In this document: one piece after another, positions 1 through 64,000 of the stretch | Layout of the letters: the number at the start of each line of letters is the position of its first letter | Numbering within the stretch: the stretch's first letter is position 1 | Assembly (NCBI GenBank): GCA_038245785.1 | Contig: JBBRSB010000001.1 | Span: 288,001-352,000, forward strand | DNA from: Gloeobacterales cyanobacterium | GTDB taxonomy: Bacteria; Cyanobacteriota; Cyanobacteriia; Gloeobacterales; PMM-0068 | Direction of reading: 5' to 3' | Length of the DNA: 64,000 nucleotides | Translations under genes and position numbers: made by a program | The notes under the pieces: model-generated | The model's database searches: none | Told to the model about the DNA's origin: nothing | Seen by the model: only the letters and a program-made list of their open reading frames with translations

Positions 1-949
1 GGTAGAGGCGACTACTGTCATTGCAATCCAGGTTAAGCGAGCGGCTGTTGTTGTAGGCTCCGGTGAAGAGCCAATCCCCAACTTTACCCGTAGCAAACAC
101 GGCACTGCGCAGGTCTAGTTTGGTGGTGTTGTTGCGGTCAGGCGGTAGAAAGTCTCGGAAACTACGGTAGTAATCGGTTCCTTGAGCGCCCAGTCGTAAA
201 TTAACTACGCCCGTGACGAGAGAAGGACGCAAACTGGTCTCGAATTCTAGCTGGGAAGAGGCTGCCAGGTCTGCCGCTCTGGCCTCAACCTTGACTACTT
301 GCGCTTCTAAGTTAGAACGTAGATTGGCTACATACTGGCCCTTTTGGACTTTGACCTGGAACCCAGCCTGGTCGGGGTCTGCGTCGGTTCCGGTGAATTC
401 GCCAGCGCTACTAGTCAGCGTCACCATCGCATCCCGGTCTGAACGATTGCCTTGCTCATCCAGAAGTTGGCCTTCTAGGGTAACGGTTGAACGACCATCG
501 GCGGGGAGCTTAGCCTGTGCAGACTTGACCGTGATTTTCTTAGGGATACCGCGCACGAATACTTTGACAATGATTTTCTCTCCACCCTTAACCTGGGCCA
601 CGAGCGTGTTCTCACCCTCTTTCAGGGAAAGGCCATACCAGGTTTGGGTGACCAGGTTGTTTTTGGTATCCGTTTCTGTACGCCCAATCAAGGTACGGTC
701 TGCTGGGACATCATTGACCAGCAGATCTACGTCTTTGCCCACATCCAGCGGAAACTGTAAGACCACATTCGTTGCCGGAATGTCCACGATTGAATTCGGG
801 GCAGGATTGAGAATTTTGACGACTCGGCTGGCTGCATTCGGCGGAGTGAGTTCCGTTTGGGCAATGGGCTCTGCTTTGACCACACAGCTAAAGCTCAAGC
901 TCCCAGCCAGATAGAAGAGAATTCCTGTACGTACTACAGAAGATTTCAT
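1..949 (-). CDS. Large secreted/outer-membrane protein of the DUF11 operon (N-terminal part; runs off the window edge)
   Basis: Not in the ORF track. ATG at 949 overlaps the stop of 946..2424 (ATGA). Reads MKSSVVRTGILFYLAGSLSFSCVVKAEPIAQ...: a signal peptide followed by beta-rich Ig-like sequence. Confidence 0.75.
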   Translation of the reverse strand, partial: MKSSVVRTGILFYLAGSLSFSCVVKAEPIAQTELTPPNAASRVVKILNPAPNSIVDIPATNVVLQFPLDVGKDVDLLVNDVPADRTLIGRTETDTKNNLVTQTWYGLSLKEGENTLVAQVKGGEKIIVKVFVRGIPKKITVKSAQAKLPADGRSTVTLEGQLLDEQGNRSDRDAMVTLTSSAGEFTGTDADPDQAGFQVKVQKGQYVANLRSNLEAQVVKVEARAADLAASSQLEFETSLRPSLVTGVVNLRLGAQGTDYYRSFRDFLPPDRNNTTKLDLRSAVFATGKVGDWLFTGAYNNSRSLNLDCNDSSRLY

Positions 950-2424
950 GGTCGTTTTTCCTTGTACGTGGGGGTGACGCCAAAATTCATCCGCACCAAA
1001 CCGCCTGGTTCTAAGTTCACGAAGCGAGACTGACTATTGAGTTCGATAAAATGGATATTTGGGGCGAAGGTATATCCCGGTAGGCTATTGAGGTCTAGAA
1101 CTCCGGTGTGGGGTCCAGAAGTCACATTGGCGACGGAGAACAGACCGTTGGGATCGGTGGTGATGCGGGTGCCATTGTCCATGAAGACCACGGCATTGGG
1201 CACTCCTGGTTCATCAGGCTGCTGTTCGCCGTCAAAGTTTTTGTCTGTAAATACTGTCCCGAGAATCAAACCCCGGTCGGAGAGGATACCAGGACGGATC
1301 TTGAGACGGTAGACAGCAGGGCCACCGCGTACTGGACGGTTGTTGCTTACCCGGCGACCGACTACGGAAGCTGAGTTTTGGCCTGAGCCGCGAATGGCAT
1401 CGGGCGTGAGGGTTGTGGCATAAGCAATGTTGAGACTCATGCCCACAGGAATGGTTGCACCTGTGGCATCTAAGAGGACGGTCGAGCCACTCCGGGTTGC
1501 CGTAACCGCTACGGGGCTACCTGAAACTTCTGCCCGTACGGAGTTTTGCAAGAAGTCAAAACCGAGGGGAAGAGTATCGGTTACCTGGATCGAATCTAGG
1601 GGAGAAGTAGATAAATTTTTGACCTCCACCCGATAGACAATCGTGTCTCCTGTTTCAGCGGTAGCACGATCTCCTATCTTGGTAATTTGGATTTCGTTGG
1701 GTTGGCAAACACTGGTATTGAGGCCAGTTATGAGGATCAATCCAACCGTTGCTGCATCGCCAATCGTAGTGGTATTGGTTGTGGAAACAGTCGGATTGCT
1801 GGTGATCGCTAAGGGATTATTATCTAGAGATGTAGCTTCATAGGTAACGTTGTTGCCCACACGGTTAGTAATTTTTAGAAGAATTCTGCGCTGGCTGTAA
1901 ATACCACCTGTAGGGGGATTGACCACTAGGATATAGGTTCTACCTGTATCCAATTGCCCTCTTCTTGCATCAAAGAGAAAGTTATAGTTGCCCTTGCCAC
2001 TATCAGACAGAAAGAAAGGATTACTGTTTTGCGTATTGGGAGCAGCTCCACCTGGAATGGTATTGCTCAAATCATCGGGTACTTCTGTGCGCGTCAGAGA
2101 TACTAGAGAGCCAAGGTCTGTGCCATTCGGCGTGTCATATAAACTAATACTGAATCCCTTATAGCTGCTCAGCGTTTCTCCATCACAACCTGTTACCCGG
2201 CCTAAGGGATCGATCAATTCAAAGCTGGAGCTATTCTGATTAGAAGCTAAACTGGCCTGAGCATAGCCCTGAGGATCACGATAGACCAGGCTCGCCTGAT
2301 TCCTGAAGGTCGTATTGGTCTGAGCCAAAACAGGTTGAGCTAGGGGTAACATTCCACCTACTAGTAATAGCTGAAAGCAACGTTGTAAGAAATCACTAGA
2401 GCGCTTTTTGCACAAGGAAGCCAC
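946..2424 (-). CDS. Secreted DUF11-domain protein with C-terminal SdrD-B/prealbumin-like domain
   Basis: Signal peptide (..QPVLA). DUF11 motifs ITKIGD..YRVEVKN..VTDTLPLGF..NSASV. C-terminal GTVFTDKNFDGEQQPDEPGVPNA. Confidence 0.8.
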   Translation of the reverse strand: MASLCKKRSSDFLQRCFQLLLVGGMLPLAQPVLAQTNTTFRNQASLVYRDPQGYAQASLASNQNSSSFELIDPLGRVTGCDGETLSSYKGFSISLYDTPNGTDLGSLVSLTRTEVPDDLSNTIPGGAAPNTQNSNPFFLSDSGKGNYNFLFDARRGQLDTGRTYILVVNPPTGGIYSQRRILLKITNRVGNNVTYEATSLDNNPLAITSNPTVSTTNTTTIGDAATVGLILITGLNTSVCQPNEIQITKIGDRATAETGDTIVYRVEVKNLSTSPLDSIQVTDTLPLGFDFLQNSVRAEVSGSPVAVTATRSGSTVLLDATGATIPVGMSLNIAYATTLTPDAIRGSGQNSASVVGRRVSNNRPVRGGPAVYRLKIRPGILSDRGLILGTVFTDKNFDGEQQPDEPGVPNAVVFMDNGTRITTDPNGLFSVANVTSGPHTGVLDLNSLPGYTFAPNIHFIELNSQSRFVNLEPGGLVRMNFGVTPTYKEKRP

Positions 2425-2454
2425 TGCTTTTCACTCCGATAAGGCATGAAGAAA

Positions 2455-2484
2455 TTGGGGACACCCTAAGGAAAGTGCCCCCAA
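2455..2484 (-). terminator. Stem-loop between the large subunit gene and the downstream genes (attenuator, terminator or mRNA stabiliser)
   Basis: Minus strand TTGGGGGCAC-loop-GTGTCCCCAA followed by TTTCTTC, just after the stop at 2498. Confidence 0.5.
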
Positions 2485-2497
2485 CTGTCTGTTTTAA

Positions 2498-4861
2498 CTA
2501 GTTGATCTTGCGGCGGAAAGTAAACGTTTTGCTTACCCCTGGTCCTATAGGGCCAGTAATGGTATCTACATATTTGGTGACATCCGTAGTTGCGGTTGTC
2601 CCCGCTTGGTCTACGGCGGCAGTAGCGCCTGTGGCACCACTGAAGAAGGTAATCACGGTACCCGTTCCAGAATCACGAGCGGAGCCAAGCACATTGCTGG
2701 TATCAAAGGAACCATTGCTGTCGTTGTCTAGAGCCCAGTTGTTGCCAGTCAATCCACCGATGGTGCCGTTTTCGGTAACCACAATGTCTTTGGCATCCAG
2801 CACCGCATTACTTCCAGAACCTGCTTGCGCTTCTGTGATGTTCTTGTAGGTGATGTTGTACTCGATGATGCTTCCAGGAGGAACATTGCCCGTGATCGCT
2901 GTTCCAGCAGGAACTAGTTCTGTTGCGCCATCGGCCGCTAGAACCCGTGCCGTTTTAGCCAGGGTCATGAAACCGACATAAACCCGGTCAATGGAGGTGT
3001 TCTGAGCATCGGCAGCATCTAAGCCAGCAGGCCCTAGATCGATAAAGGCTGCAACAGGAACAGGAATACCGGTGAAGGTGGGCGCTCCAGCAGGTAGGTC
3101 AACGGATACCCCGTAGTTGGCAATTCCACCGACGGGAATATCTGCGGCAGGAATTACGACGGGGGTCCCGGTAGTGGCAGGAACTCCTCCGGTGTAGGTG
3201 TAGGTTGCGGATTGACTACCGTAGGAGATTGTCACCTTAGTACCATTGGGGATAGTCCCTGCTGCGACGGTAGCAGGTGCTAGGGATATAGGAGTCGTAG
3301 AGGTCCCTGAGTTTTGCACGGTACCAGTGAAAGCTGCAGGGCTAGGGTCGGTTCCGACTAATAGGGCGGCCTTGTTGGTGAAGTCATCGTTATTGCTCGT
3401 AGGACCGATGGCCGTGGGTGCGCCAGAAGGACCATTTAGAACAGTAGAAGGAGGGGCAATCGAGACGAGGTTCGCTTCCCCATCTGGACCTGTACCGGAG
3501 TTATTACCGGGGTCATTGCCGTCGGTCGCGCCTGGGACGCCCGTGTTGGTGGCTGGATCAAAGGGGTCAGCAATAGGACTGGGGCCATCGGTGAAGTTGC
3601 TAGGATTCTGGTCTCCAGATTCGTCGTAGACCAGGATAGTGCCACCGGGAGTGGTACCGAATATTTGAGCCAGGTTACGAACACTGGTACCTGCGGATGT
3701 AACGCCACTGGTAACGACTTGGAAGGAAAATCCGGTGACGGTGGTTCCTGCACTTACTGGGCCATTGTTGATAAAACCGACCCGAGCTACGGTAGTGCCA
3801 GGTACGGTAGTCCAGGCAGCAAGCGTGGAGTTAGGCTTAGTAGCCGTGAGATCTGAGGTGTAGACGGTGGTCCAGCCTGAGGGTGCAACAGGGGTACCTG
3901 CTATCAAAACTGTGCTTACAGGAACAGCATCCGAAACCAAAATCCGAGTGACGGTAGCGCCATCTACGGTGATAGGAGTACCGGCTAAGGGAGCGGCAGA
4001 AAATCCTGTGCTTCCTAGAGGGGCAGCACTGTCTACCCTCAGGCTCAAACTGTAGGTAACCTTGTCATCGGTGAGCGTGCTTGGTGTGCCATTGTCCGTA
4101 TAGGCACTGCCCTTGAGGATGGCCGCGAAGGCTTGAGGGTTACTGCCCACGGTAGCGGTCTGGGTCGCACTGGCTTCACGAGTACCGTTAATCGGAGCGA
4201 AGGCTGCATCGGCAGGAACGGTTCCATCTACGGTAAATACGTCTCCGGCTTGGGAGGTAGCTGCCGTCCGCTCTTGGTTCTGAGCATCTCCGGGGGTGTT
4301 ACCCAATTGAATGGAGATTGCTTGGCCTGTTGTTGCGCCAGGACTGACTTGGATAGGGACTCTTACTTTGATCGTGCCGCCTACAGGAATATCGGCGGTA
4401 GTGAAAGAACCACCGCTAATTGCGACAAACCCGCTGCCCGTATCGACAGACAAGCTCCCATTGATACTGCCAGGACCAGCGGTCACCGTGGCCAGGTTAG
4501 GAATCGTAAATCTTGTTGCGTCGTTACCTGTGTTGGTAATTACGTAGTCATAGTAAAGGACTGAGCCGGGAGTGATAGAGGCTCCGGCCACTGCTGGCGT
4601 AACACCAGCGGAAGTAAGCGTCATACCCGCAACTTCTGCGACGGTGACGGTGACAGTATTGGAAGTGGTAGGGGGCTGCGCTACGCCTGCGTTGTCAGAG
4701 TAGGTAGCTTGGGCCGTGTTGCTGATAGTAGTACCAGCCGTAGTGCCAGAAGCCCAAGCGGCGGGAGCCAACTGTAGGATACTACTCACGAGAAAAGTAG
4801 CGGCCAGCAAACCACTACTGTGACTCCTTGGTGTTTTGGATAGCTTTTCGAGAAGACGCAT
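2498..4861 (-). CDS. Large secreted Thr/Gly-rich multi-Ig (DUF11-like) surface or fibre protein
   Basis: Signal peptide ending AAWA; N-terminal GTTISNTAQATY; repeated Y-x-I-T-N and VSDAVP Ig motifs; 787 aa. Confidence 0.8.
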   Translation of the reverse strand: MRLLEKLSKTPRSHSSGLLAATFLVSSILQLAPAAWASGTTAGTTISNTAQATYSDNAGVAQPPTTSNTVTVTVAEVAGMTLTSAGVTPAVAGASITPGSVLYYDYVITNTGNDATRFTIPNLATVTAGPGSINGSLSVDTGSGFVAISGGSFTTADIPVGGTIKVRVPIQVSPGATTGQAISIQLGNTPGDAQNQERTAATSQAGDVFTVDGTVPADAAFAPINGTREASATQTATVGSNPQAFAAILKGSAYTDNGTPSTLTDDKVTYSLSLRVDSAAPLGSTGFSAAPLAGTPITVDGATVTRILVSDAVPVSTVLIAGTPVAPSGWTTVYTSDLTATKPNSTLAAWTTVPGTTVARVGFINNGPVSAGTTVTGFSFQVVTSGVTSAGTSVRNLAQIFGTTPGGTILVYDESGDQNPSNFTDGPSPIADPFDPATNTGVPGATDGNDPGNNSGTGPDGEANLVSIAPPSTVLNGPSGAPTAIGPTSNNDDFTNKAALLVGTDPSPAAFTGTVQNSGTSTTPISLAPATVAAGTIPNGTKVTISYGSQSATYTYTGGVPATTGTPVVIPAADIPVGGIANYGVSVDLPAGAPTFTGIPVPVAAFIDLGPAGLDAADAQNTSIDRVYVGFMTLAKTARVLAADGATELVPAGTAITGNVPPGSIIEYNITYKNITEAQAGSGSNAVLDAKDIVVTENGTIGGLTGNNWALDNDSNGSFDTSNVLGSARDSGTGTVITFFSGATGATAAVDQAGTTATTDVTKYVDTITGPIGPGVSKTFTFRRKIN

Positions 4862-5417
4862 ATAGATGATGTGCCAGTGGATACAAAATCAAGCATTCCT
4901 CCGTATATCTCCTGATTTGTAAAGATTTTGTGAACTTCGTAATGACTACCTATGGCAAGATTGCGACAGAAACTATCTTCCTTTTATCTATAAATTGTTT
5001 GTATCTTGACAATCCAAATGGGGCACTTACGCTTACGATAGTTTGTAGTCGTTAGTGGAAAGCCTACAGGAAGAGACTTTAACTGTTTCATGTCAATACA
5101 GTTGATGATGTTTAAAAGTTGGGAAGCGCCATCGTATCCTAGAAATCTCTACAGGAGAGAAGAAAAACCCGTTCCCTAATTTACGGATAGGCTACTTACC
5201 CTATAAGGGTGATAGAAACTGGCTTCATTCTCTATATAGGTTATAAACAGTTTCTGCAACACCCCTGATGTTTGCCAATTAGGGTATGTGTGTTAGCAAT
5301 CTCTCTGATGCCTCGCAGCACAGCAGAAATCCCGTCACTAGTCCATTACACGTTCTCCATATGGGGTAAGCAGCAGTTTCAACTAGAATGTGGTTAATAC
5401 TGAATTGGCTAAGACCT

Positions 5418-5702
5418 ATGCCCAAAGCGATCTGGAATGGTGTAACTCTGGCAGAGAGCGCTCAATGTGAGCAGGTGGAGGGAAACTATTATTTCCCTGC
5501 GGACTCGATCAAGCAGGAGTATTTCAAAGAAAGCTCTACCCACACAACCTGCCCCTGGAAGGGGGTTGCCAGCTACTACAACGTGGAAGTGGATGGTCAG
5601 GTGAACAAGGACGCAGCCTGGTACTACCCCACGGCTAAAGATGCCGCCAAAAATATCCAGGGCCATATCGCTTTCTGGAAAGGCGTAAAAGTCGAGAAGT
5701 AA
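5418..5702 (+). CDS. DUF427 family protein
   Basis: VEGNYYFP, TCPWKGVASYY, AAWYYP and IAFWKGV motifs; start moved to MPKAIWNG. Confidence 0.9.
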   Translation: MPKAIWNGVTLAESAQCEQVEGNYYFPADSIKQEYFKESSTHTTCPWKGVASYYNVEVDGQVNKDAAWYYPTAKDAAKNIQGHIAFWKGVKVEK

Positions 5703-5747
5703 GGCCTGACAGTCTTTGCTGCTAAAGACCAGGACCATGGCTCTCTC

Positions 5748-5775
5748 GTAAGGGCGCATCGCGATGCGCCCTTAC
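5748..5775. repeat. 28-bp perfect REP-like palindrome
   Basis: GTAAGGGCGCATCGCGATGCGCCCTTAC is self-complementary. Confidence 0.85.
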
Positions 5776-5985
5776 CTATACGGAGGACTATCGCTGCGAT
5801 GTAGAGACCAGCGCGCTTGGGAGCGGTCTAGAAACTCCACCTATCCCAGAAAATGACCAAAAAGTGAGTACTTTTTGGTCTGGAAAGAGCATTTAACCCC
5901 CTAGAGAATGTGGATACCGATTCTGTACGCCGTTCAAAAGCAGTCAATGAATCGCTACGTTACCCACATCTTTAGGAAATACACT

Positions 5986-6609
5986 ATGGAAACGCCTACT
6001 TCCTCTCGGCGCGATGTTCTTGTGAAGGGAGCTGCCGCTGGTTTGACAGGAGTTTTGGGCATAGTTGCTATTGCGCGTCCGTCGATGGCAGCGACCGATC
6101 AAGAAAAAGATGCCGCTATCCTCAATGCTGCTATCGACTTAGAAAACCAAGCGATCTGGGCCTATGGAGTCGCTGGTGGAAAACTCAGCAGTACAGACGT
6201 CGGAAAAACGATTCTGGCTTTGGCCCTCCGCAACCAAGCAGACCACAAAAAACACCGAGATGCTTTAGCGGCGGTAGTCAAGAGCTTGGGTAAAACGCCT
6301 GCTCCTGCCAAACAGAGCTATGACCTCTCTACCTATATCAAGGCAGGGGAAGGCAATCTAAACTCCGATGCCAATATTGGCAAACTGGCCTTGGCCCTGG
6401 AAATTGATGCCGTTCTCGCCTATGGGGACGCCTTCAGCAAACTGAAAACCCCTGCCATTCTCGCCGCAGCCGGAACAATCGCTCCCGATGAAGCCGCCCA
6501 TGCAACGGCAATCCGGGCTGTATTCAAAACCCTAATCCCCTCCCTCGAATACGTGCCAGCCGCTTTTATCAGCGCTGATACGCGCAAGGATTGGATCTTG
6601 AAAGTCTAG
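5986..6609 (+). CDS. Tat-signal ferritin-like domain protein
   Basis: SRRDVL twin-arginine leader; LNAAIDLE..AY, HKKHRD, LEIDAV.AY, DEAAHA four-helix motifs. Confidence 0.8.
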   Translation: METPTSSRRDVLVKGAAAGLTGVLGIVAIARPSMAATDQEKDAAILNAAIDLENQAIWAYGVAGGKLSSTDVGKTILALALRNQADHKKHRDALAAVVKSLGKTPAPAKQSYDLSTYIKAGEGNLNSDANIGKLALALEIDAVLAYGDAFSKLKTPAILAAAGTIAPDEAAHATAIRAVFKTLIPSLEYVPAAFISADTRKDWILKV

Positions 6610-6689
6610 AGCTTTTGAAATTTGATGCTGATCTTGTTGGGTTATGCGCCTAGGTACTTCCCCCTGGGCGTTTTCTTGAGGAACTTTTA

Positions 6690-7097
6690 ATGAAACGCTA
6701 CGCCATAAATCTCGCTTTAGTACCTATTTTCTCCATGGGCATATCCACTGCAGCTTTAGCCATGTATCCCCTTATGCCTCTTATGCATAATGAATCTCAG
6801 AAAATCAGTCAAATGGCTAAGACAGGAAAAGCGGTGAAAACCGCTACGGTGATTATCGATGGCTTTCAATTTACACCGGATAATCTAGTGCTTAAAAAAG
6901 GGGGCAAGGTGACTTTTATGAACAAAGATTCCACTTCCCACACCGTTACACCAGAGGAAGGGTCAAAGTTCGTGGGAACGGGGCGTTTAGAAAAAGATGC
7001 CCCCTCTAAAACAGTCACGTTTACAACAATGGGTGAACAGAATTATTTCTGTGAAATTCATCCCAGTATGAAGGGCAAAATCACCGTTGTTCCTTAA
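6690..7097 (+). CDS. Secreted cupredoxin (plastocyanin/amicyanin-like)
   Basis: Signal peptide; N-K-D-x-x-x-H-T-V and YFCEIHPSM type-1 copper ligands. Confidence 0.85.
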   Translation: MKRYAINLALVPIFSMGISTAALAMYPLMPLMHNESQKISQMAKTGKAVKTATVIIDGFQFTPDNLVLKKGGKVTFMNKDSTSHTVTPEEGSKFVGTGRLEKDAPSKTVTFTTMGEQNYFCEIHPSMKGKITVVP

Positions 7098-7183
7098 GAA
7101 ACGGAGACTTGAACAAGGGGATAGAGAAAAAGGTAGTTTATATTCGGTAGGAGCGTCTGTCTATAGAAATCATTGGGGTCTAT

Positions 7184-8128
7184 ATGGATAGAATTACTTC
7201 TAATCGAAATAGCTTCAAACAGGATTTGACAATAAAAAGCTTCTCCCAATTCCTGCTTAAGCTTCTAGGTGCTTTTTTAACGTTGTTACTCGCTGTATAT
7301 TGTGCTGCCTGTGTTTTCCTCTATATTCGACAGGCACACTATATCTTCGTCCCGGAAAGAGATATCAAAGTTACCCCTGCAGATTATCAGCTCAACTATC
7401 AAGATATTTACATACCTGTTTCTACTCCTACAGGCAAGACAGAAAAAATTCACGGGTGGTGGATTCCTAATGCCAATAAAAATGCCAAAACCCTCCTCTA
7501 TCTGCATGGAAACAGCGTTAGTGTCGGAGCGAACGCAGAACATGCCACCCGCTTACATAATCTCGGGTTTTCTGTCCTTTTGGTTGATTATCGGGGCTTT
7601 GGACGAAGTGATGGAGAATTCCCTTCCGAATCTCAAGTTTATGAAGATGCCCAAGCAGCCTGGAACTATTTAGTAAAGAAACAAAAGGCCCGAAATATTT
7701 TTATATATGGTCATTCTCTTGGAGGAGCGGTTGCGGTAGATCTCGCGGTGCACCATCCAGAAGCTGCGGGCCTGATTGTGGAAAGTTCGTTCACTTCTAT
7801 CCTGGATCTGGCTTCTCGCTATTCATGGACTCAGTTCTTTCCCATGCCCCTGCTCCTGACGCAGCGATTCGATTCCCTCTCTAAGGTGAAATACCTCAAA
7901 GTACCGGTTCTTTTCATTCATGGCACAGCGGATCAGACTATTTCTTTTCAAATGAGTCAGCGCTTATTTGCTGCGGCTCCCGCACCTAAACAGTTGGAAC
8001 TAGTGCCCAATGCAGACCATGGGAATGATGCTATCGTTGCAGGTCCACGCTACCTGGAAGTGGTTCAAAATTTTGTGCAGATGGTCAGTGCTCCTACGAA
8101 CCCCGTGGTATCTCAGGGGTCTTCATGA
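7184..8128 (+). CDS. Membrane-anchored alpha/beta hydrolase (ABHD13/Bem46-like)
   Basis: LYLHGN, DYRGFGRS, GHSLGG, HGTAD, DH. Confidence 0.9.
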   Translation: MDRITSNRNSFKQDLTIKSFSQFLLKLLGAFLTLLLAVYCAACVFLYIRQAHYIFVPERDIKVTPADYQLNYQDIYIPVSTPTGKTEKIHGWWIPNANKNAKTLLYLHGNSVSVGANAEHATRLHNLGFSVLLVDYRGFGRSDGEFPSESQVYEDAQAAWNYLVKKQKARNIFIYGHSLGGAVAVDLAVHHPEAAGLIVESSFTSILDLASRYSWTQFFPMPLLLTQRFDSLSKVKYLKVPVLFIHGTADQTISFQMSQRLFAAAPAPKQLELVPNADHGNDAIVAGPRYLEVVQNFVQMVSAPTNPVVSQGSS

Positions 8129-8211
8129 AAAATCATTTGGATTCTAGAGCAGCAATCTATAAATTTCCATAATCAGGCATATTGTAGGTACTTATTCCTG
8201 CCCCTAACTGA

Positions 8212-9105
8212 ATGTTCGTACGCAAACTATCATGGCCAAATATTTTTAAGAGTTTGAGCATTCTCTTCATCCTCTTTTATATTGCTGTCTGTGGCTTCCT
8301 CTATTTCCGTCAGAACTATTTTATTTACGATCCAGAGCGGCAAATTCGAGCTACTCCTGCGCTTTATCATCTGCCCTATCAGGAGGTTGAGCTTCCTATC
8401 ACAACCCAAAGTCAGAAGATTGAGAAAATACAGGGTTGGTGGATTCCTGCTGTCCAGAAGAATGCTAAAACGCTTCTATACCTCCATGGGAAGGGGGCCA
8501 ATATGGGTAAAGACGCTGAACGGGTTAGCCAGTTTCACCAGCTTGGGCTGTCTGTCTTTTTGATTGACTATAGAGGTTTTGGTAAAAGTGAAGGGGCCTT
8601 TCCCTCTGAAACTCAAATCTATGAGGATGCTGAGCAGGCTTGGCAATATCTGATTCAAAAGTTAAAGCTAAATCCTAAACATGTATTTGTCTATGGTCAT
8701 TCGCTGGGCGGAGCGATTGCTATTGAGTTAGCGCTTCATCATTCTCAAATACCAGGATTAATCATAGAAAGTTCGTTCACCGCCATGCGCGATATGGCTA
8801 TTAGAACGGATTGGTGGGCTTCCTATATTCCTTTAGATTTTCTGCTCACTCAGAAATTCGATTCCCGGTCAAAAATTAAAATGCTTAGAATGCCAATTTT
8901 ATTTATTCACGGTACCGCCGATGCGATGATTCCCTACGAGATGAGTGAACAATTATTTGCGATGACCACTTCACCGAAGAAGCTCTTGCTAATTCCTCAA
9001 GGCGACCACGACCACAATTTTAAAATTGGAAAAGCTCAATATATGGAGGCTATCCGGGATTTTGTCTTGCATACCCCTCAGTCCCTACGGGACAGCTCCC
9101 CTTAG
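8212..9105 (+). CDS. Membrane-anchored alpha/beta hydrolase, tandem paralog
   Basis: LYLHGK, DYRGFGKS, GHSLGG, HGTAD, GDH. Confidence 0.9.
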   Translation: MFVRKLSWPNIFKSLSILFILFYIAVCGFLYFRQNYFIYDPERQIRATPALYHLPYQEVELPITTQSQKIEKIQGWWIPAVQKNAKTLLYLHGKGANMGKDAERVSQFHQLGLSVFLIDYRGFGKSEGAFPSETQIYEDAEQAWQYLIQKLKLNPKHVFVYGHSLGGAIAIELALHHSQIPGLIIESSFTAMRDMAIRTDWWASYIPLDFLLTQKFDSRSKIKMLRMPILFIHGTADAMIPYEMSEQLFAMTTSPKKLLLIPQGDHDHNFKIGKAQYMEAIRDFVLHTPQSLRDSSP

Positions 9106-9375
9106 AGGGGAGCCCATACTGGGAGAAGAAGGATGGCTTGGATTTGGCTACAGACGCTGCCAAAGTGATAGCTCCCAGCATGGATGAAATAGACTACTCG
9201 CAGGCCTAAACTTTCTAACGCGGGAGTGGAGCTACCGCGCATCTTGCAGGCCCTAGGGGGAGCTTGTTCATATGATTGTTCTCGTATCCCCTCAGTTCTA
9301 CCCTTGCACCCGCAGTTTTCTCTGACCACAGAAGTCTCCCCTCTAAGGGGAGCTGTCCCGTAGGGACTGAGGGGT
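9073..9375. mobile_element. Non-autonomous element: perfect 40-bp inverted repeats around an internally deleted DUF559-like endonuclease remnant
   Basis: 9073-9112 is the exact reverse complement of 9336-9375. The minus-strand interior reads YEQAPPRACKMRGSSTPA|LESLGLRVVYF..FGSVCSQIQAIL. Confidence 0.7.
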
Positions 9376-9402
9376 TGGATCATAGCCTTTCCGAAGAATG
9401 AA

Positions 9403-9963
9403 TCAGCCTCCCAAAGTTGGGGGCTTCCCAGATCCATGCAGGAGGTTCATTTGTTTCAGGTAAGCTGCATAGCCTAAATGCTCCAAACGGGCTTCTTTTT
9501 GGGAGACTTCTTGATTGAGTTGCGCCTGGTAGGCAAGCATTTTATCCAAGAGTTCGGGAATCCCGGTACTGAGGATGCGAATTGCTAAAAGACCAGCATT
9601 TTTTGCATTGCCAATCGCGACAGTGGCCACAGGAATTCCTCCAGGCATTTGCACAATCGAATACAGCGAATCAACCCCACCTAGTTGTTTGGTCGGCACG
9701 GGGACACCAATGACGGGTAGGGGAGATAGAGAAGCGACCATGCCGGGCAGATGAGCAGCACCTCCCGCTCCAGCAATAATCACTTTAATGCCCCGCAGAT
9801 GGGCTTGCTGTGCAAATTGAACCATCATTTCCGGAGTGCGATGGGCCGACACAATTTTTACTTCGTGCGTGACTTCGAAGGCTTCTAAAATCTTGACGGC
9901 TTCACTCATCACGGGCAAGTCCGAATCACTGCCCATAATCACGCTGACTAAACAATTGTCCAC
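9403..9963 (-). CDS. purE: N5-CAIR mutase
   Basis: [39 protein letters not shown]. Confidence 0.97.
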
Positions 9964-9980
9964 GCACTTCTCCGCATTAG

Positions 9981-11153
9981 TTAAACGTTCAGGAGCTTAC
10001 GGGCTTGCCATGCCCGTTGGTAAACCGCTTCCAGATTATCGCCCAAGACAGTGATGTGCCCTAGTTTGCGACTAGGACGAGCCGCCTTGCCGTACCAGTG
10101 AAAGTGCACATCTTCTAGCACTAGGAGCGGTGAGAGGTTGAGCGCACCTGGAGCCTCAACCTCTCCCAAAATGTTGACCATGACTGCTGCCGGACGAACG
10201 AGATCCGTACTGCCCAAGGGCCAATCCAAAATTGCCCGCAAATGTTGTTCAAACTGGCTCGTGACGCACCCTTCAATCGTGAAATGACCTGAATTATGGG
10301 GACGGGGCGCAAGTTCATTAATCCAGAGTTTGCCACTCGTTTCCTGAAAGAGTTCAACAGCGACAATCCCGACTCCTTGCACGGCTTCTACCGCCGCTCG
10401 GGCAAGTTGAGTCGCCTGTTCTTGGAGGGCAGTCGGGATAGCAGCGGGGGCCAAGACCACATGACAAACCTCCCCTACCTGCTGGGTTTCAACAACCGGA
10501 TAGCTCTTGATTTGGCCGGAGGGACTTCGCGCTACGAGAACGGCGAGTTCTCGTTCGAAGGGAATATACTGCTCCACCAAAAGAGGTTGCCGCGCAAATT
10601 TTTTCCAAATCGCATCCCAGTCATCCCCAGGGCGCAAAATAGCGGTCCCTTGCCCGTCATAGCCCTGTTTTCGGGTTTTCAAAACGACAGTTGGCCCATA
10701 GACTTTGGCAAAAGCCAGGAGGTCATCATAGGTTTCTACGCCCTCAAAAGCTGGAACGGGTAAGTCATACTTTTTGAGGTGCTGCCTTTGACCATATTTG
10801 TCCTGAATCCAGGTCAGTGTCTGTGGATGAGGCCAAATTGGAGTAGCGTATTGTTGAGCGATGGCAGCAAGGACCGCCCCATCGACCCATTCGTTTTCTA
10901 CCGTTAGCACATCTGCATGCTGAGCCAAGACTCCCAAAAGCTCAGGGTCTTCCAGACTGCCCACCAGTGCTTGACTCACCTGAGCCGCACTTTCCTGTGG
11001 ATCATTCGCCAAAATTTGGGTCTGAATTCCCATACGGTGGGCCGCTAGAGCCAACATCCGCCCCAACTGTCCCCCACCAATGATGCCTACGCGCTTGCTG
11101 TAGGACTGGAGCGGTTGAGATTCTGTTTTGACCAAAGCTAATGACTGTTCCAA
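9981..11153 (-). CDS. purK: N5-CAIR synthase
   Basis: [33 protein letters not shown]; adjacent to purE. Confidence 0.97.
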
Positions 11154-11260
11154 AAGACTAAATGGATACGACCCTGTAATTCTCGCTCAAGTGGGCACTC
11201 TTCCGATGGGTCTATCTTAAGATTTTGCTGCATACATAGATTTTCCGTTTTCCCCTCACC

Positions 11261-11446
11261 TTGCCTGAAGGTTCATGGTTGGGTCCCATTCTGGATATCC
11301 TAAAAATTTCGGCGTACGGTAGAGACTTCATATATGAAGTCTCTACCGTACGCAAACAGGGGATGAATGCCATTGGGTGGAACGGTATGCCCATCCAGAA
11401 ATACAAAATTGCCTAGATATTGTATCGGCAGCACCTGTAGCATGAC
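11261..11446. repeat. Dispersed ~190-bp element with central 42-bp perfect palindrome (copy A)
   Basis: Aligns with 61297-61479; palindrome at 11312-11353. Confidence 0.8.
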
Positions 11447-11496
11447 ATGACCAAGCCCTCTTGCACCATGGCTTCCGTAGGACCCTGCAGGCGGGA

Positions 11497-12606
11497 TTAA
11501 GGGGTGTAGACCGTAGGTCGTGCGGAGCGGGTCCGTTGAATCAATGCTCCTAACTCTGCCAGGTCCTGACCTTCTCGATGGAGCCAGAAGAGGTTGCCCT
11601 CGGCGCGGTGACGATAGATCCAGCCACTCAGCATGTGCACTTCATCCAAGCGGTCCTGAGGTAAGGTAAAACAAGGCTGATCATTGGGTTGTGTATAGTT
11701 TTTTTGATAGAAGCTTTTAAGCTGCTTTCTAATCGTTGGCATGGAAGCCGTGGTGTTGAATTCATGGGTGGCCAGGAGGGTTCCAGATTGTACCCAAAAT
11801 ACTTGAGCCGTTCCCTTGACTTGGCCAGGATAGACCATCACCAGGTCTAAAACGACCCGTTCACGAACCAAATTCTGACGCTGGAGAAATCCCTCTAAGG
11901 CAAACAGACGATTGCGCCACTGGGCAGCCCGTTCAAAAGCTTCTTGCGTAGCACAGGATTCCATTTGTTCATGGAAGTGCTGCAACACCTCTTTGGAGGC
12001 GCTGGCTTCTCCCCGGAGCATAGCCCGTAGCTGTTCTATAGGGGTGTGGTACGCTTCTTCATCCACCCAGCCACGACAAGGGGCTAGACACTTGCCCAAT
12101 TGGTCCAAGAGGCAGCCTTGACGAATCGCGGAAAGGTCCTTACAGGCACGCAGTCCAAGCGCTTCATTCAAGAGACTGGCCATCCAATCAACGGTTCTGG
12201 CCTTGACATAGGGACCATAGTATTCGGCCCCATCATTCCTCAGGCTCCGCGTCAAATGCAGCCGAGGGAAGGGCTCGTGGACTGTGAGGCGTAAAAAAGG
12301 ATAGTGCTGATAGCGACGCTGTAACCGATTAAAGGGCGGCAAATGCTTCTTGATCAGCTGATTTTCTAAGATGAGCGCGGCTAGCTCAGAGCCAGTGGAG
12401 GCTATCTCCACCGTAGAAGCTTCAAATTTCAGGCGTTGGGTCGGACGAGAGTGGCCCCCTTCCTTGCGAAAGTAAGACCGGACACGGGTTTTAAGCTTTA
12501 CAGATTTGCCGACATAGAGAATCTCTTCTCGGCAATTGCGGAATAGATAAATACCTGGAGTGTCCGGCAATTCTGCCAGTTGGTCGATGGAAACGCGCAC
12601 AGACAC
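11497..12606 (-). CDS. UvrC/Cho-like GIY-YIG excinuclease (no C-terminal HhH region)
   Basis: PDTPGIYLF..LYVGKS..RVRSYF, Cys cluster, UVR motif FERAAQWRN. Confidence 0.85.
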   Translation of the reverse strand: MSVRVSIDQLAELPDTPGIYLFRNCREEILYVGKSVKLKTRVRSYFRKEGGHSRPTQRLKFEASTVEIASTGSELAALILENQLIKKHLPPFNRLQRRYQHYPFLRLTVHEPFPRLHLTRSLRNDGAEYYGPYVKARTVDWMASLLNEALGLRACKDLSAIRQGCLLDQLGKCLAPCRGWVDEEAYHTPIEQLRAMLRGEASASKEVLQHFHEQMESCATQEAFERAAQWRNRLFALEGFLQRQNLVRERVVLDLVMVYPGQVKGTAQVFWVQSGTLLATHEFNTTASMPTIRKQLKSFYQKNYTQPNDQPCFTLPQDRLDEVHMLSGWIYRHRAEGNLFWLHREGQDLAELGALIQRTRSARPTVYTP

Positions 12607-12659
12607 TGATCCGTTTTTACAGATTGAAAAGTAAAACAGGGATTTGGATGAGTCCAGGC

Positions 12660-12767
12660 CTAGTCAGGCTCGCCCTCAATAAATATGTACAGGGCGATAA
12701 GCGAAATCACAGGGAACACCAACCCGACGGCATAGACCAGGAAGGGATATACATTCGCACCAGGCAT
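12660..12767 (-). CDS. psaI: Photosystem I subunit VIII (PsaI/PsaZ-like), 35 aa
   Basis: Not in the ORF track. MPGANVYPFLVYAVGLVFPVISLIALYIFIEGEPD: one TM helix with the P..FP..L..YIE-like pattern; AAGGAAG RBS upstream. Confidence 0.75.
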   Translation of the reverse strand: MPGANVYPFLVYAVGLVFPVISLIALYIFIEGEPD

Positions 12768-12869
12768 AGAAGTCTTCCTTTAAACAACTTGCTAGGGTAG
12801 TGTACTGGTGGGGTCTAAGCAAAAAGCGCCCTGTACATACTTCTTTACAACATTCGGCTTCTTAACAAT

Positions 12870-13364
12870 ATGGATCTCTATTTCATCCGCCACGGAATCG
12901 CTGTGAAACGAGGCACTACGGGCCTTGATGATGAGCAGCGTCCGCTTACCCCAGAAGGTAGGCGCAAAACTGCTCTAATTGCCCAGAATTTAGAGCATCG
13001 TGGTATTCGCTTTCAATATCTTTTAGTAAGCCCCTTAGTGCGCGCTCAGCAAACCGCTGTTATTTTGGAAAAATGTGGATTAAGCAAGACCTTCGATACC
13101 TATCTTCCCCTTGCGCCAGGAGGTTCTCTGGAACAGTTTAGGCAGGAGTGGCTGTCAAAGCCAGACCTCAAAAGTGTTGCTTTGGTAGGCCATGAACCAG
13201 ATTTAAGCGGATGGGCAGAGATGATACTCTTGGGAGAGGTTCATGGCATCTTGCACTTAAAGAAGGCTGGACTGATTAAAATCTCTTTGGAAGAGCCAGA
13301 ACGGGACAAAGCAAAGTTAGTTCTGGTTCTCTCACCCAAAGTTTTGATAGAAGCTCAAGGTTAG
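12870..13364 (+). CDS. sixA: Phosphohistidine phosphatase SixA
   Basis: LYFIRHGIA, RPLT, SPLVRAQQTA, LVGHEP. Confidence 0.92.
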   Translation: MDLYFIRHGIAVKRGTTGLDDEQRPLTPEGRRKTALIAQNLEHRGIRFQYLLVSPLVRAQQTAVILEKCGLSKTFDTYLPLAPGGSLEQFRQEWLSKPDLKSVALVGHEPDLSGWAEMILLGEVHGILHLKKAGLIKISLEEPERDKAKLVLVLSPKVLIEAQG

Positions 13365-13371
13365 ATTCGCT

Positions 13372-13782
13372 GTGAAACCGGAACCTATTGATCTCCAGGA
13401 ACAATATCCCTGTCCACGCTGTAAGAAGGGCAATCTCCAAGCCATCGTTCTGACAGAGGCTTTTGGCTGCGACCGCTGCCAGCAGATTTTCGGATTGAGC
13501 GAAGACAATCAGACCATAGAGCAGCTTTCGACAAGCTATCCCTATACCAAGACCTGGCAATGGGTTTCAGAAGGCTGGCGTAGTAAAGACCGTGGTTTGA
13601 GCGAGAACTATCTTCCTTTGGTTTTAGGCTCTCTTGCCATTCCTCTACTTATGACATTCTGGCTGCCTCGATATTTTCAACTACCGCCCGGACCTGGAGT
13701 TGTATTGTGGATTACGATCACTTTTTTAGTAATGACCCTGCCGTCTCTCATGCTGTGGCTGGTTTTCCGGGATAGTCGCTAA
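13372..13782 (+). CDS. Cyanobacterial Zn-ribbon membrane protein
   Basis: CPRC...CDRC followed by two TM segments. Confidence 0.7.
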   Translation: MKPEPIDLQEQYPCPRCKKGNLQAIVLTEAFGCDRCQQIFGLSEDNQTIEQLSTSYPYTKTWQWVSEGWRSKDRGLSENYLPLVLGSLAIPLLMTFWLPRYFQLPPGPGVVLWITITFLVMTLPSLMLWLVFRDSR

Positions 13783-13901
13783 ATGCAACCTTGGACACAT
13801 CACATTCCTAGGATATTCTGGTAAAAGTTAAGAACTCTTCACGACGCCAGCTTCCTGGTTGTTCGTCTTAGTCCTAACCAGTCCTAGCGTTGTTATTCTG
13901 A

Positions 13902-15188
<1,287 letters not shown>

Positions 15189-15219
15189 GTTTTCTTTGTG
15201 GACGACTCACTGAATAACG

Positions 15220-15242
15220 AACGGCCTCCGGGCCGTTTTTTA
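15220..15242 (+). terminator. Rho-independent terminator after ahcY
   Basis: AACGGCC-TCCG-GGCCGTT followed by a T run. Confidence 0.7.
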
Positions 15243-15327
15243 TTGTTCAGCGAAAAAATAGGCAATCTTACCGAGGGAGGGAATCCAGCCTCACATCCCT
15301 CTCAGATCCCTCAGGTAAACAACTAAC

Positions 15328-15678
15328 CTATCTTTTCCGATTACCTCTACATGCATCTCGGTTCTGTTCTTGCTGGATAAGCGCTCCAGCACCAGCACCC
15401 ACGGCTCCACCGATAAGGCCACCGCCCGTTAGTAACCCAGCCCCAGCCCCATAGGCCGCTCCTTTGGTTACATTATTATTACGCTCGTCGGAACCACAGG
15501 AAAGATTAGGACTGAGCACGCTATTAATTCCCGTATTCCTTTGAGACTGTTCGGTACTGGCACCCGCCTCATATCGCTTGGACTTTGCTTCTGCAGAGGA
15601 AACGGAAGCAAACGGCAGTATGGACAATGCCAATAAACCAGCGAAAACTACATTGCAAACTTTGCTCACTTTCATCAT
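15328..15678 (-). CDS. Small secreted glycine-zipper protein
   Basis: Signal peptide; KGAAYGAGAGLLTGGGLIGGAVGAGAGALI. Confidence 0.7.
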   Translation of the reverse strand: MMKVSKVCNVVFAGLLALSILPFASVSSAEAKSKRYEAGASTEQSQRNTGINSVLSPNLSCGSDERNNNVTKGAAYGAGAGLLTGGGLIGGAVGAGAGALIQQEQNRDACRGNRKR

Positions 15679-15917
15679 TTATTTCCCTTACCTCAGGGCA
15701 CAAATAGATACACAAGCTAAGATTTCTGTATCCTAAGCTTGGACTCATGGTTACAGAGCAAAACTAACATTCTGCCCTAACTAGATCATCCACCATTTGG
15801 AAGATGACTGCAATAGTCAATTTCTTCAAAGTAGCCCTGAAAAAAGAAAGTACAGGAGAAACATTGTGCCTAATATAAAAGTACATAGATAAGCCCGCTG
15901 CACTGTAGAGAAATATT

Positions 15918-17303
15918 ATGAAACCGCTAAAATCGCTTGATGGTCCCAAGGATCTACCGCTGTGGCAGCTTATTCAGTGGATTGCCCATCCTCTTCAGTA
16001 TCTAGAGCGTAATGCCCATCGCTATGGTGACCGCTTTAGAGGAAGCTTTCTGCGTTTCCCTAATATTGTTTTCTTGAGCGATCCAGAAGCTCTTGAAAAA
16101 CTTTTTACCGAGAATCCTGAACAGTTTGATGGGGGCTGTGCGAACACTTTAATCAAGCCGATACTGGGCAACAATTCACTCTTGATGCTCGATGGGGAAC
16201 GACACAAGCGCCATCGGCAGCTCTTGATGCCTCCCTTTCATGGGGACCGGATGCGGGCTTACGGGCAGCTTATTTGCCAGATTACGGAACAGGTTACGGA
16301 CCAATGGACGGAGAACAAACCTTTTCTGGCGCGTTCTGCTATGCAGGCAATCTCGCTGCAAGTGATGCTCCGAGCTGTATTTGGTTTGGAAGAAGGAGAA
16401 CGATACCGACAACTCCAGCAACTCCTCAGTTCTTTACTGGAATTATCACTCTCCTCGCTGGGGAATATTCTGCTTTTCTTTCCCTTTGCCCAGCGTGATT
16501 TGGGCTCTTGGAGTCCTTGGGGACGCTTCCTAGAGCAGAAACGACGCATCAACCAGCTAATTTACGCTGAGATCCGGGAACGTCGGGCACAGCCTAATTC
16601 TTCCCGTACCGATATTCTCAGCGTCCTGATGGCTGCCCGTGATGCAGAGGGACAGCCAATGACGGAGGAAGAACTGCTAGACGAATTGATGACGCTTTTG
16701 GTGGCGGGTCATGAAACAACGGCAACGGCGCTCACCTGGGCCTTGTATTGGATTCACCATCTACCAGATGTCAAAGCAAAGCTTTTGCATGAGTTGGATA
16801 CACTAGGAAAAAACCCTGACCCTAGCGATATTACGCGGCTTCCCTATCTGAGTGCCATCTGTTCAGAAACGCTGCGCATCTATCCGGTTGCGATTATTCC
16901 TACCCCGCGCATAGTTCTCTCCCCGATTGCGTTCTTGGGTTATGAATTTGAACCGGGGACGCTGCTAATCCCCTCTATTTACTCGGCCCATCACCGTCAG
17001 CAAACCTATCCCAACCCGAAACAATTCAGACCGGAAAGATTTCTGGAACGTCAATTTTCGCCCTATGAATACTTGCCCTTTGGCGGGAGTAACCGTCGTT
17101 GTATTGGGGCCGCGTTTGCCCTCTTCGAGATGAAACTGATTCTGGCTACGGTGATGTCGCACTTCCAGTTAGCTCTGGCTGATGATAAGACTGTTCAACC
17201 TGTGCGCCGTGGGCCTACGATCGCTCCTGGCAGTGGTGTGCCGATGGTGATGACGGGTAAGCGTTCAGAGAAAGAACGTTTAGTCCCTGTTTCTGCGAAG
17301 TAA
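15918..17303 (+). CDS. Cytochrome P450 (CYP110-like)
   Basis: AGHETT, ETLR, PERF, PFGGSNRRCIG heme motif. Confidence 0.96.
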   Translation: MKPLKSLDGPKDLPLWQLIQWIAHPLQYLERNAHRYGDRFRGSFLRFPNIVFLSDPEALEKLFTENPEQFDGGCANTLIKPILGNNSLLMLDGERHKRHRQLLMPPFHGDRMRAYGQLICQITEQVTDQWTENKPFLARSAMQAISLQVMLRAVFGLEEGERYRQLQQLLSSLLELSLSSLGNILLFFPFAQRDLGSWSPWGRFLEQKRRINQLIYAEIRERRAQPNSSRTDILSVLMAARDAEGQPMTEEELLDELMTLLVAGHETTATALTWALYWIHHLPDVKAKLLHELDTLGKNPDPSDITRLPYLSAICSETLRIYPVAIIPTPRIVLSPIAFLGYEFEPGTLLIPSIYSAHHRQQTYPNPKQFRPERFLERQFSPYEYLPFGGSNRRCIGAAFALFEMKLILATVMSHFQLALADDKTVQPVRRGPTIAPGSGVPMVMTGKRSEKERLVPVSAK

Positions 17304-17351
17304 CCTTCCTATGAGTTTGTTCATCCTCGTTAAGGACGCGACGGCGACCGA

Positions 17352-17828
17352 TTAATCGGGATACCAGAACATCCCTTTGATACCTTCTGGATCTTGCACA
17401 AAGCCGAGGCGGCGATAGAAATCCACGACCTGAGGGTCGGCGAAGAGGGTGACATTGCTGATGTCTGCGCTGCGCAACTCCATAATCACGCGGTCTACCA
17501 GCTTTTTGCCTAAACCTTTGCTCTGATAGTCGGGATGGACCACCACATCCCAAAGCGTGGCATTAAAAGCATGATCCGAAGTGGCGCGGGCAAAACCAAC
17601 CAATCGCTTGTAGTCATTGCGGCTATGGTACATGGATACCACGCAGAAGCTGTGGTCAATCGCTTTTTTGACCTTTTTGATCGGTCTACGCGACCAGCCG
17701 ACGGCATCACAGAGCTCTTCTAATTCGTAAAGGTCAATCTCTCGGTCGGTGGAGAAGGAAATGCTGCCAGTATCTTCAGACAGATTTTCATCTTCTACGC
17801 TAGGGAAAAACTTTTTCCAAAAACTCAT
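17352..17828 (-). CDS. GNAT N-acetyltransferase (Ycf52-like)
   Basis: [41 protein letters not shown]. Confidence 0.88.
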
Positions 17829-17944
17829 AGTGTTGGGGACGGTCGCTATTCAGTAGTGTACTCCGTACCTACCGCTTGCGTCGTTCTTTCCTAGGGAATA
17901 AGGTTGCCTGATTGTGGGATCGTTTTTAGCCCAATTGTGTTTCA

Positions 17945-18880
17945 TTACTTGGCAAAGGCCGCGCGTAGAGTCGCGCTAGTTTCTTCCACGGCGGCTCTTG
18001 CTTGGTCTACCACTCCTGTCATATGGAAAAACAGGTGAATCATTCCCTCGTAGCGAATCTGCGTCACAGCCACATCATCTTCTCGAAGCCTCTCTGCATA
18101 ATGCTCACCCTCATCTCTCAAAAGATCGTACTGAGCGGTGATCACTAAGGCTGGGGGTAAATTCTTTAAACTTTTTACCCACAAGGGAGATAGATAGGAG
18201 TTTTTCAAGTCAGTCTCTTGGGTTAGATAGTGATTGAAAAACCAACGCATAGTTTCTCGGTCAAGCAAGGTTCCATCAGATTTTTCTTGGTAAGAAGCAC
18301 TGCTACAGGTTGCATCTAACACGGGATAAATCAAGACTTGATATGCCAGGGAAGGGCCGCCTTTGTCCCGTGCCATGAGGGCAACAACCGCCGCTAAGTT
18401 GCCCCCGGCACTATCGCCGCCCACCGCGATCCGGGTTGCATCAGCCCCTATTTCTGCTGCGTGCTCCGCAAGCCACTGAGTCGCAGCATACGCATCTTCT
18501 ATAGCTGTCGGAAATTTACACTCTGGAGCGCGCTGATAATCGACGGCAGCAACGATACAGCCAGCTCTATTCGCGAGCAGGCGGCAAAGTTGATCATGGG
18601 TTTCGAGATCGCCTACAACAAATCCGCCACCATGGAAGAACACTAAGAGCGGGAAAGGCTCCTCCCCGTCTGGTGTATAAACCCTCAACGAAATAGCTTG
18701 GGTGGGCCCTGGAATGGAAAGATTTTCAACTTTATGAACGGGCTCTGGTTCGCCTGCTAATCGGCGCATACCCATGTAAAACTGACGTGCTTCCACAGGT
18801 GGCAAACTCCTCAGAGGAGGTGCAGCTCCCATATGCGCAAGCAGCGCTTGGACCTGTGGATTTAAGGGAGATGTTGCCAT
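17945..18880 (-). CDS. HSL-family esterase/lipase
   Basis: HGGGF, GDSAGG, DLLRDEG, H. Confidence 0.93.
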   Translation of the reverse strand: MATSPLNPQVQALLAHMGAAPPLRSLPPVEARQFYMGMRRLAGEPEPVHKVENLSIPGPTQAISLRVYTPDGEEPFPLLVFFHGGGFVVGDLETHDQLCRLLANRAGCIVAAVDYQRAPECKFPTAIEDAYAATQWLAEHAAEIGADATRIAVGGDSAGGNLAAVVALMARDKGGPSLAYQVLIYPVLDATCSSASYQEKSDGTLLDRETMRWFFNHYLTQETDLKNSYLSPLWVKSLKNLPPALVITAQYDLLRDEGEHYAERLREDDVAVTQIRYEGMIHLFFHMTGVVDQARAAVEETSATLRAAFAK

Positions 18881-18978
18881 GGTTGCTTCATAGATGACCG
18901 GAGAAGTCTAATAAAAACAGCCCCTGCTGTCTGTTCTTCAGGTCTCTGCAAAGTCGACAGATTCTATACAGTCAGGGG

Positions 18979-19449
18979 CTAACCCAACATTTCAATGCCG
19001 TGCTTTTGACCGACCGAGACCATTCTTTTCATATCCAAAGGCCCCTCAACCGCCGCCAGATCTTCTAAAAAATTCTGAAACCATGCCGAAACCGTGACGA
19101 TCAGGAGCCTGCCTCTGGTTTCTCCTACATTCTTATAGCCATGGGCAACTCCAGGAGGAATATGGATGTAGTCTCCAGCCGTTGCCTGAATCGTCTCTTC
19201 TGGCTGGGCTCCAAAAAACTCGAAGGATCCTGCGTGAACATAGAAAGTTTCTGAAGTATGTCTGTGGAGCGGTGCCCCTCCGCCGGGCGGAGTCATAATT
19301 TCTATGAGAGCAGCTTCTGCTGCATCATGCTCAGCTACTGCAACTTTGAAAATAATTTGGCCGCCATTCACGGAAATAGTCTTGCCCTCACCCGGTCGGA
19401 TCAGTTTGAGCGTGTGCTGAGTGGTCATAATTTTCACCCCGATTTGCAT
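18979..19449 (-). CDS. Cupin domain protein
   Basis: PLHRH..ETFYV, GD...IPPGVAHGYKN; true start may be MTTQH. Confidence 0.85.
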   Translation of the reverse strand: MQIGVKIMTTQHTLKLIRPGEGKTISVNGGQIIFKVAVAEHDAAEAALIEIMTPPGGGAPLHRHTSETFYVHAGSFEFFGAQPEETIQATAGDYIHIPPGVAHGYKNVGETRGRLLIVTVSAWFQNFLEDLAAVEGPLDMKRMVSVGQKHGIEMLG

Positions 19450-19530
19450 CCTGTAGATACTCTATCGTTTGTCTCTGTCGGCTTGACATTGTAGATGCGA
19501 TAATCACATGGGCCTCTTTTGTAATTTCTC

Positions 19531-20679
19531 ATGTCATCCAAGCTGCCTGCTCTTCTAGTCCTTGAGGACGGTACAACTTTTCGGGGCTTTTCCTTTGGGG
19601 CGACCGGGACGACCACGGGCGAGCTGGTTTTTAATACGGGAATGACGGGCTACCAGGAAGTGCTCACGGACCCTAGCTACTGCGGCCAAATTGTAACGTT
19701 TACCTATCCGGAATTAGGGAATACAGGGATTAATCCGGAGGACGTGGAATCCAGCAAGCTTCAAGTCCGGGGAATCGTTGCGCGCAATATTGCCCAACGA
19801 CCTTCCAATTGGAGGTCTACGGCTTCGCTGACGGAACATTTACAGCAAGAGGGGATTGTCGGCATTGCCGGGGTGGATACAAGGGCTTTAACCCGTCATC
19901 TACGGACCCAAGGATCGATGAATGGAGCCATTTCTACAGAAATCCTAGACCCAGAAAAGCTCCTAACCCAAGCTAAAGCTGCTCCTTCGATGAAAGGCCG
20001 GGATTTAGTGCCTGAGGTAACGACGGCTAACTCTTATACCTGGGAAGACCAAGGGGACAGTCAATGGGAATTCCGAGCTGGCAAGACAGAAACCGGGACA
20101 GAAACTCCCCAATCCCTAAAAGTGGTGGCCTTGGATTTTGGGATTAAGTGGAATATCCTGCGTCGTTTGGTTTCCTATGGCTGCGAAGTGGTCGTGTTGC
20201 CAGCTACGAGCACCCTTGAAGAGATTATGAGTCATCAGCCCGATGGTATTTTTCTCTCCAATGGTCCTGGGGACCCAGCGGCGGTGACCTACGGCATTGA
20301 TACGGTGAAGCAATTGTTGGAGGTGGGCAAACCTGTTTTTGGTATCTGTTTGGGCCATCAAATCCTCGGTTTAGCGTTGGGGGGTAAAACCCACAAGCTC
20401 AAGTTTGGACATCGAGGGCTGAATCAGCCTGCGTCGTTTAATTCAAGGGTGGAAATTACCAGTCAGAATCATGGCTTTGTAGTAGATTCTGACTCTTTCC
20501 AAAATATGGATGTAGAAATCACTCACCTCAATCTGAATGACAACACCGTAGAAGGATTACGGCACCGCAGCCTGCCTGTTTTTTCTGTGCAATATCACCC
20601 TGAAGCCTCTCCTGGCCCCCATGATGCTGACTATTTGTTTGCTGAGTTTGTAGAAGAGATGAAGAAAGTTAAGGCTTAA
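19531..20679 (+). CDS. carA: Carbamoyl-phosphate synthase small subunit
   Basis: [43 protein letters not shown]. Confidence 0.98.
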
Positions 20680-20789
20680 CTCAGGAACCATGCGGTAGGG
20701 TAGTTCATCAAGCCTTCCATCTTCCCCTGAGCCATAAGGCATGAGGCTTCTACCCCCTTTCTGAAGGATGTGTTACCATTCTTAACATA

Positions 20790-21617
20790 TTGATACTCCT
20801 CTTAAAAATGCCCTCTTTACGCAGCTTCATAGTTCTACTGGCTTTGATCTTCGCTACTCCAGCCCATGCAGAAATCACACTGCCCCAGCCTGCCCGTCCG
20901 GTTGTAGACCTTACGGATACACTCACGGCAAAAGATGAGCAACAATTAACCAAAACTATTATCAAGCTTGAGAAAGACCTAAATTGGAAGGTCCGAATTC
21001 TCACCGTAAACCTCAAAAAGTACAGGCCTGGTGCTGACCCCGAGACGCTGAAAGACGAAACCCCAGGCCGTGCGGTGAAACCCTACTGGGGCTTGGATGA
21101 CCGTTCTATTCTCGTGGTTATGAACACTCGTGAAGACAATCCCCTGAATTTCAATGTTGGAGATGGATATCGGCAGACTTTGCCTAGAGTTTTCTGGAGA
21201 GAACTACAGGCTCGTTATGGCAACAAATTCTATGTAGCCGAGCATGGCCGCTCCCAGGCGATGCTAGCAACCGTCAGTGCTATTGATGAATCTCTACGCC
21301 AGGGCGGTAGGCCCTCTGTCCCTGGTTTGACCTCAGACCATCAGCTATTTACCTTTGTTCTTTCATTGATTGGCGGTCTGGTGGCAGGCTTTGCCAGTCA
21401 TCCCCGCAGCAAAGGTGAACGTTTTAATTGGAAAGGGTTTCTTATCTCTGCACCCCTCTGGGCCATTCTCTTTGTGTCTTTTGGCATCGGTCCTGTCGTC
21501 ACCCGAACAACTGATTTTCTACCCTTAGCCCAAAATATCGGTGGCTTTGTATTAGGCATGATCATCGCCTTATTGATTCCGACCCCAAAAAGAGCGAAGC
21601 AAATCAATCAGTATTAG
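20790..21617 (+). CDS. TPM-domain membrane protein
   Basis: PVVDLTDTL, ELQARYGNKFYV, C-terminal TM helices; true start probably MPSLRS. Confidence 0.75.
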   Translation: MILLLKMPSLRSFIVLLALIFATPAHAEITLPQPARPVVDLTDTLTAKDEQQLTKTIIKLEKDLNWKVRILTVNLKKYRPGADPETLKDETPGRAVKPYWGLDDRSILVVMNTREDNPLNFNVGDGYRQTLPRVFWRELQARYGNKFYVAEHGRSQAMLATVSAIDESLRQGGRPSVPGLTSDHQLFTFVLSLIGGLVAGFASHPRSKGERFNWKGFLISAPLWAILFVSFGIGPVVTRTTDFLPLAQNIGGFVLGMIIALLIPTPKRAKQINQY

Positions 21618-21669
21618 ATCTCTTGAGATGCCCCAAGCTAACAAGAACTTTAATCCTGTAAGGGCTTTG

Positions 21670-21695
21670 CCCCCTTATTAAGGGGGGTTGGGGGG
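21670..21695. repeat. C/G-run REP-like hairpin between convergent genes
   Basis: CCCCCTTATTAAGGGGGG-TTGGGGGG. Confidence 0.7.
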
Positions 21696-21698
21696 CTC

Positions 21699-22871
21699 TC
21701 AAAAGAAATCTGGCATCCAAGGCAGACTTCCTGAGAATAGTCTTGTAGCAATGGACAGAGTTTCCTCTGTAGCTTTTAGCTGACCTGTCCACTGCAACTG
21801 CTGAGGGGTGAATAATCCCGTATAGAGGGGTGACAATCCTCGAATATTTAGCTGTAAATCTCCTCTGCCTCCTTTAGTGACTTCACCCTGCCCCTCTGCT
21901 ACTTTTAAGATGAATTTTCCACTATTTTGAGTTAGCAAATCATCTTCAATTTCTAGATGTAATTCTGCTGATATGTTCTTTGGATAACCTCGCTTTTCTA
22001 AGGCTTTTTGAACATTTACAATGCGTAGCATCCAATGTCCCAAATTGCGAATTTTTGCGGTTCGTTCATTAAGTGAGAAAGAGAGCGTGTCAAAGCTGGA
22101 ATGCTGCCAGCGCACTTTTCCCACTATGGACCGATGGTCTGCTATAAAGCTCCAGAACCTCTGAATTGCTGCAGGAGTGAGTAATGCCCAATCCTTGATA
22201 TGCATATAGATACTATTGTTCTCCTGATGTTGACTGAAGATGATATAGCCCTCTGGATGAGCTTCTTCTCCGATGAGATAAGCATAGACAGGTGGTTCCA
22301 GAATGCCCTTCCAAATAGCTTGATTCCGCTCTAAGTATCCATTGTTCGCTTTTGCTTGCTGGGTATAGAGGTTGGTGAAGATCTGGTGATTTAGATGGGC
22401 ATTTTGTACAGGAATGACGGGCAGGGCGCGGTCTTTGAGATTAATACTGTCCGTCTTTATTTCCCAATCACAGCGCATGCCTCCTTGTTCATAGCCCACC
22501 TGTCGATAGAAGTATTGCGTGGCTGGATAAAGAGAAGAAAGGGGTGTTCCCTGAGCGTAAAGCTCTAGGAGCATCTGTTGCATCAAGGCCAACGCAGCAC
22601 CGGAGCCGCGATGCTCGGGTGCAACGCCAACGGCAGCGATGCCCGCCATCGGAATACACTGCTCCCCAAACCACTGCCCCATCTGCAAGATGGCCAATCC
22701 GCCAACAATTTGCTCTGACCGACGGATAGTCCGAAAGTTTTCTAATCCCACCCGAGCGCAATAAGCTGCTGCTGCCTCTGGTGAACTGTTAAAGCATTGC
22801 TGAAGAATTGCCCCTAAGATCTGACTGTCTTCAGGACTGGAAATAGGGCCATACTCAAATCGAGATGCCAT
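21699..22871 (-). CDS. Eis-family GNAT acetyltransferase
   Basis: GIAAVGVAPEHRGSG, SSLYP...FYRQVGYE, SCP2-like C-terminus ending PWMPDFF; start moved to MASRF. Confidence 0.9.
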   Translation of the reverse strand: MASRFEYGPISSPEDSQILGAILQQCFNSSPEAAAAYCARVGLENFRTIRRSEQIVGGLAILQMGQWFGEQCIPMAGIAAVGVAPEHRGSGAALALMQQMLLELYAQGTPLSSLYPATQYFYRQVGYEQGGMRCDWEIKTDSINLKDRALPVIPVQNAHLNHQIFTNLYTQQAKANNGYLERNQAIWKGILEPPVYAYLIGEEAHPEGYIIFSQHQENNSIYMHIKDWALLTPAAIQRFWSFIADHRSIVGKVRWQHSSFDTLSFSLNERTAKIRNLGHWMLRIVNVQKALEKRGYPKNISAELHLEIEDDLLTQNSGKFILKVAEGQGEVTKGGRGDLQLNIRGLSPLYTGLFTPQQLQWTGQLKATEETLSIATRLFSGSLPWMPDFF

Positions 22872-22982
22872 AGAATTCCTCAAGCGGCTTATTACAAAAA
22901 GTCTAACGGGTGCTCGATTCACACACTTCTCGGACACCACCAACGGCATTAAACAAAAGGACAGATCGTTAGGTTGCTGAGG

Positions 22983-23396
22983 TTAGATCTTAGTAGACGT
23001 ACTCTGCATCACAGTGGGTCCGGTAGGATAACGGCCAGATTCAGACGCTTCCAATGTCACGAATAAACTGGAACTGCCTGTGTCATAAAAGTCAGCAGGC
23101 ATCCAGAATTTCTCCAGCACCTTCCCTTGGAGGTTGGTCTTTAGGGTGCCACAGGGAATCTTTTCGCCATCGGCGATCGCCCACAGCCGATGGACCTTAC
23201 CTGCCGGAGGAGCTGCCAGATTTTGCACGGTAAGAATCCCCTGCCGCTGCCCCAGATTCACCACAAAGCTACCCGAAGCGGTATCTGTCACATTCATCGC
23301 CTTGAGCGAGAAAAGTTGCGTCTGGGACTGTTGCAGGAGGGCGTTGATATCCTGGGCCCTGTTGCTTTCATTGCTGTCCCGCTTTTCGTCGGTCAC
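22983..23396 (-). pseudogene. Anti-sigma-K (RskA) C-terminal domain fragment, no TM or N-terminal region
   Basis: LAAPPAGKVHRLWAI..., LFVTLE...PTGPTVM; no sigma factor nearby. Confidence 0.6.
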
Positions 23397-23659
23397 TGTG
23401 TTGAGCGGTCATATCCATCAGGTAATTCAACGCAGCGAAGGCAATATTCGTTTTCACACGGCGTCGACAACCGCCTATCCTCTACCCGCCCCAGGCAACG
23501 GTGAGCAGCCCACTCCCGTAAAGCTCCCCGAAAAAAATCTGTTGGCGATACTAAGATTTCGTACAGTTGAAGTGATTGCAGGGAAGAATGCCAAAGTTGG
23601 CCAACATTCTCTGGGATAGAGGCAATAGCCAAGTTCTGGATGGTGAATTTGATTTCAAT

Positions 23660-24424
23660 TTAAACAGCCACAGCGACTGCAGATTCAATTGGCTGGTAAA
23701 TCGAACTCGAAAATGGATGGAAGCCCTCTGGCCAACGTGCTGTCAGTTTGCAAAGCAAACGGAACTGAATAGGAGTAGGGGGTAGATTGACACGTTCAAC
23801 TGTTACTTTTACAGACTGTTCAGCTCCTGAAGGTTGTCTTAGTAGTTTAAAGACATCATCTAAGAGATATCGAGGGCAATAACCAGCGTTGTAACCATCC
23901 TCTGTGCGTAGTAGCAAAGCGTGTTTGTCATGAGGATTTTGAAAGTCATGCATGAGCAACAGGGAGTCACCTGAACTTAAACCCTGAAGTCTAAGTTGAC
24001 TCTCCGCTGGTCGGTGCCGAATCCCATGAACAAAGAAATAAAGATGGTAAGATCCCTCGTTATCTGGCTCGGGCGAAGGAAAGACTTCAAAATTATCAGT
24101 TGCTCGCTGTCCCCCACTACGGCCCAGTAGCGTAATTTCATCCTTCTCTTCAGGAGAGATGTTTAACCATTGGATGAAATCTGGGTAGTCTGGTCGTGAG
24201 GGACGCAGAATACGATTGGCAAACAGAGGAAATAGTTCTGGTGATTCGTAAACCCTGTTCAAATCTGGGAATAGCCATAACGGTTGGAAACCACATTGTT
24301 TTTGCGCTTCCTGTGCACCGTTGACATAAACAAATCGGTACGTAGCGCCATCAGAAGTTAATCTCCCAATGGGGAACCATGAGCGACTCGACTGATCCTG
24401 CCAAGCTAGATACAGAGTTTTCAA
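23660..24424 (-). CDS. HipA-N/HipS-like plus HIRAN domain protein
   Basis: N-terminal IGRL..Y.F.Y..LFPLFANRI..RPDY; C-terminal FFVHGIRH..GDSLLLMHDFQNPHDKHAL..GYCPR (HIRAN); TTG start overlaps the kinase stop. Confidence 0.85.
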   Translation of the reverse strand: MKTLYLAWQDQSSRSWFPIGRLTSDGATYRFVYVNGAQEAQKQCGFQPLWLFPDLNRVYESPELFPLFANRILRPSRPDYPDFIQWLNISPEEKDEITLLGRSGGQRATDNFEVFPSPEPDNEGSYHLYFFVHGIRHRPAESQLRLQGLSSGDSLLLMHDFQNPHDKHALLLRTEDGYNAGYCPRYLLDDVFKLLRQPSGAEQSVKVTVERVNLPPTPIQFRLLCKLTARWPEGFHPFSSSIYQPIESAVAVAV

Positions 24425-25338
24425 GATAATTTCTCCCGCAAGTCAAGCAGGCTATGTTGGTTCATTTCTAACACTTTCTGAGCAAAATCGATGGCTGTTT
24501 TTGAGATTCGTGCTGATGGAATTCGCTGGAGGAGTTCCATTGTATCAGTTGTTGAAACATCCTCTAAACGCCCAAGCCATGCTCGTGCGGCACCAGGGTA
24601 ACGCTTTGCCGCATCATGGAATGCGACAAGTGTGAACATCGCTTTTTTATCACCATCCTGAACGTACAGTGCCGACCTGCATTTAGCCACATATTTGTGA
24701 ACAGAGTTTTCATTGAGCATTATTTCGCGTTTACTGTCCTGCAATTCCCGACCAAGACAGGAAGCATGGTCATAGCTAGACGCCAGATGATACATAGTTG
24801 AGGCTTCCCCAGATCTAGCAAGAAATCCCCAGTTTTCGTGGTGTCTATCAGTGTTTCCAATCCATGCATCTAAGAGGAGATACCCTAGGAAGACTTCTAC
24901 TGCAGTTGTTATTCCATTAGGAGGTGCCCAGCCAAGAGGTAGCTGCACCACTTCACTTCCAATAACATCTAGCACAATGTCAAGCGTATGTTGCGACACT
25001 TTAAAGGTTCGATCTGTGGGATAGCTTAGATCACGCCTAGCCAAAATTTCATTGCCATGAACGAGAGCATTACCCTCATGAATTAGAGAAGGAGATACGA
25101 TGCCAAACGCTCCATTATGAATGGCTAACTCATAACGAGCGTGAGGTAATCCCAGCCACTCACACAGTTCCGAAGCTATTTTCTCAGACCAGTCTTCCCC
25201 CGTATTGGGCCGAGCTTCTTTATAGAGGCAATAACCCAGTTCTGAGTGGTGAAACCAAAATTTGTCCTTGGTTCCCATTGCTTCAATTTCCTCAGCAGCA
25301 TCAATAGGAACATCGATAATGGGAAATTGGTTATCCAC
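24421..25338 (-). CDS. HipA-like Ser/Thr kinase (catalytic core only)
   Basis: GTKDKFW loop, LYKE, EDWSEKIASEL, DAWIGNTDRHHENWG, LASSYDHASCLG. Confidence 0.88.
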   Translation of the reverse strand: MDNQFPIIDVPIDAAEEIEAMGTKDKFWFHHSELGYCLYKEARPNTGEDWSEKIASELCEWLGLPHARYELAIHNGAFGIVSPSLIHEGNALVHGNEILARRDLSYPTDRTFKVSQHTLDIVLDVIGSEVVQLPLGWAPPNGITTAVEVFLGYLLLDAWIGNTDRHHENWGFLARSGEASTMYHLASSYDHASCLGRELQDSKREIMLNENSVHKYVAKCRSALYVQDGDKKAMFTLVAFHDAAKRYPGAARAWLGRLEDVSTTDTMELLQRIPSARISKTAIDFAQKVLEMNQHSLLDLREKLS

Positions 25339-25395
25339 ATGGCCTCGTGCTGTTTTGTCCGATGCAAGTATGCCCTATCTGACGGTGTAAAACGT

Positions 25396-25665
25396 ATGAA
25401 CGTTATTCTCTACAGCAAACCAGGCTGTCACCTTTGCGAAGGAATGCAAGAAAAACTCAGCGCTGTCCAGAGCTTTTGGCCCTTTGAGCTAGAAATAAGA
25501 GATATATTGACCAATCCTGAATGGTTTGAGCGATATCAGTACACTATTCCCGTAATTCAAGTGGGCGATAAAATTCTTCCACCACAACCGCCCCACATTC
25601 CGGTACAACAGTTGCAGCGGTTGCTTGTGAGGATGAAGGATGCGGCTGAAGGAACTACTCCATAA
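25396..25665 (+). CDS. Glutaredoxin-like protein (DUF836)
   Basis: LYSKPGCHLCE, RYQYTIPV; start at MNVILY. Confidence 0.85.
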   Translation: MNVILYSKPGCHLCEGMQEKLSAVQSFWPFELEIRDILTNPEWFERYQYTIPVIQVGDKILPPQPPHIPVQQLQRLLVRMKDAAEGTTP

Positions 25666-27106
25666 AGCGGGTTTAAATCAATTAGTAGATGGGATAGTAG
25701 ACGAAGAGATTTTGGGGTTGACGACCGATTCGCGGGCGGTGAAACCAGGAGATTTATTCATCGGTTTGCCAGGAACTAAAGTAGATGGCGGTGAATTTTG
25801 GGCTCAAGCCGTTGCCCAAGGAGCTAGGGCGCTGGTACTCAGTGAAGGGATTAAGGCAGAAAGTTCGCTACCCACGGTTCATGACTCGGACATATCCGCA
25901 CTGTGTGGGCGTCTTGCCAGCGCATTCTATGATTTCCCTGCCCAGAAATTGGCCTTGGCCGGAGTGACCGGGACTAATGGCAAAACAACAACAACCTATC
26001 TTTTAGAGCATCTGCTCAATAGTAGTGGTCATAAATCAGCCCTTCTTGGCACCTTAGTCGCCCGCTGGCCTGGATTTAGTCAGGTGGCCCAACATACCAC
26101 TCCCTTCTCCGTTGATATTCAGAAGACCTTAGCCCAGGCTGTTGAGGCGGGTTGCACCCATGGCGTCATGGAAGTAAGTTCCCATGCCTTGGCCCAAAAG
26201 CGAGTCTACCCCCTTACCTTTAAGACCGCTGTCTTTACGAACCTTACCCAAGACCATTTGGACTACCACCCGACGATGGAGGATTATTTCCAAGCAAAGG
26301 CGCTCCTCTTTAGTCCGGAATACCTCCAAGGACCAGGGATTATTAATCGAGATGATCTCTACGGTCAGCGTCTCTTGGAAGGTTCTGACCATATTTCCTA
26401 TGGCCTGACCTCAGAGGCAGACATCTATGCCCGAGATTTGACCCTTGCGCCCCAAGGTATGCAGGGAACCCTGGTTACACCACAAGGAACGGCCCTATTT
26501 CAGGCTCCCCTGGTCGGCCAGTTTAATTTATATAATCTCTTAGGAGCCGTCGGAGGGGCTTTGTCCCTGGGCCTAGATCTGGAGCAGATTATTGAAGGGT
26601 TAACGAACTTTGCTGGAGTGCCTGGACGAATGGAGCGCGTCACAAGCCTAGAAGATGACATCACAGTTCTCGTCGACTATGCCCACACTCCAGATGGTTT
26701 GAAAAGTTTGCTGGAAGCAGCACGACCCTTTATTCCTGGCCGTTTAATCTGTGTCTTTGGCTGTGGCGGAGACCGAGACAGAAGCAAGCGCCCAAAAATG
26801 GGAGCGATTACGGCTGAGTTGGCCGATGTCTTGGTCGTTACTTCCGATAATCCACGAACAGAAGATTCACAGAGAATTCTGGATGATGTGATGACGGGGA
26901 TTTCTACCACAAAACCTGTGCTGGTCCAGGTAGACCGCCGTCTTGCCATAGAAGAAGCGATTGTCCAAGCTAAACCAGGAGATGGCATCGTCATTGCAGG
27001 AAAAGGCCATGAAGATTATCAAATCCTTGGCACCATCAAATATCCCTTCGACGACCGCGAAGAAAGCCGTAAAGCGTTGAAGCTAAGAGCGAACCATTCG
27101 GGTTAA
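25640..27106 (+). CDS. murE: UDP-MurNAc-tripeptide synthetase
   Basis: GVTGTNGKTT, MEVSSH, NLTQDHLDYH, DYAHTPD, SDNPR, AGKGHE. Confidence 0.98.
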   Translation: MRLKELLHKAGLNQLVDGIVDEEILGLTTDSRAVKPGDLFIGLPGTKVDGGEFWAQAVAQGARALVLSEGIKAESSLPTVHDSDISALCGRLASAFYDFPAQKLALAGVTGTNGKTTTTYLLEHLLNSSGHKSALLGTLVARWPGFSQVAQHTTPFSVDIQKTLAQAVEAGCTHGVMEVSSHALAQKRVYPLTFKTAVFTNLTQDHLDYHPTMEDYFQAKALLFSPEYLQGPGIINRDDLYGQRLLEGSDHISYGLTSEADIYARDLTLAPQGMQGTLVTPQGTALFQAPLVGQFNLYNLLGAVGGALSLGLDLEQIIEGLTNFAGVPGRMERVTSLEDDITVLVDYAHTPDGLKSLLEAARPFIPGRLICVFGCGGDRDRSKRPKMGAITAELADVLVVTSDNPRTEDSQRILDDVMTGISTTKPVLVQVDRRLAIEEAIVQAKPGDGIVIAGKGHEDYQILGTIKYPFDDREESRKALKLRANHSG

Positions 27107-27607
27107 TTCCCGAAGACGGTCAATAACAGGACCATAGGGATCCTCAAGCGATGTTTTTTCTAGGACACTGCTTGCGCTCGAGGAGACTTTGGCTTGTAAC
27201 ATTTCTTGAACTTCTGGATGTAGACCAATGGGGAAACTAGAGCTGGCATAGAAAGCTTTAGACTTTTTAGATACCGTTGACTTTGATCTACTTGGTGCTG
27301 GAGACATGGGATCAATAGGTTTGACAATAGGCTCCCAATCCAAGCCTAAAATCATCCGTTTGAATTCACGGTCAAAATTGCAGCGGGGTTCTCCTCTGCG
27401 CTCCCAGAATCTTAAAATTTGTTCTACAGAGGCAACTTTATATCGGCCCTGATAAGCAGCCTGAACCACTGCCAGGGGAATCCACTCGGAAGAGAATGTC
27501 TCCTGCCAAGCACTTAATATTTTGGATAAACCAGGACTACTGATTCCCTCAAACCTAAATTTCGAAAGAGTTTCATGTATGTTGATAGCTTCTGATGTAT
27601 CGCTCAC
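27083..27607 (-). CDS. Conserved cyanobacterial hypothetical protein
   Basis: WIPLAVVQAAYQGRYKVASVEQILRFWERRGEP motif. Confidence 0.75.
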   Translation of the reverse strand: MSDTSEAINIHETLSKFRFEGISSPGLSKILSAWQETFSSEWIPLAVVQAAYQGRYKVASVEQILRFWERRGEPRCNFDREFKRMILGLDWEPIVKPIDPMSPAPSRSKSTVSKKSKAFYASSSFPIGLHPEVQEMLQAKVSSSASSVLEKTSLEDPYGPVIDRLRELTRMVRS

Positions 27608-27908
27608 TGGACGTACAACTCCTTTTCAATTTACTGCAATGGTCAACAGTCTAACTAAAATAGATTGTCAAACTAGCATTGCGCTAAACGAGATTTAAGC
27701 ATACCTTAACTTGTCCCTCTTGGTTGTCAACTCTGCAACAACAATAAACAAAGTAAGCTGTGAATTTTTTGCAAAGAAATATAGACTGTTTTCTTAAGAA
27801 TATCAGCCTAAACTACGGCAAAAAAGGGTAGCACCCGGAAAGTATAACAATAATGAGCTGTAAGCGTGTTTGCTGGGCCCCTAGAAAATGTCAAAATATG
27901 CCTAATCG

Positions 27909-28847
27909 GTGAGGCTTTTCGTGACTGTATCAGCATTTGGTGGATTTGAATCGCAGTCTATTGACCTGGAGCATATCCAAGTGGTCATTATTCCTGTTCC
28001 TTATCAAGCGGCCCTCAATCAGGCCACCAGTCAGGGTCCGCAGGCGATCCTATCCGCCAGCCGCAATCTGGACCTATTTGATGAGGAATTAGGCTATGAG
28101 CCCTACCAGGTGGGTATCGCAACGGCTTCAGCCTTTTGGGATGAGCCCCCCTTTGCCCGCACCGAACAGGCCACGATGGAGGTACTCAAGCAGGGCAAGT
28201 TCCCGATTTTGATCGGGGGAGAGCAGGCCTTGAGTATTGGGGCTATCCGTGCTGCCTGGAAACAATATCCAAACCTATGCGTGGTGCATGTGGATGCCCG
28301 TCTCGATCTAGTCTCTGGAGAAGACCCCTATGCTTCCAGGTCTGTCATGGCCCGCGTCCATGGATTAGGAATCCCTCTGGTACAGGTGGGGATTCGGGCT
28401 CTGAGCATGGATGAATCTCAGTGGTTGTCTTCGCCTGCAGGACTTGGCAATACCGTGTTTTGGGCAAGAGACTTTGTCGATCACTGTCCGGTAAAAGATA
28501 GCACCAAGGCTTGGGATATGAATAAGGTTGTAGAGGCTATCCCCAAGGATGCTCCGGTCTTCTTAACCGTCGATTTACATGGGCTGGACCCCAGCATGTT
28601 GCCTGCCATCTATGCTCCAGTCCCTGGGGGAATAACCTGGTACCCGATGCTTCGACTTCTGCGGCACCTGTGTGAAGCCCGAAATGTAGTAGCTGCAGAT
28701 TTCTTGGAACTGATGCCGATGGTTGGTCAGGAGCAGTGCGATGCGCTCGTGGCCCGGCTTATCTATAAGCTGATTGGCTATCGCTTTAACGCCACGCAAA
28801 AAAAACCAGCAGCTCCGAGCAAAACGAAAGCGTCCCGCTCGAAATAA
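27909..28847 (+). CDS. Agmatinase/ureohydrolase-family protein with altered metal ligands
   Basis: PVPY, GPQAIL.AS, GGEQ, DARLD, VGIR, DLHGLDPS, PVPGG. Confidence 0.85.
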   Translation: MRLFVTVSAFGGFESQSIDLEHIQVVIIPVPYQAALNQATSQGPQAILSASRNLDLFDEELGYEPYQVGIATASAFWDEPPFARTEQATMEVLKQGKFPILIGGEQALSIGAIRAAWKQYPNLCVVHVDARLDLVSGEDPYASRSVMARVHGLGIPLVQVGIRALSMDESQWLSSPAGLGNTVFWARDFVDHCPVKDSTKAWDMNKVVEAIPKDAPVFLTVDLHGLDPSMLPAIYAPVPGGITWYPMLRLLRHLCEARNVVAADFLELMPMVGQEQCDALVARLIYKLIGYRFNATQKKPAAPSKTKASRSK

Positions 28848-28872
28848 CCGAGCAGGACGCTTTCAAAAGACT

Positions 28873-28968
28873 TAAGTAGATAGGTGGGTGGTCTTAACCC
28901 CCGGCTATCGCCGTCCCCCTTATCAAGGGGGACTATAGGGGGTCTTCTTAATTCCACCTATCTACTTA
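28873..28968. mobile_element. MITE-like element with 15-bp terminal inverted repeats and TA ends
   Basis: TAAGTAGATAGGTGG (28873-28887) pairs with CCACCTATCTACTTA (28954-28968); internal hairpin GTCCCCCTTATCAAGGGGGAC. Confidence 0.75.
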
Positions 28969-29289
28969 CTTCGTTTCTACAAGCTCTCTGGCCTCAGCTT
29001 CCTCAGGCGCTGTATGCACAGGAAACTCTTCTAGATTGACTTCTGCCGCCGTTGCCGGAGGAATAGCTTGCTTCTGCATCACCCAGAAAGCGGCGGAGGC
29101 AAGACCAAAAATCACAGCGGTACTGATCAGGGTTGAAGGGTTGTTGAACCAGCTTATGAAGAATCCACCGCCGCCAGAGCTTCCAGAGCCCAAGGCCTGT
29201 GTGGAATTCAGAGACTGCGTTAAGGGACATGCAATGATATCCAACATAGGCATACCTACATAAAAAGCATAGTTAGCAGTTTGCCACAC
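28966..29289 (-). CDS. Small hypothetical membrane protein
   Basis: 107-aa ORF with a hydrophobic segment and acidic tail. Confidence 0.5.
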   Translation of the reverse strand: MWQTANYAFYVGMPMLDIIACPLTQSLNSTQALGSGSSGGGGFFISWFNNPSTLISTAVIFGLASAAFWVMQKQAIPPATAAEVNLEEFPVHTAPEEAEARELVETK

Positions 29290-29363
29290 TTATTTAGGAT
29301 TGGCTCAGATCTTGATAGATCTATTTTTTGTGTTGCTTATGCTACACAATTTACACTTCAAAT

Positions 29364-30182
29364 CTAAAGTTTTAGAAAATCTCGGATGTGCGCGTAATAA
29401 GCTTGTGGTTCTTCCAACATGGGGAAATGGCCACTCTGTTTCATGAGGGCAAAAGTCATCGCGGGATTTGCTACTAATGCCTTTCTGGCCAACTTTTCTG
29501 GGATGATTTGGTCATGGGCTCCCGCAAATAATAGGGTTGGCATTTTAAGCTGGGCAAACTCTTTCGGTAGCTCTTCAGCGGCATATTTGCTAACAGAGCT
29601 ATAGAGCGTTCCCATCGCTGCCTCTTGATTGCATAGTACGTAGTCTTCCAAAAATTCTTTAGGAAAGGGATTGGGCAAAGATTTATGGACAAACCGCTGT
29701 TGAAATAAGAAAGGGGCCAGGGGGACTTTGACTAACCATGAGGGTCTAAAGCCAACGACGATGCGGCTAAAGAAGTAAAACAGTTCAAAAGCGACCTTGT
29801 TGTAGTCATAGACTCCTGAGCAGGTAAGAATCAGTTTCTGCACTCTTTCTGGATAATGATTGGCAAAAAGAAGCCCAATAGAAGCTCCCGTGGAGTGGCT
29901 ATTCAAATATATTTTTTCAATCTCTAACTGGTCTAAGATTTCTTTCAAATCCTCTGCATAGGTCGCTAAGTCAAAAGATTCACCCAATTGAGGCGCTTGC
30001 GATTGGCCAAAGCCTCTGAGGTCATAGGTAAGCGTAGAAAGGTCTTTTTGAAAATGGTCTACGGTTCCCTGCCAGTAGCGTTTGGAACCTCCCCAGCCGT
30101 GGACATGAACGAGCACAGGCTGCTGAGGATTGCTTTTTTCAAATTGCACTTCGTGGGGTACACCCCGGACTAAGAGCTTCAT
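29364..30182 (-). CDS. Alpha/beta hydrolase
   Basis: VHGWGG, YDLRGFGQS, SHSTG, HDQII, GHFPMLE. Confidence 0.9.
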   Translation of the reverse strand: MKLLVRGVPHEVQFEKSNPQQPVLVHVHGWGGSKRYWQGTVDHFQKDLSTLTYDLRGFGQSQAPQLGESFDLATYAEDLKEILDQLEIEKIYLNSHSTGASIGLLFANHYPERVQKLILTCSGVYDYNKVAFELFYFFSRIVVGFRPSWLVKVPLAPFLFQQRFVHKSLPNPFPKEFLEDYVLCNQEAAMGTLYSSVSKYAAEELPKEFAQLKMPTLLFAGAHDQIIPEKLARKALVANPAMTFALMKQSGHFPMLEEPQAYYAHIRDFLKL

Positions 30183-30472
30183 GATCTAGGGGTATCAAAT
30201 AACTTTTCGATATCTTGAGAAGAAGGGGTTGCGGGGAGAAAGTGTCGAATTACGGTCAGGTGTTCCACCAAACGGAGCCAGAGGGCATTGAACACACCAG
30301 GGTGCAGTCCTTCACAGGTCACTTGGTAGACCTTGGAGTAATCTTCTTCCAGCAAAACCTCGATCTTGCCTTCAAAGATGATGCCATTGTCGGCCAGGTC
30401 ATAGGTCCGGTCATCATCGTAAATGATGTATTGACGCTCCGGGCTTGCGATAATCTGCACCTTTCGTTGCAT
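30179..30472 (-). CDS. Hypothetical protein
   Basis: 97-aa ORF with ATGA coupling to the downstream hydrolase. Confidence 0.65.
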   Translation of the reverse strand: MQRKVQIIASPERQYIIYDDDRTYDLADNGIIFEGKIEVLLEEDYSKVYQVTCEGLHPGVFNALWLRLVEHLTVIRHFLPATPSSQDIEKLFDTPRS

Positions 30473-30633
30473 ACCGCTTCCAATCTGTGGAATCTGTAAA
30501 CTATCTCAGACTAACGCTCCTGATTATGGAAGTGTCTTCCTCTTCAGGTTTTCTTTAATGACCCGTAAGGGCCACGCTTGGGTTCTCGAGATACTGAGAA
30601 GACGCAAACCATGGCTTGCCCCTAAACCGATAC

Positions 30634-30852
30634 CTAACGCAGTTCGTTTCTGGAAAAGTAGCGCTCTAGGTCAGCTTGAGCTTGCTGAGCAGGACTGGCG
30701 GTATTTTGCGCATCCATACGCGGAAGTAGATTTCGGGCTTGGAGTGCCATATGCACGTGAAGGTCGGCAACGTAGGCACTCATCTCTTCTTGAGAGGATC
30801 TTATATTTTGCTCTGCTGAGGACAAGGGGGATACTCCTGATTGCGATGCCAA
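30634..30852 (-). CDS. Small conserved cyanobacterial protein
   Basis: YVADLHVHMALQARNLLP...QAQADLERYFSR pattern. Confidence 0.6.
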   Translation of the reverse strand: MASQSGVSPLSSAEQNIRSSQEEMSAYVADLHVHMALQARNLLPRMDAQNTASPAQQAQADLERYFSRNELR

Positions 30853-30912
30853 ATTAACACGCTCATTCGTACATTGTTTCAGGAATGTAAAAAAGATTTA
30901 CGTTCCTATAAT

Positions 30913-31356
30913 TCATTTACCCTTTTTGGTTCCCAAGAACCCCTTGAGCTTTTCAAAGAAGTTGCCCACCTGAAGCGGACGAACAGCAGGAGTGTATGGA
31001 TCATCTGGAAATTCCACATTCCGGAAGCTGTATTCCATCGGGGGCTTTTCTTTTTTCCAAGCCTTATCCAGTAAAAGGGCGTTCTGATAGAGCTTTTCTT
31101 CCATGTCAAAAATAGCCTTGTTCACCCCAATGCTCGTTTTGGAACCGACCTTCCCTAGCGCTTTCCAGTCTACTGAGGAGCCTTGAGGCCGAGCGAAAAT
31201 TTCAAAAATAGGACCATCTGATTCTTCTAATTGTTTCTTCGCCTTGAAGTCTTCATCGGAGAGCCGAGGCATCATCATCGGTTTTCTTTTCTTGGGGCGA
31301 GGAGAGGGCGCTTCCATGGGTGCGCCAAACCCTTTGCCATTTTTATCTTGGGTCAT
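30913..31356 (-). CDS. HHL1-like cyanobacterial protein
   Basis: KGFG, FEIFAR, W..LG, AIF..EE.L, MEYSFR..EFPDDP. Confidence 0.6.
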   Translation of the reverse strand: MTQDKNGKGFGAPMEAPSPRPKKRKPMMMPRLSDEDFKAKKQLEESDGPIFEIFARPQGSSVDWKALGKVGSKTSIGVNKAIFDMEEKLYQNALLLDKAWKKEKPPMEYSFRNVEFPDDPYTPAVRPLQVGNFFEKLKGFLGTKKGK

Positions 31357-31415
31357 GAATTTAAAAAGTATTGCGGTTTCACTATATTACTGCCTTGGAC
31401 CGCGATCCCAGCGCC

Positions 31416-31913
31416 CTAAGAAGCTTCCTGTAGCGGAACTTTTGCAACCGATTCTGCGGCCGCTTGAACAACTAAGACGGAACAAGGGCTGTGGTGCATC
31501 ACATAATTACTCACAGACCCCAGGATCATCTCTGAGACTCCCCGCAATCCCCTACGACCAATCACTACCAAGTCTGCATCTATTTCTTGGGCGTAGGCAC
31601 AGATGAGTTGCCCTATGGGGCCTGTTCGATATTCCCAATACGCCATAACGTCCTCTGCGTTGGCCTGCGTGCATCTTTGTTGAAGCTGCCCCGTGTCGTC
31701 GCCTTCGTGTCTAATCTCATTCACTTCCGTAGAGAGGGGAGTCCACATCGGATAGGAGTAGGGAGGAATGGGAGCGATCGTAGGGAACGGTATCTCTGTG
31801 GCTCCAAAGATAAACAGCTCAGCCTGAAGCCGCTTAGCCAAAGCCAGTGCCTTCTCAAAAGCTTGTTGAGCCTCAGGCGTATCATTGAACGCTACAAGAA
31901 TGCGTTGAAACAT
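31416..31913 (-). CDS. Universal stress protein
   Basis: ILVAF, ADLVVIGRRG, LGSVSNYVMHHSPCSVLVV. Confidence 0.93.
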   Translation of the reverse strand: MFQRILVAFNDTPEAQQAFEKALALAKRLQAELFIFGATEIPFPTIAPIPPYSYPMWTPLSTEVNEIRHEGDDTGQLQQRCTQANAEDVMAYWEYRTGPIGQLICAYAQEIDADLVVIGRRGLRGVSEMILGSVSNYVMHHSPCSVLVVQAAAESVAKVPLQEAS

Positions 31914-32143
31914 AAGTCCATCCCTAGATTACTGGGTGTGAAGCAAAGGTAGCCCACACAAAAAGCAAGACTACGGTAAACCACAACCAGAGAATCAAAG
32001 ACTGGAGATAGGAAGGAGAGGCTAGAGGACGCATAGGACACCCCACATGCTCGTTACCTTCATTCTAGAAAGCACAAAAAAACCCTGAGCCCTTTGCCAC
32101 AAAAGTTTATAGGCGAAAGAACTTGGGTTTTTAGGCGGAAAGC

Positions 32144-32410
32144 TTAGTTATTTTCCGTACGAATAATACGGCGTGGCGGCTTGGTCGCTGCGACTGCCGT
32201 GGCGGTCGTTTTGGCCGTGACCGTCTGCTTAGGCTGGGCAGCAACGGTAGCCGTCTTGTCCATAGATGCGTAGAAAGAGACCCGCTGCAGCTTTTCTACA
32301 AGGTTTTGCTTCTCAGCTTGGGTGGTGGCCACTTCGTACTTAGCGCGGATCTTGGCAATTTTTTGCTTGCGTTGGCGACGCTGGTTGAGTTCTTTCTGGC
32401 GAATACGCAT
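32144..32410 (-). CDS. Small basic protein (DUF6800-like)
   Basis: RQKELNQRRQRKQKIAKIRAKY..EKLQRVS. Confidence 0.6.
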   Translation of the reverse strand: MRIRQKELNQRRQRKQKIAKIRAKYEVATTQAEKQNLVEKLQRVSFYASMDKTATVAAQPKQTVTAKTTATAVAATKPPRRIIRTENN

Positions 32411-32552
32411 AGGAAGTTTGCTTATATCGAAACTTAACTAGATTAGCAAAAAATTGGTTCTGTGCATACTGCAATCCTTTTGAGCTTCGGAAGCGAAAAT
32501 CTTAGCGCTAAAATATAGAGGCAAGCACAAACGAACCGTACGGAAGAAGATC

Positions 32553-32888
32553 ATGACCCCTGCACTTCAGCAAAAAATTCAATCTATGGTGGATGACAAC
32601 AAGATTTTGATTTTCATGAAAGGGACCCCGAGCATGCCCCAGTGCGGATTCTCCGCAGCCACCATCCAAGCTTTTGCGTCCTTGGGCTATCCGTTTGAAA
32701 CAGTGAATATCCTGGAAGAGCCAGAGATCCGTCAGGGCATCAAAGAATTCTCTAATTGGCCCACCATTCCTCAAGTCTATGTGGGAGGAGAGTTCATTGG
32801 TGGATGTGACATTGTCCTTGAAATGCACTCCCGTGGGGAGTTAAAGCCTCTGGTTCAGGAAGCTGTAGAAGGCGTTACTCAATCCTAA
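32553..32888 (+). CDS. grxD: Monothiol glutaredoxin (CGFS)
   Basis: FMKGTP..PQCGFS, WPTIPQ, GGCD. Confidence 0.96.
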   Translation: MTPALQQKIQSMVDDNKILIFMKGTPSMPQCGFSAATIQAFASLGYPFETVNILEEPEIRQGIKEFSNWPTIPQVYVGGEFIGGCDIVLEMHSRGELKPLVQEAVEGVTQS

Positions 32889-33005
32889 GTTTGTAGGTAA
32901 ATTGGGATATGGCAGCCTGGAATGCTCTGTACTTAGCTGTTCCGGGCTGCTTTAGCTGATCAGCTGAATGGTATAATTCCCAAAAAGTAACGTGGCTCCG
33001 TTCTG

Positions 33006-35006
33006 ATGAAATTCCGCTGGTCAGCTCTTTATCTCGCAGGAAGTATTACTTTGGCCCTCACAGGGCAGTCTGTTTGGGCTCAGGATGCTCCCTTGCCACC
33101 AGCGCCTCCAGCTCCTGCTCAGCCCGCTCCTACGGCTCCTCCCGCGCCCCAAGATAAACCTGCGTCACCTGGAGCTCTACCCACTGCACCCGTGGCTCCC
33201 CCTGCTGCTCCACAAGAGAAGCCCCCTGCCCTTGAGCCCGATGCGGCCAAGCCTGCCGAGCCTCAAGTCTTGGTGGCAGAGGTGAAGGTCGTAAACAATG
33301 CGGCTGGAGGCAAAGAGTTGCCCGAGCTAGAGAAGGAAGTCTACAGAGTTATCAAAACCAGGGCAGGGGAAACAACGACCCGGACCCAGCTCCAGGAAGA
33401 TATCAATGCGGTTTTCTCGACGGGTTTTTTCTCGACGGTAAAAGCGACGCCAGAGGACACGCCGCTGGGCGTACGGGTAACATTTGATGTCGCTCCTAAC
33501 CCTGCCTTGACGGATGTAGTGGCCGAGGGCCGTACCGTATTGCCGGAAGCGGAACTCAATCAATTTTTTGCAGAACAAAAAGGCAAGACCATCAACTACG
33601 GACAACTCCAGAAGTCTATTAAGGATGTGGAAGAATGGTATGCAACGAGAGGCTATGTGCTGGCTAAGGTCACGGATGTCCAATCCAGCCCAGACGGCAA
33701 GGTTACGCTGACTCTGACCGAGGGGCAGGTCGAAGATATCGTAGTCAAGAACAATACGCGCACCCGAGATTTTATTGTCACGCGGGAGATGGACCTCAAG
33801 CCTGGTCAAGTATTCAACAAAGAAAAAGTCCAGAAGGATCTCCAGAAGCTTTTTGCCCTGAATCTATTCGAAGATGTCAGCCTGGAACTGAATCCGGGTA
33901 AGGACCCCAAAAAAGTGGTGGTCGGGGTCAAGGTCAAGGAAAAAAATACAGGTTCCCTGGCAGCAGGGGCCGGGGTTGACTCTGCAAGAGGGGTGTTTGG
34001 AACTATCAGTCTCCAAGAGCAGAATCTTGGTGGAAATAACCAGAAAGCCGGATTAGATCTGCAGCTTGGGACCCAACAGCTTCAGGCCAACGTTAACTAT
34101 ACGGACCCTTGGCTTAACAGTGACCCTAGTCGAACAGCCCTGAATGTCAACCTCTTTAAAAGAAATACCTTCAGCTACATATTTGATGAAGGGGTTCGTT
34201 TAGCCAGTGGCAATAGCCCTAGTGAAGACCGTTTGGGTGCCAGAGCCGCTTTGGCGCGCCCCTTGACGGAGTTCGGAAGTTCTTGGCGAGGTTCTGCTGG
34301 GCTCAGTTTTGAGCAGGTCCAGATCCGCGATGGTTTCGGAGTTGGGGGTACGCCTCAGACAGTAGACCAGCTGGGAAATCCGCTTACCCTAAGCGGAACT
34401 TCTATTGATAATCTCTTTACCCTAGAGACCTCTATTGCCAATGACTTGCGCGATAACCCGAACAATCCTAAGTCAGGCTCGTTCTTCAGTCTGGGAGCCG
34501 ATCAAGCACTTCCCGTCTTCGGCACTGGAGGAGTATCCCCTTCATTCACGCGTCTGGCTACCACCTACAGCCAGTTTATGCCCGTCAACTTTTTTAACTT
34601 CGGCTCAGGGAAACAAGTTCTGGCCTTTAACGGTCGCCTTGGAACCCTCTTGGGTGATTTCCCTCCCTATGAAGCGTTTACCCTGGGCGGCAGTAACTCG
34701 GTGCGGGGCTTTTCCGAGGGCAACTTAGGCACAGGGCGTTCCTTCTTTATCGGGACGACAGAGCTACGTTTTCCTGTATTTGACCCTGTGGGAGGTGTAG
34801 CTTTCGTGGACTATGGCACTGATTTAGGCAGTGCTGCTGCAGTGCTAGGAGCTCCTGCAATTGTGCGGGGGAAACCGGGTAATGCCTTGGGCTACGGCTT
34901 AGGTCTGCGCATCCAGTCCCCGCTCGGTCCTCTACGGATTGACTTCGGTTTTAACAGCGTCAATAAGCCTAGCCAGGTCCACTTTGGTTTGGGTGAGAAG
35001 TTCTAA
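33006..35006 (+). CDS. bamA: Omp85/BamA family outer-membrane assembly factor
   Basis: Pro-rich leader, POTRA domains, GGSNSVRGF, C-terminal FGLGEKF; upstream of lpxC. Confidence 0.92.
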   Translation: MKFRWSALYLAGSITLALTGQSVWAQDAPLPPAPPAPAQPAPTAPPAPQDKPASPGALPTAPVAPPAAPQEKPPALEPDAAKPAEPQVLVAEVKVVNNAAGGKELPELEKEVYRVIKTRAGETTTRTQLQEDINAVFSTGFFSTVKATPEDTPLGVRVTFDVAPNPALTDVVAEGRTVLPEAELNQFFAEQKGKTINYGQLQKSIKDVEEWYATRGYVLAKVTDVQSSPDGKVTLTLTEGQVEDIVVKNNTRTRDFIVTREMDLKPGQVFNKEKVQKDLQKLFALNLFEDVSLELNPGKDPKKVVVGVKVKEKNTGSLAAGAGVDSARGVFGTISLQEQNLGGNNQKAGLDLQLGTQQLQANVNYTDPWLNSDPSRTALNVNLFKRNTFSYIFDEGVRLASGNSPSEDRLGARAALARPLTEFGSSWRGSAGLSFEQVQIRDGFGVGGTPQTVDQLGNPLTLSGTSIDNLFTLETSIANDLRDNPNNPKSGSFFSLGADQALPVFGTGGVSPSFTRLATTYSQFMPVNFFNFGSGKQVLAFNGRLGTLLGDFPPYEAFTLGGSNSVRGFSEGNLGTGRSFFIGTTELRFPVFDPVGGVAFVDYGTDLGSAAAVLGAPAIVRGKPGNALGYGLGLRIQSPLGPLRIDFGFNSVNKPSQVHFGLGEKF

Positions 35007-35024
35007 ACATACGCAATCCTCTCT

Positions 35025-35843
35025 ATGTCTCAACAACAAACACTGGCTCATACGGCGACTTTTGAAGGTCCGGGATTGCACTATGGAAAGTCTTGCCACC
35101 TTACTATGGTCCCGGCTCCTCCAGGTTATGGTCGGCAGTTTCACCGTCTGGACCAGCCCAATCAGGGTGACCTTCCCGCTTTGGCGGAATATGGTCATCA
35201 GACGCTGCTCTCCACAGAACTACGCTTGGGTTCGCAGAATGTCCGTACCGTTGAGCATCTCCTGGCGGCCCTCTACGCTTTTGGGGTAGATAATTGCCGG
35301 ATTGAACTGGATGGCCCAGAAGTCCCGATTTTGGATGGCTCTTCCAAACCCTATGCCGAAGCGCTGATGAAAATGGGCCTGGTCACCCAAGAGCAACCCC
35401 GAAAAGAGATCAAGATTGAAACTCCGCTGATGATTTCAGAAGAAGACCGATTTGTAGCGGCGTTTCCCGACCAAGTTTTTCGCATCACCTATGGCATTGA
35501 CTTTCCGGTCCCGGAGATCGGGGTGCAATGGTTTAGCTTAGTCGTTACAGCAGAAATGTTTACCCAAGAAATTGCTCCAGCCCGGACCTTTACGCTTCTA
35601 GAGCAAATTGAAGCCCTGAGAGCGCAAGGTTTGATTCAAGGAGGAAGCTTGGATTGCGCCCTGGTATGCAGCAAAACAGGCTGGGTCAATACTCCTCAAT
35701 GGCCGGATGAGCCTGTACGCCATAAGATATTGGATCTATTGGGAGACCTTGCGCTTGTAGGAGCTCCTGTCGTCGGTCACTTTGTGGCCTACAAAGCGGG
35801 TCACGACCTCCATAGAAGAATGGCCCAAAAGCTGAGAGAATGA
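35025..35843 (+). CDS. lpxC: UDP-3-O-acyl-GlcNAc deacetylase
   Basis: GPGLHYG, TVEHLLAAL, EVPILDGSS, RHKILDLLGDL. Confidence 0.97.
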   Translation: MSQQQTLAHTATFEGPGLHYGKSCHLTMVPAPPGYGRQFHRLDQPNQGDLPALAEYGHQTLLSTELRLGSQNVRTVEHLLAALYAFGVDNCRIELDGPEVPILDGSSKPYAEALMKMGLVTQEQPRKEIKIETPLMISEEDRFVAAFPDQVFRITYGIDFPVPEIGVQWFSLVVTAEMFTQEIAPARTFTLLEQIEALRAQGLIQGGSLDCALVCSKTGWVNTPQWPDEPVRHKILDLLGDLALVGAPVVGHFVAYKAGHDLHRRMAQKLRE

Positions 35844-35897
35844 GGAGACTCTACGCTGGCACCTGTGTGCACGCCCCCACGTCATAAGGAATCTATT

Positions 35898-36347
35898 GTG
35901 GCCCAAGTAAATTACTCTGTTCTTGATATCCAGGAAGTCCTGCCTCACCGCTTCCCCTTCCTCTTTGTAGACCGAGTAATTGAATATGTGCCTGGAGAGT
36001 ATGTAGTTGGTATCAAAAATGTCACTATCAATGAAGCTTTTTTTCAAGGGCACTATCCAGGTCATCCTGTATTTCCCGGTGTTTTGATGATTGAAGCCCT
36101 TGGTCAAGTAGGCGCTTTCCTCGTCCTCAAAATCCCTGAGTACGCTCAAAAAATCCCCCTCTTCACGGGCGTAGAACGCTCTAAGATCCGCAAGCAAGTG
36201 GTGCCGGGGGATACGATTGTTCTTCATGCTAAGTTGATTGACATCCGTAAGCAGCGTTTTGGGAGGATGGACGTGTGGGCCACTGTCAATGACCAAAAGG
36301 TGGCAGATGGAGAGCTTCGTTTTGCAATAATAGACCGAGATTCCTGA
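35898..36347 (+). CDS. fabZ: 3-hydroxyacyl-ACP dehydratase
   Basis: LPHRFPFLFVDRV, FFQGHYP..PVFPGVLMIEA; GTG start after AAGGA. Confidence 0.96.
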   Translation: MAQVNYSVLDIQEVLPHRFPFLFVDRVIEYVPGEYVVGIKNVTINEAFFQGHYPGHPVFPGVLMIEALGQVGAFLVLKIPEYAQKIPLFTGVERSKIRKQVVPGDTIVLHAKLIDIRKQRFGRMDVWATVNDQKVADGELRFAIIDRDS

Positions 36348-36354
36348 GACTGAC

Positions 36355-37281
36355 ATGGGCTCACACACTTACACCCCGGCTGCTCCCAGAATCCACCCAA
36401 CCGCAGTGGTTCACCCCAAAGCTGATATCCATGAATCGGTGGTAATAGGTCCCTATGCTGTGATTGGGGAACACTCCATCCTGAATGCAGGGGTAGAGGT
36501 AGGTCCCCATGCGGTGATCGATGGGGCGGACGTCCAGATTGGGGAAGGTACCCGTCTCGGTCCCCACGTAGTGATCCAGGGCCATACCCGCATTGGCCGC
36601 CACAACGAATTTTTTGCCCATGCTTCGGTGGGGCAGGAACCTCAAGACTTGAAATACCAGGGCGATCCCTCCGAAGTACTCATTGGCGACGGAAACCGTA
36701 TTCGCGAAAGTGTGACGATTAACCGGGCCACCAAAGCGGGAGAAAAAACAATCCTCGGCAATAACAATTTGCTGATGGCCTATGTCCATGTGGCTCATAA
36801 CTGCGTGATTGAAGACCATGTGGTGATAGCCAATGCAGTGTCTTTGGCGGGTCATATTGTAGTGGAATCGAAAGCGACCATCGGGGGCATGACCGGGATC
36901 CACCAATTTGTGCACATTGGTCGACTGTGTATGATTGGCGGCTGTTCTCGGGTAGAACGGGATGTGCCGCCCTTCATCATGGCGGAAGGCAACCCTGTGC
37001 AGGTACGGGGCTTGAATATATTAGGACTTAAGCGGGCGCAGGTCGGTTCTGAAAGTTTGAGCTTACTCAAGAAAGCCTATCGCCTGATTTATCGCTCTGG
37101 TATGCCTTTGGCTCATGTCCTCCAGGAACTAGAGCTTTTCACCAGCAATCCTCTAGCAGACCACCTCTATGAGTTTCTGAAAACCTCTACGACCGATCCC
37201 ACCCGTAGAGGCCCAATTCGTCCTGAGAAATGGCGTTTGGGAAAGACAGAGGAACCAACGGATAAATCCGACCCTGAGTAA
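36355..37281 (+). CDS. lpxA: UDP-GlcNAc acyltransferase
   Basis: Hexapeptide repeats, PQDLKY, HVAHNC, LAGHI, IHQFVHIG. Confidence 0.96.
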   Translation: MGSHTYTPAAPRIHPTAVVHPKADIHESVVIGPYAVIGEHSILNAGVEVGPHAVIDGADVQIGEGTRLGPHVVIQGHTRIGRHNEFFAHASVGQEPQDLKYQGDPSEVLIGDGNRIRESVTINRATKAGEKTILGNNNLLMAYVHVAHNCVIEDHVVIANAVSLAGHIVVESKATIGGMTGIHQFVHIGRLCMIGGCSRVERDVPPFIMAEGNPVQVRGLNILGLKRAQVGSESLSLLKKAYRLIYRSGMPLAHVLQELELFTSNPLADHLYEFLKTSTTDPTRRGPIRPEKWRLGKTEEPTDKSDPE

Positions 37282-37295
37282 CTCCATGAGTAAAT

Positions 37296-38447
37296 ATGGG
37301 TAAAAAGATATTCATCAGTACGGGAGAGGTCTCAGGCGATTTGCATGGGAGCTATCTCATTAAAGCGCTGCTGGCCTTAGACCCAACTCTGGAAATTACG
37401 GCCTTGGGTGGTCAGCGGATGGCCCAAACCGGAATTAGACTGATTGCTGATACAGGAGCGATTAGTTCTATTGGTTATGCAGAAGCAGTTCCCTATATTT
37501 TGCCCACTCTCAAAGTGCAGCGTGAAGCCAAAAAATTCTTGAAACAAAATCCTCCAGACCTCGTAGTCTATATCGATTACATAGGGCCTAATGTTGCCCT
37601 GGGAAAATTTATACGCAAACTTGATGCCTCTATCCCTGGCGTCTATTACATCGGTCCTCAAGAATGGGTCTGGAACGCAGGTTCGACCAAAACCTCTGAG
37701 ATTGTTGGATTTACCGATCTAATCCTGGCTATTTTCCCAGAAGAAGAGAATTACTATACCCATAGTGGGGCTAACGTCACCCTCATTGGCAATCCTCTGA
37801 TCGATATTGTTCAAACCACCAAGTCGAGAGAAGCTATCCGTCAGGAGATGGAAGTCTCTGCTACGGACCCCATAGTAGTCCTGATGCCTGGTTCGCGTAC
37901 CCAGGAAATCAAGCAACTGATGCCTGCCATTTTTGAAGGAGCACGCTTGATGCAGGAGGCTATGCCTGCTCTTCATTTTTGGGTGCCCTTATCTTCAGAC
38001 CGATTCCGAGAAGCGGTTCAGCAAGAAGCAGAGGCCAAAGGCCTAAGGCTCAAAATCACCAAAGGCAATACCTACGATTTCTTAGCGGCCTCAGACCTGG
38101 TGATTTCTAAATCGGGGACCGTAAATCTAGAAACCGCTATCCTTGGTATTCCCCAGCTAGTGCTCTATCGACTCGGCGAAGTCACCGCTTTTATTGCCCG
38201 GAAAATTCTCAACGTCAACATCCCCTTTATTTCCCCGGTCAATCTTCTGGAAATGCGGACCATTGTGCCTGAATACGTACAAGAAGACAGTAATCCTCAG
38301 AACATTGCTCGTGAAGGGCTTGATTTGCTTACCAACCAGCCTCGCAGACAGCAGATGCACATAGACTATGCCCAGATGAGAGAAAAGCTCGGCACTCCTG
38401 GGGTTATACAGCGAGGCGCTCAGGCAATTTTAAGTTTAATAAAGTGA
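37296..38447 (+). CDS. lpxB: Lipid-A-disaccharide synthase
   Basis: GEVSGDLHG, PQEWVW, PGSRTQEI, SGTVNLE. Confidence 0.96.
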   Translation: MGKKIFISTGEVSGDLHGSYLIKALLALDPTLEITALGGQRMAQTGIRLIADTGAISSIGYAEAVPYILPTLKVQREAKKFLKQNPPDLVVYIDYIGPNVALGKFIRKLDASIPGVYYIGPQEWVWNAGSTKTSEIVGFTDLILAIFPEEENYYTHSGANVTLIGNPLIDIVQTTKSREAIRQEMEVSATDPIVVLMPGSRTQEIKQLMPAIFEGARLMQEAMPALHFWVPLSSDRFREAVQQEAEAKGLRLKITKGNTYDFLAASDLVISKSGTVNLETAILGIPQLVLYRLGEVTAFIARKILNVNIPFISPVNLLEMRTIVPEYVQEDSNPQNIAREGLDLLTNQPRRQQMHIDYAQMREKLGTPGVIQRGAQAILSLIK

Positions 38448-38562
38448 TGAAGATTGAGATGAACAGTGAGCTATGCCCTATATTCAGGGCAATCTAAACT
38501 TAAGGACTATAGTTTCTTACTATTTTCGTTAACGTATAGCGCTAACTTGCTCGGTCAATTTC

Positions 38563-39639
38563 ATGGTTTTTCTAGAGTTTTCAGCTCTGTTGGCTCAAGC
38601 TCCGGCTAAAGGGACTCCTCCTCCTGCCGGGTTCAATGATCTGTTCAAGGCTTTGGGGTTTACACCTCTTGGGCTTCTCGTGATCGGGCTCGTGGCTTTA
38701 GGATGTGGTTTTCTCTTTAGTCTTTTGGGTAAGCGCTCCAAGGGTGCCACGCTCGCTGATGTCCGCAAAGAGATTAGTAAAGAACTAGCTGGAGTAGCGC
38801 GCCAGCAAAGTTCAGGGCGTCTTGAAGTCCAATCGCTGGTGGAGGATGCGCTGAATCGAATGGGCAATGTCGATGAAAGTAGGCTCATCCGCCAGGAGCT
38901 TAAAGAACTGGGGGAACGCCAGTCTGGGATCGAGGCTTTCTTACAAAAGGAACTCAGCCGGATTCAGAATCTCCAAAAGACTTCTGCCCAAGATCTACAA
39001 CGCACACTGGCTCAGTGGGAAGAGCAGCTAAACCGCACCCTGAGCCAATGGCAAACCTATGTGGAAAAGACTTTGGGGCAGTCACCTTCTGCGGCGGCTA
39101 ATCCAAAAATGATGGAAGACCTACGGGTCAAGATGCTCCAAATGGAGTCTGTCTTGTCTCAGATGGAAGCGCTACAGAATCGATTGGCTGAGCTAGAACG
39201 CAAAAGTGGTCCTGCTCCCGCCCAGAACAAGGCTGTCCAGCGTAGTGTTACTTCTTCCCCCTCCGGGGAGATCCAGGGTATTCAAACCTACTTAGCGAAT
39301 GCAAAGCAGTTGTTGAACCGGAAGCAGTATGCAGAGGCCATTCAAAACCTGGATATCGTCCTCGATACGGACCAAACCAATAGTGAAGCATGGTATTACC
39401 GAGCTTCGGCCCTCGCCTTGACAGGCAATATTGAGGATGCGATTACCTATCTTCACTACGCTATCCAATTAGATGCCCATTGGGCTTATCAGGCTTCTTC
39501 CTCGGCTCATGAATTTGGGGCGTTAGCTAGTGATTTCCGCTTTGCTGAATTGGTCAATGATGCTCCTGATTCTCTCCCGCAATCAGCCAATGTGCCTGAT
39601 GCGTTAAACAAATTTTTTGGTTCCGGGGCTCACGAATAG
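38563..39639 (+). CDS. Membrane-anchored coiled-coil/TPR protein
   Basis: N-terminal TM, long heptad region, TPR (AWYYRASALALTG..DAI). Confidence 0.75.
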   Translation: MVFLEFSALLAQAPAKGTPPPAGFNDLFKALGFTPLGLLVIGLVALGCGFLFSLLGKRSKGATLADVRKEISKELAGVARQQSSGRLEVQSLVEDALNRMGNVDESRLIRQELKELGERQSGIEAFLQKELSRIQNLQKTSAQDLQRTLAQWEEQLNRTLSQWQTYVEKTLGQSPSAAANPKMMEDLRVKMLQMESVLSQMEALQNRLAELERKSGPAPAQNKAVQRSVTSSPSGEIQGIQTYLANAKQLLNRKQYAEAIQNLDIVLDTDQTNSEAWYYRASALALTGNIEDAITYLHYAIQLDAHWAYQASSSAHEFGALASDFRFAELVNDAPDSLPQSANVPDALNKFFGSGAHE

Positions 39640-39692
39640 ACTTCTAGGTTCGTATAACGATGATAGGCACACTCAAAAACGAAGGAAAGGCT

Positions 39693-40508
39693 ATGACACA
39701 GGATGTTCTCCGCAACCTCCTGGAAATACCGGGTGTGACAGGCGCTGTTTTGCTCTCCAAGGGAAGGGAACCCCATCTCTACCGGATGACGTTCACGCCT
39801 CCGCCCGAGGTGGCTGGCTGGGCGAGTCTCATGCATGAATTCGATCCCTTGGTGGAGGAGCTCCCCAAGGAGACGGAAACCATGGAGTTTTCCTTTAGTG
39901 AAGGCCATGTGCTCTGGTTTCGCCTGGTCCAAAAGCTGGCTTTCTTGATTTTTGTAGATGCCACTGCAAATCTTGAACGGGTCTATGGATCTGCAGAAAT
40001 CTGTCGTAAAGTTTTCAGAGCAGAGCCTGTAGATACGATTTTGGCCTGGGTTCCTTTGCGGATCGATGCGGCTACCCTCCCAACTGCTGAAACTTCTGCA
40101 CCCTCTGTACCCGATAAGCCTCCTGCTCCTGAGCAGTCTCCTATACCTACCGCTCCTGCAGCCAATAAACGACTGCAAGAAGCGCCTGTAAAAGATTGGA
40201 TATCCGCTGCCAACAGCTTAGTTCAGTACTCTGCTAGCTTTTTGGGCAAGGTGGTAGTGGCAAACTATCTAAAAACAAGCCGGGATGAACTGGTCGATAA
40301 TATGCCGCTGTTGACTAAGTTTGAGGTGAGTTTTGCGGCTCAAATTTCCTTTAAAGGAAGCCAAAGCCAATTTGATAGAGAGGCCCTAGATGAATTGCGC
40401 CAGTGGATGTTAGCTTTTGTACTCCGCTGTGAGAAAGTGATCAAAGACCATCGTCATGGATTGGAAAGTCAGCTCACGACTGAGCAATTACAGCTGCTTT
40501 TTAAGTGA
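39693..40508 (+). CDS. Hypothetical protein with roadblock/longin-like N-terminus
   Basis: LLEIPGVTGAVLL; Pro-rich linker; LGKVVVANYLKTSR domain. Confidence 0.6.
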   Translation: MTQDVLRNLLEIPGVTGAVLLSKGREPHLYRMTFTPPPEVAGWASLMHEFDPLVEELPKETETMEFSFSEGHVLWFRLVQKLAFLIFVDATANLERVYGSAEICRKVFRAEPVDTILAWVPLRIDAATLPTAETSAPSVPDKPPAPEQSPIPTAPAANKRLQEAPVKDWISAANSLVQYSASFLGKVVVANYLKTSRDELVDNMPLLTKFEVSFAAQISFKGSQSQFDREALDELRQWMLAFVLRCEKVIKDHRHGLESQLTTEQLQLLFK

Positions 40509-40522
40509 GCCCTCTTCCCCGG

Positions 40523-40548
40523 CCCCTCTCCCAAATTTGGGAGAGGGG
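40523..40548. repeat. 26-bp perfect REP-like palindrome
   Basis: CCCCTCTCCCAAATTTGGGAGAGGGG. Confidence 0.8.
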
Positions 40549-40694
40549 AGTAGGTTAAGCCTATGACGCTGGTTGAAAAGTGTTGTAGAGGTTGAGAAAT
40601 TGTTGAGTAGCGCCCAGCTTTGGGCTGGGTGAGGATTGGAACTATTTTGGTTCAAACAATCTTCCAGTTATGTACTTATGCAAGATGCTTGAGT

Positions 40695-40943
40695 TCACTC
40701 ATGGTCGTTACCTCTCGTTGGCGTAATCGGTTGCTCTCTTCCGCCTTCCATGAAAGGCTCCGAGCCAAAATGATCTAACTGGTTAAACCACTCAACCGGA
40801 TCGTTCGTCATTGGCTCTAAAAGGACTCCCTTCCCCACCCGACGCATTCGTACTTGGTCCCCAGGGAAACGAAAGTCCTGAGGCAACCGCACCGCTTGGC
40901 TATGGCCGCTCTTAAACAACTTGGCAATTTCATTCCGGGGCAT
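40695..40943 (-). CDS. vapB: AbrB/MazE-type VapB antitoxin (orphan)
   Basis: AKLFKSGHSQAVRLPQDFRF, VLLEP, FMEGGREQP. Confidence 0.88.
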   Translation of the reverse strand: MPRNEIAKLFKSGHSQAVRLPQDFRFPGDQVRMRRVGKGVLLEPMTNDPVEWFNQLDHFGSEPFMEGGREQPITPTRGNDHE

Positions 40944-41107
40944 GAACTAATCCTTGTCGTATATACCCAAAGTGTATGCCGTTGTGTTCACTAGAAGCTA
41001 CCGAGCTAAATTCTCTCGATGACAGGTGTTTTGCTTGTGTAGTCAAATAATTTGTGGCGCTACACCAAGCTGGGGTAGCCTGGATTCCTCTCTAATTCAC
41101 CCCACCT

Positions 41108-42331
41108 GTGCTATTCACCAAAGCCCGTGAAGCCCTGCGGCCTCTCTTCGACCAAATTGACCAACAGACCAAACAAAATCTAGCTAAGGTTCTTGATAGC
41201 TACCGAGCCTTTGGGGTAGGCGCTCATCACTTTGCTGGAGTGAGTGGCTATGGTCATGGGGACTTGGGTCGAGACACCCTAGACCAAGTATTTGCCCAGA
41301 TTGTGGGCGCAGAAAAAGCAGCGGTGCGGGTGCAAATGGTCTCCGGGACCCATGCGATCACCTGTGCGCTATTCGGGGTGTTGCGCCCTGGAGACGAACT
41401 TTTGGCGGTGGCTGGCCATCCCTATGACACCTTGGAAGAAGTGATTGGTCTACGAGGGGTCGGTCAGGGTTCGCTTGCCGAGTGGGGGATTAGCTATCGG
41501 GAACTGGACCTCAAAGCGGATGGCACCGTAGATTTTGAAGGATTGGCTCAGGCGATTGGTCCTACAACGAAGATGATTTCGATCCAGCGCTCCTGTGGTT
41601 ATAGTTGGCGCAAAAGTCTGACCGTTCAAGAAATTGGCAAAATCGTTCACACCGCCAAACAGGTCAAATCGGATGTGGTGTGCTTTGTCGATAACTGCTA
41701 TGGCGAGTTTGTAGAAGCCCAAGAACCAACTCAGGTAGGCGTAGACCTGATGGCGGGTTCCTTGATTAAAAATCCGGGGGGCACAATTGCAACCGTGGGA
41801 GGCTATCTGGCAGGACGGGCCGATTTAGTAGAAAAAGCTTGCTGTCGGCTTACCGCTCCCGGCATCGGTTCTGAGGGCGGCTCTTCCATGGACCAGAATC
41901 GTCTGCTTTTCCAGGGACTTTTTCTTGCTCCACAGGTCGTTGCCGAAGCAGTAAAGGGTGCTCATCTAGCCGCTTGGATTTTTGAGCACCTCGGCTACAC
42001 GGTCAAACCGGGTCCTTTTGATCCTCGAACCGATGTGATTCAAGCGATTCACCTAGGCAGTGCAGAGAAACTGGTCCGTTTCTGTCGCGCTATCCAGCAG
42101 CGCTCCCCAATTGGTTCCTACTTAGACCCTGTGCCGGATGTGGTTCCTGGCTATGAAGATGCGGTTGTAATGGCAGGAGGAACCTTTATCGAAGGCAGCA
42201 CCCTCGAACTTTCTGCCGATGGACCGCTACGAGAACCCTACATCGCTTTTCTGCAGGGTGGAACGCACTTAGCGCATATGGAACTGGCTTTAGAGCGCGT
42301 ATTGGAATTGTTTGAAGAGAGTAGTATTTAA
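41108..42331 (+). CDS. YnbB/aluminium-resistance family PLP enzyme (Met gamma-lyase-like)
   Basis: GYGHGDLGR, VSGTHAI, QRSCGY, DNCYGEF, GSLIKNPGG, ELSADGP. Confidence 0.93.
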   Translation: MLFTKAREALRPLFDQIDQQTKQNLAKVLDSYRAFGVGAHHFAGVSGYGHGDLGRDTLDQVFAQIVGAEKAAVRVQMVSGTHAITCALFGVLRPGDELLAVAGHPYDTLEEVIGLRGVGQGSLAEWGISYRELDLKADGTVDFEGLAQAIGPTTKMISIQRSCGYSWRKSLTVQEIGKIVHTAKQVKSDVVCFVDNCYGEFVEAQEPTQVGVDLMAGSLIKNPGGTIATVGGYLAGRADLVEKACCRLTAPGIGSEGGSSMDQNRLLFQGLFLAPQVVAEAVKGAHLAAWIFEHLGYTVKPGPFDPRTDVIQAIHLGSAEKLVRFCRAIQQRSPIGSYLDPVPDVVPGYEDAVVMAGGTFIEGSTLELSADGPLREPYIAFLQGGTHLAHMELALERVLELFEESSI

Positions 42332-42349
42332 TCTCTATCCGTATTATCA

Positions 42350-42670
42350 GTGCCCGACGGGCAACCTCCTATGAACGGACAGTCTACGAAGAAGTTAACG
42401 GATGAAGAAGCTATCGAAGCTCTGAAGGCTGAAATTGCGCTCTCAGATGAGCATGCCCAGAGGCTAGCAGATTTAGTAGATGAGTTGGGGCAGCTCTTTG
42501 ATGAGCTAGAGCAGGCTAACAAGGACCAGATGCCTGGCTGGTGGGAAGCAAACGATCCGATCGCCAAAATCCGAGCAGAGTTGGATGGATGGCTTCCCGC
42601 CAGGGTTTGGCGAGAAGCCCGTGCGCAGGGTAAAGTCACCCGTGGGAAGTACGCGAAGGAGAACAGATAA
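42350..42670 (+). CDS. Hypothetical acidic helical protein
   Basis: Plausible 106-aa ORF (or from ATG at 42371); no recognised motif. Confidence 0.45.
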   Translation: MPDGQPPMNGQSTKKLTDEEAIEALKAEIALSDEHAQRLADLVDELGQLFDELEQANKDQMPGWWEANDPIAKIRAELDGWLPARVWREARAQGKVTRGKYAKENR

Positions 42671-42677
42671 GCGCAGA

Positions 42678-42720
42678 GGCAGCGTCTGTAGCCAAATCCA
42701 ATCAATCCTTCTGCTCCCAG
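42678..42720 (+). repeat. Second copy of the 3' end of the DUF559 remnant
   Basis: 40/43 identical to the reverse complement of 9119-9161. Confidence 0.8.
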
Positions 42721-42753
42721 AGCAGGCTCCCTGAGCGGAGTCGAAGGGAGGAG

Positions 42754-43083
42754 TCAATGAGGCGCATGCAATCCGATGCGATTGCCTTCCGTATCGAGAA
42801 TCGTGCCGATAAAACCGGGGTCTCCAATAGCCGTCTTCGGCATCAAGACTTTACCTCCTGCTGGTTCGACCTTTTCTAGGATTTTATCTAGATTGTCCAC
42901 ATCGACTGCGTTCAGGTAGATGGTTGTGCCTGGAACCCAATTTTCTCCCTACACAATCGCACCGCCTACTTCGCCACCATCCATTAGGAAAAACCCGTTG
43001 GGGACTCCCATAAATTTATCTTTGCGAATTTCAATACCTAGAATTGTGTTGTAGAAATGAACAGCCCGGTCAAAGTCAGTTGC
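42754..43083 (-). pseudogene. VOC/glyoxalase pseudogene (5' truncated, internal TAG)
   Basis: ATDFDRAVHFYNTILG...GGAIV*GE...AGGKVLMPKT..G..G...DTEGNRIGLH; in-frame stop at 42949-42951. Confidence 0.85.
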
Positions 43084-43313
43084 AACTGCTCGATTTCAGC
43101 CTGACTGTCCATACTTTGCGCTGTAAACCAGATACTTTGCTGAAGCTGTTGGACTTTTTCTCGTTGGCTATTGGTTAAAGCTCCGGCAATCTTGCGGGCC
43201 GCCCCTGTAGCGACAGTACTATATTCCGCATCAAAGCTCTTTTCCATCACGCCAGCGCCTAAAAGTAATACGGTCGCTTCATCAGCTGTCAGGCTTAAAG
43301 GAGGCAAAAATCT
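43084..43313 (-). pseudogene. Internal fragment of a YafY-family (HTH-WYL) regulator
   Basis: FLPPLSLTADEATVLLLG...A..A..KI...L; both the HTH and WYL domains are missing. Confidence 0.7.
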
Positions 43314-43344
43314 ACTTTACCTTTCATTCATGCCGTGGTCGGCG

Positions 43345-43659
43345 TTAATCTCGCTCTTGTTTTTCTATTTCAATCAAATCTTCTAGTCTTTCCTTAGACC
43401 AAGCCTCTGTCGGATAGGCTACAGCACTGATATGAACGAGACGAATGATCCAGGAAGTGCGCTTATGGAATTCATCGCCTTCGTCATCTCTGGAGGAAGA
43501 GAAAATAACAATTTCAACAAACTTCTGGTCTATATGGACAGGAGTCCCAGTGTAGCTATCATTCATGGTCTCAATATGAACCTTGCTGCCCTGCTGCAAT
43601 GCCTCATCAAGCCTTTGGTAGAGCAGGTCAGTCTTTCTAGCTTTAACCTTTTTTGCCAT
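43345..43659 (-). CDS. Hypothetical protein, possible Sm/LSm-like fold
   Basis: Helix followed by KVHIET..SYTG....D..FVEI...WIIRL.HISAV; GGGAG RBS. Confidence 0.6.
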   Translation of the reverse strand: MAKKVKARKTDLLYQRLDEALQQGSKVHIETMNDSYTGTPVHIDQKFVEIVIFSSSRDDEGDEFHKRTSWIIRLVHISAVAYPTEAWSKERLEDLIEIEKQERD

Positions 43660-43841
43660 AACGACACTCCCGCACATGAAGAGAATAAATATACCTCTAG
43701 TCCGGCTCGTCCCTTGCGAGGGTGCAAGCCAGGCCCCCTTTTGTACTTAGTTTTCCCAAATATTCTGTTCTGCAAAATACTACCTTGTAGTACAAGGTGA
43801 CAAGGTTTATTGCGATACGAAATAGATAGAATCAAGGCACT

Positions 43842-45203
43842 ATGCATCTACAAGACAGCCTCCGTCAGCGTCGTCAGAAATTAGCGCAACGCTTCAAACA
43901 CCCTGTAGCCCTCTGGTCTGGGTACAGCAGCCCGCGCAATTTTCGCAGTAATACTTTTCCTTTTCGGGCCAGTAGCCATTTTCTTTACTTCGCGGGTTTG
44001 CCGCTGGAGAATGCAGTAATCCGGATGGAAGCAGGTTCTCTGGAGCTTTTCCTCGATGAAGGAACGCCCAGTTCCGCACTGTGGCATGGAGAGACGCCCA
44101 CGCGCCAAGAACTCGCTGAAGCAATTGGGGCTGATGCTGCTTTTCCCTTGGCAGAGCTAGATAAACGAACCCAAGATGCAGCAACTATCGCGGTGCAGTC
44201 GGAGTCTATCTGTCAGCAGCAATCCCAATTTTTGAAACGCACTATTGCTGCTACCCCCTCAGGCCATGATTTAGAGTTGGCTGCGGCTATCGTTGCGCTC
44301 CGGCTTACCCATGATCAAGGAGCTTTAGAAGAGTTGCGTCTGGCAGCCCAGGTGACGGTTTCTGCTCATTTGGCAGGGATGGCAGCAACGCCCACGGCTA
44401 AGCGGGAATCAGAAATTCGGGCGGCGATGGAAGGCGTGATTATGGCTGAAGATATGAGCTGTTCTTATCAGAGCATTGTCACCGTGCATGGAGAAGTGCT
44501 GCACAACAATCACTATCACCATCCGATTCATGCCGGAGATTTACTCTTGGCCGATGTGGGAGCAGAGACGGCCACAGGCTGGGCTGCCGATGTGACCCGC
44601 ACATGGCCTGTCTCTGGTCTATTTTCTGCTACGCAACGGGCTATTTATGAAGTCGTATTAGCGGCCCATGATGCTTGCATTGCCAAGGTAGCGCCTGGGG
44701 TGGAGTATCAAGATCTCCATCTATTGGCTGCCCAGGTTATCACTGAGGGCTTGGTTGATTTGGGTATTTTGCGGGGACAGCCAGAGGACTTGGTGGCGAT
44801 GGATGCCCATGCTCTTTTCTTCCCCCATGGCGTCGGTCATCTATTAGGTCTAGATGTCCATGATATGGAAGATTTGGGAGATTTGGCAGGCTATGAATCA
44901 GGCAGAGTCAGGAGTGACCGTTTTGGGCTGTGCTATCTGCGTTTGAATCGCCCCTTACGTCCTGGCATGCTGGTCACCATTGAACCGGGCTTTTATCAAG
45001 TACCTGCGCTTTTGCAAGATTCAGAACGACGAGCAAAGTATCAAAAAGTAGTGGATTGGGAACGCTTAGAAGCTTTTGCCGATGTGCGCGGTATCCGCAT
45101 TGAAGATGATGTTTTGGTTACTGAATCAGGGCATGAAGTATTGACTGGGGCTTTACCCACTGATCCAGATGCGATTGAAGACCTCACGAGCGGCTCCCCC
45201 TAA
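43842..45203 (+). CDS. pepP: Xaa-Pro aminopeptidase
   Basis: LLLADVG, ADVTRTWP, HGVGHLLGLDVHD, TIEPG, GIRIEDD. Confidence 0.93.
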   Translation: MHLQDSLRQRRQKLAQRFKHPVALWSGYSSPRNFRSNTFPFRASSHFLYFAGLPLENAVIRMEAGSLELFLDEGTPSSALWHGETPTRQELAEAIGADAAFPLAELDKRTQDAATIAVQSESICQQQSQFLKRTIAATPSGHDLELAAAIVALRLTHDQGALEELRLAAQVTVSAHLAGMAATPTAKRESEIRAAMEGVIMAEDMSCSYQSIVTVHGEVLHNNHYHHPIHAGDLLLADVGAETATGWAADVTRTWPVSGLFSATQRAIYEVVLAAHDACIAKVAPGVEYQDLHLLAAQVITEGLVDLGILRGQPEDLVAMDAHALFFPHGVGHLLGLDVHDMEDLGDLAGYESGRVRSDRFGLCYLRLNRPLRPGMLVTIEPGFYQVPALLQDSERRAKYQKVVDWERLEAFADVRGIRIEDDVLVTESGHEVLTGALPTDPDAIEDLTSGSP

Positions 45204-45226
45204 CCAAGCCTGTATTTGTGCTAGTA

Positions 45227-45248
45227 TATCGTCAATCAACGATAAGCG
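45227..45248 (+). promoter_or_regulatory. Putative ArsR operator 1
   Basis: TATCGT-N6-ACGATA inverted repeat just upstream of arsR; repeated at 45604. Confidence 0.6.
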
Positions 45249-45257
45249 ATAAGTTCA

Positions 45258-45578
45258 ATGACCGAGTGTGCATCTTGTCCTCCCACAAACCCTCAAATCA
45301 CGGCTAACCCTGAAGCTGAGCAGGATTTAGCTTCTCTATGCAAGGCTTTGGCACATCCATCCCGTGTCCGTATCCTGAAAATCTTGCTGGAGCGAAAGTC
45401 TTGTATCTGCGGGGAGATTGTGGAAGTGATGCCTTTGTCTCAGTCTACGGTTTCAGAACATCTGCGGATTCTGAAGCAGGCGGGTTTGGTTCAAGGAGAA
45501 GTAGACGGCCCCCGCGTCTGCTACTGTGTCCATCCCATAGTGCTAGAGCAGTTTAAAGCTCTGGTTGAAGCTCTTTAG
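45258..45578 (+). CDS. arsR: ArsR/SmtB family repressor
   Basis: [36 protein letters not shown]. Confidence 0.9.
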
Positions 45579-45603
45579 GCAAAGCTTTTTCTTTTGCTTA
45601 ATC

Positions 45604-45625
45604 TATCGTTAATCGTCGATGAGCG
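45604..45625 (+). promoter_or_regulatory. Putative ArsR operator 2
   Basis: TATCGT-TAATCG-TCGATGAGCG, similar to 45227-45248; upstream of the ArsI-like gene. Confidence 0.55.
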
Positions 45626-45655
45626 TAAAGTAAATCAATCTTCTGAGGTAAAACC

Positions 45656-46138
45656 ATGAAATTTCGTCCCCATATCAGTTTAGAAGTTTCTGACCTGGAG
45701 GCTTCTATCGATTTCTACAGCGCTATCTTCAACATAGAGCCGACCAAGCAATACGCCGATTATGCCAACTTCCGTCTAGAAGAGCCTGCCTTGCACTTAG
45801 CGCTGGTCCATAAACCAAGCCATGAACCCTATCGAGGAGACCAGCATTTTGGGATTGAACTCTTCGAGGATGCGCAGCTAGCGGAATGGAAAGACAAAGT
45901 CACAGCGTCTGGCCTTGCACCCCGCGTTGAAGAAACTGTTACCTGCTGCTATGCCGTAGCGGATAAATTCTGGCTCAAAGACCCAGATGGCAATGAGTGG
46001 GAATTTTGGGTGCGTCATGAAGAAGCAGACCGAATGCAGGACACTCGACAAGAAGTGGGATGTGGAACAGAAGGAGTCTGCTGTGCGCCTGCCGTTACTT
46101 TAGAACCCGCTGTAGTGAAATCCTCTTACTGCTCATGA
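45656..46138 (+). CDS. ArsI/CadI family VOC metalloenzyme (putative C-As lyase)
   Basis: HISLEV.DL..SI.FY, HFGIE, TCCYAVADKFWLKDPDGNEWE. Confidence 0.85.
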   Translation: MKFRPHISLEVSDLEASIDFYSAIFNIEPTKQYADYANFRLEEPALHLALVHKPSHEPYRGDQHFGIELFEDAQLAEWKDKVTASGLAPRVEETVTCCYAVADKFWLKDPDGNEWEFWVRHEEADRMQDTRQEVGCGTEGVCCAPAVTLEPAVVKSSYCS

Positions 46139-46170
46139 ACTTCGTCAACCTGTAAGGAAGTTTCATCCAT

Positions 46171-46695
46171 GTGAGTATTGCTGAGATTGCCAAGAGTGTG
46201 TTTATTTATCTAGGAATTCCCTTTATCGCCGGATTTCTCACTCGTTTCTTCTTGGTAAAAGTGAAAAGCAAAATTTGGTATCACGAAGAGTTTGTCCCCA
46301 AAATCAGTCCGATTACACTGATTGCTTTGCTCTTCACGATCACGGTCATGTTCAGCTTGAAAGGGAATTTGATTGTTCAGATTCCTTTAGATGTTGTTCG
46401 AATTGCCATCCCACTGGTTATTTACTTTGCGCTCATGTTTTTCATCAGCTTCTATATGGCGTGGCGCATCAGGGCAGACTATTCCAAATCAGTAAGTGTC
46501 GCATTCACCGCCGCTGGCAATAATTTTGAACTGGCTATAGCTGTTGCTATTGCAGTATTTGGCATTAATTCGGGTGCTGCGTTTGCTGCCGTCGTTGGCC
46601 CCCTCGTGGAAGTACCTGTGTTGATTGGTCTCGTTAACGTTGCGTTCTGGTTGGAAAAGCGCTATTTCAAGACACCTGAACCGAGAATGCTTTAA
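46171..46695 (+). pseudogene. acr3: Acr3 arsenite exporter, C-terminal half only
   Basis: [37 protein letters not shown]; the N-terminal TM half is absent. Confidence 0.85.
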
Positions 46696-46725
46696 TTGCA
46701 GCGACATAAAAAGAGGAGTAAAACT

Positions 46726-46971
46726 ATGAAACGAGTGATGTTTGTCTGCAAGCGTAATTCCTGCCGTTCACAAATGGCAGAGGACTACGATGTGGTTATC
46801 TCGCTCTGCGGCTGTGGGGGGAATTTGCCAGACGCCTGGATATCGCGAGAAGTTTTTGAAGACTGGCAGCTCGATGATCCAGATGGACAACCCCTCGAAG
46901 TCTTCCATCGCGTGCGCGACGAAATTAAAGAAAAAGTTGTTCAACTCATACAAAAACTCACTTTCGATTAG
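46726..46971 (+). pseudogene. arsC: ArsC arsenate reductase (cyanobacterial LMW-PTP type) with in-frame internal deletion
   Basis: CKRNSCRSQMAE is joined directly to DYDVVISLCGCG..W.L.DP; only 81 aa. Confidence 0.85.
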
Positions 46972-46984
46972 GAAGAAATCACTC

Positions 46985-47839
46985 CTATAACCAGCAGGAT
47001 CGATAATCGTCTACATATTGTCTCAGGCTAATCGGTGGACGCCCCAGCAATCGAGCCACATCTTCGGTAAGCGTTTCTGCCAATCCTAAACGAGCCGTTG
47101 TGTAAATACCCGCCATGACCAGAATGAAGTTTAGGGGCAGTTTGCGCTTCCACATTTGTCCAACAAACCTTAGGAGCGAAGGATTGGTGTAGCGAATGGG
47201 CTTTCCCAAAATCTCTGTGAAAATATCTGCCACTTCGTAATAGGTCAAGGCTTCTGCTCCAGTTAGTGCATAGGCTTGACCCTGATGTCCATCCTCCGTC
47301 AAGGCTTTCACTGCAACGGCAGCAATATCTCGAACATCAATAAAGCTTGTTCTCCCGTTGCCCGCAGGCATCAATAATTTACCCTGGCGAATGTCTTCTC
47401 GATGCGTAGTGTTCAAATTTTGCATGAAGAAACTGGCGCGTAAAAAGGTTGCAGGAACACTCAGCTGCTCAATGGTGCGCTCAATAGCAAAGTGCGGCAC
47501 CACTCGATTGCGGTCGGCTCCGAGCAGCGACAAAAATACGACCTGCTCGACGCCTGCTTGCTTGGCTGCATGGAGGGCCGGAGCAATTTGTTTGCGAACG
47601 TCTGCCAGGGCAGGCGGACGCACTAAAAAGAGTTTTCGGACTCCGGTGAAGGCAGGAATAAACGTAGTGGGCTCGGTAAAGTCGAATAGCACACAGGCAA
47701 CATTTCCCTCTAAAATCTGCTGCGCTTTTGCCGGGTCTCTAACGGCTGCGCGCACCTCACAATCGCGAGTCGCCAGGAGGCGGATTACCTCTCGTCCAAC
47801 GTTTCCTGTGGCACCCGTTACCAGAATTCTTAACGGCAT
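46985..47839 (-). CDS. NmrA-like/SDR NAD(P)-dependent oxidoreductase
   Basis: ILVTGATGNVG, FMQN, IDVRDIA, LTGAEAL. Confidence 0.9.
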   Translation of the reverse strand: MPLRILVTGATGNVGREVIRLLATRDCEVRAAVRDPAKAQQILEGNVACVLFDFTEPTTFIPAFTGVRKLFLVRPPALADVRKQIAPALHAAKQAGVEQVVFLSLLGADRNRVVPHFAIERTIEQLSVPATFLRASFFMQNLNTTHREDIRQGKLLMPAGNGRTSFIDVRDIAAVAVKALTEDGHQGQAYALTGAEALTYYEVADIFTEILGKPIRYTNPSLLRFVGQMWKRKLPLNFILVMAGIYTTARLGLAETLTEDVARLLGRPPISLRQYVDDYRSCWL

Positions 47840-48251
47840 CTAAAAAGCCAATGTTGTCAATCTTGCTCAAGCTTTCTCGTCCCGCTTGTTCTTATAGATC
47901 TTAGACGGTAAAGCAATAAAGCCCATGCTCAAGTTAACGGTTCAATCGACCCCTGCTAATGTTTTGTTGGGCCAAAGTGCTTGAGCCAGTCGATTCACAG
48001 ACAGATTTCGGTATAATTGCGCTTAAGGCAGTATTAGCGTTATAGTTCCCAAATTTTCGGATTTAGACCGTAGGAGTAAAAGATAAGCTTACATAGCGCG
48101 GAGGACCATACCTATAAGCTTGAATAAGCAGTATGGCTACGGCAATGACTTGAGCTGCTGCCCAGCTAGGCATAGCCGAAAACACAAATGTGTTGACATT
48201 GTATATACAAAACCTTAAATTAGAAGAGTCTCGCTCAAAAGAGTAAGTGTT

Positions 48252-48548
48252 ATGTCTGCCTCAGAGGGTGAAGGGTCAGTTAGCCGGACCCGCGATGTCA
48301 CCATCAACATCCGAGCTAAACAGAATCAACGGGATCTCATTGATTATGCGGCTGAAATTCAGGGCAAGAGCCGTTCAGAGTTTATGCTTGAGTCAGCTTA
48401 TCAGAAAGCCCAAGACGTTCTCCTAGACCGGAGTTTCTTTGGGTTAGATGAACTTAAATTTAAGCAATTTGTGGCGTTGCTGGATGCACCACCTACTCGG
48501 AATGAAAAGCTACATACCTTGCTGACAACCCAGTCTCCATGGGATTAG
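48252..48548 (+). CDS. DUF1778 RHH antitoxin (TacA/AtaR-like)
   Basis: TINIR....RDLIDYAA...GKSRSEFML..A, F...LDAPP..N..L. Confidence 0.92.
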   Translation: MSASEGEGSVSRTRDVTINIRAKQNQRDLIDYAAEIQGKSRSEFMLESAYQKAQDVLLDRSFFGLDELKFKQFVALLDAPPTRNEKLHTLLTTQSPWD

Positions 48549-49051
48549 ACCCAGAGGAAGACAAGCTCCGCCCGCCTGAAAAACTGAATTCGCTACATCG
48601 AATTGAAAGCTTTGACTCAGGTAACAATCAGCTCAATGACTGGCTAAAGCGTCGTGCTCTGAAAAATGAGTTAGAAGGAGCTTCCCGAACCTATGTTCTC
48701 TGCGCTGGCGAAGTCGTCGTCGCCTACTACTGCCTTTCCAATGGAGCCGTGGCACAAACTGCTGCAACAGGTCGAGTTCGGCGTAATATGCCCGATCCGA
48801 TTCCAGTTATGGTTATTGGAAGACTGGCGGTTGATTGTCAGTGGCAAGGTAAAGGTATTGGGCGTGCTCTGCTGCGCGATGCCATTCTTCGCACGCTGCA
48901 AGCTGCTGAAATAGCAGGGATACGAGCAATTCTTGTACATGCCATCTCGGAAGAGGCAAAGCAGTTTTACGTGAAGTGTGGTTTCACAGCTTCACCTCTT
49001 GAACCAATGCCCCTTATGCTGAAAGTTAACGATGCCACGGCTTCACAATGA
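48539..49051 (+). CDS. GNAT toxin (TacT/AtaT-like acetyltransferase)
   Basis: FDSG...LNDWLKRRA, RRNMPDPIPV..IGRLAVD...GKGIG, AILVHA; overlaps the antitoxin by 10 nt. Confidence 0.92.
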   Translation: MGLDPEEDKLRPPEKLNSLHRIESFDSGNNQLNDWLKRRALKNELEGASRTYVLCAGEVVVAYYCLSNGAVAQTAATGRVRRNMPDPIPVMVIGRLAVDCQWQGKGIGRALLRDAILRTLQAAEIAGIRAILVHAISEEAKQFYVKCGFTASPLEPMPLMLKVNDATASQ

Positions 49052-49074
49052 GCAATAGGTGGAAATAAACAGGC

Positions 49075-49734
49075 ATGGAAATTGACCACATCTTCATCTG
49101 TGTAAAGCCTGGCGGACCTGAAGCAGAGGCCCTGGCAGAATTTGGTTTGACGGAAGGTTCTGCTAACAGGCATCTCGGACAAGGCACTGCCAATCGCAGA
49201 TTTTTCTTTCACAATGCCTTTATCGAGTTGTTATGGCTTGAAGACTCAGAGGAAGCTCAGAATCAAGTTACAAAACCAACCAATCTTTTCGAGCGACTCA
49301 CATCTGAAGATCAAGAGGTTTCACCGTTTGGCATTTGTTTCAGATCTACCAACACGGAAGACAAAAAAGCACCGTTCGCAAGCTGGTCTTATAAACCAGC
49401 TTATCTACCCTCTAATTTAGCCGTTGAGATAGGTGATGCACCTTTATCCGAGCCTATGTGGTTTTTTTTACCTTTTGGATTGAGGCCTGATTCAGTACCA
49501 CCTGAAAAACATCAGCCATTGATACATCAAAAAGGCTTTATTGAGATAACATCAGTCCACATTACACTTCCGAAATTGGAAGAACTTTCTGTGCCTGCAA
49601 CGTGTGCCACAAATTTTACGAGCGTCGAAATCATTGAGGGCAAGAATCATCTCTTGGAAGTTAGGTTCGATAGTCAGGTTAGCCTCTGTGGGCAAGACTT
49701 TCACCCTGTCTTACCTATAGTGTTTAGGTGGTAG
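49075..49734 (+). CDS. Glyoxalase-like VOC protein
   Basis: IDHIFI, H.GQGTANRRFFF...FIELLW. Confidence 0.85.
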   Translation: MEIDHIFICVKPGGPEAEALAEFGLTEGSANRHLGQGTANRRFFFHNAFIELLWLEDSEEAQNQVTKPTNLFERLTSEDQEVSPFGICFRSTNTEDKKAPFASWSYKPAYLPSNLAVEIGDAPLSEPMWFFLPFGLRPDSVPPEKHQPLIHQKGFIEITSVHITLPKLEELSVPATCATNFTSVEIIEGKNHLLEVRFDSQVSLCGQDFHPVLPIVFRW

Positions 49735-49779
49735 TTTGGCCTAAATTAAGTTAGGCAGCGGAGCGGAGGGAGGTTCACT

Positions 49780-50430
49780 TTGAGCACTCAACGATTGGAA
49801 GACGTTCTTCGGTTCTGGTTTCCCATCCAACCAAGTGGTGACCGAGCGGCAATGGTTCGTCAGTGGGAATGGTGGTTTCGCGGGGGTGGAGATGCCGATA
49901 TAACCGAGCATTTTTCATCGCTGCTGGAACAAGCTACGCAGGGTGAACTCGATGCCTGGTCTGGTGAGCCACAGTCACGGCTTGCGCTTATCATCGTCCT
50001 CGACCAGTTCTCGCGAACGATCTATGGGGGAACTGCTCAAGCATTCGCACAGGACCCAAAGGCTTGCGCGCTGACGCTCGAAGGGATCGATATTGGTCAC
50101 TATGCAGCGCTTGAGACTCCTTGGGAGAAGACCTTTTTCTTTCTGCCACTGGGGCATTCCGAGGATCTCAGGAACCTAGAGCTTGCAGTTAATCTTGCAG
50201 ATGAGCTCGTGGAGGAGGCGCTACAGGAGTATCGCGCCTTGCTAGAGTTCTCCGCAGCGCAAGCGCGCAGACATCGGGAAGTGATTGCACGGTTCGGCCG
50301 TCATCCTCATCGCAACAATGCGCTAGGACGCCAATCAACCCCTGAGGAAATGAAGTACCTGGCGACTGGTCAGCTCGTCCATACGCGTCCGCTGCCGCCC
50401 CACTTGTCGCAGTTTCTCTCCAATACTTAG
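49780..50430 (+). CDS. DUF924 family protein
   Basis: LRFWF, IIVLDQFSR, LPLGHSE, RFGRHPHRN..LGR.ST.EE. Confidence 0.9.
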   Translation: MSTQRLEDVLRFWFPIQPSGDRAAMVRQWEWWFRGGGDADITEHFSSLLEQATQGELDAWSGEPQSRLALIIVLDQFSRTIYGGTAQAFAQDPKACALTLEGIDIGHYAALETPWEKTFFFLPLGHSEDLRNLELAVNLADELVEEALQEYRALLEFSAAQARRHREVIARFGRHPHRNNALGRQSTPEEMKYLATGQLVHTRPLPPHLSQFLSNT

Positions 50431-50455
50431 AGAAGGCTTGGAAAACTGCTTGCAG

Positions 50456-51859
50456 CTACAAAAGCTTACGAACATCAGAGACTTGACCGGCAACAGCTGC
50501 AGCCACCACCATCGCTGGGCTCATCAGTAGCGTCCGCCCTGAAGAAGAGCCCTGACGACCTTTAAAATTGCGGTTAGAAGAAGAAGCACTGAGCTGGCTT
50601 CCCTGAAGCTTGTCGGGATTCATCGCAAGGCACATGGAACAGCCCGCTTCACGCCATTCAAAGCCTGCTTCCAAGAAGATCTTATCGAGGCCTTCAGCTT
50701 CTGCCTGTTTTTTGACCCGCTCAGAACCGGGGACCACAAAAGCTTTCACCCCTTCAGCCACATGGCGACCTTGGGCAAATTTGGCCGCTTCTCGAAGGTC
50801 TGTAATTCGGCCATTGGTGCAGCTACCGATGAAACAAACATCCACCTTGGTACCTTCAATCATGGCCCCAGGATGGAGATGCATATAGCTGTAAGCTTCT
50901 TCGGCAATCGGTCGGTCTTCTTCGAGGAGGGTATCTGCCAGCGGAACGACTTCATCCACGGCAATCCCCTGACCTGGTGTGATTCCCCAGGTAACCGTAG
51001 GCGCAATCTGGGTTGCATCGAAGACCACTATATCGTCATAGACGGCATCAGCATTGCTGCGAATACTATTCCACCACGCCACGGCCTTCTCCCACTCCGC
51101 TTCCTGAGGCACGAAATCTTTGCCGTTGAGATATTCATAGGTCACAGCATCTGGATTAATGTAACCACAGCGAGCGCCGCCCTCAATCGCCATGTTGCAT
51201 ACGGTCATCCGCTCTTCCATATTCATCTGTTCAAAAGTGGTGCCTGCAAATTCATAGGCAAAACCAACCCCTCCTTTGACGCCCAGGGTACGGATGATGT
51301 GCAAAATCACGTCCTTGGCATAGACCCCAGGACGCAGGGTGCCATTGACCTCTATCTTGCGGACCTTGAGCTTGGAAAGGGACAGCGTTTGCGAAGCGAG
51401 GACATCCCGGACCTGACTGGTCCCAATTCCAAAGGCAATCGCTCCAAAAGCGCCGTGGGTAGACGTATGACTATCTCCACAGGCGATGGTCATACCCGGT
51501 TGGGTGAGTCCCTGTTCTGGAGCGATGATATGAACGACGCCTTGATTCCCAGAACCAATGTTGTAGAAGGTAATGCTCTGTTCCTTGCAGTTATTTTCCA
51601 AAGCCTGCATCATCTCTTCAGCTAAGCTATCGGCAAAAGGGCGGGCTTGATTTTCCGTTGGCACAATATGGTCAACCGTAGCCACGGTGCGCTCAGGGAA
51701 AAGAACTTTTAGCCCTCGCTCCCGAAGCATGGCAAAAGCCTGGGGACTGGTCACTTCATGAATCAGATGGAGACCAATAAAAAGCTGCGTTTGACCAGAG
51801 GGTAGGGTTCCAACCGTATGCGCGTTCCAAACTTTGTCAAATAGCGTCCCGTTACTCAC
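50456..51859 (-). CDS. leuC: 3-isopropylmalate dehydratase large subunit
   Basis: [42 protein letters not shown]. Confidence 0.98.
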
Positions 51860-51977
51860 AGGTTAGCCTCCAGGTCTTATCTTTAAGGATGAATGAGGTT
51901 CTTAATTCTAGCTCAAAGATGTACCCCACGAGCCAGCAGCTCATGGGGTTAGGATTAGCGAAAGACCTAAGTTCAAG

Positions 51978-52367
51978 TCAACTCAACAGACGGTCAAACC
52001 GTTCTTCTAAACGGTCATGGAAGTCTTCTCCAGGAAGGAGAAGCCAGAGGAAACATAGCACGAGCCAGCTAACAAGCCAGGGAACAATACTCATCGGCAA
52101 AAAGATGCTACTGACCAATCCAAAGAGAACGGAAATGGAGGCATTGACTAAAAGCCCAGATTTACTCACAAATCGTTCTACCCAGGTCGCAGGGAACAGG
52201 AAAGCTGTCAGCAATAAAACACCCCATGCAATTAGGATAGATAGAGCTGCTCTTCCGAGGTCGTTAGGAATGGGTAAAACGAAGAAAAGAGGTATGGTCA
52301 CAAGGAAAACAGATAGCGAAAGCAAACTAGAAGGCAACCTGACCGGGGAGGAAGGAATCTCTGCCAT
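51978..52367 (-). CDS. Hypothetical four-TM membrane protein
   Basis: Four hydrophobic segments and a charged tail; co-oriented with leuC. Confidence 0.55.
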   Translation of the reverse strand: MAEIPSSPVRLPSSLLSLSVFLVTIPLFFVLPIPNDLGRAALSILIAWGVLLLTAFLFPATWVERFVSKSGLLVNASISVLFGLVSSIFLPMSIVPWLVSWLVLCFLWLLLPGEDFHDRLEERFDRLLS

Positions 52368-52545
52368 GGGGGGCTCCGAAAAGCTATGAGTGTTGTGTGA
52401 ATAGCTATTTATATCGTAAGCAATCCTCCTGCTCTCAGCAAGAGTGTTTCTAACTAGTTTTCTCTCGCCTTTTTCCTGTTTACTGAAACCCTAAAAAATC
52501 TATAAAAAAGCATAAAAGCAGTCAAAATATTACCCACACGCTTTA

Positions 52546-53469
52546 GTGAACCCTCAATCGATGACAGATTCTTACCAAAGTCAGCAAACCCTCCCCTCTT
52601 CCTTCTCTGCTTGGTATCACCAAGCCAAGCAGGATTCTGTTCAATACCAAGTCAACTCCGAAGAATTAGATTGGCTTATTTTAGGTTATCTAGACCTGGA
52701 TAAGCTCTCTCTACGCTTGGGCCAAATTTCCTGCTCTGCTGAACAGTTGGAAACACTGAAAGTCCTGTGGCAGAGGCGACTTATAGAAAGAACTCCTATT
52801 CAATATCTCTTGGGTAAGGCTGCTTGGCGTTCTTTCTGGCTAGCCGTAACGCCAGCCGTACTCATTCCCCGACCGGAAACTGAACTTTTGGTAGACCTTA
52901 CCTTAGATTTTCTTCATGACCGCTCAGAGCCCCAGGTTCTGGACTTGGGAACAGGCAGTGGCGCGATTGCCTTGGGAATTGCCCATGAGTTGCCGATTGC
53001 TCAGTGCACCGCCATAGACCGCTCACCAGAAGCTTTGGCAGTCGCCCGTAGAAATGCTCAGGACCTGGGCTGTGCCGTGAATTTCCTAGAGGGAGATTGG
53101 TTTTCGCCCCTGAAGACTTCAGGCATCCCGAAGGCGCATTTCGATGCTGTTCTGTCTAACCCGCCCTATATTCCTAGCGCAACAGTGGCCTCTTTGGAGC
53201 TCGAAGTACGCCAACATGAACCTCAACTGGCCTTGGATGGAGGAGACGATGGACTGAACGCTATCAGAATCTTGGTTGAACAGGGATGGTTATGGCTCAA
53301 GCCTGGCGGTCTTTGGTTGGTAGAGTTGATGGTAGACCAAGCTCCGATGGTAATCGATTTGCTTATTGCCAACGGCCATTACACAGACATCCAGGTCCAT
53401 CGAGACCTCGAAGGGATTGAACGGTTTGTTTCAGCTAAGTGTCTCTCTGCCTCTCCATGTACGGTTTGA
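52546..53469 (+). CDS. prmC: Release-factor glutamine methyltransferase
   Basis: PIQYLLG, LIPRPETE, DLGTGSGAI, SNPPY, ALDGG.DGL. Confidence 0.96.
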   Translation: MNPQSMTDSYQSQQTLPSSFSAWYHQAKQDSVQYQVNSEELDWLILGYLDLDKLSLRLGQISCSAEQLETLKVLWQRRLIERTPIQYLLGKAAWRSFWLAVTPAVLIPRPETELLVDLTLDFLHDRSEPQVLDLGTGSGAIALGIAHELPIAQCTAIDRSPEALAVARRNAQDLGCAVNFLEGDWFSPLKTSGIPKAHFDAVLSNPPYIPSATVASLELEVRQHEPQLALDGGDDGLNAIRILVEQGWLWLKPGGLWLVELMVDQAPMVIDLLIANGHYTDIQVHRDLEGIERFVSAKCLSASPCTV

Positions 53470-53481
53470 CCTGAAAGGTTT

Positions 53482-54213
53482 GTGACTATGGAATTTTCGC
53501 CCATCCCTGACCCCACGCGCCAAAAAGCCTTAGAGACCTTTGTTCGTCGTTTGAATCTCCGTGCTACAGACCCTATTGATTGGAGATTGCTGGATCAAGC
53601 GTTATTGCATCCTTCTTGGATAAACCGTAGTCAAAAGGCCGATGAGAACAATGACCGTTTGGAGTTTTTAGGTGATTCCGTAGTGCGTCTATTGGTCTCA
53701 GAGTTTCTATTTGAGACCCATGCTGAGCAAAGTTCAGGAGAACTGACCGCAGTACGGGCTGTCCTGGTGAGTGACCAAACTTTTAGTGACCTGGGAGAAC
53801 AGTATGGTCTAGACCAATTTCTAGTCATTGGCGCCTCGGCTGATGGCGGCGGACGCGCTTCCCGCCTGGCGGATTGTTTTGAAGCTGTTTTGGGGGCCCT
53901 CTATCTTAGTACCGGAGATTTTTCGCTCATTCGTCCCTGGTTGCTGCCCGTCGTTAAGAAAATGACCCAGGAAATCCTCAATGATCCCACCCGTGGGAAT
54001 TACAAAGCGGCGCTGCAAGAATTGACCCAAGCCAAAAATACAGAGTTACCGGAGTACCGACTGGTAGAACAATCGGATGAAGGAAAACCCGTGTTTATCT
54101 CTGAAGTCTGGTTTTGGGGTAAACGTTGGGGCCAAGGTGAAGGACCCTCTAAGAAGAAAGCAGAACAGGCTGCGGCAAAAGAAGCCTATCTAAGGATCTC
54201 TATGGAGACCTAG
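53482..54213 (+). CDS. rnc: Ribonuclease III
   Basis: NDRLEFLGDSV, ADCFEAVLGA, dsRBD NYKAALQE..G.G.SKK.AEQ.AA. Confidence 0.96.
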   Translation: MTMEFSPIPDPTRQKALETFVRRLNLRATDPIDWRLLDQALLHPSWINRSQKADENNDRLEFLGDSVVRLLVSEFLFETHAEQSSGELTAVRAVLVSDQTFSDLGEQYGLDQFLVIGASADGGGRASRLADCFEAVLGALYLSTGDFSLIRPWLLPVVKKMTQEILNDPTRGNYKAALQELTQAKNTELPEYRLVEQSDEGKPVFISEVWFWGKRWGQGEGPSKKKAEQAAAKEAYLRISMET

Positions 54214-54230
54214 GGTTTTTCGGAGAGATG

Positions 54231-54258
54231 GTAAAGACGCGATATATCGCGTCTTTAC
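54231..54258. repeat. 28-bp perfect REP-like palindrome
   Basis: GTAAAGACGCGATATATCGCGTCTTTAC, between convergent genes. Confidence 0.85.
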
Positions 54259-54274
54259 AGGGATCTCTAGTCTC

Positions 54275-54562
54275 CTAACAATAAGGGGTTATATCCAGAC
54301 CACACTCATCAGCCAGATAACAAAGAGACTTAAAACGGAGGCTGGTTAACTGTTCATAAAGAGGATTTAGTTTGCAGAGTGGTGGAATGTATAAAAGAGT
54401 ATGGCCTAAGAGTTCTAGCCGACGTTCAAAGGGACAGTGACTAGGAATCAGTTTGCAAAGTAGCCATGCGGACCTAGGATTATGAATTTCAAGGGTTTCT
54501 AGCCACTGACGAATGAGATATAAGGGGTTAAGTTCAAGATCAAAATGGAGGAAGCCTTTCAT
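54275..54562 (-). CDS. 'Mo-dependent nitrogenase C-terminal domain' family protein
   Basis: LCKLIPSHCPFER, IPPLCKLNPLYEQL..LRFKSL.YLADECG. Confidence 0.88.
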   Translation of the reverse strand: MKGFLHFDLELNPLYLIRQWLETLEIHNPRSAWLLCKLIPSHCPFERRLELLGHTLLYIPPLCKLNPLYEQLTSLRFKSLCYLADECGLDITPYC

Positions 54563-54773
54563 AGGTTTAATTACCTCACAACCGGGAAATTAAGCAGCGT
54601 TTCAGACTCGTAGCTTTTACTATCTATCTTTAATTCCATTATCTCTAGAACCTCGTCCTTTTCAGTGAGAAAAGGTTGTGAACTTTTAGAGAAAAGTATG
54701 AAAAAGTTATGTGCCCAAAAGTCTCTCAGGGCTTAGGAAAAATGCTTTCCCCCATTTTGATTAATAAGGGTCC

Positions 54774-55601
54774 CTAGGAAGGGAAAAAGCCCGTGCGGAT
54801 CTGTCGGCTAGTCTCTAACTGCGCCTGTAATCCCTCCCAGTTCTGTTCCTGGATCTGTTCTTCCAAATGGTCTAGTGCTGCCCTAAATTGCTTGAGACTT
54901 TCTAAGATCGCCGTGCGATTATGCTGAGCCATCGCTAGTCCTAAATCTGGATTTCCGCCCCCAACGCGGGTTGTATCTTGAAAACCTGGACCCGCCAGTT
55001 TTTGAGCCTTGTCTATATCGCTCACACTGAGCAGTAACGCTGCAGAAACCATTACAGGCAGATGGCTCACCTGAGCAACGAGTTGGTCATGAACTTCTGG
55101 AGAGAAGATGACTAGTTTACTGCCCAAACCTAAAGCGAGCTGATGAACAGTATCCAATGCTTGGGCATCGGTAGTAGTGATAGGCGTCAGGGCATAGGGG
55201 CGATGGTGAAATAATCCAGCCTCAGCCGCTTCAACTCCTTGGTTGGCCGTACCTGCCATCGGATGTCCACCGACAAATCGGGGCCATTGGGCCGTAGCTT
55301 CTTCAACAATCGGACCCTTTACAGAAGCTACATCCGTAATGATTGTCTGAGGGCTAAGCACTTTCTGCAGTTTTTCGAGGGTAGGGAGGACCAAGGGAAT
55401 CGGTGTACAGATGAACACAACCTCACAATTCTTGAGCAGAGCCAAGTCCTGACTGGCTTTGTCCACAACGCCCTTGACTAAGGCCCGTTCACAGGTGGAT
55501 TGCTGTCGGCTGACGCCTAAAACTCGGTGACCAGAAGAGCGAAAATCGAGCCCAAGGGAACCACCAATCAAACCTAAACCGACCAAACCAATGACTGCCA
55601 T
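54774..55601 (-). CDS. tyrA: Prephenate/arogenate dehydrogenase
   Basis: GLGLIGGS, TDVASVK, GGHPMAG, HD..VA.VSHLP, GFQDTTRV. Confidence 0.95.
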   Translation of the reverse strand: MAVIGLVGLGLIGGSLGLDFRSSGHRVLGVSRQQSTCERALVKGVVDKASQDLALLKNCEVVFICTPIPLVLPTLEKLQKVLSPQTIITDVASVKGPIVEEATAQWPRFVGGHPMAGTANQGVEAAEAGLFHHRPYALTPITTTDAQALDTVHQLALGLGSKLVIFSPEVHDQLVAQVSHLPVMVSAALLLSVSDIDKAQKLAGPGFQDTTRVGGGNPDLGLAMAQHNRTAILESLKQFRAALDHLEEQIQEQNWEGLQAQLETSRQIRTGFFPS

Positions 55602-56674
55602 CAGGACGCCTCTAAAATCTGCCGAAACCAGGTATTAAATCGATGGGTCATTGCCTCTAAAGAGAATTCTTGTTCCGCTCTTTGGCGACACCGCTTTCGG
55701 TCAATTAAGTCTATACGTCCTAGTGCCCTAACCATTGCCTCAATATCATCCGCAGGAGTTACAAACCCTGTCACTCCATCCAGCGTGATTTCCTGAGGGC
55801 CTCCCCGGTCATAGGTGAGCACAGGTACCCCACAGGCCAGAGCTTCCACCGCCACATTGCCAAAAGCTTCTACCCATTTGGGCGTAACCAAAAGTGCCTG
55901 ACTCCCCCGCAAAATAGCCTGCATTTTGTGCGTGGTCAAAAAACCATGAAAGACAACTTCAGCCTGAGGATAAGCGGCTAAACATTGCTGATAATAGGAC
56001 TCATCCTGTAGGTACCCCATCAGGTCTAGAGGCTTATGCGTCTTAGCGGCTACGGCGAGGGCATCTTCCAATCCTTTTTCCGGCGTGATCCGTCCGACCC
56101 AGGCCAATCTGGGTTGCGGTTTTGAATTGAAATCATATTGGGAAAGGTCCATGCCACAGGGCAATACCACCAAATCTTGAGCAAAAGAGAAAGTCTGGGC
56201 CTGGGCTTGGCTATGAACCGCCACGGTACCGGGAAAATGAGTACTCACATAGGCCAAACGTTCATCCACTGCATCGCTTAGAGAACCCATGCTGACAATA
56301 TGCGCCACCGGGCGGCTAAAAAAACTGGTCAAATAGAACGGCAACCAGTCATATCCCCAGTTCACAATCAGGTCATAGTCCAACTCTAGAGCCTTTACCT
56401 GTTCCCAGAGATTGGTCAGGAGCGAAGGGTCCGTCAGGATGATCGGTTCTTGCCGTGTTTGGTTTTGTGCCAGTTCTGGCGGTGCTCCCAGCACCTCTAT
56501 ACACACCAGCCCTCGCTTGGCACAGGCGGGTTTGCTCCCTTCTGGAGCAATCAGCGTCACCACTTCTCCGGCTTGGACCAGGGCTTGAGCAAGATTCAGC
56601 AGATTTAGCTCTACCCCGCCCCCGATCCCACTACCCAAAGGACCGACCGGAGTGGAAACGAAAAGTAAGCGCAT
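55601..56674 (-). CDS. Glycosyltransferase family 4
   Basis: GGGVE, GRITPEKG, EAFGNVAVEALACGVPV. Confidence 0.92.
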   Translation of the reverse strand: MRLLFVSTPVGPLGSGIGGGVELNLLNLAQALVQAGEVVTLIAPEGSKPACAKRGLVCIEVLGAPPELAQNQTRQEPIILTDPSLLTNLWEQVKALELDYDLIVNWGYDWLPFYLTSFFSRPVAHIVSMGSLSDAVDERLAYVSTHFPGTVAVHSQAQAQTFSFAQDLVVLPCGMDLSQYDFNSKPQPRLAWVGRITPEKGLEDALAVAAKTHKPLDLMGYLQDESYYQQCLAAYPQAEVVFHGFLTTHKMQAILRGSQALLVTPKWVEAFGNVAVEALACGVPVLTYDRGGPQEITLDGVTGFVTPADDIEAMVRALGRIDLIDRKRCRQRAEQEFSLEAMTHRFNTWFRQILEAS

Positions 56675-57252
56675 TACTTGGAAAAACTAGAGACTGCCCA
56701 GAGTGCCAAAAACATTATCCCTGTGCCCACGGTTGGAAAAAGAGCGGCTGGAATGACGAAATTGGCAATGATAGAAGCGGTTAGCCATCCACCAAATACA
56801 AGGCCGAAACCACGTAAGAAGCGGTTATTTTTCTTGTACAGCAAGTAAAGGGCGGCCAGCAGAGCCAAAGGCATCGTGATATTGAAGGCAGAAAAGAAGC
56901 TAGCGGTCAAAATCCAAAGCCCTGCAAAAATAGCGGTGGGGAGTCCAAGCTCTCTCAGCGTAGGCTGTTCAACCCATTTCTCCCATCCTTTTGGAACTTT
57001 GGTGAGGTTTCTAGCGGGTTGGGCTGGAATCGCATTTTCTGCGTAGCGAATCCCTTCTGGAACCTTGATTTTCCCCTCTTTACGCATCCGGAAGCGCTGC
57101 ATGAGGATCATATCGTACGCTTCTTCGATAAGCTGGGTTTGGCGCTCATTGTCGCCATATTGCTCCAAAAGCCTGGTTTTGGCCCCTTGGATCTCCTCGA
57201 AAGGAGTATCTTCCGAGATGCCTAATAACTTGTAAGGGTCGGGCTCACTCAT
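56674..57252 (-). CDS. CPP1-like (J-like domain) membrane protein
   Basis: DPYKLLGI...FEEIQ.A, IEEAYD.ILM.R...R.EGKI.V..IRYA; C-terminal TM helices. Confidence 0.85.
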   Translation of the reverse strand: MSEPDPYKLLGISEDTPFEEIQGAKTRLLEQYGDNERQTQLIEEAYDMILMQRFRMRKEGKIKVPEGIRYAENAIPAQPARNLTKVPKGWEKWVEQPTLRELGLPTAIFAGLWILTASFFSAFNITMPLALLAALYLLYKKNNRFLRGFGLVFGGWLTASIIANFVIPAALFPTVGTGIMFLALWAVSSFSK

Positions 57253-57400
57253 AGCCGTATGCAGATGCCAAAAGTACTTCCAAACTATCTCAGTTATAGC
57301 CTTTCCTACAAGGGCATAAAGTTGAAGACCTTATAATTTGCTTCCGTTGACGTTTGCCAGAGAGAGCCGGAAGATAGAGTATCCAAGCTGCGTATAGTCT

Positions 57401-58432
57401 ATGGCCCTACCTAAAATTTCGCTGGGTAAGAATACACAGAATTTTTCCCGCAACGGAATTTTGCTGGTATTGGCCCTTTTGTTCCCTTTGCTTGCCCAGC
57501 TCTCATCACAGCCCTCCTACTTGGTGAATGTGGCCGTAACGGTCGGTATCTACATGGTGCTGTCTATGGGCCTCAACATTGTGGTGGGCATGGCAGGACT
57601 GCTCGATTTGGGCTACATCGCCTTCTTCGCCATCGGCGCCTATTCAATGGCTATCCTCAGCACTAATTTCGGTTGGTCTTTCTGGATGGTCCTGCCAGTT
57701 GCAGGTCTTCTGTCTGCTACCTTTGGCGTCCTCTTAGGAGCCCCGACCCTGCGCTTGCGGGGAGATTATTTGGCGATTGTCACTTTGGGATTTGGCGAAA
57801 TTATTCGGATTTCGCTCAATAATCTGGACTGGCTGACCAATGGCCCCCAGGGGATTGCCGGGGTACGGGCTCCTTCTGTCCCTTGGATCGGCAGTAAGGG
57901 CCTTACCCTGATTGACCTCTATCAACCGGCCCAGCTTTATTACTTAGCCTTGGCACTCGTCTGTGCTGTCTGGTGGACCACTTCTCGGATGAAGAATTCC
58001 CGGATTGGTCGGGCCTGGTTAGCTATTCGAGAAGATGAGATTGCCGCTCAAGCGATGGGCATTGACACCGTCCGCATGAAGCTTTTAGCCTTTGCCAGTG
58101 GTGCCACGCTGGCAGGGATTGTCGGCGTCCTCTTTGCCGCTCAGCTCACCTTCGTCTCTCCAGAAAGTTTTACGCTTTTTGAATCCGTTATTGTCCTCTC
58201 GATGGTGGTCGTCGGAGGGATGGGCTCTGTGATTGGAGCGGTGGCCGGAGCCTTTCTCCTGGTTGTTATTCCAGAAGTATTGCGTGGATTTTCTGAATAT
58301 CGAATGTTACTCTTTGGCGCTGCTATGGTTCTGGTGATGTTGGTCCGTCCCCAAGGGCTTTTTGGAGAAGAACGTCAAAAGGTATCTAAAACAACAACAT
58401 CCTTCTATGCACCCGCGCAAGAAGAAGAATAG
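57401..58432 (+). CDS. Branched-chain amino-acid ABC transporter permease (LivM-like)
   Basis: GLNIVVG.AGLLDLG, LRLRGDYLAIVTLGFGEI, AIREDE.AA. Confidence 0.92.
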   Translation: MALPKISLGKNTQNFSRNGILLVLALLFPLLAQLSSQPSYLVNVAVTVGIYMVLSMGLNIVVGMAGLLDLGYIAFFAIGAYSMAILSTNFGWSFWMVLPVAGLLSATFGVLLGAPTLRLRGDYLAIVTLGFGEIIRISLNNLDWLTNGPQGIAGVRAPSVPWIGSKGLTLIDLYQPAQLYYLALALVCAVWWTTSRMKNSRIGRAWLAIREDEIAAQAMGIDTVRMKLLAFASGATLAGIVGVLFAAQLTFVSPESFTLFESVIVLSMVVVGGMGSVIGAVAGAFLLVVIPEVLRGFSEYRMLLFGAAMVLVMLVRPQGLFGEERQKVSKTTTSFYAPAQEEE

Positions 58433-59198
58433 TCTGGATAGCTCCTACGACCAGAGAACGGACACAAAGACCTCTCATTGGCAGCGTCAGCAGTTCCAGA
58501 AGGCCCTTGGGCACTATGCAACCCCTAGCATGCACTGGCTAGAGCTAGGGGCAGGAACAGGTACCGATGCGCTATGGCTAGCGCACCAAGAAATGGATAT
58601 AGAAATTACTTGCACAGAACCCAATCCCTGGATGTTTGACCAACTCCAGACCAAAACATCCCAGGTAAGGGCCATCCACACCCTTCCTCTAAAAGCAGAG
58701 CAGTTGGACGAGCTGGGAGAACAGGTTTTTGATGGCGCTTTTTCTAACTTTGCGGCCCTGAATTGTGTGGAAGACTTGGGCTCTGTCGCTCAAACCTTGG
58801 CAGCCCATCTCAGAACCAAGGCTCCAGTGGTTCTCTGTTTATTTAACCGAAACTGTGGATGGGAGCTAGCCTTAGGACTGCTTCAGGGAATTGCTCAGCG
58901 CAATTCTGAGCGTTTGTGGCGTCGGCAGGTGCACGAACGGTTGGTGGAGATGCAACCGGGTATAGAAGTATCAACCTTCTATCATCAGCCCCGAGAAATC
59001 ATGAAAGCGTTTGAGCCTTGGTTCACGCTTGAATCTCGAATCGGTATGGGAGTTGCTGTTCCTCCTGCAGGCTGGACTTTGGCAGACCGAGCCCCCCAGA
59101 TCTTTGAAGCTCTACATTATCTGGATATGGCTTGGGGTAAAGGATTTGGCTTCCGTTCCTTGGGAGACCACCAAATATGGTGTTTTACAAGAAGATGA
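58362..59198 (+). CDS. Class I SAM-dependent methyltransferase
   Basis: LELGAGTG.DA, FDGAFSNFAALNC; start uncertain. Confidence 0.85.
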   Translation: MEKNVKRYLKQQHPSMHPRKKKNSLDSSYDQRTDTKTSHWQRQQFQKALGHYATPSMHWLELGAGTGTDALWLAHQEMDIEITCTEPNPWMFDQLQTKTSQVRAIHTLPLKAEQLDELGEQVFDGAFSNFAALNCVEDLGSVAQTLAAHLRTKAPVVLCLFNRNCGWELALGLLQGIAQRNSERLWRRQVHERLVEMQPGIEVSTFYHQPREIMKAFEPWFTLESRIGMGVAVPPAGWTLADRAPQIFEALHYLDMAWGKGFGFRSLGDHQIWCFTRR

Positions 59199-59303
59199 AC
59201 ACCAATTATCCTGAGTTGCAGCGAATCACATACACGCCGAACTTGCTTTAACAAAAAATCAACCTTATAGGCTTAGTAGCCAACTGTAGGAGATTGCTAA
59301 GAT

Positions 59304-60419
59304 ATGACTCCTGGTCAACCAACCCCGAAGTCTAGAAGAAACGTTACACAGCTTCGCGGGCGCACCCTACAGCAAACCCCGATGAATAATCCCCTAAGAC
59401 CCCGCAAGCGCAACTTCAGAGGCAGAATCTTCCTAGGCGCTTTGCTCTGCGCAGGGGCTCTAGGACTTGCAACCACCTTGGGCGCCAACTGGTTTAATTG
59501 GCCTAGCAGCTTTCCGACCAATGTGGCTGCGATGGGCAGCAATGAGAACTATGGACCTCCCTTGCCCAAAGCTTGGCCTTTGCCCTTCAATATGACCCGT
59601 CTGACTGCATCGCTCCAACAAGACCTGGTCAATCTATCCAAACTACCCAAGCTGGAAACGGGTATTTTCTTTGTCGACTTGGATAGTGGAGACTATTTGA
59701 CCCTGCACGAAGATGAGGCATTCTCCGCCGCCAGTACGATCAAACTGCCGGTACTTATGGCTTTATTCGCTCAGATAGATAAAGGCACGATTCGGTTAGA
59801 TGAACCGCTTGTCCTCTCAGCGGCTACAAAAGGTGATGGCTCTGGTTATCTCCAGTACAAACCTGTTGGCACCCAACTCACCGTTTATGAAACCGCAGAT
59901 TTAATGATTGTTGATAGCGACAATAGTGCCACCAACATGTTGATTGAACGTCTAGGCGGCAAGGAAGTTTTGAATGAACAATTTCGAGCTTGGAATCTCC
60001 GCCAAACTGAAATCAAGGAACCTCTGCCTGACCTAACGGGCCAGAATACGACTTCTCCGAGGGACCTTTCTCTACTGATGGGGCGTTTGGAAAAGGGACT
60101 TGTGCTTTCGCCTCGTTCTCGTGACCGCGCTTTGGAAATCCTCTATCGCACCAAGACCCGCACCTTATTACCTTCGGGCCTGGGTTCTGGAAGCCGTATT
60201 GCCCATAAGACCGGAGATATTAAATCTTCTCTGGGCAACACCGGGATCATTGATCTCGTGAATGGCAAGCGCTACATTCTCACAGTCCTTGTAAAGCGCC
60301 CTCCCAATGACCGTCGAGCCAATCAGCTGATTCGGGATATTTCGCAACGTATTTATCTAAATCGCATGGGGTTGCCGTTTACAGCCAACACGCCAAAAGC
60401 GGTGGAGAAGAGGACCTAA
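59304..60419 (+). CDS. Class A beta-lactamase-like serine hydrolase (cyanobacterial PBP-A-like)
   Basis: ASTIK (SxxK), SDN, KTG; omega loop EPLPDL lacks the E166-type glutamate. Confidence 0.85.
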   Translation: MTPGQPTPKSRRNVTQLRGRTLQQTPMNNPLRPRKRNFRGRIFLGALLCAGALGLATTLGANWFNWPSSFPTNVAAMGSNENYGPPLPKAWPLPFNMTRLTASLQQDLVNLSKLPKLETGIFFVDLDSGDYLTLHEDEAFSAASTIKLPVLMALFAQIDKGTIRLDEPLVLSAATKGDGSGYLQYKPVGTQLTVYETADLMIVDSDNSATNMLIERLGGKEVLNEQFRAWNLRQTEIKEPLPDLTGQNTTSPRDLSLLMGRLEKGLVLSPRSRDRALEILYRTKTRTLLPSGLGSGSRIAHKTGDIKSSLGNTGIIDLVNGKRYILTVLVKRPPNDRRANQLIRDISQRIYLNRMGLPFTANTPKAVEKRT

Positions 60420-60538
60420 TCGCTATAGCTTCATAAAACTTACTGCTCTGTGAACTTTTAGGGTGTCCACTCAACATTTTGTCTTCTATAGTATTAAGGA
60501 ATGTTAAGATACTAAGATATAGCAGGGTAGTGTTTGCG

Positions 60539-61231
60539 ATGAATACTAATTTAGAACCAAGAATTTATAGTGAAGACCCTCGGGAACGTATGGCAGCCGT
60601 AGTTTCTCTTCGTGCTTTAGGCTCGGATGAAGCAACGCCTTTATTACTTGAAGCCACCAGAGACCCCCTGCCGATGGTGCGAATCTTCGCAACCATTGGT
60701 TTGGGAAAGAAAAAAGGGGAAGGAGCCTACGAACGGCTGGTTGATTTACTCAATAATGACCCTGAAGTTTCTGTCCGGGCTGAGGCCGCAGGAGCCTTAG
60801 GCGATCTGGGCGACAAGCGGGCTACGGAGCACTTAGTCCATGCTTACCATGAAGACGTGGATTGGATTGTGCGCTACAGCGTGATTGTCTCTCTCGGTCT
60901 TCTTCAAGATATCCGTGGCTATGACGTAATTCGCAATGGACTCAAAGCCAAAGAAAATCTCTTGCAAGAGGCTGCAGTTGGAGCTTTGGGCAATTTAGGG
61001 GATGAGCAGGCACAAGAGGTCCTGTTTTCTCTGCTGCCTGATGCCGAAGGAGAAATGCGCTACAAAATTGCTAGAGCTTTAGGACATTTGCTCAATGACC
61101 CCAAAACGGGAGATATGCCCAAGTGCCGCTCTGCTCTGGAATTTCTCAAGAAAGATGCCGATGAGAAAGTCGCACAAGTTGCTGCCTATCATCTGAATGA
61201 GTTCTCAAAGGAATTTAAGGCAGAGGCTTGA
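60539..61231 (+). CDS. HEAT-repeat (PBS lyase/NblB-like) protein
   Basis: Repeated VR..AA.ALG.LGD motifs; DVDWIVRYS. Confidence 0.85.
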   Translation: MNTNLEPRIYSEDPRERMAAVVSLRALGSDEATPLLLEATRDPLPMVRIFATIGLGKKKGEGAYERLVDLLNNDPEVSVRAEAAGALGDLGDKRATEHLVHAYHEDVDWIVRYSVIVSLGLLQDIRGYDVIRNGLKAKENLLQEAAVGALGNLGDEQAQEVLFSLLPDAEGEMRYKIARALGHLLNDPKTGDMPKCRSALEFLKKDADEKVAQVAAYHLNEFSKEFKAEA

Positions 61232-61296
61232 GCTCTCCTTCAATGCCTACCGCCTAAATAAGTTAAATTTACTTACCCTGTATGGGTTCCAACATT

Positions 61297-61479
61297 TTGC
61301 CTGAAGGTTTATGATTGGTTCCTATTCTGAATATCCCGAAAATATTTCACCATACGGTAGAGACGCCCTATAGGGCGTCTCTACCGTATGAAAACACGGG
61401 ATTACGTCCATTTGATGGAATGGAATGCCATTCCGGAAACATACAATTGCCTGGGTATCGGCAGAATCTGCAACATGAC
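61297..61479. repeat. Dispersed ~190-bp element with central 40-bp perfect palindrome (copy B)
   Basis: Aligns with 11261-11446; palindrome at 61351-61390. Confidence 0.8.
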
Positions 61480-61564
61480 CAGTCAAAACCAAACGTTTCG
61501 CCACCGATTTTGGGCCCACACTTTAGAATGCTAAGAAGGCAGACAGGCAGGGTAAGGGATTTCT

Positions 61565-62113
61565 CTAACGCCGCAAAAGACTAGTCTTAGTCACCACAGA
61601 AGTAACTAGGGCTAACAGACGCTCTTCCAACTTAGGATCTGTCAATTTACCTTCAGAGTCGAACTGTTTCCACGCTTGGGGAATAGCTACTTGCTCTGTG
61701 ACCATCCAACCGTGCACCTGTCGAGTCACGATGCGCAGATCATTCAGCGCATTGGAGTTAGAAACTCCACCTAAAACACTGATTGCCCCAAAGATTTTGT
61801 CCCTCAGTTCATCAAAACTGAGTAGGTCTAAAGTGTTTTTGATTACGCCACTGTAGCTTCCGTGATACTCCGGGGTGCTAAGGAGAAAGGCATCGGCTTC
61901 TGTGGATTTTTTCTTCAAGAGTTCTACGGCCGGATAGTCAGGATATTCCTTAGCCCCCGTACACAAGGGGAGAATGTGCACTAATGGGTCAAAAAACTCT
62001 ACCGAGGCTCCTTGTTTCTCGGCCATGTCAAGTGCTAGCAGGAGGGCAGCGCGGCTAAAGGATTGAGGACGGAGACTACCGCAGAACCCTAAAATTTTAA
62101 TCGGAGTGGTCAT
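61565..62113 (-). CDS. NADPH-dependent FMN reductase
   Basis: GSLRPQS, TPEYHGSYSGVIKNTLD. Confidence 0.92.
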   Translation of the reverse strand: MTTPIKILGFCGSLRPQSFSRAALLLALDMAEKQGASVEFFDPLVHILPLCTGAKEYPDYPAVELLKKKSTEADAFLLSTPEYHGSYSGVIKNTLDLLSFDELRDKIFGAISVLGGVSNSNALNDLRIVTRQVHGWMVTEQVAIPQAWKQFDSEGKLTDPKLEERLLALVTSVVTKTSLLRR

Positions 62114-62191
62114 TAGAAATATCTTCTCTTTCTTGGCTAATTCAGGCCATTCTAAGCATTACACAAATACAGAACGAGGCTTTCAGGGGAT

Positions 62192-63637
62192 CTACTCTCC
62201 CTTCGATACGGTCGAAGTCAAATCATCCTGCTTGGCTGGATCGAGCAAGATACTGACTTTGATTTTTTCGAGGCGGGGACCATTCACTTCTAAGACAGCG
62301 AATTCGATGCCTTCGAATAGAAACTTCTCGCCTTCCTCAGGAATCTTCTGGAGGTGGTAGATCAAAAATCCACCCAAGGTTTGATACTCATCGGAAGTGG
62401 GTAGGTTGAGCTTTAATTGCTCGTTCACCTCTTCCAAATCGGCTTGGGCTTGGACCACAGAAGTAGTTTCATCCAGCGCCATAATCGTGGCAAGAACTTC
62501 TTCCCCTTCATCGGTGATGCTGCCGACAATCTCCTCCACCATGTCTTCAATGGTGAGCAGACCCGCCGTACCGCCAAATTCGTCGGCTACAATCACCATC
62601 GCTTGACGGTCTTTCTGCATCTCTGGCAACAACTCTTGGAGACGCTTAGATTCTGGAACAAACCGCACCGGACGGATAACTCCAAGGTCTGTTAAAGGCG
62701 CACTAAGGTCCAAGTTGGAGGTCGCCATTTTCGCAAGCACATCTTTGATGTGAATAAAGCCACGGACTTCATCGATTGATTCTTCATAGATCGGGTAGCG
62801 GGAATGCCCTGTAGCGGCTACTTCTGCCAACAAATCCTGAAAGGTACTGTCTATCTCGATCGAGTTGATGCGGGTACGAGGGACCATAACCTCGCTAGCC
62901 ACCACATCGCCGAATTCAAAGATATTGGAAAGCAATTCCCGCTCTCCTTCTTCCAAAGCTCCCGATTCTGAAGAAGCAGCAATCATCAACTGGAGTTCTT
63001 CTGACGATAGGCCAGTGTGGTGCATATTTGGGACAGGTTCTACCTTCAGCACTCTGAGGACAAGGTTGGAAGAAAAATTCAAGATCTTCATGAAGGGCGC
63101 GAACAGATAGTAGAAGACTTGATTGGGCTGCGCCACCGCCAGGGCTGTTTTTTCCGCATACTGAATCGCAATCGATTTTGGGGCCAACTCTCCCAAGACA
63201 ATATGCATATAGCTAATCAGGAAAAAAGCGAGGGCAATGGAGAGTACTTCTACACTTTTCTCACCAGAAGCGAAAGGCAGCTTCCCTAAAAATTCGCCAA
63301 GCCCCACCGTTTGAAAGAAGGGCCTCAGGACAGCAGAAATCGTGGGCTCTCCTACCCATCCCAAAGCCAGGGAAGCAAGAGTAATCCCGATTTGACTAGC
63401 CGACAGTGCTTTATCTATGTCTTTTTGTGCACGCTGTACTGCCTCAGCTGCCCGGTTTCCCTCTTCTACTAGCTGTTCAATCCGAGTACGACGCACCGCG
63501 ATGAGGGCAAACTCAGCCGCTACAAAAAAGCCATTCAGGAGTACCAGAAATAAAATTGCAAAAAGTCTAAAAGTAATCTCAGGCCACGACAGACTAGGCT
63601 CTACAGCTGCCGTAGCCAAGAATATAGGTATGTCCAT
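62192..63637 (-). CDS. Hemolysin-family CNNM/CBS/CorC transporter
   Basis: NGFFVAAEFA, QIGITLASL.LG, GELAPKS, VMVPR, DEFGGTAGL.T.ED, TLGG. Confidence 0.93.
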   Translation of the reverse strand: MDIPIFLATAAVEPSLSWPEITFRLFAILFLVLLNGFFVAAEFALIAVRRTRIEQLVEEGNRAAEAVQRAQKDIDKALSASQIGITLASLALGWVGEPTISAVLRPFFQTVGLGEFLGKLPFASGEKSVEVLSIALAFFLISYMHIVLGELAPKSIAIQYAEKTALAVAQPNQVFYYLFAPFMKILNFSSNLVLRVLKVEPVPNMHHTGLSSEELQLMIAASSESGALEEGERELLSNIFEFGDVVASEVMVPRTRINSIEIDSTFQDLLAEVAATGHSRYPIYEESIDEVRGFIHIKDVLAKMATSNLDLSAPLTDLGVIRPVRFVPESKRLQELLPEMQKDRQAMVIVADEFGGTAGLLTIEDMVEEIVGSITDEGEEVLATIMALDETTSVVQAQADLEEVNEQLKLNLPTSDEYQTLGGFLIYHLQKIPEEGEKFLFEGIEFAVLEVNGPRLEKIKVSILLDPAKQDDLTSTVSKGE

Positions 63638-63839
63638 AGATACCGGGGGAACAACGCTCCTTCAGGGAGTATGGGAATTCCATACTTATTTATTATCAGA
63701 TATTACCCATTCTTTCTGCTATTGATTGAACAAGTAAGGGGCAAATAACCACTTAAAATGCCCTATAAGCTCCACTGGAGCCTGTTTGAGGAAATTCTTT
63801 TTATTTGGATTCTGTAGAGAGCCATGACATGATTAAGGA

Positions 63840-64000
63840 ATGACCTCCTCGACTGCCACCACATCCACAATGCAGTGGGTCTCTGCGCTCTCCAGCTTAC
63901 CCTCGCTGTATCAGGCGCTGGATGCCTGTGTGTCTCAAATTCAGACTGAATTAGAGGGCCGTAGTGCTGATTTGGTGATCGCTTTCATCTCACCAGGCTT
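63840..64000 (+). CDS. FIST-domain protein (N-terminal part; runs off the window edge)
   Basis: ..MQWVSALSSLPSL..ALD.....ADLVIAFISP; alternative start at 63870. Confidence 0.65.
   Translation, partial: MTSSTATTSTMQWVSALSSLPSLYQALDACVSQIQTELEGRSADLVIAFISPG

Follow-up and report, generated by a model that had tools for sequence, protein, structure and literature searches.

To our knowledge, the pili described so far from two-membrane bacteria are held together non-covalently. Those of the chaperone-usher kind (type 1, P) follow the logic proposed for the system described here: a tip whose incomplete Ig domain is filled by the N-terminal donor of the next subunit, a base terminator, and a barrel in the outer membrane that has Ig domains on its periplasmic side as well as an inserted domain. 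They are non-covalent and use one donor strand, a 24-stranded usher and a strand-donating PapD chaperone (PMC13721041), whereas the barrel here is modeled with ~36-38 strands and the candidate helper would offer a socket in place of a donor strand.

Covalent fibers are known from sortase systems and also from BsaA (10.1101/2024.11.04.621531) and an archaeal thread (PMC9715654). For BsaA, a TasA-family protein of Clostridium perfringens, the preprint describes a sortase-free "exchange and lock" in which a donor-strand Asn bonds to the Lys of its neighbor with the help of a recipient acid (N35-K74 with E56); the organism is a monoderm, and the TasA-like protein belongs to a SipW operon without an outer-membrane barrel (10.1101/2024.11.04.621531). 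The present system differs in its two-strand hairpin, its multidomain CLIPPER subunits, and in having distinct tip, base and barrel proteins plus a small protein with a socket, and neither shaft nor adaptor matched the TasA family in Pfam or NCBIfam at E up to 1. The archaeal thread Saci_0406 likewise polymerizes head to tail by donor strands and has an isopeptide bond between subunits; its description has Asn57 bonded to the N-terminal Asp24 of subunit n+2 in a single-domain archaeal protein with no outer membrane (PMC9715654). Type V pili, as mentioned there, depend on a lipoprotein precursor and protease maturation, whereas the shaft cleavage site predicted here by eye, AWA-S, carries no cysteine.

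The domain chemistry has its precedent in CLIPPER/DUF11 (PF01345; PDB 9IFR) and DUF7925, which share a CnaA-like Ig fold with a first-strand Lys, an acid and a penultimate-strand Asn. In CLIPPER the bond (K715-N806 with D748) is described only as intramolecular, within domains that make up the stalks of adhesins acting as monomers, and the main text of that report does not use the word "donor" (PMC12617251). Complete CLIPPER/DUF11 copies occur in the adaptor and tips of our locus, and shaft domain D2 is a DUF7925 domain, but here a CLIPPER-type domain is also split after strand E, with the two closing strands on the N-terminus of another protein. Giant DUF11 fibrillar adhesins or grappling hooks (GhlA) share the beads-on-a-string DUF11 stalks at the cell surface, but each is a single, very long chain in which every domain is complete and whose length is encoded in the gene rather than reached by polymerization (PMC13319060). 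We found no description of a pilus built of such split domains for two-membrane bacteria in the mainly open literature; supplements of PMC12617251 and of the preprints could list split domains.

Organization of the gene cluster

We verified all motif and gene coordinates of an earlier note on this DNA against the window, that is, the whole 64-kb stretch analyzed: the N-terminal hairpin motifs of the 787-aa protein, K636, E697, the motifs of the 492-aa protein and the ATGA coupling are all real and in place. The "three-gene operon" it described has to be enlarged, as the same-strand cluster extends past the window and counts five genes, all on the (-) strand: a shaft with plug and socket, a 492-aa base with a plug only, a 1197-aa barrel, and two tip adhesins with a socket only.

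The shaft, the candidate major subunit (787 aa; 2498..4861, - strand), consists of a signal peptide (residues 1-37; signal peptides were assessed by eye), a donor hairpin, three complete domains (D1-D3) and an incomplete D4. In its AF2 model, residues 16-29 are helical and confidence stays low as far as residue 37. The hairpin (residues 44-75; 4637..4732, - strand) stands for the F and G strands in a CLIPPER-type domain and holds N48 (4718-4720) in TISNTAQATY, A50, and N68 (4658-4660) in SNTVTVTV. D1 (residues 79-237; 4151..4627, - strand) is Ig-like and lacks the strand-A Lys; its structural matches span the whole domain, 75/79-237/239 (e.g., 7wrk, Z 9.9, rmsd 2.7, 127 aligned). D2 (residues 244-468; 3458..4132, - strand) is CnaA-like, with a DUF7925 match (PF25546; Pfam 194 bits) and a structural match to CLIPPER 9ifr (Z 8.8, rmsd 2.8, 120 aligned). 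It contains a candidate intramolecular triad, K250-D311-N396; the DUF7925 triad appears in Table 1 of PMC12617251, where the predicted Asn partner is the penultimate-strand one. D3 (residues 473-630; 2972..3445, - strand) is again Ig-like with structural matches. The acceptor or socket, D4 (residues 631-787; 2501..2971, - strand), stops before the two closing strands; it comprises K636 (2954-2956) in LAKTA, YNITYKN at 668-674, E697 (2771-2773) in VVTE and the C-terminus PGVSKTFTFRRKIN. Fold searches with the shaft model, which barely probed D4, returned generic Ig and CnaA matches only (whole-chain TM ≤0.15), and PDB sequence searches with the shaft, the shaft profile and the small protein discussed below gave no relative.

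Just 3′ of the shaft stop codon lies a strong RNA stem-loop (2450..2490, - strand), a candidate terminator or stabilizer. The 81-nt stretch folds at -26.9 kcal/mol (z -2.7), equaled by 2/200 shuffles, and a z below -2 follows 19/29 shaft genes of related loci versus 7/27 tip genes. A terminator scan did not detect it, and the promoter and terminator scans performed at chance level. A look-up of RNA holders gave none for this locus, a result that does not bear on expression. We infer that the stem-loop would lift the shaft level above that of the downstream genes; codon use, a weak indicator, places the shaft at the 95th percentile of the genome versus 14-40 for the tips.

The base adaptor (492 aa; 946..2424, - strand) has a donor-type N-terminus (FRNQASLVY with N42 at 2299-2301; SNQ at 61-63), a complete CLIPPER domain and an SdrD_B-like tail, and has no acceptor. 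The DUF11 domain assigned to it earlier is borne out (245-351, 39.8 bits, cut-off 24.6), while SdrD_B is found only below its cut-off (22.4 vs 29.7). Each residue of its CLIPPER triad, K249, D283 and N350, is kept in 74/74 adaptors. An ATGA overlap at 946-949 joins this ORF to the barrel gene. The two tip adhesin candidates lie downstream, outside the window: a 982-aa ORF (contig 282445-285393, - strand; K806, D876) and a 1361-aa protein (contig 276602-280687, - strand; K1179, D1274), each with a C-terminal acceptor and no donor. PF01345 exceeds its cut-off of 24.6 in both tips (88.7 and 127.3 bits) and in the genome's own small protein (26.0 bits).

The outer-membrane protein, whose 5′ part lies in the window (1..949; whole gene 1197 aa, contig 285356-288949, - strand), begins with two Ig-like domains. 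The earlier note had cast this third gene as anchor or export platform, and it does model as a very large β-barrel, with about 36-38 predicted strands and an inserted β domain. No solved structure is closely related to it, and the hits of fold searches were generic barrels: FimD (Z 12.1, rmsd 10.9) appeared amid many unrelated barrels, SprA 6h3i scored Z 11.8 (rmsd 13.3, 459 aligned), and the longest structural alignments, SprA with 459 and SlpA with 486 residues, had rmsd 13-17 Å and TM ≤0.24. The likeness to SprA (type IX secretion) and SlpA is probably that of barrels in general, with no sequence-profile match, and kinship of the inserted domain with SprA was unsupported by profile searches of solved structures and NCBIfam. 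Many homologues bear the database label "TonB-dependent receptor", which we rejected: there is no Pfam or NCBIfam plug or barrel match, and the modeled strands are too many for a family with 22.

The earlier note saw no sortase or recognizable chaperone-usher genes, and this extends to the whole genome, which is 98% complete: usher PF00577 (E. coli control positive), PapD-type chaperone PF00345 and sortase PF04203 gave no match, nor did the barrel protein match the usher model.

The last shaft domain and the donor hairpin

In the adaptor, Lys, acid and Asn lie inside one domain of one chain; this is not so for shaft D4 and the tip C-termini, which end straight in the socket's last strand, before the Asn strand and with no sortase-type sorting signal after it. 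The earlier note had called the last shaft domain DUF11-like and of CnaB type. The latter label is wrong, as DUF11 is classed as CnaA-like (PMC12617251). The former is favored by motifs, by the models and by a profile match that is weak (24% hhalign probability, E 8.5e-4, E697 aligned on D283), but the Pfam DUF11 and NCBIfam DUF11-repeat models do not detect D4, and searches at E up to 10 gave no DUF11 match, either for the shaft or for 6 homologues. A further lead, an Atlas feature at 0.90, points to a DUF11-fragment cluster. CnaA folds usually use Asp as the acid, and the cues in the shaft are mixed: N48 aligns with the penultimate-strand Asn, but the acid is Glu and the last-strand N68 touches K636 in the model.

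Against a profile of 69 complete CLIPPER domains, the donor hairpin aligns to the last two strands, with N48 on the conserved Asn. With the donor supplied, 74/83 shaft sockets reached the profile end, compared to 29 with a shuffled donor and 19 alone; the respective numbers were 37/43, 9 and 1 for tip sockets and 67/72, 38 and 0 for the small proteins. The mean for shaft D4 plus donor was just 3.5 bits, and the donor alone gave no match to the narrow adaptor CLIPPER profile in profile-profile comparison (hhalign). The adaptor donor profile matched the shaft donor (hhalign probability 92%, E 6.5e-7). A donor motif is present in 80/80 shafts, 2/43 tips and 0/120 cyanobacterial barrels; in adaptors it was found in 65/74 by regex, and the donor Asn (N42) in 72/74 by alignment.

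The three residues singled out in the earlier note proved conserved among 192 shaft homologues, with N48 and K636 each in 192/192 and position 697 occupied by 189 E and 3 D; the intramolecular D2 triad is less well kept, in 175, 184 and 179 of 192. K636 is the only one of the mature chain's 12 lysines that is ≥97% conserved, a level reached by 118/787 columns. As 15/42 Asn also reach it, Asn conservation alone is weak evidence; N68 is kept in 191/192 shafts. In tip sockets, K is kept in 40/43 (3 gaps) and D in 43/43. Across the 192 shafts (66 effective sequences), mutual information with average-product correction showed no more covariation of the donor with D4 than with other domains; the top 40 donor pairs included 10 each for D1, D2 and D4.

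In complex models of D4 with a chain of donor plus D1, the hairpin was predicted to insert into D4 and not D1, with D1 present as a competitor. The model scored 0.86, versus 0.00 for the best of 3 controls; runs shared ≥96% of contacts, and partner pLDDT was ≥85. The pass mark is reached by 116/157 solved complexes and 2/215 mismatched pairs and is roughly stable with the protein's own alignment. On the donor side, the modeled interface covers residues 38-77, mostly the hairpin, and 693-695 pair with 54-52; extrapolating from this pairing, E697 would face A50 and adjoin N48. Among the 25 best-resolved pairs listed, K636 appears with S67, N68 and V70 and the K636-N48 pair is absent. An N-terminal donor completing its neighbor's Ig fold, as in chaperone-usher pili, is thus seen in the model, with two strands and not one. 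What the model rejoins are the halves of an established fold; the pass may reflect likeness to intact CnaA/CLIPPER domains, and since the chains were cut, it does not distinguish inter- from intramolecular closure.

Proposed assembly and competing explanations

Based on this information, we think that the locus probably encodes a surface fiber built by two-strand donor complementation, with joints locked by an autocatalytic Lys-Asn isopeptide bond. The earlier interpretation is overall supported; our analysis establishes the set of parts, their conservation and the modeled fit of hairpin in socket, and we infer polymerization, the bond, the assembly order and the roles of the barrel and small protein. 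Judging from the signal peptides, the subunits would be exported by Sec. A tip adhesin would end in a socket, a CLIPPER domain minus strands F and G, which the N-terminal hairpin of a shaft would fill; the socket of that shaft would accept the hairpin of the next, and so on. The plug-only base adaptor would terminate the chain and use its SdrD_B-like tail to attach to the giant barrel. Wherever a socket is filled, the strand-A Lys (K636) and the acid of that chain (E697, or D in tips) would come together with the strand-F Asn of its neighbor (N48, or N42 for the base), which would rebuild an inter-chain CnaA-type triad. The small socket-only protein, found in nearly all relatives and in a second operon of the source genome, is a candidate chaperone or cap that probably shields or caps free plugs. 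It may have kept the Lys: hhalign sets A/G52 on K636, but a conserved K54 (69 K and 3 R of 72) follows two positions later and faces the same side.

The same head-to-tail fiber could be held by strand complementation alone, with Lys, acid and Asn structural or vestigial. In two distinct distant shafts (L156, L158), Leu and Asn replace Lys and Asp although the donor Asn is retained, so the bond is not required everywhere; it is absent from some DUF11 domains (PMC12617251), and the BsaA preprint reports N35A oligomers that are still SDS-resistant until heating (10.1101/2024.11.04.621531). We nevertheless consider this unlikely, given K636 as the sole near-invariant lysine, an acid kept in 192/192 shafts and 43/43 tips, and the difficulty of accounting for a buried unpaired Lys absent a bond. 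A covalent fiber with the bond at K636-N68 instead, between first and last strands in a CnaB-like, Glu-catalyzed geometry, would suit the near-invariance of N68, its contact with K636 among the best-resolved model pairs and the identity of the catalyst. That arrangement seems very improbable when the N68 position is kept in 5/60 cyanobacterial adaptors and in 9/26 and 16/44 barrel-fused donors, against 72/74 adaptors for the N48 position; moreover, both Asn are present in D2, for whose family the one on the penultimate strand is predicted as partner (PMC12617251, Table 1), and tips use Asp.

The remaining explanations concern how far the chain extends. A short modular adhesin on the barrel (tip, zero to few shafts, base), or a shed matrix polymer, would dispense with a long anchored pilus. 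Related barrels in Roseovarius, Sinorhizobium and Vibrio adjoin a single giant protein of 3,500-4,300 aa with an adaptor-like tail (annotated DUF11 in the first two), with no shaft gene seen at these loci, so the barrel can serve non-polymeric adhesins. Yet a subunit bearing both plug and socket has no intrinsic stop, and the shaft gene comes first, with its recurrent stem-loop and (weakly) its codon use pointing the same way; we therefore regard a short adhesin as quite unlikely. Least of all do we expect the shaft to close on itself, its own hairpin in its own D4, as a stable circularized monomer with inter-chain pairing limited to tip and base. The single-chain AF2 model does show an ordered hairpin (pLDDT about 86-93; pTM 0.61), suggesting placement in a domain of the same chain, but AlphaFold self-complements known polymer subunits as well (PMC9715654). 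The hairpin is continuous with D1, itself in contact with D4 in the complex model, so a ring of all domains would be needed. Shafts among relatives range from 422 to ~900 aa while their ends stay the same, and one of them has just two domains between plug and socket. In any case, because tips are socket-only and the base plug-only, inter-chain complementation is necessary for at least these two.

Distribution of related loci

Searching with the source-genome query, we found the system in 37/301 sampled genomes of the phylum. It is present in Nostoc, Fischerella and Leptolyngbya, and the same plug/socket grammar occurs in distant bacteria outside cyanobacteria; relatives number 1271 for the shaft and 1616 for the barrel. 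The shaft-adaptor-barrel order is kept in 72/79 related loci, 46 of these 72 having a tip socket, and the adaptor is missing beside the shaft in 5/79.

It is conceivable, at somewhat less than even confidence, that these loci represent a pilus pathway of its own, widespread among two-membrane bacteria: covalent, sortase-free split-CLIPPER fibers would be kept from assembling early by a socket-mimic chaperone and would pass through an unrecognized ~36-38-strand translocon, mislabeled "TonB-dependent receptor", that also exports giant adhesins. If the fiber is real, the known kinds would be joined by a pilus that is covalent, needs no enzyme and brings its own export barrel, and many proteins labeled hypothetical, DUF11 or TonB-dependent receptor would gain a function. 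The naturally split isopeptide domain, a tag-and-catcher-like chain, would be a candidate protein-ligation tool.

Among long distant barrels, 43/58 start with a donor motif, compared to a mean of 0.6 in random windows, although 2 of the 43 look misplaced; the motif count was used in place of a narrow donor HMM, which recovered merely 11/97 barrel homologues. In the distant set, 4 motif false positives were reassigned from shaft to tip and 4 proteins were dropped from the small class. Metagenome contigs, chosen by distant barrels and counted after removal of duplicates, yielded 31 distinct shafts (422-642 aa); 0/31 had the closing Asn strand and 29/31 the acid. A 1289-aa barrel, probably All3289 of Anabaena PCC 7120, is 61% identical to the source barrel.

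The gene cluster and its order

The three open reading frames, and every residue that an earlier note on this DNA had cited in them, lie at the positions given there. They encode the putative shaft (787 aa; window 2498-4861, minus strand), comprising a donor hairpin or plug (residues 44-75), domains D1-D3 and an acceptor domain D4, the socket (631-787); a 492-aa putative base adaptor with a plug only; and the barrel, a predicted outer-membrane protein of 1197 aa once the assembly is read past the window. The note's three-gene operon holds for these frames and fails on the count, since two further large, secreted-looking proteins are encoded on the same strand past the window. These candidate tips, of 982 aa (contig C1 of this genome, 282445-285393) and 1361 aa (C1:276602-280687), both have a conserved terminal domain that stops at F-x-A-K-V-N (compare FRRKIN in the shaft). 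Two opposite-strand PIN-domain genes (C1:281105-282473; L001:7105-8473, plus strand, in the fetched locus) split the cluster between the tip genes, and the 1361-aa gene may therefore be transcribed separately.

Synteny is conserved in homologs: the adaptor follows the shaft in 74 of 79 named loci, and the barrel does too in 72. Two of the named loci with shaft and adaptor but no barrel stop at a contig edge. A tip socket lies inside the 10-kb flank in 46 of the 72 shaft-adaptor-barrel loci; for many of the remaining 26, the gene that follows overruns the locus end or is of a different kind. Six loci (L019, L037, L050, L063, L065 and L070) have a ~700-740-aa gene without a tip socket after the barrel, with similar EDLQ-type motif ends in 5/6. 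The nearest named shaft relative, from a Gloeobacterales genome, has 64% identity. The divergent genes upstream of the window cluster (5388-7097, plus strand) encode DUF427, ferritin-like and cupredoxin-like proteins, and we saw no tie between them and the fibre cluster.

Plug, socket and the candidate bond

The AlphaFold2 model of the shaft (83 sequences) has a mean pLDDT of 84.6 and a pTM of 0.61. Structural alignments cover whole domains at 79-237, 244-468 and 473-630; D1 is thus complete without the N-terminal strands, which the earlier note had allowed might fold into it. D2 matches the DUF7925 Pfam profile. Table 1 of PMC12617251 classes DUF7925 as CnaA-like and gives K264-D326-N415 for Q8YS00; judged by motif and spacing, the equivalents in the shaft would be K250, D311 and N396. 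D4 contains, in order, a strand-A Lys, a PG..YxITYxN strand and an acid strand, and then the protein ends. Searches for a solved relative of the shaft returned none by sequence and none by fold for the whole chain.

We made a CLIPPER (DUF11-type, CnaA-like) profile from the 69 complete domains of this type in the fetched loci; the donor hairpin aligns to its last two strands, with N48 on the conserved Asn. A socket was counted as completed when its match extended into the last ten profile columns. With the real donor appended, 74/83 shafts complete the profile (shuffled donor 29/83, alone 19/83), as do 37/43 tips (9/43 and 1/43) and 67/72 small socket-only proteins (38/72 and 0/72). Shaft-plus-donor scores are low, with a mean of 3.5 bits vs -3.6 for shuffled donors.

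In a single complex prediction, D4 (628-787) was paired with residues 38-242, which include D1, free to accept the hairpin. The hairpin forms an interface with D4 although D1 is available, as the earlier note had expected (score 0.86, against 0.00 for the best of the three controls), with contact agreement between runs of at least 96% and partner pLDDT of at least 85. The score mark is reached by 116/157 solved pairs and 2/215 mismatched ones, counts that are only rough for the alignment used here. Pairing joins residues 52-54 to 695-693 and residues 67-75 to both 636-640 and 654-666; extrapolated, this would place E697 opposite A50, adjacent to N48. The pass may be due to resemblance to intact domains, and the same result fits inter- or intramolecular closure; we regard a shaft that closes on itself as a monomer as highly improbable.

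Conservation of the proposed triad was assessed in 192 shafts (homologs exceeding 700 aa, together with further non-identical shafts). N48 and K636 are present in 192/192, and position 697 is Glu in 189 and Asp in 3; the intramolecular D2 triad is looser (175, 184 and 179). As 118/787 columns are at least 97% conserved, only Lys (1/12) and Glu (2/9) stand out by residue class. The N-terminus of the tips is free to vary; their socket is retained, with K in 40/43 and D in 43/43.

A fibre bonded instead through N68 draws on the conservation of that residue (191/192 shafts) and on the 25 best listed residue pairs of the complex model, where K636-N68 is present and K636-N48 absent. The N68 position is kept in nearly all distinct shaft donors (59/60 and 29/31) and in only 5/60, 9/26 and 16/44 base donors, a pattern that favors N48, and we consider bonding through N68 very unlikely. 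We think a fibre held together non-covalently unlikely, and a short adhesin or shed polymer about equally so. A stem-loop 3′ of the shaft gene and shaft codon use at the 95th percentile, a weak signal, fit the shaft as a major subunit. On balance, a covalent fibre bonded through N48 is the probable reading. The simplest interpretation of plug and socket ownership would order its chain as tip, shaft(n), base, barrel, and each rebuilt CnaA domain would form an isopeptide bond. We infer Sec export and an assembly order; the barrel would be the channel for export as well as the anchor, and the small protein would act as a shield or cap.

Barrel, small protein and known systems

The barrel model (residues 241-1105; 63 sequences) has a pLDDT of 83.5 and a pTM of 0.79. 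The check that the earlier note had proposed gives a predicted beta-barrel, with ~36-38 long strands counted from the secondary-structure list; a beta domain interrupts the series after strand eight. Residues 1 to 860 of the model align with closed barrels, which suggests one barrel; the structural matches are all of a generic kind, with TM no higher than 0.24 when scaled by query length. At its N-terminus the protein has two Ig-like domains, which are similar to invasin and GH2 C-terminal domains. BAB74988.1 (1289 aa), which we take to be All3289, has 61% identity to the barrel over 1080 residues. According to PMC9705863, All3289 (1289 aa) was formerly classed as OmpA-like and may have an outer-membrane anchor.

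A ~187-aa small protein, one of them truncated, lies between shaft and adaptor in 73/74 loci and is absent there only in Gloeobacterales locus L004 and the window cluster. It consists of a signal peptide and a socket, with Gln in the acid position in 69/72 and Glu in this genome's copy; among 26 from metagenome loci, that position is D in 21, N in 3 and T in 2. Whether its Lys is lost or kept turns on a two-residue alignment register. A second complete cluster in this genome (C11:110612-122032; L081) encodes a shaft (870 aa), small protein (183), adaptor (498), barrel (1227) and tip (893); it may provide the small protein absent from the window cluster, and subunits of both may mix.

Isopeptide bonds that lock donor strands are described for BsaA and an archaeal thread (10.1101/2024.11.04.621531, PMC9715654), tip-shaft-base logic with a barrel for chaperone-usher pili (PMC13721041), and the domain itself for CLIPPER adhesins (PMC12617251). 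The literature searched contained no description of these features combined in diderms. The proposed fibre would work like a covalent chaperone-usher pilus, yet it does not qualify as a member of that family, nor of the sortase, type V or TasA systems. Searches of this genome gave no match to the usher, PapD_N or sortase profiles. The cluster encodes a real, conserved and apparently undescribed system, probably for a fibre; it is kin to donor-strand pili and stands a fair chance of being a separate pathway.

Distribution and variants

The fibre cluster is a patchy accessory system, with the shaft in 37/301 genomes sampled across the phylum and the barrel in 10/31 relatives, both counts including this genome. 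Barrel-core relatives number 2285 at E ≤0.001 among 50%-identity representatives. A donor motif begins 43/58 distant barrels of at least 1500 aa (random windows, mean 0.6) and 0/15 shorter ones; judging from these starts, adaptor and barrel are often one fused protein in distant relatives. In 60 metagenome loci picked for donor-barrel fusions, those long enough mostly encode tip, small protein, shaft and donor-barrel. A plasmid of Acinetobacter haemolyticus (L082:7969-21476) carries a small protein, a fragmented shaft, a 2020-aa donor-barrel fusion, an OmpA-family gene and a tip. In Roseovarius (L083), Vibrio (L084) and Sinorhizobium (L085), the barrel adjoins only a giant 3,500-4,300-aa protein with, by eye, an adaptor-like tail; barrels of this family might serve giant adhesins more generally, as a means of export or anchoring.

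Among 31 distinct metagenome shafts, the closing Asn strand is found in 0/31, Asp in 29 and neither Lys nor Asp in 2. The last two (L156:7918-9831 and L158:7967-9835) keep the donor Asn, with socket Lys replaced by Leu and Asp by Asn, and are probably non-covalent variants. Neither adaptor nor barrel lies close to the orphan 799-aa Nostoc shafts (L025, L032, L044 and L076, ~10000-12400). Upstream of the L066 operon there is a second shaft with a small-type gene (L066:2831-5943); this and the orphans are possibly alternative shafts acting in trans. D1 (window 4151-4627) has its top structural match in Thermus thermophilus TTHA1873 (7wrk, Z 9.9), from an organism that also gives a DUF7925 match below the cut-off, and a related system in this model thermophile is possible. 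Shaft domains including the socket also occur within 1800-2700-aa open frames, as fused or giant forms (L042:4468-9843; G023:C1:1825475-1826488 and G213:C1:2431010-2432899 in two other genomes).
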